Position numbers and translations under genes: made by a program
Part shown: one piece after another, positions 1-64,000 of the stretch
Layout of the letters: each line of letters opens with the position of its first letter
Position numbering within the stretch: the first letter of the stretch is position 1
Notes under the pieces: model-generated
Databases searched by the model: none
What the model saw: only the letters and a program-made list of their open reading frames with translations
What the model was told of the DNA's origin: nothing
Source of the DNA: Ginglymostoma cirratum
Taxonomy: Eukaryota
Direction of reading: 5' to 3'
NCBI GenBank assembly: GCA_024137785.1
Contig: JAHRHZ010000063.1
Coordinates: 53,896,514-53,960,513 of the forward strand
Length of the DNA: 64,000 nt

Positions 1-600
1 TTCACAACCTTGGTGTCATATTTGACCTCTTAAATGAGCTTCTGACTACATATTCATGCCATTACTAAGCCCCTTTGCCTAACTCCACTCCTACCTCAAG
101 TTTGTTGCTGCCAAAAATCTATCATGACCTTGTTCCTTCTAAACTTCACTACACTATTGCTCTCCTGTTGGTTTCTCACATCCAACTGCTTTTCACCTGG
201 AGATCATATGAAATTCTAGTCCTCATGAAGTAATGTCTCAATTTTAAAATTCCTATTCTTATTTACAAATACCTCCATTATCTCACTCCACTGTCACCGG
301 AGATAGCTGCACTCATCAACTTCTGGTCTCTTCTGCACCCCAGTTTTACTTACAATATTATTGGTGTTCCTGCTTCACCTCCTGAACCCTAAACTCTAGA
401 TTTTTCTTTATCTGTGAGTTTCTCTGTTTCTCTTTTCTTTTAAGTTTGCCCCTTAGAAGCCACCTCTTTGACCAAGCTTTTGGCCATTTGTTCTAAAGTC
501 TTTTCATGAAGTTCAGTGTTTAATTTTCTTTTATAATGGCCAAGTGATCAAGCACTTTGGATGTTTCATTATATTAAAAGGGCTTTATAAAAGTCAGTGC
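1..600 (+). mobile_element. Old L2-type LINE, 3' fragment
   Basis: Starts with aaccttggtgtcatatttgac (NLGVIFD motif of the L2 ORF2 C-terminal region) and ends in a decayed L2-like 3' tail (aagcactttggatgtttcattatattaaaagggctttataaa). No intact ORF. Confidence 0.55.
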
Positions 601-704
601 TTCCTAAAACTGGAGCTCATCACTCAGCACAGGCAAGCTGTGAATTAACTCTTTTCCGATATTTTGAAATCAGTGATTAATCTTTGCATCCTGTTACCTT
701 AGTA

Positions 705-1016
705 GGGGCGGCACGGTGGCTCGGTGGTTAGCACTGCTGCCTCACAGCGCCAGGGACCCAGGTTCGATTCCAGCCTCGGGTGACTGTCTGTGTGGAGTTT
801 GCACGTTCTCCCTGTCTCTGCGTGGGTTTCCTCCCACAATCCAAAGATGTGCAGGTTGGGTGGATTGGCCATGTTAAATTGCCCGTAGTGCTCAGGGATG
901 TGTAGATTAGGTGGGTTACAAGGGGACAGGCATGGGTGGGATGCTCTGAGGTTCGGTGTGGACTTGTTGGGCCGAAGGGCCTGTTTCCACACTGTCGTGA
1001 TTCTATGGATTCTATG
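705..1016 (+). mobile_element. HE1-type tRNA-derived V-SINE
   Basis: A box tggctcggtgg (717-727) and B box ggttcgattcc (761-771). V-domain tgtgtggagtttgcacgttctccc...gcgtgggtttcctcc. CR1-derived tail ggccgaagggcctgtttcc...gattctatg. Confidence 0.9.
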
Positions 1017-1710
1017 TACTTTAGAATCAGGATGTAAAATGCTTCAGGCTTAAGAATGTGACTGATGAATTCTAAAGTATTTCCAGATCTGCATCTATGT
1101 ATGAAGTCCTTCTGTATGACTATTGGAGTTTTGGAGTTCTGCGTCACCTCTGGATAGGGACATGACTTTGTAATCATGATCAGACTGATATCAAGTATTG
1201 TCATCTGCTGTTTCTATGATTGTCAAAGTCAAACCATCGCAAGACAGAAGAATATTTGAAGAGCTAATAAATTGCAACTTCAAAATGAAGGAGATGCAAG
1301 TGGTTCAGGACTGACCTTGAGCAGGGAAACGGTTCTGAATGAGTCCAGCTTTTGATGCTATCCAATGCAAGATTTCTCAGCTTTGATTCGTAGACAGTTG
1401 TTTGATGTGATTTAGCGTAGCAGTTTAGTTGAGATGACAGCAGCTCCGAGGGTACTGTTACTCCTCACCGGGGTAACACGCTGGAAATCGCACCATCCTA
1501 TTCCCAGAGTTAACACAAAAGTTAAAATTGTTATCCTAGAAGTCCCCAGTTTATCTTTTGAATAGATCCAGTATAACAAAACACAGACCAGATTGATGTA
1601 CTTAACAACTATTGCTATTTATTTTAAATAAATAGATTCTAACCACATTTAAACAATTACAAACTATTAACATTGAACTCTACTAGTTAACACTTGAACC
1701 CCCTTCTAAA

Positions 1711-1806
1711 ACACACACGCGCACATACACTCACATGCACACTCATGCACACATGCACACGCACACACATACACACACAAACACTCACGTGAGTGCACGC
1801 ACACAC
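1711..1806. repeat. Imperfect (CA)n microsatellite
   Basis: Directly visible CA/CG/TA dinucleotide run. Confidence 0.85.
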
Positions 1807-1871
1807 TCTCAGACACAAATGAATAAAAATATATTGGTGTTATGGGTGGAGGTAAAAACTGGGAAAGCACT

Positions 1872-1940
1872 AATCATAGAATCATAGAATTCTGTCATCA
1901 TGGAAGCAGGCCATTCAGCCTATCGAGTCTACACCGACCC
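1872..1940 (-). mobile_element. 3' tail fragment of HE1 SINE or CR1 LINE
   Basis: aatcatagaatcatagaa...aggccattcagcc is the reverse complement of the tail at 965-1016. Confidence 0.6.
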
Positions 1941-3579
1941 TATGAAGAGTGTCCCATTTGTTCAATAGTCGCAGTCCACAAGGAAATAATCTTTTTGCTT
2001 GCCAGGAGTTGTTGTCCTTCTTTGTTGGAGGCTTAGGCAATTGGTCCACGAACTACAGTTTCTTTACATTACTGGTTAAAGACCATTTGCTTACAGCAAA
2101 TGATGAGGGTAAATAAACTGGCTTACTTCAGGCTTTTGGTATTTCACTGCAGAGAAAGATGTGCCATCTGCCCTTGCAGCAGCCTGAAGGCTTCTGCCAG
2201 TATCATTCACACCCATAAGCTAAGTGACTCAGGAGACAATCAGTGTAGTCGTCAGGCTGATGACCATTGGCATCCACTAACTCGTCACAACTCTGCAAAC
2301 CAATCAGCAACTTGTTACCGGCCGAATCTCACTTTGTACACAAACCCTGTTGCCAGCCCATCGACAAACAGCTCCCTTCCTCCACCACCCGCCCCCCCCC
2401 CCCCAGTGCTTGAATAAAGCAGCAGGGTAAACACCACGTAGAAAGAGTTTCAGTAATTTGCTTCTTCGAAGGTGCAGCGATACCTTCCACAATCCTTGGT
2501 TGTAAAACATTCCTTTTCCCATTCTAGCCCAAAATACAGAGAAATAAATAGTTACAGCCCTTACAGTATACAGCATTCAGCCGAAGGAAAGTAGCCATTC
2601 AGAAAATTTAGGTGATCCACCGAACTAGAATCGGATGCCTCATGAACTGTTGTCTAATTGTGAAAAACAGGTTTTCATTTCTGGCCACATTGAACCCAAC
2701 CACTATTTGTGATATTGTACCAAACTGTTCACCATTGCCAAAATTACCTTTGACCTTGGCCCATTTACAAGTTGTTTATTGAGCTTAATAGGCCAGTATG
2801 TTAGAAGTGAGCAGGTTCCCCATTCCCAACCCCACCCTGTCCCCAGTTGAAAATCACGGTACATCCTGGAAGTGTCAGGATCTGGAGATGACCTTCAGGA
2901 ATGCAGTTTATGAATTGCACCCACCCGCAATCCCAGCACCATTGGCAATTGAAAACCTGCCCCTATTTTCCATTCCTGTCCGCTCCGGCTATTGCTCCTG
3001 CATGAGAAGCATTGAGGTGGTCCCTGCAGACTGGTAATAGTCGGCCTGATGGTTGCCACCTCTCCCCCCATTTTGTCAGATCCATCTCATGCCAAGGCCT
3101 TCAGTAAAAAGAAATTGACGCATTGTTTAGGACTTTTTACCATTTCTGTTGCTACATCTGTATTCAGACTGGTTTGAGAGCAGGATTTCGCTTGACAACA
3201 GTGAACTCCATCTTGGTTCTGGGGAGCTCATCCTGGGACCCGATCCATTCAAAAAGAGTCAGGATTACAGTAGGTTCCCATCAGGAGGTGGATTTTTCTG
3301 TCCCATTGCCGTCTCATCTTGAAAAGGAAAATCCCCTCACGTTTTAGGCCCAACCTGTAGATCCTATATGTGAATTAATATCTAATGTTATTAATTTCAG
3401 AATAAGAGGTTTTAAAGCAAGAGGAACAACATTAATTGTGCTTGAAGTGCCCAAATCAAAATGATTGTGAAAAATATCTGTAAGGCTTCATTCTTTGTAC
3501 AGATGTAAAGTCACCATGTGTCAGTGATAAAATATGCCATTGACCTATTGCTACAATACAGTGCTAAATCAGTCACTGC

Positions 3580-4118
3580 TGCATTTAGTGCAGTTTTGGT
3601 CTCTTCACTTGAGGAAGGATGTACTGGCACTGAGGAGGCTCACTAGGTTAAATCCGGAATTGAGAGGGTTGGCTTATGAGGAAAGATTGAGTAGAGTGGG
3701 ACCCTACTCATTAGAATTTAGAAGAATGTGGAGGGATCTGATAGAAACATATAAAACTATGAAGGGAATGGACAAGATAAAAGCAGGGAAGTTGGTTCCA
3801 CTGCTGTGTGAAACTAGATCTGAGGGCATAGCCTCAAAGTAAGGGAGAGCAGATTTAGGACTGAGCTCAAGAGGAACTTCTTGTCGCAACGGGTTATGAA
3901 TCTGTGGCATTCCCTGCCCAGTAAAGCAGCTGAGGCCATCTCATTGAATGTATTTAAGGCAAAGATAGATTTTGAACAGTAACAGAATTAAGGATTATGG
4001 TGAGCAGGTGGTTAAGTGGAACTGAATGCATGAAAAGATCAGCCGTAGATCTTATCGAATGGCGGAGCAGGCTCGAGGGGCCAGATGGCCTACTCCTGCT
4101 CCTACTTCTAATGTTCTT
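3580..4118 (+). mobile_element. CR1 LINE 3' fragment
   Basis: Translation VQFWSLHLRKDVLAL...LAYEERLSRVGPYSLEFRRMWRDLIETYK is the typical CR1 ORF2 C-terminus. 3' UTR ends ggccagatggcctactcctgctcctacttctaatgttct. Confidence 0.85.
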
Positions 4119-4641
4119 TTTGTTCAGGATGATATGAGACAGTGATGTACAGCACTCCTACAGCTTAAGATGCCCAATATGCAGGGAAGGTTTTAACTTT
4201 CTACATCCTTTCATTTGCTTTTTTAGAGATTGCTGAAATAATAGATCCTGTTAGAAAGTAATTTTGTATCCCTTACCTTTTAAAAAAAATTATAGGAGTT
4301 ATTAATAAAGGGAACAGCTCAGTACCATTGAAAAAATTTGAGGAGGGAGACTGGTAAACTTTTCATCTGTGCCTATTATGATGGCCAATACCACAGGTGT
4401 GTTTTGGAGAAAAAATGAACATCAAAATTTACCAACTTCGCCACAAAAATATATCCATCTCAGTCTCACAAGCTTCAGTCATCTCAGCAGGCATTTTTGG
4501 GAGAAGATTCCAGACTAATGCTACTGCTTGTGTGGGAAAAGTGATTTTCCTGCAAAATGACGTAGCTTTAATTGCGTTCCCTCGTTCTTGATTCCTCCAC
4601 CAGAGGAAATAGGTTCTCTGTCAAGAGTGGAGTATATTAAT

Positions 4642-4990
4642 AATCATAGAGTACCTAGAGTGCAGAAAGAGGCCATTCAGCCCATTGATTCTGCACCGAT
4701 CCTCTGAAGAGCATCCCACCCAGCCCTACCACTGTAAGACTGTTACATTGGCTAGCTCACCTAACCTGCATACCCCTTGACACGACAGGGCAATTTTTAG
4801 CATGGCCAATCCACCTAACCTGCACGTCTTTGGACTGTGGGAGGAAATCAGAGCACCCAGAGGAAACCCACACAGACACAGGGAGAATGTACAGACTCCA
4901 CACAGACAGTTGCCCAAAGCTGGAATCAAACCCAAGTCCCTGGTGCTGTGAGGCAGCTAACCACTCACAGTGCTAACTAACTGTGCCAGC
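4642..4990 (-). mobile_element. HE1-type V-SINE
   Basis: Reverse-complement copy of 705-1016 (head, V-domain and tail). Confidence 0.85.
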
Positions 4991-6629
4991 CAATAACCAG
5001 GATGATGCCACATGACCAAGCAGTCATGAATACTCCAGCCACAGCACACGAGACAAAAGGTGTGCACATAAGTTGCTCTGTAACTCCACATGATGAGGTT
5101 AAAGCTGTTTGAGATTTTCAAGTAAATCGAACGTATGTTACTTACCAATCCATAAGCGAATGTTAAGGAACACAACCCAAGAATACAACATGTATCTACA
5201 CAATCGAATCCATATAATATTGTAAAATCATCCATCAGATTGCTTCTAATCCCTTAAAGTTTAGAAGGGCAATCTTTGTGCAAACTGTCCTCATAATTTA
5301 ATCTTGCAAATAGTTGTCCGGCCCAGGTTAGATATTTCACAAACCGTATACAGGATGAATCTCCTTTTTTTTCCCCCTCAGTGAACTGCCTCAAGCCCAA
5401 TTCTGGAGCCGCATTTCTTTTTAAAAAAAAACTAAGTACACCTGTCATTGGCACCCAGCACAAGTGTTCAAGCTTTTTTCCATTTATGACAGCATTCTTT
5501 TCAGACAGGCAAGGTCAATTTAAGTATCTTAACTGAAGTTATTTTGTATCCAACACCCTTTCATCAGCCTGGTCCAGATTCAAATCTACACTTCAGAAGA
5601 AGGTAGATAGAACACTATTTCACACTATTGCAATTCCACCAAAAGGCATGCAGCAGAGTTTTTATGGCTTTATTTGTTAACGTTTTACTTCATTCGGATG
5701 GAAAGGCTGGTTTAAAAGATATTATACTGTGATTAAACTACACCTGTTTAATACGTTTTAATTTCTCTCACCATCAAATGCAATTAAGCCCAGAGTTAAA
5801 GAACAGCATCCAGGGAATTTAAGATGTTCCCTGTCAAATGGCTCTCACTGCTATTAATTCAAGTTCACTTGCACTGATGCGCATAATAAGCAAATTTTAA
5901 TCTGAAGTTGACACAGGCACTGGCAGAGAGCTCAGTGAAAGAGAGAGCATGGTGGCAATCAGCCCTGTCCCACTGCCAGCGAAATGTCTTAAAGAAACAG
6001 ATTTATCGACTATAAGCTTCAGACTTCAATCAGTAAGTTGCTTTGATGTTTATAGTCTTCGAGAAGCTGCCGCTCCAACAGTGGCCTTTTGTTTAAAAGC
6101 CCCGTGATGCTGGTCTGCCTTCACTGCAGTATGGATTGGCTGACAGCTACGATCCATTACTATCAGAGTTCAGCAGAGCCTTCAGTGCAGCCATGTGTCG
6201 CAGTTATCCAAATTGTAATCGATTTTTGTTTCAAATGTCATGTTCTTAAATGTTATGGTTATATGCACATGGCAATCCCGTTGATTTTCAGATTTCATGT
6301 TATTTTCCCAGTGCAAACGCAAAGATTACCAGTTCAAATGTTCAGAATTGTGGTTGAGACCCATATTGTGTTGTTGTGAGTGGGGTGTTGGTTATTTTTG
6401 TGAAATCTGATACCAAAAGCTCTGGGAATTGCTGATGCCCTTGAATCCTCAGCTTCTCCCCAGGCCCATGCCCCAAGCCATTGTTCGTCGGTTTTATTGT
6501 TTTCTCTCCCTCATGGTAACACCTCTTAGTGGCATTTGATTTGGTATCTGATCCAAATGGTAATGCTTTTTCTTTAAGAATCTGGGCCAGTTGCTCCACT
6601 GCAAAGGAAAACACGGCTAACAACAGTGA

Positions 6630-6875
6630 TAGAGATAATAGGAACTGCCGATGCTGGAGAATCCGAGATAACAAGGTGTAGAGCTGGATGAACACAGCAG
6701 GCCAAGCAGCATCAGAGGAGCAGGAAGGCCGACGTTTCCGAAGAAGGGTCTCGGCCCAAAACGTCAGCTTTCCTGCTTCTCTGATGCTGCCTGGCCTGCT
6801 GTGTTCGTCCAACTCTACACCTTGTTATTATTACACCAACAGTGATAGTCCGGCATCTGCAGTTCTTACTATCTC
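6630..6875. mobile_element. Penelope-like pLTR foldback (family A) with degenerate hammerhead motif
   Basis: Two inverted arms of about 105 bp around ccgaagaagggtctcggcccaaaacgtc (6738-6765). Flanked by acggctaacaacagt (6612-6626) and acagctaacaacagt (6876-6890). Arms are homologous to the ends of the Penelope at 13469-16231. Confidence 0.85.
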
Positions 6876-7611
6876 ACAGCTAACAACAGTCCTGTACTCA
6901 CCCCAGTATCTGTACAAGGCAGCAATCAGTGAACATTGACCAGAGGTAAGAATTCCCACAGCTTTTTGTTCATGGGACATTTGTCAACATCAGAGCCGTC
7001 GAGGGACCGTAGAAGAAATCCATTATAAAAAGGAGTGAACCGCGAGCATGTGGACAACTGTTTTGAAGCTGACACAAACCTCGTTAGTAGAATCTTGCTT
7101 CCAATTTCCTCGATAGACGTTCTGGAGTTTTTGTTTCTCACTGTTTGGTACATTGCTGGGAAACGGAGCAGCGGCAGACCCCAGTGGTGTGACAGGCATG
7201 GAGAGAGGAACCTGCCAGAAGAGACAATCAGTCACACCACAGAATGAGCAGGTATCCATCAGATTACTGGACCAGACCACCATGGGGAAAAAAACCCCTC
7301 AACATTCAATGGCAACTGAGAGGGGTTTCCCGGAGTCATCCTGACTCTGCAAACCTTTTCAAACGGTTGCGCAGTCCCAGGTGTGGACGTTGTGTCCCAG
7401 TTTCGAACAAATCCAGTTTTGCTGGCAGGGAGAGTGGAGGAGGATGAGTGATTCATGGAGGAGGTACATTGAAACATTCTGAGGGCCTTAGCACTCGGAG
7501 TAAAAGTCATCAACAAATGGAGTTGTCTGCCCTACGAGAGTGCTTACAGCAAGTTCCGTTCAAGTTTCATGGACTGAAGTTGTTTTCTATCCCATACACC
7601 TTAGTATTAAA

Positions 7612-9452
7612 TGGTCCAGATTTTCTATTGGCCGGACACTCGTTATCCCAGTGTAGTTGGAAGTTGCATGTTGAGAGCCTGTGAAATTTCCACTGGAATT
7701 CTGAAGGAATTGTGCAGGAAATTGAAGATTCCTCTGGCCAATTCTCCTATGCCACCTGTAACTTTCCGAAAGTCTTCATTAAGAGTGGAGAATTCTGAGG
7801 CTTCTGCGACATAACCAAACACCTCAGTAACAATTCAATTGGCCCAATATTTACAATGCACAGCCCAAAAACACCTCCCCCAGACAATGTACTGACACCT
7901 TTCAGCACCTTACTACCTACCCACCCAATCCTCCCTCCCCCACCGTGCACCTGACCGCACCCTCTCCTAATCTGTACCCCTTCTCCTGCCATTGGATAGC
8001 CTTTCCCCAATTCCCTACCACTAAACACATGCGCCAGCCTTCTAATGCTCCGCACCTGACACCTACCCATTCTCAGAGACGGCCCCCCTGGATACTACAC
8101 CCAACCTCTGGACCACCAATTGATTTATCCCACTTGCCTGGTCAACCCTACACACTGTGTCACTTACTTACCACCCTGGCTGCCTTTGCATCCTAGCAGG
8201 CTACCCATGTGGCCCTGTAACCCCTTTCCCACTTGTCATCCTAGCCAGTTTACACCCTATCCTCTGATGCCCTGCACCTTACCAATCTGGAACCCAATCC
8301 TCCCACTTTGGCTCGCGACCTGCTATCCAGCTGGCACTCTTCTGAGCTAGCACCCTATCCGTACCCAGCTGACATGCTACCTCTGTTACCCCATCACTAC
8401 CTAGCTAGCACCTTATTTACCTGGCACCCTAGCCCCCTACCCATCTGGCGGCCTACCCTTCCAGCAGCCTGGCCGTCGCGACCTTTTCAGAATATGGCAA
8501 CAGACTGCTGTGAGAAAAGGGGCGTGGTTTGCTTTTCCCTGAAAGTCCTGAAAGAACGATCAGAATGGAAGTGTGGAACACTGGGTGGAACCTTGTGTCA
8601 GAAATATGTTTTCACTTAAAACCAAAGGGCGGAGTTGCAATCTGCATGAGAGTGTCACTGCTCCGAATATCCGGCCCAATGAAACAGTCATGTGTTGTCA
8701 AGTGGAGTTTGAAAAGCACCCTCTGCTGGGTTGCTTTGGTTAACAGGCCATGTTGTGTCAGTCAGACAGGAAGAATAAAGTTCCATCTGTTCGTGCAGTT
8801 TCAACACAGTTCTTTATTGACATTTCCAAAGGCTGTTATTATGTCATTGTGAATGCATCAATGAGTTTCAAAAGCTACATTTATCCCAGCATGGGGTTCT
8901 GAAGTGTTTGTTTTTATAAGAGGTTAACCACTTGAAATCAAAAGCTTTGAGCGTGTTTAATGAATGGGAGATTTCCCCTATAAAGCTTACGTAAGTAAAA
9001 GTTGCATATTTTAGAGGTTTGCTTTTGTTTCCACATGGCTGTGGAGGTCTGCCCGAAATAGATTCTGGATGAGTGGATTTGGAGGTGGCATAGGAGCATC
9101 TGAGGTGGCCGGGGGGAGTGGGGTGGTGGTCTGATGGGACATGGGATGACTGTGGGTACGGCGGTTTGAGTTGGTATGGAGCAGCCACAGAGGTGGGTGG
9201 GAGATATGAGGTCATGAGAGTTGAGGCCTATAAAACCTGAGAGAATACTGAGATAGCCCTTCTAAACAGTCCCGTCTCTGCACTCGCCCACCCCCGCGGA
9301 TGCCTACATTCTGCTTCTGGCATGTCTGACGGTTCCCCACCCTAGCTTCTCCCGAGTGAAAAGTATGTCAGACCTCAAAATCAGGGTGGGTCGACCAAGT
9401 TTGGAAATTTCCAGCACCCATGCTGACCACCTCAGTCATGACAATCCAGCCT
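7612..9452. mobile_element. Possible old non-autonomous DNA transposon with internal C-rich and G-rich degenerate repeats
   Basis: Decayed inverted-terminus-like motifs (tggtccagattttc ... gacaatccagcc). C-rich block 7900-8470 and G-rich block 9070-9230. Family uncertain. Confidence 0.3.
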
Positions 9453-9498
9453 ATACTTGTAAAACATTGTCTCATCATTGCTTCTCCTTTCTCCACAG

Positions 9499-9577
9499 TG
9501 TTATTTCTGCAAGACGGTACTACTTTGAGGTGCTCCACAAGCAGGATGATAAGGGGTCAGACCATGTAGAAGTTGGG
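9499..9577 (+). CDS. B4GALNT4: Internal coding exon of beta-1,4-N-acetylgalactosaminyltransferase 4 (PA14 domain)
   Basis: Acceptor cttctcctttctccacag and donor ggg|gtaagt. 79 bp = 1 nt + [26 protein letters not shown], matching recalled human B4GALNT4 [23 protein letters not shown] better than B4GALNT3 (KQNEEGTDHVEVA). Confidence 0.92.
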
Positions 9578-10574
9578 GTAAGTGGCAATAACTTGGTAAC
9601 TCTCTTGAGTAGAAGCTCACTGGCAGGCTAATTAGTGACAAGCCAATGCCAAATTAATTCATTGCATCTGTTTAGATTGGTGTTCTCTTAGTAAATTGTT
9701 GGATTGCCAAGATTGTCTTAAAAATCAATGTTGGAAATGAATGACTAATGTTCTAATGAGCAGAACCTTTAGAAAGGGTTAAAATTGAGAGCGACAAGAC
9801 TTGTCAGTAATTTATGCCTGTTTTAACATGGTCCCGTCTTTCTGTGTGGTTTGACTGTCACACTTCATACATTAACTACTTTATATTGTGCGAACTGCCA
9901 GTTGGTTATCGTAGACCAGTAAGTGAGATGGCTCAGTGCATTGTCATGGTAACCAAGTGCTAGGATACAGGCTGATATTTTATGTCAATGCTGAACAGAG
10001 AAATGGCTCCAAGTGTGGAATTTGCAGATCTCTGTGCACCCTCAGGTTGGAAAAATATGATTGGTGGGAGGAAAAAGCAAGATCCTGTTGGTATGCCCTA
10101 TCCAAGGTGTCGACCATTGCCACAACCAACATTACGATCATTGTAACTCTGTCACATGATAACAAGCGTTACCTTCAAGAGTCAAGAAACAATTGCAGTT
10201 GAGAATTCTAGTCTCTTTTTACAGGCTATTGGTTTCTAAATGAATTGTAAACAAACTGATTTGTGGGTACTCATTCCAATTTAATCAACTTGAGAGCCTT
10301 CTTTTGGCAAGGTCCTATTTTCCTCGACAAATGTCAAACCCATAAATGGACACATTTACTGGTTGGAGCAAGTAATATCCTCTTCTATGACTGGAAGAGT
10401 ACAAAATCATCTGGACCCACATCCTTGGAAGCCTGTTTAATGAGACCTGCCCTCTCATACATATCGCAACACATCTACAGATGGCCAAACTGAGGAGGAA
10501 CTTCAGAGAATGCCCCTCTTCCTCGAGTTGGGTCAAGAGGCAACGGGGAATTTCAATACCACTAAAAGAAAATA

Positions 10575-11200
10575 AACAAACGACTGCAGTTGCTGGAAAC
10601 ATGGAATAAAAAATAGAGGATGTTCGGCAGGTCAGGGAGCATCTGTGGAGAGTGAAACAGAGTCAATATTTCAAGCAGATCATTCACCCTAAGTGGGGAG
10701 AGGTACAGATATAACAGGGGTGGGTATGGGGATAAAGGAAGAGGGTCTGCAACAGCGTAGAAGGCAGGAGAGATTAAATTGTAATGTGGTGATGGTGCAA
10801 GAAAAAGTGACACTGTCATGGGGCAAACATAGTGACACAGATGGAAATGTGAATGGGGAATAACAAAAGCAGAGCCAGCAAAATTGGAGGCAGATGTTAT
10901 AGCTTTTCTTGTCAATCTCAACTCTGAGCCTGTCAGGCAGTAAATGTCTGAATTGAAAGATAAGGGACTGTTACTCAAACTTACATTGAGTTTCATTGGA
11001 AAACACTGAGAAACTGACAAAATGGCCATCAGTGTTAGATTAGGATGGAGAGTTAAAATGACAGGTGATTGGAAACTTGGCATCACACTTGCGGAATAAA
11101 GGGAGGTGGTCTGCAAAGCAATCACACAATCTGTGTTGTTTCCCCATTATGGGAGAGACCATATTGTGAGGAGCACAAGTTTTCATGTAGAAACCAATAG
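10575..11200 (-). mobile_element. Old Penelope-like element 3' end (GIY-YIG remnant plus pLTR)
   Basis: Minus-strand peptide HRLCDCFADHL...FPITCHFNSPS resembles the GIY-YIG region at 15700-15800. pLTR-like ctccacagatgctccctgacctgcc...ccagcaactgcag at the left end. Confidence 0.7.
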
Positions 11201-11437
11201 CCTGTAAAATGAGACTTGAATTCCCAATGATCAGTTTAAAGGAATGAATTGCGCAAGATTTGAAACATAAAGCATTTTTCTGTAACAAACAAACTAAAGC
11301 AACTAAACATCACCCAGAAGTCAGCTATCAGCATAAACTATGGAAAATATAACCCTGATTAATGTTCTAATGTGACTAATACACCCATGCTACTTACATA
11401 TGCATGACAGCAAGCTGTTCCTGTGATTATCGAGTGA

Positions 11438-12018
11438 CAGAGTCATACAGCATGGAAACAGTCCTTCCAGTCTAAACAGTATGTGGCTGACCATAATCCC
11501 AAACTAAACTAGTCCCACCTTGGCCCATATCCCTCCAAACATTTCTTATACATGTAGTTATCTAAATATCTTTTAAGCTGTACTCACATCCAACACTTCC
11601 TCTGGATGTTCAGTCCACACACGAACCACACTCTGTAAAAAAAAAACCCTCTCCTGTTATTTTTAAGTCTTTCTCCACTCACCTTAAAAATATGCTCTCT
11701 TGGGAAAGAGGGGAAAGACACTTGCTTATCTATACCCCTCATTATTTCATAAACCTCTATAGGTCACCTCTCAATCTCCTATGCTCCAGTGGGAAAAAAA
11801 ATCCCAGCCTATCCAGCCTCTCCTTATAACTCAACCTCTCCATTCCTGGCAACATTCTGGTAAATCTCTTCTGAACTCTCTCCAGCTTAGTAATATCCTT
11901 CCTATAACAGGGAGATTGGTACTGGACACAGTACTCCAGAAGAGGCCTCACCAACATTGAACATGACGTCCAAACTCTTACACTGAAAGGTCTGAGCAAT
12001 GAAGGCAAGCGTGCTAAA
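11438..12018 (-). mobile_element. CR1 LINE 3' fragment
   Basis: LVRPLLEYCVQYQSPCYRKDITKLERVQKRFTRMLPGMERLSYKERLDRLG, followed by a CR1 3' UTR. Confidence 0.88.
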
Positions 12019-12723
12019 CAATGTCAGTCTTAAAATTTTAGGTAATTCAGACATAAATGAATTGTGCGTAAATTTCCTCCATCCTTTCCGCTAGCACTAT
12101 ACAAAGCTCAGTCAGTACACTCTGCTGTTTGTTGATATAGCTCCATACTCCATGCAACTTCCAGACATTCCCTTAATTTACACTTTCTTCAACTGGCTGT
12201 AGATTTTACACCCAAAATTGTAGGATGTAGTATGACCCAGAGTCATACATCTGATGCGTTATCACTGTTTCCAGTTTATACTTCTGACCAAGATCTAAAC
12301 TGTACTTTCTGTACCATTTATAATGGAAACAATGTAAACTAAATTTGGTAAACAAGCAACTTATACCCTCCTGTCCATGGTGGTACATGAGCACACTGCC
12401 ACACCATGGTATCTATAAAATATTGAGGATCTAGTGCTGAAAAATTCCTACTGTCCAAACAAACCTTCGTCTCAAGTTATTACCCTTGTCTTGTTTGGTT
12501 TGAAATAAATCTATATATTATATAAAGTACATATATAATATTTGATGGTAAAATTGTTGTGGAATTACTTATGTGTTCTTAGAAAAATTATTCACCCCCA
12601 AACACATTTTATCTGAACACTACAGTTGATTTTGTAGACTTATTTGTAATGCCGTAGAGAATTAGTTTGTGCACACGTGTGTTTCCACATGTAACACACA
12701 TAATCAACATATCCTGAATGCAA

Positions 12724-12807
12724 GATAACAAGCATGGGGCTGGATGAACACAGCAGGCCAAGCAGCAGCAGGAAAGCTTGACGTTTCGGGCCTAGACCCT
12801 ATCTCTG
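12724..12807 (-). mobile_element. Short Penelope pLTR copy (family A), truncated inside the hammerhead motif
   Basis: Minus strand reads agggtctaggcccgaaacgtcaagc... Perfect 15-bp TSD atatcctgaatgcaa at 12709-12723 and 12808-12822. Confidence 0.85.
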
Positions 12808-13216
12808 ATATCCTGAATGCAAACAGCTCAGGAGGATTTTCCCCAACAAAAGAATGAACGCCTTGTAAAAGAGCAAGTGTCAATCCTGTGATTCTTAGAG
12901 AAGTTTAAATCATGGTGACAAACTTTAGAACGGGTGTTGAATATTGCTGAAAAGCAAAAACAAATGTAAGAATGGCAAATTTAAAATGATCACAAAATTC
13001 AAGTTGTAGGAATAACAAAGATTGGTTGCCATGTTCATTCTTAATTGACAATGTTTTCATGGAGAAAGTCATTTGGACCGAAGAAAAGTAAACCAGCGTT
13101 TAAACAAGTGGAGAACAATACAGCCTTATGGTTATGTGAGACTTCCTTCACATATTTGGACATTAAAATCCTGCAGCCGTGAAAGAGAATGGAAACCAGA
13201 GTTGGTCATTGAACCA

Positions 13217-13343
13217 GAGATGAAAGGTACTGCAGATGCTGGAGAATCCGAGATAACAAGGTGTGGGGCTGGAGGAACACAGCAGGCCAAGCAGCATCAG
13301 AGGAGCAGGAAAGCTTGACGTTTCGGGCCTAGACCCTTCATCA
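13217..13343 (-). mobile_element. 127-bp Penelope pLTR unit (family A) beginning at the hammerhead core
   Basis: Minus strand starts tgatgaagggtctaggcccgaaacgtc. TSD ttgaacca (13209-13216, 13344-13351). Same ends as 42212-42338. Confidence 0.88.
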
Positions 13344-13568
13344 TTGAACCATCCTGTTTAGAGTTTATGTTAAAAGATAAAGATTGACGATAAAATAGTG
13401 TCTGATTTTGAAGAGAAGCAAAAGAAGTTACTGAATCCAAACAATAAGAAACTCAATCCCAGAAAATTTCTGAGACAGTAAGAACTGCCGATGGTGGAGT
13501 AAGAGATAACACAGTGTGGAGCTGGAGGGACACAGCAGGCCAGGCAGCATCAGATGAGCAGGAAAGTT

Positions 13569-13598
13569 GGCGTTTCAGGTCCGGGGACCCTTCTTCAG
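13569..13598 (-). ncRNA. Hammerhead-like motif in the inverted 5' pLTR (degenerate)
   Basis: Minus strand CTGAAGA A GGGTC cccg GACCT GAAA CG CC. The cleavage triplet is mutated. Confidence 0.5.
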
Positions 13599-16141
13599 AA
13601 ATATGGGAGGGCGAAGGGAGCTCGGAAATAAATAGAGAGGAGGGGTGGGGCTGGGGAAGGTAGGTGGGATGGTGATAGGTGAGTGCAGGGTACCCTGCCA
13701 CCAGCTTTACACCCAACCCCACCTTAAGCCCTGCCGGGTCTTCACCGTTCCCCAGACTTGCCCCTCACTGAGGACAAATGGTCAGTCCTCAGTAAAGGAC
13801 TCACCTTCACCCCCTGCGCCCACACATCAATGAATTCCATTCATGCTTGGACATCGAACACTTTTTCCACCACCACCGCTACATGCCTATTTCTTTAACT
13901 GTGAGTCTAACCCCCCCGCTTCTACAGGCCCCTTCTCTCCCCTTCCAACACACCCCATCCTCCTGGACACCGCCCCAAAGCCTCCTACCCTCCCTGGACC
14001 TCTTCATCTCCAACTGCCATCGCGACATCGATCGCCTCAACCTCTCCACCCCTCTCACCCACGACAACTTGTCCCCCACAGAACGCGCAGCCTTCCGCTC
14101 CCTCCACTCCAACCCTAACCTCACCATCAAACCTGCAGATAAATGTGGGGAGGGGAAGTGAGCACAGGAGTGGTATAGCGCACTGACCTTTACATAGCTG
14201 AGGCTAGGTGCCAACTCTCTGACACCACCTCCTACCGCCCCCTTGATCATGACCCCACCCCGACCACCAAAACATCATCTCGCAAACTGTTCACAACCTC
14301 ATCACCTCACGTGACCTCCAGCCCACAGCCTCCAACCTCATCCTTCCCCAACCCCACACTGCCTGTTTCTATCTCCTTCCCAAAATTCACAAACCTGATT
14401 GCCCCGGCCGGGGCATTGTCTCTGCCTGCTCCTGCCCCACCGAACTTATCTCCACTTACCTTGACTATGTTCTTTCCCCCCGGTCCAGGAACTCACCACC
14501 TACGTCCAGGAAACCACCCATGCCCTCCACTTCCCTGGTCCTCAACACCTCATCTTCACCATGGACATCCAATCCCCATACACTTGTATCTCCCACGCAG
14601 ATAGCCTAAAAGCCTTCCGCTTCTTCCTCTCCTGCAGACCCAACCAGTCCCCCTCCCCGACACCCTCAACTGCTTTGCTGAACTCGTCCTTACCCTTAAC
14701 AACTTCTCCTTCAACTCCTTCCACTTCGTACAGACAAAGGGGGTGGCCATGGGAACCCATATGGGCCCAAGCTATGCCTGCCTCTTCTTAGGATACGTGG
14801 AACAATCCCTCTTCTGCAGCTACACTGGCACTATCCCCCACCTTTTCCTCCACTACATTGATGACTGTATCGGCGCTGCCACGTGCTCCCACGAAAAGCT
14901 TGAACAGTTCATCAACTTTACTAACATCTTTCACTCCAACTGCAACTTCATCTGGATCATCTCGGACACCTCCCTCTCCTCCCTGGACCTCTCCGTCTCC
15001 GTCTCCATCTCCATCTCTGGTGACCACCTCGAAACTGATATCAATTTCAAGCCCACCGACTCCCTCAGCTACCTAGACTACACCACCTGTCACCCACCTT
15101 CCTGCAAGAATGTGATCCCCTGCTCCCAATTTCTCTGTCTCCGCCATGTCTGCTCCCAAGATGGGGCGTTCCATTCCCGAACATCCCAGATGTCCTCTTA
15201 TTTCAAGGACTGCAACTTCCCCCTTCAGTGGTCGAAAATGCTCTTGACTGCATCTCTTGTGTTTCCCGCACCTCTGCCCTCACATCCCCTCCCCACAACA
15301 AAAACAAAGACAGAATTCCCTTTGTCCTCACGTATCACCCCATTAACCTCCAGATTCAACGTATTATTCTCCGCCACTTCTGCCATCCACAATCTGACCC
15401 CACTACGAAAGATCTATTTCCCTCCCCACCCCTATCTGCCTTCCGTAGGGCCCGCTCTCTCTGCGACTCCCTCATCCGCTCCACAATCTTGGCTAGCCCC
15501 ACCACCCCCGGCACCTTTCCTTGCAACTGTAGGAAGTGCTAAACCGGCCCCTACACCTCCCCACATCACCACCGCTGCCCCCCCGTCACCCCCCGTCACC
15601 TCCATTCAAGGCACCAAACAAACCTTTCACATCAACACGTGTTCACCTGCACATCCACCAATGTGGTCTATTGCATCCGCTCCTCCTGATGGACCTCCTC
15701 TACATCGGTGAGACCAAGCAGAGGCTTGGAGACCACTTTATAGAGCACCTGCTCTCTGTTTGCGACAAACAACACTTTCCGGTCACAGACCATTTCAACT
15801 CACCAGTGTCACAACAACACCACCTGGAAACTGGAGGAGCAGCACCTCATATTCCGCCTTGGAAGCCTGCAACCCGATGGTCTTAATGTGAACTTTATTA
15901 TTTTCAAAATCTCCCCACCCCCCCTGCCTCATCCTATGACCAAACCTCCCTCTCATCCCCGCCTCCTTGACCTGACATAACCTGACATGTCCATCTTCTC
16001 TCCTATCTATCCGTTCCTCCACCTTACTGACCAATCCCCACCACTGCCTACCTGCACTCACCTATCACCATCCCATCTACCTTCCCAGCCCCACCCCTCC
16101 TCTCTCTCTTTATTTCTGAGCTCCCTTTCCCCTCCCCATTT

Positions 16142-16169
16142 CTGAAGAAGGGTCCTGACCCGAAACGTC
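16142..16169 (+). ncRNA. Minimal type I hammerhead-like motif in the 3' pLTR
   Basis: CTGAAGA A GGGT cctg ACCC GAAA CG TC. Core and stem II are intact but stem I pairing is not evident. Confidence 0.6.
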
Positions 16170-16654
16170 CCCTTTCCTGCTCCTCTGATGCTGCCTGGCC
16201 TGCTGTGCTCCTCCAGCTCCACACTCTGTTGTCCCAGAAAATTGCTTCTGTATTTACACTTCACACCTTCCAGTTGCAACAAGCCCGAGGCATCATCAAT
16301 GATCAATAATGTTGTTCGTGATAAAGTGAACCAGACCAAACCAATTTTCTGACCCAAGACCTGGGAAAGCTGTACACTGTGCTCTAAATGAGCAAGGAAG
16401 CTCACTATGAAAATCATAGAAAATTAAGCCACAAATAGTAAATTCACTTTCGTTTGGAAGAAACTTGAAATTCATAGAAATTGAACTTTAAGCTCTAGCT
16501 ATCAACTGAGATTTGGAAGAGTTGATCCTTACAGTCTGTCTTGATAGTATTATTAAATGGTGTAAATGTGACAACAATGGAGAGAACATTACTTGTGCGG
16601 TATGGAGTGAATTGGTTCAAAATGCGTTCGCAATGTCATGTTCAGATAGTGTTG

Positions 16655-16988
16655 TAGAAACCATCGCTTTGCCAAAGATCCTTAGACAGAACCTTTCAAA
16701 CCATGACCACTTCCATCTAGAAGGACAAGGGTAGCAGATACATGGGATCACCACCATCTTAGAGTTCCCCTCGAAGCCTTTCACCATTCTGACTTGGAAG
16801 TATATAGCCATTCATTCACTGTCGCTGTGTCAAAATCCTGGAGTTCCCTGCTGAACAGCATTGTGGGCCTACAGGAACTGCTATGGTTTAAGGTGGCAGC
16901 TCACCACCGCCTTCCCAAGGGCATATAGGGACAGGCTGTAAATGCTGGTGAGGCAGCAATGCCCACGTTTTGCGAGTGAATAATAAAA
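16655..16988 (+). mobile_element. 3' fragment of a second CR1-group LINE (family B)
   Basis: Homologous to 48820-49300 (-) and 59780-60170 (+). Ends aaatgctgg...gcccacg...gtgaataataaaa. Confidence 0.75.
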
Positions 16989-17465
16989 GGTAATAATTCT
17001 GTATCTTTCTTTAAAAGACATTAGAAGCATAAGATTGTTGCAAACTGACTGTTGTTTGGACTGCCTCTTTTCAATTTAAAGGAAAGAACATCATGATGTG
17101 GGACATGTGATCTCCTGCTAGCTTAGCCTGGCAACTGACCAGGCAATAGTTTCTATAGGTACAGGGGGCACAGATTAAGACTTACTGAACACACATGCCT
17201 TATTTCATACTTGAACAGAGAGGGCTGTATCATCCTGTATTTTAGCTTAAGTGGCGATTTTCGGGGAGGTTCCCTCAGTGGGCAATTCAGACTTTGCTTC
17301 TGCAAACTTCCACTACTTGGGTCATTATTTAGGCATCCAGGCTTTGTGACTCCTTCCTCATTTGATCGTCCCATCACACAGGCAGGTTTTCTCGCTGCTG
17401 GTGTTCATGCCGTGTTTAAACTGTAGCTTCACACCAGCTGCAAATGCTGCAAAGCCAGGAATACC

Positions 17466-17952
17466 ATCACAAATGCATTGCTCAATGCAATTGTAAAGGA
17501 GCTGGTTGAACAAGGGAAGTTGGCGCACTGGTTCACTGACGGGAATGTGAAGGGCCTGGTGTGCTCATAACTGCAATAGGATCGCAGCAGCAGTCACTGC
17601 CAGCTTAGTCAGTGATACCACCCATCGTCAGTGCCATTTTCACAATCAGAAGCAACTTGAGCGCTGCCGTAAGATGTCAACAACCTTCACCCACCTCAGC
17701 TTCCCAAGCTACGAAGCTTTCCTGCCGTTCCTACTCACTCACCGGGATCATCCCATCACCTCTCCTGCTCGTGAACTACCACCAACAGCTCCTTCAGCCA
17801 CTTGAATCCCACTCGATATCCTTGTTTGTACCATTGCAGGAGTAAAAGACCAAAATAGGACTGAGAAGGCAAATATGGGCGTGGCGTCTGGGGTGGTCAA
17901 CACTTTGCTCATTCTTCTCGATGAGGAAATTTTTGAACTTATTGGAAAGGAT
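17466..17952 (+). pseudogene. Decayed Myb/SANT-like DNA-binding gene of a PIF/Harbinger transposon
   Basis: Peptides ITNALLNAIVKELVEQ and RIAAAVTAS...TTHRQC, a gtaag donor at 17669, a ttgcag acceptor at 17839, then QNRTEKANMG...DEEIFELIG. Contains stops and frameshifts. Confidence 0.5.
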
Positions 17953-20900
17953 CATGGCTGCTCATGTGGGGTTGCTAAGGCTTCCATGTTGAAGTGACGA
18001 AGTGAACTGCATTGTGCTGTGCTGTTCTACCATTACCTCCACCGTTAATCGTATTCAAACACGTTCAAACTTCTACCCCTGTAGCACAACTGATCCCATC
18101 TCTTACATTAGGCAAACACCAGCAACACCTACACAGCCTCCACTCTGAAACAACTAGCTCCTCCAGCCATCAATTCCTCTTCCAGTTTAGGGGGGAAAAT
18201 GTCACTATCCCTCAAACAATATGCCAGCATGGTTTTCTCCTGCAGCCTCCTCCAGCTCAGAGACTGTCTCACCTCCATGCGAGCGCTCTCTAGATTAGAC
18301 TTGGGTGCACAACCGCTGTTGGGCATATCACTGGCACATCTCTGCAACTGGCCAAGGTTGAAACACACGCAAGGTCACCTGCTGGAGACCAGACGTCTCA
18401 GCTGTGGCCCCAGCAGAAGGTGACCCAGTGGGTGGTGGTCATTAATAACCTTGAGCCAATGCTTAGCCGAGCCCAGGAGCAGCAGAGCTTTTTGTTTTGA
18501 GAGTCAGTCAACTGGATTGAAGGTTCAAGGAGTTCACTAACATTATCAGTTCAGAGTTGGCTCCATTGTCTGTCTGTTTGGCCGTCTCCATTAACAGGTT
18601 GGCAGGTTGTAATTGAAAGTCATATCCAATCTGCTGCAAAAAGACAGCATCATAACAAGGTGACAAGACAGCAAGGGACCTAGACCTCAACACAGATGTC
18701 CCTTCTTCCCCAGAGGGCAGGCTAGTTCTAATGGGCAGCAAGACAGAGAATGAGCTACATCAAGATCCTCCAGAATTCTCGGGAGACCACCAGAAGTGCC
18801 CAGGCCCTCAACCTCCCCATTACCTAACTCTAACCCTCAGGGTGTTGCTGTCAGGGAGGGTGCCCCTGCCTCTGCGCAGGACACTCTCAGACTGTCTGGT
18901 GTCTCTAGCCACAAACAGCCTCATCCGTCAAAATCTTCTGGCATCTACAACACAGGAGGCTGTTTCCACCTCGGCTGTGCAACCAGACCCAATGAGAAGG
19001 CAAAGAGAATGAAAACCCTTTGAGGGCAGGAGATGGCCTGGGTAAAAATACCTCGTAAATGGAACATCGCATCTGAAAATATGTGCGCAGAGTTAAGCCG
19101 TGTGTTGATACATCCCAACGAGAACAGAAGTTACAATAGCAAGACATTGCTCATCTCTGAGAGGTATCCTGGCTAGCACTAGATCTCAGACATTCTTTCA
19201 ACCCTTTCATTCACGATTGCAGCCGAGACTTAGTATTTTGGGAGGAGATTACCGATCTCAAGGTTAACGTGAGCACTTTGTAATCAGTCCTTTCCTTCAC
19301 TTATGTTCCACATTTTATGTCATCATTCATGACTGTGCATTTCTCGGAGGGCAAAAGCATGTTCTATCTGTGTGTCTTATCAGGGAACGCAGACTTAGTA
19401 AAGCAAGAATGATGTCCAGTACTGCATTAAAAGCCAAAGTCTGCCTTATAGTGCACTGCCCTGGTGTCAAGTATGGTTTTAAGTTCAGAGTGGGTTACTT
19501 TTGACATTGACATGAAATATACTTCAGCACTGTATGTTCATTTAGCACTGTTTGCAAAAATACTTGTAAGGTCTGCAGAACTGCATCGTAGAAGTCGTGA
19601 GAGTAAACTTTAAGACTCAAGAGTATAAGAGTCGGATATATTCTGGATTTTTGCTTGGTTGCTCTTCCAAGTCCAGATGCTTTTGTTCACAAGAAAATGT
19701 ATCAGACTCTTTTCAAAAAGAATGAAGTCTATCGGTCAAAATTGGACCTTGGAACGAGAGTCCTCAATCAGCCACGTATCTTTGTGTTGTAACTGAACCG
19801 GGAGTTTTAATTTTGAGTCCAATATTTGGACGAGGTCACAACACAGATAAAGCTCACCTCCACGGCCTGACTAAAATGCAGATGTACAAAAATACAGGCC
19901 TGAAAACTAAATTATGAATGCAGTCTGCGGCAGAATTGTTGTAAAGAGGGAATGCTTTGGAAAAGCCATTTATATGTAAAAATTGAATGCAAGAAATTCC
20001 TAATGTGAGCTTGATGGATGAAATTATTAGTCACATATTTCTCCACAGGCTTTTAAAATTGGGATCGGTTTCATTATATAGTCAGTGACTTATTTTTCCC
20101 TCTAGTGAGCCTGAAGACAAAGCCTATTTTGAAATTTTGAATCTTATCATGTATTTTGCCTTATAGGTCAGCCTTAGTTGAACTTTGTACATTAGCATTT
20201 ACATAAAGAGTAGACAATAAATTTACTAGGATCGCTTTGAATTGAATGCAGCTTAATTGAAATGCAGGTCCGTTGCATCCCCTATAACAGCCAATGGAAT
20301 GGTTTTATTTCAGTTGCCACAAAGCCCTGCATATATTTTCCTGAAGAAGCCAGTTAGCTGTTCCTGAAGGGAGATAGATATGGTTCTGTAAAGTCAAGAA
20401 TGTGGTTCCTGAAAGCTGCATTGCCTGGCTGTTACCAGGATTACAGACATCATCTCTAGCCTGGAGAGGAACTTGGAGTGGGGGCAGAAAGATCAATTTA
20501 TCAAGATACCTAAGGCATGTGTAGGACTAAGAAAGAGATTTTGCTGAAAAAGTGTGAACAGCGAGGAAATAAATTAAATCCACACAGAAGTAACAATCTG
20601 TGAATTATTACTTGAGCTAAATATCGGGCTTAAAAAGATTGGTGTGTGAGAATTGAGTGTTGGTGCAGCTTTACATGTTCATTTCGCAGTGTTCACAAAA
20701 ATGTTTGTGAGGTGTTCAGAACGACATCACATAAGTTGTAAAATTAGACTTTAAGACTAAGAGTAAACAGGAAGATATATTGTAGAGTTTTGCCTGATTT
20801 CCTTTCTGTGTCCAGAAGCTTTTGCTAATTAGAAAATGTATTAGGTAGTTGATTGTGAAAATTAAATATGTTTAGGAAAGTCTCAGTCTAAATTGGATGC

Positions 20901-22054
20901 CTAGTTTTCTGGGACTACGGTGACTTTACTTCACTTTTTACATTGATGTAACGACAAGTCAAATGGAATAGAAGGCAACAGAGAGTTTAATGATGGGAGT
21001 GCATCAGAGAGTAAAACTTACGGAGGGAATAGTCATTGAAAGATTATAAATGTAACTCAATTCATCTGAATGTGTGGAGTATCTGCAATAATTCAAAAAA
21101 AAAAACTAGCAGCACCAAAAGAAGTGAGTGATTCAGGTTTATTTGCCAATGACTGAGGCACAGTTACAAGGTGACCAAGGCTGAGAAAAAAATATATTCC
21201 AGGGTGCAAAACATTTTGAAACGGCAGGCAAAGTTCAGGAAGATCCATTGGTGGGTTACTAAAAATTGTAAGTATATTGTCATGACCACACCAGGTTCCA
21301 CTTCAGAGTCATTCCTGAAATGCAATATTTTAAACCTCATTACTTTTTCAGTTTCATTTTAAAAAGAATAGGCTGTATAGTTTTCAGCAAGATAAAGTAT
21401 AGTTTAGATACATATCTATGGCTAAGAGTTACTAATCGAAAAGAACTGCAGTTATTCGCTAAACTAGACATACAAAGATTAAATAGGTAAAATAAAATAT
21501 GATTACAAAAATGAAAATGAGATCAGCTTCTGTTACCAGTGTAGGGTTTAAGTTACTTGATTTTTCTTTCGAAGATGAAGGGATTGAAAGCTTGAAGTCA
21601 GAATTCAAAAGTTGTGATGACTTTTCAGTTGAACAGTTGGAGGTCGCTTGTACAGTGGACTCAGTAGGTAAAGAAGGCTTTGTTTTGTGGCTATACAGAT
21701 CACCTAGACATTTTTAACAGACCAAAACTTGAAATCTCCTCTCCTTTTGCTCCCTTAGTCCCAGAACTCTGTCTTTGAGGATGTCTGTCAGTTGTTCTTT
21801 GGAAATGTTAGATAAAAATGATTACTCGTAGCTGACTTTATGCAGGTCAACTTAAAATGTTTGTTATGCTAAAATTGACAACCGGGAAGGATAATTTAGT
21901 TATTGACCCATGCAGTACTTCTTTAGAAGAGATGTTTAACATTTTAACTATCTCAGCCATTAGCTTGGATGGCTCCCATTATTACATTGCAATGAGCTAG
22001 GGAGCAGTATGAGTTTTTCCATTAACTTGTCATCATTTTTCTCCAGATATTGTC

Positions 22055-22157
22055 TGATCTGCATGTTGAGAGATGTTACGCCAGCTTCTTATGCAGGGGA
22101 AACCCGAACCTGGGCCTTCTGGCTGAGAGATAGGGACAGCACCACATGAGCTCTCAT
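22055..22157 (-). mobile_element. Short tRNA-headed SINE (about 100 bp)
   Basis: Minus strand gagctcatgtggtgc...tccctatctctcagccagaaggcccaggttcg...taacatctc, related to 36633-36742 and 41765-41865. Confidence 0.55.
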
Positions 22158-22379
22158 GGAGAAGATCATTAGTTCCTCTTTTCTCTTGGTAGTGTCCATT
22201 GAATTTCAAATAAGTGTCTTGTGATTTGTTCCTGAGATAAGCATAGTCTATTCCCAACACGAGCTGAGGTCCATCAGATTAGTCATGTGATTTCTGGGAA
22301 CCATTTTTATGGCTGTGCCCATTTTAAAGGCTAACTGACTTTGTTTACAAAATGTATATAATATTCAAATTTATACAAT

Positions 22380-23910
22380 ATAATAAGCACTGAATTACAA
22401 GAAGAGGCTCATAATGTTGCAAAGAACATTAGTATGTCTAAGGATTGGCAACGCTTTAGAAATTGACAAAGGGCCAGCAGACATGAGTAAAAAGGAAAAG
22501 TTAAATTTTGGGAGTAGTCAGGAATATGAAAATAGACTGTAAGAGCTTTTACAAACAAACACGAAGAGAGTAGCTAAAGTAAACATCAGTCCCTTGGAAG
22601 CAGAGACTGGGAAATTATCAAAGACAATCAAGAAATGGCACAGATATTGAACAAATACTTTCCACCTGTCTTTACAGTAGAAGAAACAAGTTACATATTA
22701 GAAATGGAGAGCAATTAGGGGTTACTAAAGATTGGAGAAATAAAGGTAATCAATGTCAGCAGAGAGGAAGAATGGGAGAAGCTCGAGGGATGTAAATCAA
22801 ACAAGCGTTTAGGATCTGATAGCCTACTTGCTACAGTCCTAATCGTACCTACTGGAGCTGAAATGACGCTTGCTATGCATTCTTGAATTGACCCAACAGC
22901 TTAATAGTTAGAAAATATAAAGCCACTATTCAAAGGTGGAGGGAGAGAGAGAGATAATAGGGAACTACAGATCAGTTAATTTTATGTCAGCTATTTGGAA
23001 AGTGCTGGTATCTGTTGCCAAGGATTTCTTAACAATACACTCAGAAAAGAATATTAGAATGATTTGAACAAGTTGATGTGAATTTATGGAAGACACAAAA
23101 CTTGTTTGGCTAATTTATTTCAGTTTTTGAGCATGTAGCTAGCAAGATTGATAAAGCTGAACCAATAGTTGAAGTATACCTAGATTTCCAAATTGCATTC
23201 AACAAGGTGCTACACAAAAGGTTAGTAGGTAAGATTAAGGTTGATACACTGGTATGGATAGAGAATTTGTCAATGGACAGGAGGCATGACAGTAGAGATA
23301 AATGGAGTATTTTCAAGTTGGCTGTCCATAAATCGTGCCATACCGTAAGGATTCGTGCTGGGGCTTCAGTTATTTAGAATCTAGATTCATGATTTAGATG
23401 AAGAAATGATTTAAACGATAAATGTGTATAATATTACTGATGATATAAAGCTAGGTTGGAATGCAGGCTGTGAGAAGGACACAAAGAGCTAAAGCGGATA
23501 TGGACAGTGGACCAAAAGGCTGCAGAAGGAGTACAATGTGGGGAAGCATGTGAGATTATTCACTTGGTCGTAAAAATATAAAATAATCTTAAAAGGTATG
23601 AAACTTTAAAATGTTGTTTGAAAGCAAATGGCACGTTATCTATTATTGCAAGGGAACTGGAATACAGGAATAAAATAAATCTCACAGCAATTATATGGAG
23701 CTTTGGTGGGACAATATATGGAATATTATATGCAATTATGGTCCATACTTCAGGAAGAATATGATTGTTTTGGAGGCATTGCAACAAGGATTGATCACAT
23801 TGGTTCCTGGAATGACAGAGTTGACCTATGATGAGAGGCTGAATAAATTAGATCTATATTTTCTGAGCATAGTAGAATGAGAGGTGATCTCATTAAAATG
23901 TATGAAGCCA
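22380..23910 (+). mobile_element. Old, highly decayed CR1 LINE ORF2 region
   Basis: GNYR (gggaactacaga) and YLDFQIAFNKV (tacctagatttccaaattgcattcaacaagg) motifs, and LVPGMTELTYDERLNKL near the end. Confidence 0.8.
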
Positions 23911-25962
23911 TCCATATTCAGTGGTAATTACTTTCTCCAAGTTCAATTTTCAGCTATTTCTCTGTTAAGAGGCAGTACTTTTCTTGTTGGAAAGTGATTT
24001 CATAAAAGATGACATTTAGTTTTAAATTAACGATTGTCAGTGAAACTTGCATTCATTAATGTGAGGGAGATCTATCTGATACATCTTTGTTTGCATAACA
24101 GGCTCCCAGTTCAGGCAGGGCACAGTCTGCCCATCACTGGGAAGAGACTTCCATCACATCAATCTGGAGGGCATTTGGTGTCAGTTTATAGAAGTGGCAG
24201 GGTAATGTGCTTCTAAACTGAGTCGCATGTCTCTTCTACAAAAATACAAGGAAAATTGTCTGGTATTTAATATGAAAATATCACCTCAATGATAGTGAAT
24301 GGAACAAAAGATAATCAGTATTCAATGACCTACCTTCAAGTAAAATGAATCAAGGTAAAATGTCTTGTATTTAATTAAATCTTCTGAAACTACAACCTCA
24401 TATTAATTAATATTTACTCTGAGGGCAATGGTTTAGGATGCTGACTTGTGGTGAGTAATACTTGAAGTTCATTATATAGTTAATTGGTGCCTTCTCTCCT
24501 GAATTATATTATGGACTTTACGGTAAGTTTCCAAGAACATTTAATCACATCTTAAATGTTATCATCTCAGCTGCGGTTTCTATTTCAAGTCAAATTACTA
24601 TGACTGCGCCAATTAAATTTATGTTATAAATCAAGCAAAACTGAGGTTTGAAAAATGAGTTTATACCAGATTTAATAACTGAGCTAGATTTTCCAATGTC
24701 TCATTATTCAGTATCAATTTATTATGTCAGTAGATGTGCCACACAGTTTCTTTTGCCACGTTCGTGTTATATAGTGACAATTGGAATCATGGATTAAGAA
24801 AAGCAAAATTTAATCAGTGATAGAGCATGAAGTACTCAAAACTGATGACCTGCAGAGAAATTAAAAAAGCTAAAGCTTGTTACATTCGTTATATTAATCG
24901 TAGGTGGGCCATAGCATTCTATTTTAAAATGCTTTCAAACCTCTGGTAGAGTAGCAACCTAATTCTATGGAAACCCCATTATAAAAGTTTTTGTCCACAA
25001 TACCTGATATACTCATGAGTTGTGATAAACCTTTTTTTCTCCCCTCTCTCAATGCGAAGTTCTGCTAATATTAATAAAACTATAATGCTACACCACCTTG
25101 CCTCAGTGGAGGAAATAGAGGCTATGCAGTTATGCTGATTGTGGCACGTAGCTACTAAAAATGTAAAGAGGTGTCATATAATTTTGGCATTCAGAACGAG
25201 AGATAATTTTGCAGAGCCCCTTCCACTGATGTACTTTTTTCAATGTCTGCCCTACCAAATTGCTTCCTCCTTCAACCCCACTGATGTAAGTCCACCTGGG
25301 TTATGAGGCAATACATTTCCAGTCTACTCCATCAAGGTACTTGACACTTTCCCCTTCCCTGTTTTTATCAGCTGCCCTTAACCCTTTCTCCACATTGCCT
25401 TCCCTTCCAATCTACTTCCAAATTCCCCTTCCCTGTTATCTTTCCTTGTTGTCTCTCCCCATTCCTCCCATTCCACCCTTAGCTGAGCTACAAGTTTAGT
25501 ATCTCTGTACTCGCAGAACAAGGGAAAAGCATGTAATAAGAATGATGACATAGATTTGGATGAAACATCGTGTCACTGACATAAAGTATAAGCATTCTGT
25601 CTGCTTGTCATATAACTCATGAAGTTGATGAGCAGCATTCAAATGTTCATGTCCAGAAAGGTTTAAAATAGACTTGGATGACTGCCCAAATATAGAGACA
25701 CACACAACAGATCCCACTACAACTGTTTCCACAACTTGCTTATCCTAGAACAGCTTAGTTGAATGAAGCCAGAGACTATAGCTTGGTGGGCGTCACTCTG
25801 CTCCAAGCATGGCTGACCAAAGTCTGTTCTGCTTTAACTACCTACTGTAGGAATGTAGGAAAGATTTGCAGGCTAACAAAGACCATGCTTGATTGCACTA
25901 TGAACATACTTTCTTTGGCCCTCAAGTCCAGGAATGTGACAAGTGTCATTGAGTCATATAGC

Positions 25963-26740
25963 ACAGAAACAGACACTTCAGTCTAATTCATCCATGCCAA
26001 CCAAGTTTCCCAAACTAAACTAGTCCCATTTGCCTGCATTTGGCCCATATCGCTCTAAACTTAATTTGTGTACCTATTCAAATGTCTTTTAAACATTGTA
26101 ACTGTACCCACATCTACTGCTTCCTCAGGCAGTTCGTTCCACATTCAAACCACCCTCTGTGTAAAAAAAAAAAACTAGCCCCTTATGTCCCTTTCAGACT
26201 TTTGTCCTCTCACTTTAAAAATATGCCCTCTAGTTTTGAACTCCCCTACCCGAGGGAAAAGACCTTTGCTATTCACCTTATCTATGCAGAACATGATGTT
26301 ATAAACCCCTTTAAGGTCACCTTTCAATCTCCTATGCTCCAGTGAGTCTATTCAGACTCTCTTTATAACTCAAATCCTCCAGCCTTGGCAACATCCTGGT
26401 AAATCTTTTCTGAACCTTATCCAATTTAATAACATCCTTCCTGTAACAGGGCAACCGGAACTGTACACAGTACTCCAAAAGTGGCCTCAACAACGTCCTG
26501 TACAACCAGAGCATGACATCCTAACTCCTATACTCAAAGGGCTGAGCAATGAAGGCAAGCGTGCTAAATGCCTTCTCAACCACTCTGTCTACGTGCGATG
26601 TAACTTTTGAATAACTATGTACCGGAATCCTTGTGTCTCTCTGTTCCACAAAACTACCCAGGGCCCTACCTTAACTGTATAAGTCCCGCCCTTGTTTGTC
26701 CTACCAAAATGCAACACCTCACATTTATCGTTTGACTCCG
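25963..26740 (-). mobile_element. CR1 LINE 3' fragment
   Basis: KCEVLHFGRTN and LYRTLLRPLLEYCVQF...KVQKRFTRMLP, followed by a CR1 3' UTR. Confidence 0.88.
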
Positions 26741-27640
26741 AGAGATCCATTGCATCCACAGAAGACCTCTGCACTTCAAAATAGTTTATCCTGAAAAAAT
26801 GAGCCTGAGCCCAAAGAGATACTAAGCAGCTACTTCTGTGAGTAGCATTAAAAAATAAAGAACATAAGAAATAATTATTTACATTGTGAAATAATCCATA
26901 ACATTTATGTAATATGAATGAGCGTTTGAACTAACGTTTGGTTGAAATTGTCCTCATCCCTTGGCAGATGGAGTAATGATTTGCTGTTGGGTCTCTGGGT
27001 CATTGAATCATGAAAGGTGTACTCATCCTAGCAGATACAAAGTCCACTCACAGAAGTGACTGCCATGCTCTGAGAATCCTTGACAACAAAAGCTGAATTT
27101 CTGCCAGAATGACAAGAAAGAATGTATGCAATGAGAATTTACTGGAGTTATATCAGGATTGCCATGTCATAGTCCTGTAGAAATACTTGAAAAATTAAAG
27201 TTTTTCATAAGAACATGGACGGTCAAAGGACAATTTGGAAGAAATAGTCAAAACTTTAAAGGTAAGTAATGAAATATCATTGTCATCAGTTAGCGTATTA
27301 ATAAAAGACTAGATAATGGTTAGATTACTCATTAAACTGGAGGTAGATGAAGGGTTTAGGGGAAAGCTAATTTGCCTTTTCTCTTTCCCACATTCCTCCT
27401 TCAGATTCTACTGAATAATAATAGCTGCTGCATTTATCATCTAATCATCAAAATGGAACAGTTGCTGGATGGGGAAATTGAATGCCAGCTGTAGGTTGAT
27501 GACTGGGTCTTTTTATATTATTTCTAATTTAAAAATAGATGCATCAGTCCGATGAGAATGTTTGTTCATCATAATGCCCAGAAGGCATCTCTAATTAAAT
27601 AGCAGGGTGAGATCTAAGCAGACCAGACCCCTCTGATAAT

Positions 27641-28192
27641 ATAACAAGCATGGGGCTGGATGAACACAGCAGGTCAAGCAGCATCANNNNNNNNNNNNNN
27701 NNNNNNNNNNNNNNNNNNNNNNNNNNNNNNNNNNNNNNNNNNNNNNNNNNNNNNNNNNNNNNNNNNNNNNNNNNNNNNNNNNNNNNNNNNNNNNNNNNNN
27801 NNNNNNNNNNNNNNNNNNNNNNNNNNNNNNNNNNNNNNNNNNNNNNNNNNNNNNNNNNNNNNNNNNNNNNNNNNNNNNNNNNNNNNNNNNNNNNNNNNNN
27901 NNNNNNNNNNNNNNNNNNNNNNNNNNNNNNNNNNNNNNNNNNNNNNNNNNNNNNNNNNNNNNNNNNNNNNNNNNNNNNNNNNNNNNNNNNNNNNNNNNNN
28001 NNNNNNNNNNNNNNNNNNNNNNNNNNNNNNNNNNNNNNNNNNNNNNNNNNNNNNNNNNNNNNNNNNNNNNNNNNNNNNNNNNNNNNGTCAAGTTTTCCTG
28101 CTCCTGTGATGCTGCTTGACCTGCTGTGTTCATCCAGCCCCATGCTTGTTATCTCGGATTCTCCAGCATCTGCAGTACCTTTTATCTCTGAT
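27641..28192. mobile_element. Penelope family A insertion with inverted ends spanning an assembly gap
   Basis: Left arm 27641-27686 is an exact inverted copy of about 28107-28152. 17-bp direct repeat acccctctgataatata at 27627-27643 and 28202-28218. Confidence 0.85.
27687..28086. other. Assembly gap (400 N)
   Basis: Run of N characters. Confidence 1.
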
Positions 28193-28417
28193 ACAATTTT
28201 TACCCCTCTGATAATATACTCTCCTTCACTGTTTTGCGTCAAGTCACAAAATGTTACAATTCTCAACCCCTAAGCTTTGTTGCTTACTAAAGTCTTATTC
28301 CAACAGAACCCCATTTGTTATAAAAGAGAGTACTCGCTGCAGAGAACTATAAATCTGGGGACTTCATTTATTATTCTGAAAGCTATTCATTTTAACTGCT
28401 ATAGGTGGTGTGTCCCA

Positions 28418-28790
28418 TTTTTATTCATTCATGGGATGTGGGCGTTGTTGTCTCGGCAGCATTTATTGTCCACCCTGGAGAAGGCGGTGGTAAGCTGGTC
28501 TTTTGAACTGCTGTAGTCCTTGAGGTGCACGGACACCCACAGCACCATTAGGAAGGGAGTTTCAGGATTGGACCCAGCGATGGTGAAGGAATGACGATAT
28601 AGGTTTGAGTCAGGATCATATAAAGTTCCTCTCCAAACGAATCGGTTGTGACGTTCCCTGTGCACCTGCTGTCCTTGCCCTTCTGGGATGTGGAGGTCAC
28701 AAGTTTGGAAGGTGCTGTTGGAGAATCATTGGTGAATTACTGCAGTGCATCTTGTTGGTGGTATACACTGCTGCCACTGTGTGTCAGTGA
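28418..28790 (-). mobile_element. CR1-group LINE family B 3' fragment
   Basis: ttttattcattcatgggatgtgggc...gcatttattg is the reverse complement of the family B tail. Homologous to 48820-49200. Confidence 0.75.
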
Positions 28791-31172
28791 TGAAATATTA
28801 CCCTGTGGTCATCTATTAATAAATGATTGCCTTCATGCTGCTATCAAGGAGCATTGTCAAATATATTTTCAGTTTCAAGACAAATTTTGCCATTGCAGTT
28901 GGATTCTATTCGGCATGTCTTTTTGTTTTATTCATCCGTGGAATATGAATGCCGCTGGCAAGGTTAGCATTTACTGCCCAACTGTAAGTCAAGGCAATCT
29001 TATTTGGTTCTAAGGCTTGCATTTGTTTCTCAGAATGTGTTTTGGATCTGACTGAATGCCAGTAATTCCGACTTTCACCTACGTGAGGTTCCTGCTGAAT
29101 TAAGGAGAGTGCGACGAGCAGCCAGCATAGTAAATATTAATGTCTAGCAGTTTGAGCAAACCTGTCTGACATAAATCTGTTGCCCAAAGGAATAATGTGA
29201 TACTTTAAATGCTGCACAATCTCAGGTTGTTAAGACAGAAAACTAGAGGAATCTCATGTCAGATTCCAGGCCCGTGTGATATCAGTTCATTTTGCTATTC
29301 CGAACATATGTCTCCTTACGCAGCTTTATCAACTGCATTTGCTGGTTCAGTTCTCTCTATCTCTCTCCCTCAGAATATTTCAATTTGGTATCAGAAGATA
29401 TATCACTGGGAGTTGGGTTTTGCTGTAACCTTTGCCTCACTTTCCGGAACATTCTACGAGAGCCACCCTCTCTGATTTAATGGAAAGTTGGCAGAGATGA
29501 CCTGAGCAATCAATCTAAAATACCTTGTTTCTGATCGGTTCTTCCAGCTTTTTTCAATATCTTGGCATGGATGGGCAAGATCTACAAGGTCAAAAGTTTC
29601 TAGAAAGGATGGACATAGAAAGTAAATAATGAACGAAGAATAAGTCTTACATAAGGATATTTCTCAAAAAAAAAGGAAATTTGAAAAGACCAATTTATCC
29701 GATCCAGTATTTTATGACAATGCAGAGGTCGACGTAACAAACTTCTTTAGGATCCTAATTGTCTTGCTTTTTGATTGGTGACCTGGTTTTAGAATATATT
29801 TGAGGCTGCTAAGTCTGGATTTTGGAAGAAATTCAAGTATTAACCAGAAAGTAATAAAAATTCACAAAAACCTCATTGTAGAATTTTCAGCAGGTTTCAC
29901 TTCTGCTTGCAACACAACATTACTGGCCACCAATATACAGGCACAACCGGAGGAGTCAAAATGGGAACAAAAAATCACTTTAAATTAGCCTTTTTATAAA
30001 CTCGAAATTCAAATCAAATCCCTTGGAGGCTTTTAGGACTCAGAATATTAAGTTGTTCATCAGGGAACAAGATTCATCTTGTTCTTTGGAAACTGGAGAT
30101 TGAAGTATTGGTCTTTCAATGAAAAATTCCAAAGGGTCGGATTTCAAAAGTTCTGCATTTTTATCATTGAGTCATCTCTTGTACAGCTGTACGGTTTCTC
30201 ATATAACATCTTTTACATTTTAATTGCTTTGGGCTTCTACCTACAACTTTAATTTATAGCTGGGCTACTTTAGTCTTTTTTTATTTATTCATGAAATGTG
30301 AGCATCGCTGACTAATGCCGGACATTTGCATTCTGCTGCACTGAAAGTTTTGATGTCTGCAAGACTCTCAGCCACCATGTTGCTACTGCATATTCCTCAG
30401 CTGTTTGTTTAACAAAATCCACAATGTGCACTTATGTACCATCTTTCCAAATAAGTAGGTCCCATAATACGGTAAGAAATAGAAACAGAGGTAGGCCATT
30501 TGGCTCCTCAAACCTGTTCCACCAATGAATAAGATTGTGGCTTGTTTCTCACATCCACTGTCTTGTGTTTCTCCCATCACACTTGGTTCCCAAAGCTCAT
30601 CATTGAAGTAGAAAGAAAACAAATGCCAACATTGTAGAAGTGAAATGCAACTTGGTTAAAGGGAGTAATTTTAAGCAGGGAGAACAAGGTGAAAAAGAAA
30701 CGATGACTTGCATTTACATTGTATTCTTCACAGTCCCAAAGGGCTGCACAACCAATGAAATATGTTTTGAAATGTGGTTACGTTTGCGACGGAGAAAGAG
30801 AAGAATCTCCAGTTAGTGCAAACCTAAGCAGTTGAAGGCTTGGGTGCTAGTGGCACAATGAAGAGAGAGGAGGAGTTTGCATGGCTTGAGAAGAAGATTC
30901 TAGCAATTATTGAGAAGGGCCACAGGGGGTTTTAAAGACAGCAAAGAAAATTAATGTAAAGTGAACGTAAGTTTGGATTCTTTATCGAGCTAAAAAATAT
31001 AAGATTTGATGGGATTTTGTAATACTTACAATATTTAATAGTTTTCATGGTCTCTCTGCAATATTTCCTGTTTGTTGAAACAGTGAGCGACACGCTTTGA
31101 AGCCTGTGCCACTTTTGATGTGCATGAGTGAGCACTCCAGTGTTGTGTGAGAGCCAGCATCAGATATTTTAC

Positions 31173-31348
31173 AAACAGAAACAGAAATTACTGGAAAAGC
31201 TCAGCACGTCTGGCAGCATCTGCGGAGAGAAGTCAGAGTTGACGTTTCACTGTGACCCTGGACACTGGACCCGAAACGTCAACTCTGACTTCTCTCCACA
31301 GATGCTGCCAGACGTGCTGAGCTTTTCCAGCAATTTCTGTTTTTGTTT
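31173..31348. mobile_element. Penelope-like pLTR foldback (family B)
   Basis: 76-bp arms (31173-31248 and 31273-31348) with 3 mismatches around a 24-nt loop holding a hammerhead stem II remnant (ggacccgaaacgtcaact). Confidence 0.85.
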
Positions 31349-31404
31349 TTGATTTTCTTTTGGTTTTTATCAGACCTTCTAAGTGTCCAGGCCCTGTAGT
31401 CTGT

Positions 31405-31543
31405 AGTCTGGCATATAAACTGACGTTTTCCCAACCACCATCAGTTCTGAGGAAGGCTCACCGGACCCGAAACGTTAACTCTGTTTTCTCCCCCACAGAT
31501 GCTGCCAGACCTGCTGAGCTTTTCCAGCAACTTTGTTTTTGTT
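31405..31543 (+). mobile_element. Penelope-like pLTR (family B) with type I hammerhead motif
   Basis: AGTT CTGAGGA A GGCTC accg GACCC GAAA CG TT AACT at 31443-31480. Stem I is intact and stem II has one mismatch. Flanks cctgtagtctgt (31393-31404) and cctgtggtctgt (31544-31555). Confidence 0.8.
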
Positions 31544-32339
31544 CCTGTGGTCTGTGCAATGGTAGCCAGCTTCTAGCTTGATGAGAGGAGTTTTGCAGAG
31601 TCAACAAAATATGGGGCTGGATATTACGTACCTCTGCAAAAGTGTGTTTCCATTTGGTGAACACACCATGTAATGTAGGCAAGGTGGCTAGCTCACCATC
31701 TTCCCAACAGCCTCAAGTTCAACCCCTTAATATAAAGGGTGAGTGGGTGCCCACACACCATATGTCTATAACTGGTTCAGGACCCAAGACCTTGTTAAAA
31801 ACTCAATTGACCCTAAAAAGACACTGCCCATTGCCAAATTGCAGTTGGCATTGGCAACTGAGTCAGAGTGAGCTGGTTGTTTTCTTGAAGAAGTTCATAA
31901 AATAGCATGAATAAAGGGGGTCAGGAGCACACAACCTGAAGCTAGCATTCCCCCCTCTGAATTTCTTCCTATCCCCTGACCTCCCCCGAACTTTGCAAAT
32001 TCCCCCAACCCAAAGCCCAGACTGATCTCACTCTTTGCTGCACTACTGGCAGTGCCCATTACTGAGCCCATGGCAGCTCCTTAATGTGGCACTTTCTCCC
32101 AGTGAGGGGTGCAAGTCCCACAATGGGATAGTTTTGCCCACCCTTAGCGTATTGTGGCTGTGTTACAATGTGCGTTGAAAAAACTCAATGTGCTTAGCAA
32201 ATTATATCAGTTATTTTTTTGTTGTAGCAGGCTTGCTGGTTGTCAGAGGGTTGACCTTTCCCCGCTAGTTGCCTAGAATGAGCTAAGATAACACCTGGCT
32301 TATAAGGGAAGTAATATTGTTCCAACAGTACTGCATGGG

Positions 32340-32676
32340 TAGGATGAGTCGCCAAGATCTTTTTTCCAGGGTAGGAGAGCCCAAAACTAGAGGGTGCAAG
32401 TTTCAGATAGAGGGGAAAGATTTAAAAGGGACCAAAGGGGCAACTTTTTCACGCAGAGGGTGGTGCATATGTGGAATGAGCTGCCAGAGGAAGTGATGGA
32501 GGCTGGTACAATTAGAACATTTAAAAGGCATCTGGATGGGTACATGAATAGGAAGGATTTAGAGGGATAAGGACCAAATGCTGGCAAATGAGACCAGTTC
32601 AGTTTAGGATCTCTGGTCGGCATGGACAAGTTGGATCAAAGAGTCTGTTTCCATGCTGTAATACCCTATGACTCTA
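32340..32676 (+). mobile_element. CR1 LINE 3' end
   Basis: FFTQRVVHMWNELPEEV motif and 3' UTR ending ctgtttccatgctgtaataccctatgactcta. Confidence 0.88.
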
Positions 32677-33933
32677 CGCTAATGGGCTAAAGGACTCCTA
32701 CAGTGCAACAGTGTACCTCATTTGCAACAATGTCCAGTGAACGACTACATGCAGCTCAATACTGATACGGACCTAATATTGAATTTGGTTGTTTGTCTTG
32801 TGTTTGTCACTGCAGTCAGTCACGTAGGAAACTATCTGTTATGTCTCTGGATTTACAATTTATCTGAGAACTCATTAACATAAGCAAGGTTGTTGCCGTG
32901 GTAGTGTGTTACCCTCAAGTAACATCTACCTGTGTTTTTATCTGTCATGCTGATTTTTTTTTGGAGTGTTACAATATAAAGCGTTGAGTTGCAGCTAAGT
33001 TTTCCAGCAGAGATTGGAATGTTTTTACCTTTATTCCACACTAATTGGCTCAAAATATTTTTTAGTCACATAATTGCACCCTCACCCCAATGCTGCTCAT
33101 TCAAGGTGTCGTTAACTTTTCAAATATTAGCATATTGTTCAGTTGATTTTGATTCTTGTGGAAAAAATATTTCACAACAACTCCAGAAAATTACTTACTA
33201 TAGCTGTATTTCCTAACGTGAAGATTTTGTACGCGTTAAGAGATTGAGGTAACACTGGGAAAATTTGGGTTTTCCCTTTTCTAGAAAAGTGATGACCTTG
33301 TAAAGCAGGCATCTCCACCTGTATTTAGCTGGGGCCACCTATCTTATTCTTTAACATTATTGTGGTGTCAGATTAACTCTACCACTCGTGTGGGCTATTA
33401 CTGCAAAAGATAATGGCGAGGTGTTTCGATGAAGCCATAAACTTATGTAACGAAGGCACAAATTATGTTATTCCCTTCCTCACACCTTTGCATGGAGATA
33501 AACTAACTCCTTAATGTCTGAAAAAAGCCAACACTTGGGTCACAAACTAATTGGAGCTACATCAACAAAAATGTTCTCATTTAATTTTGCTGAATAAAAT
33601 CAAGTCAGTGATTTTCAGCCCATTAGAGCTTCCTTTTGTGTCAGCAGGCACCACCTGTATGTCCAGCTTCATGCAAAACAATGTTTGACACTGTTCAAAG
33701 AAGAACTGAGTGTTTGATGTCAGTTCCTAAATTAACAGCAGCAAACCAGATTAATTGCTCACTTCTTCACTATTTGTGGGAGGTCATTGTGCACTACGTG
33801 ACTGCCTTTTGTCAATGCAACAACATGGGTAGAGGTAATGGCCTAGTGCTATCATTGTCGGACTGTTGATCTAAAGACCCAGCTCAAGTTCTGGGGACCC
33901 AGGTTAAATCCTGCTTCGGCGGATAGTGGTTTG

Positions 33934-35207
33934 GGAGCAGTGCATTGCCAAAGTGAAGAAGAAACTGGTATGTTGGAAGCACCACTCCCTCTCCATTGAA
34001 AGTAAAAACCTGGTCACCAGGTGTGAGGCACTCTCTCTGTTGTTGTTCGTGGCACAGTTTTGGCCCATCCCCCAAAACAGCGGTGTGTCAGTCAGCCGAG
34101 CCATTTTCCATTTCATCTGGAAGCCTAAGATAGACCATGTACAAAACTCTGGATATAGTGGGGGAAGGGGGGAACGTACCCAATATCGCCCTCATCCTGA
34201 ATGCTACCTTTGTGTGCAACTGTATCAAGCTGTGGGAAGACAATTGCTACGCAAACACCAAGTGTCACTACGCACTGAGGTTCTACCTGTCCCCGGTGTT
34301 GTGAAGGATGGGACTGGCCTCACTGCCACAGAATGCTCCAAGTAGTTGGACCATTCTGTATCACCTGTCTTTTGTAGGGAAAGTTGCAAAGAAAATCACC
34401 TTTGACCACCAGTCCAGCAGGAAGTGGTCAGCACACAGACCCTGAGGGAAAAGGAGAAGGTGGATCCTGTTGCGTGGTGCCCTAAACAGGCTGTCAAAGT
34501 CATTTGGCAGAATGCCTCATCACCAGAACTTTCCAACAAGCACCAAGACATCACTTGGCTGGTGGTGAGAAGGGCACTACCTGTGAGATCCTTTTGTACG
34601 CCCCATCAGTCTGCACCATTGCACACTGCCCTCAAAGAGGCGGTGGGGCGGTTGAGACTTTCACACATCTCCTTCTGGGGATGTGCCTTTGCAAAGGAAG
34701 TCTGGAGGAAGATGCAGTGGTTTCTGTCGAGGTTTGTCCTGAGCAGCTCGTGGCATGGGACTCTGTGCCCTATGGTCTGTTCCCCAGGACATGCACAGAG
34801 ACAAACATCAACTGCGCCTGGAGGACTATCAACTCGGTGAAAGATGCTCTTTGGTCTGCTTGAACCCTGTTGGTCTTCCAGAACAAGGAGTTGACCCCGA
34901 CTGAGTGTTGCAGACTGGCACGTTCCAAGGGCCACGACTACATGCTGAGGGACGCACTACAGGTTGGGGCAGCTGCTGCCAAGGCGCAGTGGGGGAAGAC
35001 AACCATCTTAGGTCTTTCTGCTGAAAGTAAATGGGGATCCATTCAGCTATCGGACCCTCCCAGTGTCTGAAATGGATGTAAATGTTAGTATTGTGTATAT
35101 ATAAGAGAGTTGGAAAGAGTCAAAGTCCAATGTTTTTGTTTTGTTTATTTGATATGTAACTGTAGAGACCTTAGGAATGAAGTATATTTTTGAAATATAA
35201 AAAAAAA
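33934..35207 (+). mobile_element. Tx1-clade (L1 group) LINE, 5'-truncated
   Basis: WEQCIAKVKKKLVCWKHHSLSIESKNLV...AIFHFIW and NKHQDITWLVVRRALPVRSF...ETFTHLL...CAFAKEVW (zf-RVT). Poly(A) end and a degenerate TSD of about 22 bp. Confidence 0.88.
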
Positions 35208-35219
35208 TGCGATGGCAGA

Positions 35220-35295
35220 AGGATCTAGGTCCGAAACATCAGCCTTCCTCTGCTGCTGCTTGGCCTGCTGTGTTCATCCAGCTCTACACCTTGTT
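35220..35295 (+). mobile_element. Short Penelope pLTR copy (family A)
   Basis: aggatctaggtccgaaacatcagcc...ctctacaccttgtt with 8-bp TSD atggcaga (35212-35219, 35296-35303). Confidence 0.8.
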
Positions 35296-36632
35296 ATGGC
35301 AGATAGTAGTTTGACTTCAACAAAAAAGAATCTGGAATGAAACGTTTAATGATGACCGTGAATTGATTGTCGGAAAAACCTATCTTTAGGGAAAAGAATT
35401 GCCATCATACACGTGTCTGCTAACCCACATCTTTGGGCTTTGCCCTCTGGGCTAATAAGTGCTGCCTAGCCAGTGACTCCCTCATCCCATGAATGCACGA
35501 AGAAAGAAAAAGAACAGTAAAAAAGTTTCAAAAGCAACTCACTCCTTGCACTGTCCTCAAATTGTGAAAGGCATGAGATAAATACATTTCATTTTGTCAT
35601 TTTAGCCAAGGCCCAATCTGTATGTTATAGGTCACATGGTACAATTTTGTGTCTCGACCAATAATGTATCCCAAGTCCAGACCATTGAGATTGATTAGCT
35701 GTTCATTAGTTCTTATTAACGGATGGCAGAATCCTGCTGCATGTAAAAAAAAGCTGCCATATTGACCTCCCAAACCAAATTTTCAAAAACTATTCTTTGG
35801 CTGCACCATTTTTTGTTCAATAATTCTGAGAACATGCAAATTTGTTATATGAATGTAAATTCTTTCTTTGCTATAGTTTCATTCAACTTGGGTCAAAAGC
35901 AATTTCTTATTTTGAACGAAGTGTGCTTTTGGCCAGTCTGGTATGTTGTTCAGACCGTTTTACTCTTGTTATGTCTTCAAATGATTATATGAATCAATAA
36001 CAAGAGTCAAGTGATGTATTGTGTTCCATTAGGTGTAGGAGCTCCTGAAAGGTGAAGTGGTTCATCGAATCCAATATGTCAAGGTTGTGTTAAGATATTC
36101 AAAGCAGGTTGTGTTTCTTGAACAGTACACTTCAAGGACTCTGTTGGAACTCCCTTATCGATGATCCCAGCCCTTTAAATAAATAATAGTGCTCACACAA
36201 GGGGAGCATTGGTTGTCTGGTGAATTACTAGGGCAGAGGTGAGGGGTTATGCATTCAATCTCGAACAGTCTGCTTGCTCTGATGCAGAGAAATAAAGACT
36301 GTTTGTTCAAATCATCATATCCCCATAACCCAACTGAATAATGCATAGTCTGCAAAGTGGTGCATCTCCCCGAATGTGCTGGAAGGCTGTTGCTGTTCCT
36401 GGAAATGCTAAGATGAAAAGGTGAAGCACTTAAATTGAAGGAATTAGATTATGAACATTTTACTGTGAAGATACAATTGTATTATCATTGACATTTGTAC
36501 AATATTTTAAATGAGGTTTGATGTGACAATCGACCACTTTCAAAGAGTTGAGTAAGATTTTTATGAAGACATCAGATAAGTCCAACAGCTGAATGTATTT
36601 ACCAAATATGGTCGGCAGGGGTACTGTCTGGA

Positions 36633-36742
36633 AGATCTTGTGGTACAGTGGTAACGTCCCTGCCTCTGGGTTGAAAGCACAGGGTTCAATTTGAAGAGCC
36701 ATGGAAATTGTGTCAGATCTCAGCCAAATTGGTTGATAATCA
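36633..36742 (+). mobile_element. Short tRNA-headed SINE
   Basis: tcttgtggtacagtggtaacgtccctgcctctggg...gggttcaa. Same head as 41765-41865. Confidence 0.55.
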
Positions 36743-39550
36743 GTTAAATTTTTCTGATGCGCCTGTGCCAAGCGTCGAGTGAGAGTGTTTCGTGGTCAGA
36801 CCGAGCTTGGTGCTAGTTGCAGTGCAGCAGCCTCCCTATGTTAAAAGGCCCAAAGCGCAGTTTCTTACCATCAGCAAATGTCATCCCCCTCCTGAGGGTA
36901 TGCCACATCTATGTGGTATTGTTAATTTATGGATTCAGTGGATCCAATTTGGGGGTGGCTATGTATTGCTATTTATGTCGTCAAGTCCTGAATACTCTAA
37001 CAGACATCTTGGCCTACAGATACCTGAGATCAGAAGGTGGTGGTTTGGGCGGTTGGCGGTAAATATTTATACCCTAGGCCACCTTTCTAACAACACAAGC
37101 ACAGCTCATGTTTTCATTACTCTTCAAACCCTCTTGAAAATCACGCGTCTCTTCAATTGTTTCACTGACTCCACAGTTTTGCTAAATATCATGAAGTGTG
37201 GCTGGCAAAGTGTATCCTAATACGATATCTGTAAGATCAGGTCAGTAGTTGCATTTAGCTGGCAGTCGTCATTGGGGAGACAGGACAGGTAGCTCATTGG
37301 AGACTTGGCTAAATAACTAAGCACACATCTGATCACTGGACGCAGCCTTAGCAGCACTTCTTGTGTAAGCAGAAGTTGAACTTTGACACGGATTTTCACT
37401 CTTGAGTGAGGAACACAGCATCCAGTAAACTCCTGGCCCTTCTAATCTTGCTCCTGAGAAACTATCTGGATGGTCTGAATTTGATTCCAGGAGGGTGTGG
37501 GTTACTGGGAATCTGGGCTGCCAACTCTGGAAACAGTGCGGAAGGCAGACACAGGGGGCTGCCACTGGTGGAGGTGGGCAGTGTCAAAGGTCAATCCAAA
37601 TGCTCTGGGGTGGAAAGAAAAGGCTAAATCAAAAAAACTCCACACTTCATCCCTCAGACCCCTTCAACTCCCTCACTTCCCTGTGCACACTGCCCACACA
37701 GTACACTTGCCATGCTATGGAACCGACCCTCCGATCCCATGCCAACCAATGCCCCTCTACTGAACTCTCATTGCTCCTCATAATCACAGTGCCAACTAAT
37801 GTTTTTCTACCCACCCCAGACCCTCATAACCCCTATGCCAAGTTAGTGCCAACTTATTGTCCCTCACCCACCATTGACTGCCCTCACATCCTGCATTCCA
37901 ACTCCTTCATGGGTAGATCTCAGGAGCCATGCTGACCTGAAATGAAATAAAGTTCTTAGTGTCCATTGCAAACTTTATTTTTTGAAAACAAACAGCCATA
38001 AAGACACATTCAATGCTGAACATTTCTTCAACTATTTTTAAGCTTTTACAAAATCAAACATTTTATTGAACTCCACTATTCCTTAGGAAGATACCCCTTG
38101 TATTCATACCACCCATTGTTAACCTTTATCACTTGTTGAAGCTGTCAATCAAACTGTTCACTGACAGACTCCCAACTGCATAAATCATAGATTCGATCAC
38201 GCAGAACTAATCATTCAATGATAACTCTCAGGCTTATGATAACAGACAATGCAATTGCAAGCACTTTTTTTTATTAACTATAGACTTTTCTTTTAGATTT
38301 AAAAGGCAGGAGACGTAATGCTTCAACATCTTGATAGTTCTATATAGCTTATTCACTTTTTTTTAAAAAAATGTAGATTCATGTCTAGTCTTACCAGCTC
38401 TGAAGGGCTCTATCAGTCTAAAGGGGCAACATTATTCTGCAAAAAGGGGGCTTACACTTATCTTAAGGGTACCCTACTTCTCCAAAAATCTCCTGCAGTT
38501 TTATGTTTAGTCAAATGTCTGAAGCCACCCCCATCATGCTTTGGACCCTGTACTGAAAATTGGCTTGGTTTGAAGGCAACTGTACTCTTGCGTGCACAAC
38601 TGCCTCTGTCAATCACAAATGTGCAACCTACGATGCACCCTCATTCTCCCCCATTCCCCCGAGCAGAAACCATGGGTACTGGGTTTGTGGGTGGGATTTT
38701 TTTTGGAATTGCGGCCCTGGTGCTGTTTTGACTGAGCTGGAGGTCTTTGCCGAGCTTGAGGAAAGTCCATTATATGCGTTCTGAAAGCTTCCCTGTACTT
38801 GACAAATCTGGCAATGAGTCAGCAAATTACCATAGTTCATCAGTGAATATGTTGTTGTGTTAGAACCACAGTGTTGTCCAGTACGGTGTAGAATATATTC
38901 TACTGCTAGGGGACACTATTTCAGGCCAGACTATCCAATTTCCATGAATGAGGATATCCTGAGGTCAGTTAAGGGGCTGTTGTTTATCCTTCATTTGACA
39001 GGCTGCTGCAAATCTTTGTCAGAACAATCATTAAGAATTGACTAATATTTTTCCCCCTGTTATTAAAGTGCTGTGTTTGAATTCCGGTGTCTGAATTCCA
39101 GTGTTTGAATAATGCCAGGCCCAAACTTTTGATATGCGGATTTGGCAATGTAACTTTGTATGTAGTTGTTACCCTCTCACGATGATCTATAGGCTGAACC
39201 ATACTGAGAGCTATTCAGGCAGAATGTATATTTCAATCAACTGGGGATTCTTTACTTTTCACCCCACACTTACCCTTAGTGTGTTCTCTTGTGATATGCT
39301 ACAGATTTTTGATTCTCAATGGAAGGGAATGAAAGGCCATTCTGAGTTTGCTGTTGATTGGTGAAATGCGTGAATGGAATGAAGTCTTTCTGAAATGCGT
39401 ATGCTTCATCCTGCCTGTCAGGACCGGAACAGCGTGCAGAATTCCTAGCTTCCGAAAGACAGAGTTTTAGAAACCTGTGTAGCTTTAATGATACAGAGCT
39501 GACCGGCAATGCAGAACGCTTTCTACACCACCACCCCCGACATGAAGGAA

Positions 39551-39830
39551 AGCAGTAATCCCAGTGCTAGATCCCCACTTAGAGGTCAACAGTATTCCAA
39601 TTCAGAATCTCTATTGATTACAGTTGGCAGTAATCTCAGTGCTGGTTCTCCATTGGCAAAATCTAACGGTAGTACCAGTGCTGGACTGTCATTCAGAGGC
39701 CAATAATATTCTGAGTGCTCGATTCTAACTACTTGCACCCAGCTCTAATCATTGTGCTGGATCTCCATTGACAGAATCTACCAGCAATCCCAGAGTGCTG
39801 GATCATCAATCAGAGCCCAACAATAATCAA
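39551..39830. repeat. Degenerate minisatellite, about 38-bp unit, about 7 copies, with about 115-bp higher-order period
   Basis: gtgct anchors at 39564, 39639, 39678, 39715, 39754 and 39795. Confidence 0.7.
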
Positions 39831-39958
39831 GTATTAATTCCTTGGCTTCAGAAAACTCGGTACTTACAGACTTTAAAACAAAAATCCTCTGATGAAAATG
39901 CAAGTCCAGTGTTCCAAAAGCTCTAGGACTCTTCAGATGGTACTAGGCGTCACATTGT

Positions 39959-40139
39959 AAATAAAAACTGGAAAGAACTGCAGATGCTGTAAATCCGAAA
40001 CAAAACCGGAAATTGCTGAAAAAGCTCAGGAGGTCTGGCAGCATCTGTGGAGAAGAATCAGAGTTAACGTTTCGGGTCGAGTGACCCTTCCTCGGAACTC
40101 AGAACCTGCTGAGCTTTTCCAGCAATTTCTGTTTTTGTT
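39959..40139 (-). mobile_element. Penelope-like pLTR (family B) with short inverted segment
   Basis: Homologous to 31440-31543. The segment 40103-40139 is inverted relative to about 39999-40035. Confidence 0.82.
40061..40100 (-). ncRNA. Minimal type I hammerhead ribozyme fold (U4C core variant)
   Basis: Minus strand GAGTT CCGAGGA A GGGTC actc GACCC GAAA CG TT AACTC. Perfect 5-bp stem I, perfect 5-bp stem II and palindromic ACGT in place of stem III. Confidence 0.75.
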
Positions 40140-41669
40140 AGGCTGGATTGTCCGCATTGGATCCTCATACTATTCTGGAAGGATGTTTGCTTTACTTCTG
40201 GACAACTTAAAAAGTGGTGGGACTCAGTAAATGGAAATGCTAATCCTCTCTGCTACTAGAGTCACTGGACTCCTGATGACATTTATTTTCTTGCGTTCAC
40301 AGTACATTTAATAATTGTTTTAAATCTAATTGTTCTTGCTGAACCTTTCCACTGTTCGGGTTGAAATGTCGGAGATATTGGATTTGTGTTGGTTTCGGCT
40401 AAGTTTTAAAACATTCAAAGGTTAACATAACCAATTCACAGCAGAGCACAGCATTCAGTCGCTATTGTTGTGAATTACGACGTTTGTGTCATGTCGAATG
40501 AGTTACTAAGATAAATAGGCACGGGTGGAGTAGTGCATTTTTGGAATCTGTTTTCAGATTTAATTTACACTGGATTGAGATGGTTTTGACTGTCTCACTC
40601 AGCTCTTACTAGACTCAAAGCACGCTTCTGAAAACGGAATCGAGTTGTCAATCAGATTATCATAACAGCTGGCAAACAAAATAGAATTGTCATTTTGATG
40701 AAGTAGAACATGTTACAGTGAACTGAGCTTTGGAGGCAAAGAGGTTTCACTTGACCGTATCTTTGACTTGAGTGAGCTGGGATTTTCTGACTTTGGAAAT
40801 CTTGGGACGATCTGTATTGAAGTTAAAGTTGACTCTAATGTAAGATAATTTCATTTGACAAAGTACTGGAAATTTGGAGTTCCAATACAAAAGCAAAATA
40901 CTGTATATGCTGGAAATCTGCAATCCCTGATCCAAACAGAAATTCCTGAAATTCTGGTTGGGCCGTATCTATGGAGAAATGCCCCTTTACCGGAACTGAC
41001 ATTGTATGGCTTATCATGCCTTACAATTTTGATTTTTTTTTTGGAAGAAGTTGCCAGAAGGGTGGATGAAGAGAAATTGATCCTGAAATTTCTTTCTCAA
41101 AGGTAGTGAATGTAGGAAGTCAGGGAGGTCATGCTGATTTGTCCTACCCTTCTGGCGCTCAAAATGGCAGTGACCATGGGTATGACAATTTTGCCTGTTC
41201 ACCTACAACTTTAACAAGTTTTATGTTGACAATCAGGGGCAAAAGCCAACAAAAAGGGGCTAAAATAGTGAAATACAAACAGTAGAGATGAAAATATCAG
41301 CATTAGTATCACTTCTTCAGGATTCTCATTTTGCTGTCATGATTGAAAAAGGGTCATAATTAAAAGTCTAGGACCCTGCTCCACCCGCAGCTCCCCTTCT
41401 GCCCTCCCCCCTACTCTCCCAGCTCCTCTTATAATCCCTCTCTCTTAGCTCCACTTCCACGCCTCCTTTTCCATTCCCTTCCCAGGTTTTCTTCTCCTCA
41501 CTAATGTGGCTTTCGCCTCCATCTAGATGTTCTACCAAACGTGGCAATGCTTATGGTTTCTGTTGTTTGATAGCCCCTACAAGGATCATTAACCTGCCTG
41601 TGGAGCTCATTGAATATGAGTTCCCTTGGTTATAAACAATGGCCTGCCGTACTGAAACTCATCACCTGA

Positions 41670-41751
41670 GTCCTCATGGCTGAGCAGTCTAAAGCACTAG
41701 GTAAAGGCTCCTGTCTCTTCAGAGATATGGTTTCAAGTCCCACTGCTGCCA
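41670..41751 (+). pseudogene. tRNA-Leu(AAG) pseudogene
   Basis: 82 nt colinear with vertebrate tRNA-Leu-AAG (tggctgagcagtctaaagcactaggtaaaggctcctgtctcttc...ttcaagtcccactgctgcca). CpG-type decay and a broken acceptor stem. Confidence 0.8.
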
Positions 41752-41764
41752 AGTTACTTGGATG

Positions 41765-41865
41765 AGGGCTCTTGTGGTGCAGTGGTAATGTCCTTGCCTT
41801 GGAGCCAGGAGACCCCAGTTCAGGTGTGTAATAACATCTCCGAATGGGTTGATTAGAAAATATAA
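41765..41865 (+). mobile_element. Short tRNA-headed SINE
   Basis: gggctcttgtggtgcagtggtaatgtccttgcc...gttca...taacatctccgaatgggttgattagaaaatat. Confidence 0.6.
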
Positions 41866-42211
41866 TTAAAAGAATCACAGGCCCTTAACAGTTTTGCCTG
41901 TAAGTTATTAAATTTGAAACACGGTTGATTTACTAGTGGTTAGTAGGAAAAGGAATACCACAGTGATTTGGCGGAGGTGGGGAAGAAATGTTCAGTTTAA
42001 TATGACAATTCTTCGGGATATGAAAATAAATCAAAAGAACAAAACGACCTACAGTTGGGTCCGCAGAACTGTCTGTCCCAGGCTGCAATTAGCCTGAGTA
42101 GCCACAAGTAGGTGGCTGTATTTGGTGATCAGCAATAAATGATGTTCCTTTCCACTCAAGCTTCCTGAGTTAGTTCACATTGTCGTGAAGGAGACCAGGA
42201 CTTGGCTAACA

Positions 42212-42338
42212 GAGATAAAAGGTACTGCAGATGCTGGAGAATCCAAGATAACGAGGTGTGGGGCTGGATGAACACAGCAGGCCAAGCAGCATCATAGGAG
42301 CAGGAAAGCTTGACGTTTCGGGCCTAGACCCTTCATCA
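42212..42338 (-). mobile_element. 127-bp Penelope pLTR unit (family A) beginning at the hammerhead core
   Basis: Same length and ends as 13217-13343. Perfect 9-bp TSD tggctaaca (42203-42211, 42339-42347). Confidence 0.9.
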
Positions 42339-43051
42339 TGGCTAACATGCTATTTAAGAATCCAACAGACATTTATTACAGCTCATTAATATGCACAAAT
42401 ACAAGTAGACAAATAATATACTGGTAATAGTCCCTGGTGTATCAGGTCTTGTTATCTGAGTATAATATTTGATATTGGGACTTGTTTGTCTTTGAAAAAG
42501 TCTAGTCATAGTGTAGCAAGCTTATTTCTGCATGGCAAAAATGAACAAACCTTCTCTGCTTCTTTAATACTGTTAAACCATTCTCAAGAATTGTCTCTTG
42601 CAACTCTCGTAGTTTCTTGTCTTTAGCAGATGCTGATTGCAACAGTTCACACTAGCTCTGGCCATAATGTAACCTGGAAGACTACTACAACTTCATAATT
42701 TAGAGCATCGCCATATAAATCAAGAGAAATGTCTCGGTCTTTGTGCGAGTTGAGTATACATTCCCCGACACAGCCTTACCGTCGCACCTTGAAATGAAGT
42801 ATAACTACCAAAGAAGGATACCTGCATCCAAGACACCTCAACCTTTAAAATTATCCAAACAAATTGTCACTGCCAGAAGAGTTAAATCCTAAATTTTCTG
42901 GACCAAGTTTCCTTTCCGAATTCACTTTGAAGCGCGGGTCAGTCTATTTTGTAGAAGAACTCCATAATATTTATGATGCCATTAGATGGGATTGTTTCCA
43001 ATGGTCATCAATTAGGCCCTCAGTTCACAATGACATATTTCAGCAGGATTT

Positions 43052-43399
43052 TTTCTTTATTCATTCACAGGATGAGGGCATTGCTGGCTCGGCCAGCATT
43101 TGCTGCCTATCCTTAATTGCCCAGAGGGTAGTTATGAGGCAGCCACATTGCTGTGGGTCTGGAATCACATGTAGGCCCAATCAGGTAAGGATGGCAGTTT
43201 CCTTCCCAAAAGGACATTAGTGAACTAGATGGGCTTTTCTGACCATCGGCAATGGATTCATTACACTCTTAATGCCAGGGATTTATTGCATTCAAATTCC
43301 ACCATCTGCGTGGCGGGATTTGAACCCAGGTCCCCAGGACGTGACCTGGGTGTCTGGCTTAACAGTCCAGCAATGATACCATGAGGCCATTGCCTCCCC
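43052..43399 (-). mobile_element. tRNA-headed SINE with LINE family B 3' tail
   Basis: Minus strand head ggggaggcaatggcctcatggta...gggttcaaatccc (B box). Tail aaatgctggccgagccagcaatgccctcatcctgtgaatgaataaag is shared with family B LINE ends. Confidence 0.8.
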
Positions 43400-43979
43400 A
43401 TTATTGATGGTGTACCTGGATATATTTGCACAGTTGACAATATTGCAGTCGTGGACTTTGAGGAGCACATTTAGGGCAATTGTTAGTGACATCATCCTCA
43501 CCAGGATGACAGTCAATGCAATTTGCAATAAAAATTACTCCCATGCCATCCAAAGTACTGAGCCTATTTTCACATGCCATGTGCCTGTTTGTGAGGACAC
43601 TTCCATGTGACTGTTAGAAGAGATACATAGCTGCTTACTCAAAATACATGCACACCGCAGATCCCCAGCATGTGTGGTAATCATGACCTGCATGCTCAAC
43701 AATCGATTAAGAAGTCCAGGAAGCTGTAAGGGTAATAAACAGTCAGCATCATTCCTTCACCACCAAAGGCAATGTCCATGTCAATATGATGGGCGCACAC
43801 GCACTCAAAGATAGTTGTGTAATAGCTATTTCCTGATTTCCACATGCAAATGTAATGAAAGAAATAGTGGGATAGTCCCACTGACCTATCAAGGCTGCTC
43901 CACCATTCAGCACAATCATTGACTGACTTCCTTGCCTGCCCCTTTCCATAATGTTTGATTCCCTTGTCATACAGTTTTC

Positions 43980-44725
43980 AAAAAGACCTGCATTTATATT
44001 CTACAGCCTTTCATTTCAAACAGAATATCTAAAAGCACTTTTTATGGACAATTAGAAATGGCCATTTCTGAAGAAGGGTCTAGGCCCGAAACGTTCAGCC
44101 TTTCTGCTCTTCTGATGCTGCTTGGCCTGTCGTGTTCATCCAGCTCTACACCTTGTTATCTCAGATCCTCCGGCATCTGCATTTCCTACTACCTTTGAAA
44201 CAATTTTAACCCCACTGCGAAGCCTCTTCTAAGGATGCCTACCCTGAAGAAGTTACCCTCCTCCCTCCGGAACAACCTCAGTGGATCTCCCTGCCACTGC
44301 AACTCTCTCATAATCTCTTCGGCCTTGAAACTGCTCGACCACGTCCTGAAGCAAACCAGTTACTACAGCCACATCGCCTTTCTTAGTACATGCCTACGGA
44401 CCATTTCTGAAGAAGGGCCTAGGCCCGAAACGTCTGCCTTCCTGCTCTTCTGATGCTGTTTGGCCTGCTGTGTTCATCCAGCTCTACACCTTGTTATCCC
44501 TCTTCATGGACAATTTTGTGTTTACACTCTGTCGCTGCCGTAAAGTAAAAAAATGTGGCAGCCATTTTTGCACACAAAAAGGTTCCACAAACAGTGATTC
44601 AATGATCCACCAAATAATCTGTTTTGGTGAACCTTAATTGAGGGATAAATATTGGTTAAGACCAATTGTCTAGGAGCCTCCTTATTCTTTTTCTGCATTT
44701 GAGAGGGCCTCAGTTTAGCATTCTA
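43980..44725 (-). mobile_element. Old Deu-domain-type SINE remnant interrupted by the tandem-hammerhead insertion
   Basis: L2-like tail (acctgcatttata...aaagcactt) left of the insertion. Body continues right of it (gcagccatttttgcacac...gagggataaatattgg...gggcctcagtttagc). Confidence 0.5.
44054..44505 (+). mobile_element. Non-autonomous Penelope derivative with two tandem hammerhead-containing pLTRs (retrozyme-like)
   Basis: Direct repeats 44062-44160 and 44401-44498 (period 339), each starting ccattt CTGAAGA A GGGY ctag GCCC GAAA CG TY. The spacer encodes a PLE-like ORF N-terminus (MPTLKK...SHIAFLSTCLR). 10-bp TSD atggacaatt (44044-44053, 44506-44515). Confidence 0.88.
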
Positions 44726-45119
44726 AAAGTTTAGTTTCCTTTCCACTCTTTAATTAGCAATATGTTCAAACGACAACAATGGAACATTTCTGCCTTCACA
44801 GAAAATCAGGACCAGTGTGTAGAGTAAGGCTAATGCAATAGTTCGTTTTGCACCTCAGATTTACCATGGATCTTGTGCATGATGCTTTAAAATAACTGTT
44901 CAGAAGCAGACATTTTAACTCGCCCATTTACTTAGAGTTAAAATTGGGTCATTGCGTTGCTACTGACTCTTGGTGATATTGTTAGATCGTGCTACTTTTA
45001 ACGCACCTCAGGATTATTGTGTAATAACCCAGATGAGTATGTGCTGCCTTTAATAAGTTTGGCAAAAGATGCGATTCCAAAATACTGCAGTAGATGGTTC
45101 ATTGCCACTCAGCATTGAA

Positions 45120-45400
45120 GGGCACCATGGTGGCTCACAGCCCCAGGTTCAATTCACCCTCAGGCAACTGTCTGTGTGGTGTTTGAAAATTCCCTGTGTC
45201 TGTGTGGGTTTCCTCTGCGTGCTCTGGTTTCCTTCCACAGTCCAAAGATGTGCAGGTTAGGTGGGTTGGGCTATGGGATATGCAGATTTACCCGGAAGGC
45301 GGTGGGTCTGGGTGGCATGCTGTTCAGAGGGTCGATGTGAACTCAATACAATTTTAACCTCAATGGGCCTAGTGGCCTGCTTCCACACTGTAAGGATTCT
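45120..45400 (+). mobile_element. HE1-type V-SINE, diverged
   Basis: gggcaccatggtggc...ggttcaatt...tgtctgtgtgg...gtccaaagatgtgcaggttagg...ggcctgcttccacactgtaaggattct. Confidence 0.8.
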
Positions 45401-46660
45401 AAGTATTCACTCATTTCTGTAATGTGTGTGCTTACATCTCACTGTATTTTGATCTCAAATGGTCCAAACCAAATTATTTAAAGCGCAGGCTTTGAATAAA
45501 ATTGCTGAAAATGTTCTGAAATAAATTTGTGGAAAAACAGCATGTAGACAGCTCTTCATTCTCTCCAGACTGAAGACCTTTCAACTGAAGCTATCATTTT
45601 CCCATTGGGGCATTCAGCTGTGCTCCTGTCCTGAAAATATTGTTTCTTTCCTAAATGGTCAAAGCAAATTCCAATACATCTTTTAGGTATACCTGTCAGA
45701 AATCAACTGCACGTTTCAAAAGCTGTTCGTTTGGCAATGATACAGAGTGTTTGCTGTTGATTTGTAGCAAATGCCACTGGAGACTCACTTAGCAATCAGC
45801 TCCAGATAGTCTGTCATACACTAGTAACGTTGTCACATTTAAACCGTACAGAAGGAAGAATGCAAGGACTTGAAATCAAATGAAGTCTGGCGCTGTTTTG
45901 TTTACAAAACTGCTTTCCCTTCACAAAGACGGCCTTTGTAAAGTCCGCTACTTTTTAACTGCTGGTAGGAATGTATGAATAGGCTTTCAAAGGGAGACTT
46001 CATTGAAATTGCTGTTAGATGAATGGCGCAATATTTGTTGTTGCTGTTGGACTGGGCTCCTGTTTCTCTTTGAATGTGCTTATAGCTATAAAGAGTATGT
46101 TCTGAAGGCTGATTGCAAACCAGCATATACAATACTCCAAGGAAGTTGACACCTTTCAGCAAACATTGATAGTGCCCCATCACTGTGGGTAAGCTGAGCA
46201 GGCTGTTTCCTCTCGAGGGTAAACACTGGGCATGAGGGCAACTGGGCTTGTTAGCAGACTAACGCCACTTACAGTCCTGTGCTGAAGGCAAATTGGTGAA
46301 TATGAATGAATGGAGAATTTCCAGTTATTAAATGCCACACAAGACCACAGAACATTCCTCAGAGACTCACAACTGACTGAATTCTTTGGACACGACGGTG
46401 TATAGAAACTGAACCAGCAGTGCTGGTTAAAGGATACGTTTTAACATTACTTCTCTTTATAAATAAATGTAAACAGCTTCATGACAATGCATTGGATTTT
46501 ATCGTCCTATGGGACCTGTTTGGGAGGTTGTAGAAATTGCAACATGCCACAGATGCCATTCCTGCTGTTCCTGCCTTGTCTGGCACAGTTTATCCACTAG
46601 TGGTAGCCATGATCAAATGGTGTGGAGCAGACTCGATGAACCGAATAGCCTAAATCTATA

Positions 46661-47000
46661 TCATAGAATCATAAAATCATAGAATCCCTACAGTGTGGAA
46701 GCAGACCATTCAGCCCACTGAAGAGCATCCCACTCAGACCCCCCCCCTACCATATCCCCTATAATACTGCATTTCCCATGGTTAATCCACCTAACCAACA
46801 TATACTTAGACACTATGGGCAATTTAGCACGGCCAATCCACCTAACCTGCACATCTTCGGACAAGTGGGTGGAAACCGGAGCACAGACATAGGGAGAATG
46901 TGCACATTCCACACAGACAGTCGGCCAGGGCTGGAATCGAACCTGGATCCCCTGATGCTGTGAGGAAACAGTGAAAGCCACTGAGCCACCGTTCTGCCCC
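46661..47000 (-). mobile_element. HE1-type V-SINE
   Basis: Reverse-complement copy of 705-1016 with tail repeats (catagaat)n. Confidence 0.85.
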
Positions 47001-48013
47001 ATATTTTATTCCTTTACAGCATTGGTTGGCCTGTCCACCCTTGAGCCAATTGGTGACTGCTTAAAGGCCTCCTGACACCTTGTTGGGGATCTTCTCTCTG
47101 GTCCCATAACCAGTTTTGCGAATGGAATACTAATGTGAAAGATTACTACATTTGTCTACATAGCACTAATTATTACACTTTAAAAGTACTTCATTACATT
47201 TGAAGCATCTTGGGATCTTTACTGTGTTGAAATGCTGTATAATTATTATTTATTCTATTTTGTAGTAAGTTTAGCTTTTGCAAAATAATCCCTCCAAATT
47301 GCAATGATTGCTGATTTTCTCGAGTTAGAAAATGGGTAGAGCCAATTTCGTTACTTTGTCAGTATGATGTGAGATATACGGAAGTCAGGTTTTTAACTCT
47401 GCTAATATTGCTCATCTGAGTTGTGGGTGAGTGTTAGTAATTAGATCAGATTTATGGGGTAATGTGTTGAGGTTTTGTTTAGCCATTTAAAAAAATATGG
47501 GCAGGGCTGTTCATCACTACCAGATCTAATTGGTCCCCATGCCCTAAGCCAGGGATTCCACTCCTGATAGTTATCTTCTGAACCTGTATTAGAAAGTACA
47601 TGGTGTTAAATATTGAATAAAAACAGGGTTGAAGCAACCTGGGTCCTCCACGAGTTAATAACGCTACCAGGCTAGCTGGTTTGGATCATAGACGAAACAT
47701 GACTGCTTAGATGAGATAGCAGAGAGGGCTTCTGAAATTAATCTAACCCCAGGATGAGTCTGGGTGAAAGGGACAAAGGGGCTTTATTATGCTTTTTAAA
47801 AAGTAGGTCAATTATACTGAAGAATACAAATAAAAGAACAATTAAAGCTTTTACTTCTAAAATAAGCGTTTTGAGTTCTTCTGTGGAAAGAATTAATTTG
47901 CAAGTCCTCCATGTCAAAAATTCTGTAACCGACTGGAATCCCATTTCGTGATTGACACATTGCAAAGATCTTTTAGCAATGACCTGCTCACTGTTTATAT
48001 GTCTTTGTTCTAG

Positions 48014-48080
48014 TGGCGGCCATTTCTCCCTGGAGTGAAGTTTGAGATTATCAGTTCACCGCACATCTCGCTGTACACAG
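48014..48080 (+). CDS. B4GALNT4: Next internal coding exon of B4GALNT4
   Basis: Acceptor gtctttgttctag, branch-like ctgctcac about 25 nt upstream, donor cag|gttagt. 67 bp = WRPFLPGVKFEIISSPHISLYT + g, continuing in phase 0 from exon 9499-9577. Matches recalled human [23 protein letters not shown]. Confidence 0.92.
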
Positions 48081-48427
48081 GTTAGTCATTTGCAATTCAC
48101 TTTCATTTACATGAAATTCTTGATGCATGGATTCTAGGTGGATTTTGGTGATCACCAGTGTTGCCATTGAGTAACCATGGCTCCACCCAAAAGTTCCCAG
48201 ATATTTACTGGAACGCAACTGCTGTATTTTCCTTCCTGTTATGTAGCCAACTGCAATGGATGAAAGGTAACTACGCAAATGCTGTAAATTTCACATAAAA
48301 TGCTGGCAATGCACAACTGGCTCAGAAAGAAAAATAATTGTTTCTGCGGTGCATATCCAAATCGTCTCAGAATGCTAATCGTTTTTAGCAATTATTGGTT
48401 GGAATATAACAGGTGTGAAATCTGTCT

Positions 48428-48560
48428 TCTGAGGAAGAGACATGCTAGACTCAATGTTAACTCAGCTTCTCCCTCCACAGATGCTATCAGACCTGCTGAG
48501 TTTCTCCATCATTCTCTGTGTTTCTTTCAGATGTCCAGCATCTGCAATATTTTGCTTTTA
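48428..48560 (+). mobile_element. Old Penelope pLTR (family B-like) with decayed hammerhead
   Basis: ctgaggaagag...actcaatgttaactc...ccacagatgctatcagacctgctgag...ccagcatctgca. Confidence 0.65.
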
Positions 48561-48674
48561 TGTGATTGCCAGGCTTGGAGGAAGACCTGGCCATTGCTTG
48601 TGAAACATGGAAACCTTACTAAAATGAAGGCTTTCAATCTCTGTAAAATAGTTTTCTAAACCAACCAACCCCTG

Positions 48675-48800
48675 GGAGTGTGGAGCTGGAGGAGCACAGC
48701 AGGTCAGTCAGCATCCGAGGAGAAGGAAAGCCCTGATGAAGGATCCTGACCCGAAATGATGACTTTTCTGCTCCTTGGATTCTGTCTGATCTGCTGTGCT
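48675..48800. mobile_element. Penelope family A foldback with hammerhead motif
   Basis: Inverted arms joined at CTGATGA A GGAT cctg ACCC GAAA (48733-48756). Confidence 0.7.
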
Positions 48801-48819
48801 ACAAATCAGTCAGGTTAAT

Positions 48820-49680
48820 TTTTTTTTATTCATTCATGAACGTTGACATCGCTGGCTGGCCAATATTTATTGCCCATTCCTAGTTGCCCTTAAGAAGGTG
48901 GTGGTGGTGAGCTGCCTTCTTGAACCACTGCAGTCCATGTACTGTAGGTTGACCCACAATGCCCTTGGGGATGGAATTCCAGGTGTTTAACCCAAAAACA
49001 GTGAAGGAACAGCGATAGAGTTCCAAGTCAGGATGGTGAGTGGCTTGGCGGGGAATTTGCAGGTGGTGTTGTTCCCATATATCTGCTGTCCTTGTCCTTC
49101 CAGATGGAAGTGGTCGTGAGTTTGGAAGGCGCTGTCTGAGGTTCTTTGGTAAATTTGTGCAGTGCGTCTTGTAGATAGTACACACACCTGCTATTCAGCA
49201 TCAGTGGTGGAGGGGGTGGATGATTGTAGATGTGTTGCCATAAGGCAGACTGCTTTGTCCTGGATGGTGTCAAACTTCTTGAATATTTTTGGAGCTGCAC
49301 TCATTCATTCCATCACACTCTGACTTACAAATGATCGGTGGGCTTTGGGGAGTCAGGAGGTGAGTTACTTGCCGCAGTATTCCTAACCTCTGACCTACTT
49401 TTGTAGCCACTATGTCATTTGGCGAGTTCAGTTGAGTTTTTGATCAATGGTAACCCCCAGAATGTTGTTCGTGGGAATTCAGCGATGTTAACACCATTGA
49501 ACATTTAGGGGGCAGAGGTTAGATTGTCTCTTATTGAGATGGTCATTGCCTGGCACAAATGTTATTTGCCAAATGTCGGCTCAAGCCTGGACATTGTCCA
49601 GATCTTGTTGCATTTGAACATAAATTGCTTCAGTGTCTGAGCAGGTGTGAATGGTGCTGAATGTTGTGCACTAATTGACG
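48820..49680 (-). mobile_element. CR1-group LINE family B 3' fragment
   Basis: Minus-strand peptide CTIYKTHCTNLPKNLRQRLPNSRPLPSGRTRTA and tail gggcaataaatattggccagccagcgatg...gaatgaataaaaaaaaa. Confidence 0.8.
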
Positions 49681-51409
49681 TACAAAGATGGGAGGGAGGG
49701 ACCAATGTGGACAGGGAGCCACGATAGTAGAGTTGGGGGTAAAGCTGTGACTAACATGGTTGGGGAAGGGGTGCGGAATGGTGATCAGGGTACAAGGAAG
49801 CCCAGCTTTTGATGGGTTTAGGGAGAAAGGAGCCAGGGGAGCCAAGGTCAAATGTGATTAATGATAAATTAGATAAAAGATTGACAGTAAGGTTTAAAGA
49901 AGCACTCAGAATGTCTGCAAGTGTTCCATTAATTCAGAGACCAAAGCTGAGCTGATGACAGACCTCGAGGGACGTATCCTCGGCTCATGCTGTTGAGGGC
50001 ATAAGGCTTCAACAGGAATGGGCCCATTCCAGCTGACCTGAACATCACCTGTTTTAGTGAAGAATTAAAATTATCCACATTGCCTCCTCAATCACCTCGG
50101 TAATGCAACCACACTACAGCCTGGAAAGCAAGTTCCCACTGCAGCCAACAAGAAAGCTAGGCACCTGGTTTTAAATGCAGTCAATGGCTCTTTGCTTTTA
50201 ACTTCCCAGTCCAGAATGCCCAGGTGAGTTAGTCATTGGAATGCTCAAAGGAAGATTCGAGTATCAAGTTAGATAAAGGGATGCCATGTGGTATGATAGT
50301 CTCCTACATTTATGCTTGCTTTCTAAATCCTTCTCCACATTTTCTCATTGTATTGAGCTTAAGGTTTATTCTATCTCAAACCTTCCCCGGGATCTGAAAT
50401 TTATAGCATTTCTACCAGTCTTATTTGTAAAAGTACCATTTTTGACACAAAAGTCCAAGCTTGGTGTCAGCTAACTCGAGCCTTTGGATTTATTTAATCT
50501 TTTTGTCCGCTGTTTTCAACCTCAACGTTATCTCCATCTACAAGTTTTTGTTCTTCAGATTTAACCATTTTTTTAAAGAAGAGCTTCTTTCACCTGAGAT
50601 TTTACTGAGTAAAAAATTCTATTAAATGGATTGCAATGCTAGACTGGGTTTACTTGTTTCAGAGTAAAGGACATCCATTTGAAAGGGGCTTTGATAATGT
50701 AAATAATTTCAAAACCACCACTGGAAAGAAACTGGTATTTATAAAGGATTCTGAACAAATTTCAGTCCACTGCAGTAACAGCACCATCAGTTTATTAATT
50801 CATCAGTGCTTCAGCTAATTGCTACAGTGAAGCTTTACGGTCCCACATACAGAAAAGATAAATGGCAGTCTAGGATTTGAGAGAAATGTAAATTTGCAAG
50901 CCCTTAACTTGAACTCTGTACTAACCTCTGACTGAACTGCCTCAAGGGCTCCTATTCAGAAGTGTTAACCTGAACTAAATTAATAAAAAAAACGAAATGT
51001 TTTCACATATCACCTCTCTTCCGGAACGAAATACATATTTTCACAGTTTAATAATGCGCAGGTGAATTTGATTTGAATGCCCAGTGGGCAATTTCAGATT
51101 GAAAGACCAAATGTAAGTCCCATAAATGACTGACGAATGTTGATATATGTGTGTGGTAGAGGCAAATTAAACCCAGGGGTAAGAACCATTGCACCTGTTG
51201 AATTATTCACCTTTTCTTTATTCAATTCAATTTTGATTTTTTTTGATAGAATATTGTTTGTCTGTTCAGTGTTAGCTGGCTCATCTGAGTGGATATATGA
51301 CTCTTCTTTCGCAAGGGTTTATCTGTGTTATATGCTTCTTTCCTTAAAGAAGCTTCTGTGAGCGTCTAATCTGTGTAAAACTCTCCGAGAGACGCAATAT
51401 TATAGGACC

Positions 51410-51870
51410 ATGAAATAACAGAAACTTAAAGCACAGAACGAGGCCATTCAACTCAGCAAATCTGAACTACCTCTTTGAGAGAACCGTGTTTAGCCTTGGC
51501 ACATCCCTACCTTGTTTATTTTGTACGTCTCCACACAACTCATTTTTGAACATTTTCATGCATCATGCTTCCATCACTTTTCACGTCCGATCCCAACAAC
51601 TGTCTGAGTTAAAATAATTTCTTCCCCTCTTGGCTTGATAGTTTGCCAGTGTTTTCATTCTCCCATCTTTAGCAATTGGAGAGTGGGAATAGTTCATCTC
51701 CACTTATTCAATCAAAACCTTTTGATGTGAAATCTCTATTTAGGTTATATCTCGGACCCCTCTGTTGCAAAAAGATCAACCCTGGACTTTCAACCTCTTG
51801 GCATAACTGAAACCCACCGTCCCCGTAACATCCTAGTAAAAGTCCTCTACGCTCTTTCTGAGGACTTCAA
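51410..51870 (-). mobile_element. Old CR1 LINE 3' fragment
   Basis: Minus strand gtagaggacttttactaggatgttacgggg...ttatgccaagagg, and tail gaatggcctcgttctgtgct. Confidence 0.6.
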
Positions 51871-53979
51871 TCTTTGCTGAACTCTGGCACCTACTTCTCA
51901 GGTTATTCTCCCAGCTTTCACATTATAGTCCACATTTTTCGCAACTCTATAAGAATCAACCTATTGTGGAGAATTTCTTCAATAGTATTGCAGGAGCGTT
52001 GTCAGTGCTTTTCACAGTATCCAGTGCCTCCAGCCAATTATTGGTATTACAGGGAATGGATTGAAGACTGACATCCATGATGGGCACTTATGAAGGAGAT
52101 TGAGTTGAATCATTTACTCTGCATTTCTGACTGAAGATTGATGCAAGTGCTTTAGCCGTACCTTTGGTCTGATATGCTGGGCTCCAGTATCGTTGAGGAC
52201 AGTGATATTTGTGGAGTTTCTTCTTCCAGTGAGTTGTTTAATTGTCCATCGCAATGACTGAGATGGGTCAAGAAGATCGTTGGCTAGATGATATAATGGT
52301 CTAAGCATTAGATGTAACGTTCAGAGCTAATGTGATCTCCAGCTTCAGGCAGATTGTAAGAGTGAATTGCACTGTTCACCAAAGTGGAGAGATCACAATG
52401 AAATGAGAAAGATCAAGAGCAGAAGAGGAAGTTGGACGGATTGCTTTGTACTGGCTGAAAGAAGGAAGTGGTTGGCAAAAGAAGAAAAACCACATTTCTA
52501 GAAAGTGGATTTAACAATAGGTGTGTTGTGGTGGTTTCGTTTCAGGCCAAGAGTATTGGTTGAAGTGAACTACAAATGCATATTGGCATGGCAATCAACA
52601 GTAGAGGACATGCATCCTAAGGCATGTTGTCTACACATGTATTCTGCAGCATGCTTCACTAGCTGGTGGTAATGATTCCTGCCTGATGTCTCTTCCCTCC
52701 TCAGTCGAGGAATAATGGGCCAGGGTTTTGCAGAGTTCATCTGACTCGGGAGGCCTTAAATTAAAAGAAACGGTGCGTGGATCACAAATGCAGAAGCCCT
52801 GCCATCATTTTTGACAAATAATGTTTTGGCTGCCAAGGCATGAACCACCTAAGGTGTAATCCAAAACTTAGCAGGGTCATTTGAAATAAGTTCTGAGTTC
52901 AAACAGCCCCCATTCTGACAATTTCAAGGGCCCTAATGCACTGTGTGGAAGTCACAAATTGAAGGAGGAGATATAAATGCTCTTGAAGGTCAGAAAAAGT
53001 CAGAATCAGTTCATTTGGCTTGATGGCTGGCACGTGGTTCAGAATAGTGCCAATGGCATGGGTTGGAGTCGTATTCTAGCTGAGGTAGACTTACATTTGT
53101 CTCCTTGCCCTGCCCCTGAATAACAAAGGCAGTGGCCAATCACCACTGACAAGATCAGCAGACAATGAGCCAAGGACCTGCTGTTGGGCATAGGGCGCAT
53201 GAAAGAATGAACCGCTTATCGCGTTTATCATTCATTTTATCATCCTTCTACGCTTGGTGCTTCTATATTTTGTATGTTAAGGAGAAGTCCATGTCCCCAC
53301 TTCTTGTAAGCATTCTAAAACCGAGATTCTTTCTGCCGAATCAAGTCACTTTTGTAATAGGTAATTCAATTAGTATAAGGGAATTAATTCTGAGTTAAGC
53401 AAGTATCATCTAACCTACAGAAATTCTAAATCATTCAGATGACTTGCGCCTAGATCTGTGATCTTTGAAATCTGTGTGGCCAAAGTCATGCCATGAGGCT
53501 AGTTGAAACTTTTAAGAAATGCAGAATACCTCTTGCTGCCTGTATTTATAGCACAATTAAGGTTGGTTTGTGTTACATTTATTTCATACTTAGTAATAAC
53601 ACATTATTGAAACAAATATTCCCTCCCTCCAATGAGCGGTGCCTTGAAGGGTTAGTTAACAACTAGATTTTATCTGTGGAGGATCTTATTAAGTTAACGT
53701 CTTCATGACTGTAGCTAGTGCCATCAGTCTTGAATTGTCCATATTTGAAGCAATGCAGTGCTATTGTATTCAAGCACTATAATATTCAGGCGTTTATTGC
53801 TAGGTCATGTGTGCTTGAGAACCCTACTGTGCTAGTTTTTATTTGTCGTGCATGTTCTTGCAGGGGTCAGATATGTTGAGCTGTAGTTTGGATTTCGTTT
53901 AAGTAGGAAGCATGTGGGCATGATTAATTTTGGGCCAAACATAGCATGAGTTGAGGTAGTTGCCTGTGGATCTGGATTT

Positions 53980-54205
53980 CATAGATTCATTGAATCCCTA
54001 CAGTGTGGAGGCAGGCCATTCAGCCCATTGAGTCCACACCGACCCTAGATGCAGATACAGTGCAACATTTAAAAGACATTTGGATAGGTAAGGTTTAGAG
54101 TGATATGGGCCAAACGCAGGCAAATGGGACTGTTTTAGTTTGGGAAACTTGGTCGACATGGACAAGTTGGACCGAATGGTCTGTTTCCATTCTGTATGAA
54201 TCTAT
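53980..54205. mobile_element. Juxtaposed HE1/CR1 3' tail (-, 53980-54047) and CR1 3' end (+, 54050-54205)
   Basis: aatccctacagtgtggaggcaggccattcagccc, then acatttaaaagacatttggatagg...ggaccgaatggtctgtttcc. Confidence 0.7.
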
Positions 54206-56209
54206 AAATCCATGACTGTAAAAGACTGCAGTTGTTGGAGTGAGATGAAACAAAAACATACTGCAGGAATGCATTTATTGATAGACAGGTTGCCTGGTTG
54301 TGACTTAGAAGAAAAATGCCATCAGTTCCTAGAGTTTCAGTACCAAGGGCTATTATTATAGTTGAACTCTTTTTGAACGTTTGGTGGAGTAAAGCTCCAA
54401 AACACATCTCTATAAGTGGGGGAAGGCTTGTGGGGAGTGGGGTGGGGGGTGATAGGGGAAGCTGAGTTCACCTCTTGATTGATAGTTTGAAAAGATTTTG
54501 GAAGGATTAGCTTCATTGGTTTGGCTATTGGTTGGATGTTTGCTTGTTTTAGAACTTGAGAGGCTTAATGCCTTAAATAAGGTTGTTTTGTTCTGTATCA
54601 ACTGTGCATCTCTGTTAAATGGTTAGTTTCTTTCCATCTCATGCCCATAGTGGATACCAGGTGAGTGACGATGGAGAAGGCATGGGTCATATTAAGTGGC
54701 AATAGAGGTGGTATAAGTGGTATGAGATGATACGGACATGGCAGGGAGGTTTGAGGTTGTTGGGGGGTACTAGGGGATGGGTTGGGGAGCTGGAATGTGA
54801 AGGCTAAAGGGCCTGACATCCTTTCGTAAAACTGGACCAGGGTTTCAGACAACTGAGGCGGGCCTTCTAACCAGATCCCCTCAGCAGTTACTCACCCACC
54901 TCCGTGGCAGCCTCTCAATGTGACAGGCTCAACCTGATCATGTCCCAGTCCCCAGCAAGCAAAAACTGTCCATGCAGGGGCTTTCTCCACGGACCTGAAT
55001 CTGGAGGGAGCCAGGAGATGTCTGTTCATGGGTCTCCTGTTTCCATAGGGAAAATCCGCCTATGAGAGCTCACACGAGTTCCTCTACTGCCAACCCACTT
55101 GAGATTAGTGAAGTCAGTCTGGCTACTGAACCTAGAATCATGCTGATCTGTCTGGCTTGGTTCTGTATTGGAAATACATTACTCAACGAGCCACTACGAG
55201 AGCCACCTTTTCCAAAACGATGCAAGCTATATTATTGATGCTCGAGTCCTTGCTGAGAGAACTCACTGCTAAGTAAGAAATAATGATTCATCCACTTATT
55301 GTTAACTTATGAATCCTGACAGTCTATCATGTCACCCTTTTCTAATATTGTAGGCTTTAATGAATATTATAGATCTAATACTTAAACACAGCAGTTGGTG
55401 GTGTTATTATTAATAGGTTTTCCTTGGAGTTCTCAGATTGGCGCTCGATAGACAAGATGTTTGTAATTAACAATCCTCTTCTTGTGTCAGATTCCATTAT
55501 TGATCATGGCTGGGAAAGCGCATGCAGAAACGCAGTGGTCAAGATATTGATCCCAGAGTGCGCCTGTGACTAATAACATTGGAGATACGTTCATGTACAA
55601 TCACTTGCTGCCTACTGGCAAATATCTGAGAGCATATACCAATTGGACTGAGGACCCTTAAGATTTGCAAGCCTAGTCTACATGTTAGCCCTCAGTGGCT
55701 ATCAATTGATATGAAACGTGGCTCTCATTTATTACTCTTTTGTGATTAGATTCTATTCTTGCTCTGCAATTTATGAATTTTCACGCCTGGGGTAGCCTGG
55801 GAGTAATATTGGAGAGTTATGCAAGAACTGCTTGTTTAATCAATGGCACATCACAACTGTTGCCGTGGTGATGACTGGAAGCAATTAACCTTCTGATTTG
55901 GGGAAAAAAAACGGCCATTACTCAAAATCTAACATCAAAACAGAAACGAATGAAGATATAGTCAATGACTGGAATAGGAATACAAATGAACGCTACAGGC
56001 TGGACTTTTCTTTCAAATGGTAATTAACTTTAATAAATTTCTGCCCAGTTAGCTTTGGGTAAGTTGATCACTGTGTTTCACCTTCAGTAAACTCGGAAAT
56101 TTTTGGCATGATTCTTAGGGTCATCAATCCTCCAGAATTGGAGTCTGCTCAAATTAAAGATTGGACACTGACATCAGAAACCTAAGAAGAAAGTTTTAGT
56201 GAACCAAAA

Positions 56210-56500
56210 CCAAACAGATTTTTCCTTAACATTGAAACCTTCTTGATTAGTGATCACAGTATTAGAGATGGATAAAATGCTATTTGATTGGGCAGAGCTG
56301 TTGAAGATAGGAGATCCTGCTGGAATACGCCCAGTTGGAAAAAGTGATTCAAGACTGACACTGATAGATTTCTGAATATTAATGAGATCACGGGGCTAAT
56401 GTGGGAAAATAGCGATGAGACAGTTAAGATTTAATTGAATGATGGAGCAAGCTCGGTGAGCCAGAATGACCTCTTTTTTGTCCTATTTTCTATGTTCCTA
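56210..56500 (+). mobile_element. Old CR1 3' end
   Basis: Similar to 3940-4118 (gatagatttctg...ttgaatgatggagcaagctcg...cctattttctatgttccta). Confidence 0.55.
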
Positions 56501-57790
56501 TTGGTTCTTTTCTCCTTGGTCTGAGCGAACTGCCATGTTGAGTCATTCTTACAGCTCCTATATGGTGAGTTCAAATTATTGACGAAACATTAGTGGAATG
56601 GGGTTATATTGTGACTAGAGAGGCATTAACACCACCCCACCCCCATACCTTCCACCAATATTGAACCATCATGTTGTATTTTGTGGCATTTTTCCCCTCA
56701 TTTTTACACTCACCAAGAGAATTGATTTCAGTGTTATGGAAAGTTTAGCTTACCTAGGTAGCGAGATTAGCATTAAATGCAAATGGGGTCTTGTGCAGAT
56801 GGAAAGCGAATCATTCACTACATTCTCAGAAGAGCACCCTTACTGTCTCATTCGTTACATCATCCATCTTCATAACCTGACGGAGCTTGATTGCCAATTA
56901 GGGCCTAAATTATGGTAGTTCTATGCCATAGAGCCATACACCATAGAGACCAAGTTAATGCTGATTCAGGCTCATTTCAAGTTCAATCCTGTCAGGTAAG
57001 GGAGAGTTGGTTTTCACTCCATAAATTTGGATTGGAATCAAATCAGAACAAAGTGGTTAAAGCAAAATTCCTAACATCATTAGAACTGCAGCCCCTACAA
57101 ATTGCAATTTCAGCTGCATTTCGAAACTGTAACTATTGTAACTGTAACCCACTATTAACACCCTGGAGGTTACCATTGACCAGAAGCCAAATTTGATGAG
57201 ACAGGTAAGTACGGTGGCTATTGTGAGTGGCAGAGCTAGCCCTGCTGGTTGGAGTCATACCTGGCACCAAGGAAAACGATTGTGCTTCATGGAGGTCAGT
57301 CATCACAGCCACAAGACTTTACTGCAAGAATTCCTCAGGCTATCTTTGTCTTAGGCCCAACCATCTTCAGCAGCTTCGTCAGTGACCTTTCCACCATCAT
57401 AAGGCGAAGTAACATTCATACCAGACGGGGGTAGGCATTGACTACCTTCAGCAAGTGATGATCCAACCAGCACCCCTTGACATACAGTAACATTACCATC
57501 ACTGAATCCCCACTATTAACACCCTGGAGGTTACCATTGACCAGAAGCCAAGTTTGATGAGACAAATAAGTACGGTGGCTACAAGAGCAGGTCAAAGGCT
57601 GGGTGTGCGGTAATGGGTAACTCACCTCCTGATTGCCCAGTGCTTCTTCACCATCTGCAAGGGACCTGTCTGAAGGAATACGCTCCACTTGCCTGGAGGA
57701 GAGCAGTTCCAACAACACTCAAGAAGTTCTACACTATCCAAGATAATTCAGCCATTTGACAAGAATACCATCTAAACACTTTCAACATTC

Positions 57791-59780
57791 TACAAATATG
57801 TTAAGAGCAAGACAGTAACTAGAGAGAGGGTAGGGCCTCTTAAGGATCAAGGAATTTGTCTTTGTGTTGAACCCCAGGTGATGGGAGAGATACTAAATGA
57901 ATATTTCGCGTCAGCTTTTACTTTGGAGAAAGAAGTGGAGTCTAGAGAGTATTGAGAAATAAACTTTGATGTTTTAAAAACATTACAGAAGAGGATGTTC
58001 GGGAGACCTTAGTGAATATAAAGGCGGATAAATCTCCGGGACCTGATCAAATCTATCCCAGAGCATTGTGGGAAGTAAGGGAGAAAATTACAAGACACTT
58101 TGCAGAAATATTTGCATTATTTCTAACTAGTGGTCAGGTGCCTGATGACCTGGGAGGTGGCTAATGTTGTGCCTTTGTTGAAGAAAGATTGTCAAGAGAA
58201 ACCGGGGAACTATAGACTTGTGAGCCTGACTTCAGTTGTGGATAAATTGTTGGAGATGATTATAAAAGGTAGGATTTATGGATGTTTAGAGAGGCAAAAA
58301 TTGATTAAGGATAGTCAGCATGGTTTTGTGTGAGGAAAATCGTGTCTCACAAACTTGATGGAGTTTTTTGAGGAAGTTACCACAAAGTTTGATGACGGCA
58401 GAGCAGTAGATGTTTTTTAATTGGATTTTAGTAAAACCTTTGGCAAGGTTCTGCATGGTAGACTAATTAATAAAGTTAGGTCACATGGGATTCAGGGTGA
58501 GCTTGCCAACTGGATACATAATTTTCTTAATGGCAGGAGACAGAGTAATGGAGGACGGCTGCTTTTTGGACTGGAGGCCTGTGACCAGTGGAGTTCCACA
58601 GGGATTGGTTCTGGGCCCTGTTTTGTTTGTCATTTATATAAATGATTTGGATGAGAATATAGAAGGCACGGTTAGTAAGTTTGCAGATGACACCAAAATC
58701 AGTGGCATGTGAGAAAGACTTTCTAAGGTTATAAAGGGATCTTGATCAAATGGGTCGACGGGCTGAAAAACAGCAGATGGAGTTCAATCTGGATAAATGT
58801 GAGGTATTGCATTTTGGTACAACAATCAAGGGTGGGGGTTATGCAATTAATGGTGGGGCCTTGGGCAGTTTTGTAGAATAGAGGGACCTAGGGGTGCGAG
58901 TACATAATTCTTTGAAGTTTGCGTCACATATAGATAGGACGGTTAAAAAGGTGTTGGACACGCTTGCATTCGTTGTTCAGTCTTTTGAGTATAGGAGTTG
59001 GGAAGTCTTGTTGAGATTGTACAGGACATTGGTGAGGTCTCTTCTGGAATGCTGTCTCTCGTCGCTCAGTTATAGGAAGGATAGTGATAAAGCTGGAGAG
59101 GGTTCAGAAGAGATTTACCAGGATGTTGCTCGGTATGGAAGGTTTAAGTTAGAAAGAAAGGCTGGAAAGGCTGGGACTTTCTTCACTGGAGCATAGAAGG
59201 TTGAGGGGTGACCTAACGGAAGTTTATAAAATAATCAGAGATACAGATAAGAGTTAATGGTAGTTGTCTTTTCCCTATAACCGGGGATTTGAAGATGAGG
59301 GAGCACATTTTTAAGGTGAGAGGAGTGAGATTTAAAAAAGACATAAGAGGCACATATTTTACACAGAGGGTGGTACACGTGTGGAATGAACTTCCTGAGG
59401 AAGTGGTCAATGTGGTTACAATTGCAGCGCTTAAAAGACATTTGGATAGAAACATGAATACAGGTATAATGTGTGTTTCGTTCTCGTGAATTGGCTGTAA
59501 CGCGATTGGTGAATAGTGGACACTGTTTGGATAATGCAAACCTTCTGCTGTACAGGTATAGCAAATCCCTATAATGTGATTTTCTATGGTAATTTTCCAT
59601 AATGCAAGGTCACACAAGAACACAACTGTCGCGTTATAGGAGAACTACCTGTAGGAAACATTTGGAGGGATATGGGCCAGGAGCAGGCAGGTGGGACTAG
59701 TTTAGTTTGGGATTATGTGTGGCATGAACTGGTTGAACTCAAGGGTCCACTTCTGTGCTGTATGACTCAATGACACTATC
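57791..59780 (+). mobile_element. CR1 LINE, about 2-kb 5'-truncated copy with RT domain (inactivated)
   Basis: [53 protein letters not shown] and FTQRVVHVWNELPEEV, plus 3' UTR. Multiple frameshifts. Confidence 0.92.
59461..59651. mobile_element. Tc1/mariner (Tigger-like) MITE
   Basis: TA|caggta ... tacctg|TA. Removing it restores the CR1 sequence acatgaataggaa seen at 32542-32554. Confidence 0.75.
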
Positions 59781-61545
59781 TACCCCACTACCACTGATGC
59801 ACAATGGCAGCAATGTGTATCATCTACAAGATGCACGATAATAATTCACCAACAGACCTTTGACAATACCTTCAATCCTGCAACCTTTACAATCTTGGAA
59901 GGACAAGGGCAGAAGATACATGGAAAAACCACCATTTGTGAATTCTCTTCCAAGCCACTCACCACCTTGGCTTGGAAATATATCACCATTCCTTCATTGT
60001 TGCTGGATCAAAATCTTGGAACTCACTCGCTGATGATACTGAGAGTCCCTACACCACATGGATTTAGCAGCATAAACAGGCAGCTCACCACTACATTCTC
60101 AAAGGCAATTTGGGGTGGGCAATAAACTGGCTCAGCTAGCAACTCGCACATTTTGTGAATGAATAAAGAACAAAATGCAGTTTATTGCTGGGAGTTTACC
60201 AGTGTTCTCAAAAAATATTGAACTCCAAGCTGAACAAAAGTCAAAATTGGTGAAGTATACTGGTTTACACAGAGTTTGTAATGACTTATTCCTAGTTAAG
60301 TGTTGATGTCAGTTACCAGTGGAATGGTCTTCAAACTGAGTTATTGAGACTTCCACACGACTGTGAAATGACAGCATTCTTCTTGTTAGGGAATGCACAT
60401 ATTCTGCCATGTGGGACACTTGTCTATTTACAGAAACATGGAGATGACAGGATCATAATGTAGGAATTTCCTAATACTGCTGGAGCCTAACAAGCTAAAT
60501 CGATTTCAGCACTGCCTTCACTGACTTTCTGACACTTGCAGTGACAGCTTTACCTTTCCAAATCGTCCTGCTTTGGGAGATTAGTTTTAAAGTTGGCTGG
60601 AGTTCAGCAAACCAGTGTGGTTTACTATTGAACTTGCAGCACAAGGTCAGTTCGGTTCCAGAGTTCCAGTCTAATATATTCCCCATTGTATCCACCCAAC
60701 AAGGAGGATTGTCATGAGTTAATCAGTGAACAACTATTACATGTTGATCTGAACTATGGTTAGATGGACAATATATAACTGGAACAATTTTGAATTGTAT
60801 GCCTGAATTGTCACCCACTGTAAGAACAGATACCTTACTTTATTCAATAACAGTCCAACCAGTTGGAGATGCAGAGTTTCAGTTGTCGCGACTTTTCTCT
60901 CTGCAACCTATCAGTATTGGCATCAAGACCTTGATACTGAACATACAGATTTTAGTGAATGTATCCTAGCCATTATAAGCAATTCCATATCAACTGTCTG
61001 ATAGAATCAGCTTTCACTGTGGTGAAAACACTTGCACAAGACAGCTTGTGATGTCATCTACCTGTTTTGATATGCTAGACACCCAAACCCAATATTTGTA
61101 TCAGGTTTACTTTGTACCTGTTGCTTACTCCGTGTGAGGTTCTTGGACAAAAGACATAGCCATTGTAGGTTCATTCTTCATTGCATCTTGCAAACACATT
61201 CAGAAAATTGTTCAGCCTAGCTGGAAATGTTTCTGAAATGAAATGAGTGAAAGCAACCTTTCTCATCCTACTCTTAAACAGAGGGTAGTGTTACTAATTT
61301 TTGCCGTCATTGCTAACTTTATTGACTGACCTCTTTGGAAAGCATAACGTGTTCTGCTTCCTGTCCTTTGGATTCTCCTGCCTGCCAAACCCCTAATCAT
61401 AACCTTTTAATTTCACTTGGCACAATAGCGCAATGTAAATTACTGGACATAGCGACTCGAATTTACAATGGGCGTTATAACTAAAATAGTAATTACCATG
61501 TGCTTGAGTTTAATGGTTATTTTTAATGTTATTTGTTCTGCATGC

Positions 61546-61561
61546 TGCTGCCATCTGGTGG
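61546..61561 (-). promoter_or_regulatory. Candidate CTCF binding site
   Basis: Minus strand CCACCAGATGGCAGCA closely fits the CTCF core consensus and lies in apparently non-repetitive DNA. Motif match only. Confidence 0.4.
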
Positions 61562-61839
61562 GAAATTCAATACTATCGTTTAGATGACTGACCTTCAACT
61601 AAGCTTCATCAAAAGAAGTCAATAAATTGTCATAGGAAAGGGTTCCATATGAATAATGATATGGAAATCCACCACTTTGATGGGTGACATATGCTTCCCA
61701 GTCACTGATTAATTCTTTAGTGAAATGTTGCCTTGTAGCTATTGCATTTACACTAATCTAAAAATTCTCAGGTCATGCTTGAAAAATTTGCCAATTTGCA
61801 CGTAGCAGAATGTTTTGGGTTTTGGTAGTTGAGTGTAAA

Positions 61840-62055
61840 TAGTGGCCAGACCATCAGGAGAACTCTCCTCTTTGTCACATAATACCATGGGACTTCTTTA
61901 ATATTCACCCAAGGGGGTAGATACGTCTTCAGTTTAGCATTCTATCCAACCACCTGGCAGAAGGCACTGTAACAATCCCTCAGTGTTGCATGTGTTCTAG
62001 ACTCAAGTGTGGGACTTAAAGCTACAATCGTCTAATGCAGAGGCAAATATGCCGT
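61840..62055 (-). mobile_element. Old Deu-domain SINE remnant
   Basis: ccatgggacttctttaatattcaccc...cttcagtttagcattctatcc...atccctcagtgttgca...gtgggactta resembles the reverse complement of the Deu domain and tRNA head. Confidence 0.55.
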
Positions 62056-62168
62056 GCATTTAAATTTGTAATTTTGGGTTAGTTATTCAATAACTAAATA
62101 ATCTAACATAGTTATTCCGTTAACAGGTAAACCAATTGTTTCTGAATTAGAGTGCAAAGATTTTCAGG

Positions 62169-62225
62169 GATAACAAGCGTGGGGCTGGATGAACAATGCA
62201 GGTCAAGCAGCATCATAGGAGCAGG
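62169..62225 (-). mobile_element. Very short Penelope family A pLTR fragment
   Basis: gataacaagcgtggggctggatgaaca...gcagcatcataggagcagg, flanked by gattttcag and gatcttcag. Confidence 0.75.
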
Positions 62226-63128
62226 ATCTTCAGTTTGCTCAGCTGTGAGAAGCTAACCTGAAACAATACAAATTTCAAACATCACCTTCCTGTGAGGATG
62301 GTGTCCTCAGTTCGTGTCAATCACTGAAGTGGGGGAATTGGAGAGAAATATTGCTGATTTCCTCCCCCCTACAAATATCTTATGATGAAGACAGTCTGAG
62401 AAAGAGGATGAAGATAGTGATGACTACAAACAAGTTGTACTGATCTCAAGGAGTTTTCATTATTCTGATGATTGTTTTAATCCGAGTCCTTGAATTATAC
62501 AATACCTAAGAATGCTTGTACTTCTTAAATACATGGGGCTGATTAGTTATAATATTATCTTGATTCTCTAAGCATTGTAGATCAACACAAGGTTTAGGTA
62601 AAGATATCTGTCTGCTTTAGATTTGGCAATGACACCATACAGATAAAACACTTAAAGCAAGCTATTTTTATAAGTATTAGCAGGACTTATCAATGTAGTC
62701 TCCAGTGAGGAGCCAATGCTGTTGAGTAAATCAATGAAACGGGTAGCCTAAACGAAGCACGATTTAGATAGAGATCATGTGAGTGATTAATACACACATG
62801 TTAGAGCTAGCATATCCACACGACATCATGCGTCTTCATGTGTAATGTATTCCAGAAGGATGTGACATCTTATGAGCCATGTAGAAATGCCTACAGCTGG
62901 TTGAAATAAGTATGACTGGTCAGTCAGATGGCATCTCTCATGTCAATTCTCTCCCCCATCTTACCCCACGCTACTCCTGGAACAACTTTCCGCTCAGTGA
63001 ATCGCTGCTGAAATACCAGCATCCCTTGCGTCCATGCCATCTTTAAAATGCTGAGGTGCACCCAGTCGTGCCCTGGCATTCTGAAACTGCCCAGTTAGTC
63101 ACAGACAGAATTGCAACGTGACACGTCG

Positions 63129-63280
63129 TGATTCTCTGACAGGGATCTGGAGATTCTGGTCGAGGGTTTGGTCCAAAGGAGAGGAGTTCTGTTTCTGGAC
63201 GACTGGCAGAGGGTGAGGGTTAGGGTTTGGAGGAGTGGCCAACAATGCTACAATGTCCTTAACATTCTCTGTTCTGCATG
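63129..63280 (+). pseudogene. Myb/SANT-like exon remnant of a PIF/Harbinger transposon
   Basis: (R>stop)FSDRDLEILVEGLVQRRGVLF...WQRVRVRVWRSGQQCYNVLNILCSA followed by a gtatgt donor. Typical Harbinger DNA-binding protein signature. Confidence 0.65.
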
Positions 63281-63603
63281 GTATGTGATATTTCACACTG
63301 TCTCTATCTTCACTGCTGCATATACCTTGCACCAAGAGTCAGGCCCCACTCCTCTCATTGTTGCCTGAGACCTCTTCCATCAGCCACTCTTCCCCACTCA
63401 ACCTCCCATACCTGTAGCTCTGAGTGCTCCCGGAGCCACCTCCCCCGTCCTTCACTTCACATCACCACCTTGTCTCATATGCAGCAGTGCTAACCAACAC
63501 GCCACCCACCGTCATCTTACTCCCTCCATCACCACTGCACCCGTCTTCCTCACTGCACACCAGGGTTGAGAGAGAGAGCCTGTACGGTTGTGGGTTTGGA
63601 GAC

Positions 63604-64000
63604 TGTTATGGACTCGACCAAACATTCTTCAAATATATCAACGAGACAGCCTAGGCCCTAACTTTTTCTTATTTAAAGGCAAATGTAAGATAGCATGTTC
63701 CAGATGTAATTTGATTGGTTACATTAGTCAGCTTTAAGCAAAACACACTGTATTCTTACTTGACAGTGAAAATACAAACAAAAGACAGCAGAATTGGAAT
63801 ACCTCAACTCTATTGGAAAACTTAACAGAATAGCAGATTATTTAAATGCTAAAGAAGCAACTGTTCCAATATACTAACATCCCACAAACACACCCTTGGC
63901 AAAGACAAATTCAGTAAAACAGATTACCTCACGTGCATTTCTGGCAGCTGGAAGAGAACCCAAGCTTTTAGCTGTAACAGAGAGAAAGACATAGGAGCTT
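63604..64000 (-). mobile_element. Probable LTR of an LTR retrotransposon, running off the window
   Basis: Abrupt compositional change starting at TG (tgttatgg), with A-rich non-coding sequence. The second end is not visible. Confidence 0.4.

Follow-up and report, generated by a model that had tools for sequence, protein, structure and literature searches.

A Penelope-like element insertion with two hammerhead-bearing repeats in a B4GALNT4 intron of Ginglymostoma cirratum

Minimal hammerhead ribozymes (min-HHRs) were described in the pLTRs of metazoan Penelope-like elements (PLEs) by Cervera and De la Pena (2014, PMC4209133). PLE hammerheads show weak activity in vitro, one of them being protein-assisted (PMC4209133, PMC11167929). 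PLE insertions are known to include partial tandems, inverted repeats, inverted stumps, palindromic junctions, tails and target-site duplications (TSDs) of 8-10 bp (Arkhipova 2013, PMC3846280; Craig 2021, PMC8557442). In the Anolis Poseidon element PAc, the tail marks two adjacent internal start sites of the reverse transcriptase (RT), and that account describes the PLE cycle after RT initiation as unresolved (Frangieh 2024, PMC11167929).

Retrozymes are a second group of relevance here, and their circles are highly self-paired (Cervera and de la Pena 2020, PMC7229834). A preprint by Li et al. (2026, 10.64898/2026.07.22.740005) reports retrozymes in a single chondrichthyan genome with a mean length of 363 bp and derived from PLEs, as well as in vitro cleavage in one of nine retrozyme dimers. 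The PLE origin of animal retrozymes so far rests on phylogeny.

Here we analyze an insertion at 44054-44499 that carries two hammerhead motifs, within a 64-kb stretch of Ginglymostoma cirratum DNA (the window). The original prediction took it for a mini-element of the retrozyme type. We find this reading poorly supported, the locus being retrozyme-like in layout only. It is likely, in our judgment, that a single old insertion, shaped by an RT template jump, placed the hammerhead-bearing end of a PLE twice around a broken open reading frame (ORF) start, and that it is probably inert today. A one-off template switch, which the original prediction had named as the alternative, fits better. A literature search that covered mainly open-access papers listed no work on hammerheads of shark PLEs or on junctions of this kind.

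The insertion and the element family it belongs to

The insert is sense to its host gene and lies within a 38.4-kb intron (9578-48013), 3.5 kb upstream of the next exon. Two exons of this gene, both short, were found in the window. The previous exon (9499-9577, forward strand) encodes residues 247-272 of the shark B4GALNT4-type protein P0014 with 100% identity, and the next exon (48014-48081, forward strand) encodes residues 273-294 with 95% identity. These residues are consecutive in shark B4GALNT4-type proteins, which defines the intron and bears out the predicted position of the insert, sense to the B4GALNT4 pre-mRNA (stretches compared with the proteins: 9500-9577 and 48014-48079). The nearest proteins are of carpet shark origin, and a Pfam search of both exons gave no match. 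The protein matches are named N-acetyl-beta-glucosaminyl-glycoprotein 4-beta-N-acetylgalactosaminyltransferase 1, and one is labelled B4GN4; apart from the latter, we take this name to denote B4GALNT4.

A perfect 10-bp repeat, ATGGACAATT, occurs in the window only at 44044 and 44506, and recurrence of a 10-mer at a comparable distance was seen in 1 of 20,000 random draws. It forms the core of the left target-site copy (44038-44053, core 44044-44053) and of the right one (44500-44515, core 44506-44515), both on the forward strand. Over these longer stretches 14 of 16 letters match, or 15 of 16 with the C that the relative sequenced in run X6 carries at 44043, as in the right copy. The predicted 10-bp duplication thus stands as a core, within a duplication that is probably 16 bp long. 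Since the duplication is read in this way, the insert probably extends to 44499, a single base beyond the common 3' end of its family, and measures 446 bp rather than the 452 bp first proposed.

Starting from the left, the insert begins with an inverted copy of the first 8 bases of the element (44054-44061, reverse strand), which together with those bases forms a zero-loop 8-bp palindrome centred on 44061/62, one of five in 63,569 positions. The predicted inverted start is thereby confirmed, and this 8-nt fold-back is probably what remains of the inverted arm that PLE insertions commonly carry, a stump. There follow, all on the forward strand, repeat 1 (44062-44160), a PLE terminal repeat bounded by the 5' start and the 3' end that copies of the family have in common; its tail of about 35 nt (44161-44195), which contains a second cluster of copy ends at 44187-44195 and loose ends at 44191; the first 55 codons of a PLE ORF (44235-44399); a junction between ORF codon 55/56 and the common 5' start (44396-44404), the presumed point of template jumping; and repeat 2 (44401-44498), with the identical 5' start and common 3' end and with the tail absent. 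In a direct alignment, the two repeats (98-99 nt) agree in 92 of 99 columns, or 93%, with six substitutions and one indel. They start at the same base of the element and 339 nt apart, as predicted, so that the insert holds 1.3 units with two cores 339 nt apart. The spacer was correctly described as containing an ORF start and neither RT nor endonuclease: it consists of PLE leader and broken ORF, within a TSD of 10-16 bp. The absence of RT and nuclease follows from the first unit being the 5' end of the element, broken on its 3' side.

By its sequence, the insert is a 450-base fragment of an abundant, endonuclease-bearing (EN+) PLE. A 12-mer of the repeat is matched 13 times in the window, where 1.0 match would be expected, and BLAST with inspection yielded nine other insertions of the same repeat and three of a second subfamily, making the locus one of 13 hammerhead-repeat insertions within 64 kb. 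The spacer ORF is 82% identical to the Stegostoma protein P0002, the ORF of which continues beyond the junction position, and 65% identical to the Chiloscyllium protein P0126, which matches both the spacer and an RT-bearing long copy at 13701-14141 (E 7e-20). From 100 representatives related to P0002, we scanned the four with an N-terminal match (882-927 residues) for domains; GIY-YIG was matched in all four and RVT_1 in three, several of these matches lying below the Pfam cut-off. This agrees with the proposed PLE origin of the insert. Pfam searches of the spacer peptide, P0002 and P0003 gave no match.

A decayed, 5'-truncated Neptune-like PLE of a related subfamily occupies 13472-16238 on the forward strand. 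It comprises an inverted repeat with tail, RT, the remnant of a Zn-finger-like linker, GIY-YIG, a 3' hammerhead repeat and a 10-bp TSD that ends in AATT, as does that of the 44054-44499 insert. PLE features at the insert itself are a pLTR with a minimal hammerhead motif, which also flanks the long copy, the tandem and inverted layout, the tail and the TSD. The CX2-5CxxC linker between RT and endonuclease, a remnant in the long copy and intact in the homologue P0215, belongs to a region absent from the insert; by the criterion given in PMC8557442, this linker of the related long copy suggests that the family may fall in the Neptune clade.

Several other copies and repeats were noted in the window. 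Head-to-head fold-back insertions of the repeat are present at 6631-6874, 27638-28210, 31173-31355 and 48676-48800, of which the second spans the sole N gap of the window (27687-28086). A short reverse-strand copy at 12716-12808 has a 13-bp TSD and an 8-nt inverted stump from the tail end, which parallels the stump at 44054-44061. Outside the window, a predicted acid phosphatase isoform of Rhincodon (P0124) ends in the same PLE ORF start, reflecting either exonization or a gene-model artefact. Decayed frames at 33908-35026 have a translation that we take to resemble the 3' part of a Tx1/L1-type element, and the repeats at 705-1016, 45142-45269 and 46669-47000 presumably resemble a shark tRNA-derived SINE. 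An Rfam search of the window at E up to 10 returned nine matches and no hammerhead; Rfam hammerhead models require stem III. The best of these, a match to a sibling repeat (RMST_8, 42184-42327, reverse strand; E 0.046, 28.5 bits against a cut-off of 80) was taken as chance.

Hammerhead motifs, predicted folding and transcripts

The two CTGAAGA cores at 44068 and 44407 are confirmed as minimal type I hammerhead motifs. Motif 1 (44068-44095, forward strand) is composed of CUGAAGA, a bulged A, a 4-bp stem II, GAAA, ACGU and U17; motif 2 (44407-44434, forward strand) has the same core elements and C17. The ACGT palindromes lie at 44091-94 and 44430-33, and the predicted cut sites follow 44095 (H17 = T) and 44434 (H17 = C). 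We rejected an alternative in which the topology is type III and cleavage occurs at 44062, because that position is only 6 nt before the core.

The original prediction cautioned that stem I pairing is weak in both copies. In both motifs, stem I lacks any contiguous pair adjoining the core. Letters of the family majority would give a U-A first stem I pair and about two pairs in all. In motif 1 the first pair was lost through a derived change at 44095-96, where the family majority has C and A; in motif 2 it became U-U, the family A at 44435 (8343 of 9996 reads in RNA run X21 and 98% of the depth in X6) having been replaced by a derived T. Because these derived changes differ, the locus lost its first stem I pair twice, separately. 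A second subfamily in the window, with core CUGAGGA or CCGAGGA (31173-31355, 31443-31543 and 39979-40103), has four and five stem I pairs, namely 4 bp at 31447 and 5 bp at 40095 on the reverse strand; the motif at 31447 lies in the sense direction of the host gene. Judged by predicted pairing, these copies would be better candidates for a live minimal ribozyme than the motifs at 44068 and 44407.

In the predicted ensemble, the palindromic stems II of the two motifs pair with each other with a probability of 0.78, and the 8-nt fold-back occupies stem I together with C3-U4 of motif 1 with a probability of 0.4. The 339-nt unit, folded as a linear strand, reaches -65.2 kcal/mol against -68.2 +/- 3.7 for shuffled sequences (z = +0.79; 78 of 100 shuffles fold as well) and is therefore not self-paired. 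The energy gap to the double-hammerhead fold is 17.6 kcal/mol in context and 19.0 kcal/mol for the two motifs alone. We set this gap aside as evidence, because homodimers of sibling copies show gaps as large (7.0, 20.3 and 22.3 kcal/mol), the last of these in a copy with a 4-bp stem I. Dimer cleavage was reportedly described by Lunse et al. in 2017.

If the two motifs were a live ribozyme pair, cutting of the host pre-mRNA and production of circles could follow. According to this interpretation, a double hammerhead forms in the B4GALNT4 pre-mRNA and cuts after 44095 and 44434, and the released 339-nt RNA circularizes. Both cores have kept CUGAAGA, GAAA, the 4-bp stem II and the ACGU palindrome, minimal PLE hammerheads have been proposed to act as dimers (PMC4209133), and one PLE hammerhead needs a PLE protein (PMC11167929), so that a poor predicted fold is not final. 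The evidence is nevertheless against it. Stem I has no pairs in either motif compared with four and five in the second subfamily, through changes specific to this locus; the two stems II are predicted to pair mutually and the fold-back to mask motif 1; and the 339-nt monomer is not self-paired. Eight of nine predicted Xenopus retrozyme dimers remained uncleaved in vitro, according to the preprint 10.64898/2026.07.22.740005.

Transcript data point in the same direction. Run X21, an unstranded polyA RNA run of which about 24% was read and which is a weak test for circles, placed 42,469 reads on the stretch; the 44 reads of X22 are too few to be informative. At 44390, 298 of 308 X21 reads carry the family letter, and depth is 0 in the flanking bins 43930-44037 and 44542-44800; the X21 signal thus comes from other copies and not from this locus. 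A joint going back by 339 nt was not among the 15 of 316 joints listed, in this polyA run with its weak sensitivity to circles. Both motifs are damaged beside the predicted cut site and, on the predicted structures, release of a circular RNA is unlikely. Neither the working double hammerhead nor the released or circular 339-nt RNA of the original prediction is upheld, and we regard the double-hammerhead interpretation as highly improbable.

Copy number, copy ends and the origin of the two-repeat layout

Four of 24 sequencing runs listed were compared (X1, X6, X21 and X22), and copy number was read indirectly from contig depth tables, in which depth is not equal to copy number. X1 is from the same species or nearly so, its mismatches to the two flanks numbering 0 in 243 and 2 in 159 letters. 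Ten bases ahead of the junction, at 44390, the family letter accounts for 1710.3 of 1718.2 depth units in X1; with a flank depth of about 3, the locus letter is present in at most about 3 single-copy equivalents. In X1 and X6, contigs that carry the letters of the family at 44376 and 44390 terminate 25 and 11 letters from these positions, at 44401, and thus seem not to cross the 44400/44401 junction, as read from one distance-to-end column. In X6, 656 of 9498 depth units at 44390 are without the family letter. The junction looks close to single-copy in the same-species run. Scans of metagenome, prokaryote and viral collections for the junction and for family patterns gave no hit, a result that says little about a shark repeat.

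X6 derives from a relative (organism B), two flank contigs of which show 38 differences in 653 letters, a divergence of about 6%. These contigs reach 30 and 28 letters into the element, slightly less than the 31 letters required for bridging. Because they run into the element, the insertion is likely common to the relative and old. An empty site (44053 joined to 44516) was not among the 15 joints listed of 316. The two repeats differ in 7 of 99 columns, about 7%, which is about the divergence of the X6 flanks; as it is no less than this between-species divergence, it gives no indication of conservation. Both repeats have a non-majority T (44110 and 44448), as expected if they came from one source.

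The ends of the copies are informative on how the layout arose. Five arms, repeat 2 included, have their 3' ends near 44160-66 and five near 44187-95, about 35 nt apart, and loose ends in the sequencing runs pile up at 44165, 44191 and 44495-98. Among 12 other arms, six have 5' starts at the equivalents of 44065-44072 and three at 44088-44104, two extend upstream and one lies at the N gap. Repeat 1, repeat 2 and the fold-back all stop at the same base (44062 equivalent). In addition, contigs from sharks contain at least five more junctions that lead from the beginning of the ORF back to 44062-65 or 44401. Their donor positions are 44224, 44238, 44271 and 44272 in X6 and 44341 in X1, and 0-3 letters lie between the joined parts for the donors with listed values (44238 has none). 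Inversion joints at 44062-65 are present among X21 RNA reads. These statements refer to 15 of 316 joints and 12 of 154 between-letter rows, and clustering may be overstated, as junctions landing upstream of 44062 are harder to detect on this reference. Donors 44272 and 44400 are both preceded by a CGGA motif.

The simplest interpretation of the end clustering and junctions is that the family RNA is linear with a fixed 5' end. Linear RNA and a template jump, rather than a circle, are favored because sibling copies begin no more than 10 nt from a common base and at least five other junctions return to it or to within a few bases of it; rolling copying of a 339-nt circle is disfavored because it would have no reason to stop at the shared base 44062/44401. 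The unit border at 44400/01 also differs from the predicted cut sites. The putative transcription start is placed from end clustering and from the initiator consensus, which CCATTTC at 44062 presumably fits; the sequencing runs had no pile-up of read starts that would mark it.

We propose the following course of events. The family RNA would be linear and begin at or near 44062-44064, probably at a transcription start within the terminal repeat. The GIY-YIG nuclease would nick AT-rich DNA, and RT would start internally at its usual site, 44498. Internal starts are supported by the clustering of 3' ends at 44160-66 and 44187-95, the two-site signature of a tail. After 98 nt, RT would arrive at the RNA 5' end (44401) and jump to 44400, a position 339 nt inside another RNA of this type; in a functional cycle the jump would instead lead to the distal end of the ORF. 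The second run would reach the same 5' end (44062), the 8-nt inverted stump would close the left side, and repair would leave the duplication. The copy would afterwards have decayed without selection. Microhomology at the junction is imperfect, requiring the loss of one A relative to the ORF expected from P0002.

A different possibility is that the original insertion was a longer or full-length PLE, from which a microhomology-mediated deletion subsequently removed the central part (about 3 kb). Comparable deletions are described for PLEs in PMC3846280, and the junction could plausibly hold a 3-nt CCA overlap, but a deletion would have no reason to end on the base where repeat 1 and the fold-back begin, let alone to do so from no fewer than five other ORF positions. 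We consider such a deletion quite unlikely.

The locus could also belong to a small non-autonomous family of the retrozyme type and now be dead, a two-repeat 339-nt master having been re-inserted by PLE RT. A transcript of an older two-repeat master, begun at the start of repeat 1 and copied from the RT start of repeat 2, would give an anatomy identical to the present one, which counts against a one-off jump. Moreover, several sibling junctions appear multi-copy: contig depth in X6 is 197 for 44272, 134 and 66 for 44224 and 44 for 44238, compared with 14-16 for flank contigs, and in X1 it is 127 for 44341, compared with about 3. Some of these junctions look amplified, at roughly 4-40 times single-copy depth, possibly as families or arrays. 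The PLE-derived chondrichthyan non-LTR retrozymes averaging 363 bp in 10.64898/2026.07.22.740005 are a further argument for it. For the unit at this locus, however, the limit of about 3 single-copy equivalents on its letter at 44390 in X1, the apparent stop of family-letter contigs at 44401 in both runs, and the lack of a second copy of the spacer beyond 44217 within the window speak against a family, which we judge improbable. Of the predicted retrozyme family mobilized by Penelope RT, the Penelope-type RT holds, by inference, whereas a family built on the 339-nt unit finds no support. A template jump in the course of one insertion thus remains our preferred explanation.

A weaker form of the retrozyme idea survives, since these sharks have further short units built in this way, some of them apparently amplified. 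We suggest tentatively, and with more doubt than confidence, that in shark Neptune-like PLEs a short strong-stop cDNA ends at the fixed 5' end of the RNA and needs a jump in order to continue; jumps that go astray into the beginning of the ORF would keep making two-hammerhead mini-tandems with units of about 160-340 nt, some of which (44224, 44272 and 44341) would have become amplified as protein-free families. If so, the locus would be a stillborn case of a pathway of retrozyme birth that is readable from genomes. Sibling junctions sharing one base could reveal how units with two hammerheads come into being and occasionally multiply, and a high-copy shark family with junctions on one base offers a genome-wide test of strong-stop-and-jump and of the origin of retrozyme units.

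Comparison with known systems

Non-LTR retrozymes, as presented in PMC7229834 and 10.64898/2026.07.22.740005, share with the insert two tandem type I motifs, a unit within 150-450 nt, a TSD of more than 4 bp, the absence of protein-coding capacity and a link to PLEs. By contrast, the insert has only 1.3 units, its motifs are minimal and damaged, and its unit is plain PLE leader and ORF start; the contig tables of X1 gave no sign of many copies, and polyA run X21 none of expression. It lacks two defining features of this group, a complete hammerhead with helix I and a highly self-paired monomer.

The min-HHR PLEs of PMC4209133 resemble the insert in the CUGANGA core, the bulged base before stem II, the G10.1-C11.1 pair, palindromic positions 15-16 and the lack of stem III, and they occur mostly as widespread truncated copies. 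The motifs described there have a helix I of 4-5 bp, whereas the insert has no contiguous pairs and the family majority about two. That account gives a spacing of about 3 kb for tandem pairs and of 100-700 bp for pairs on opposite strands, unlike the same-strand pair at 339 nt found here.

PAc shares with the shark family two adjacent RT starts that match genomic tail ends, and with the insert an AT-rich nick, with ATT as at the end of the TSD (PMC11167929). It belongs to a different PLE clade, and its ORF starts in stem II, whereas that of the insert starts 167 nt after the core.

A further comparison is with the complex insertions of EN+ PLEs (PMC3846280 and PMC8557442). The usual PLE partial tandem has a 5'-truncated copy first, whereas the first unit of the insert is the 5' end of the element, broken on its 3' side. 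Shared with the insert are direct repeats, an inverted stump with a palindromic junction and a TSD. Its family also has the optional tail of 30-40 nt, and in the related long copy RT and GIY-YIG are separated by a Zn-finger-like linker. In conclusion, the locus is a real, ordinary and decayed PLE insertion of a known kind.
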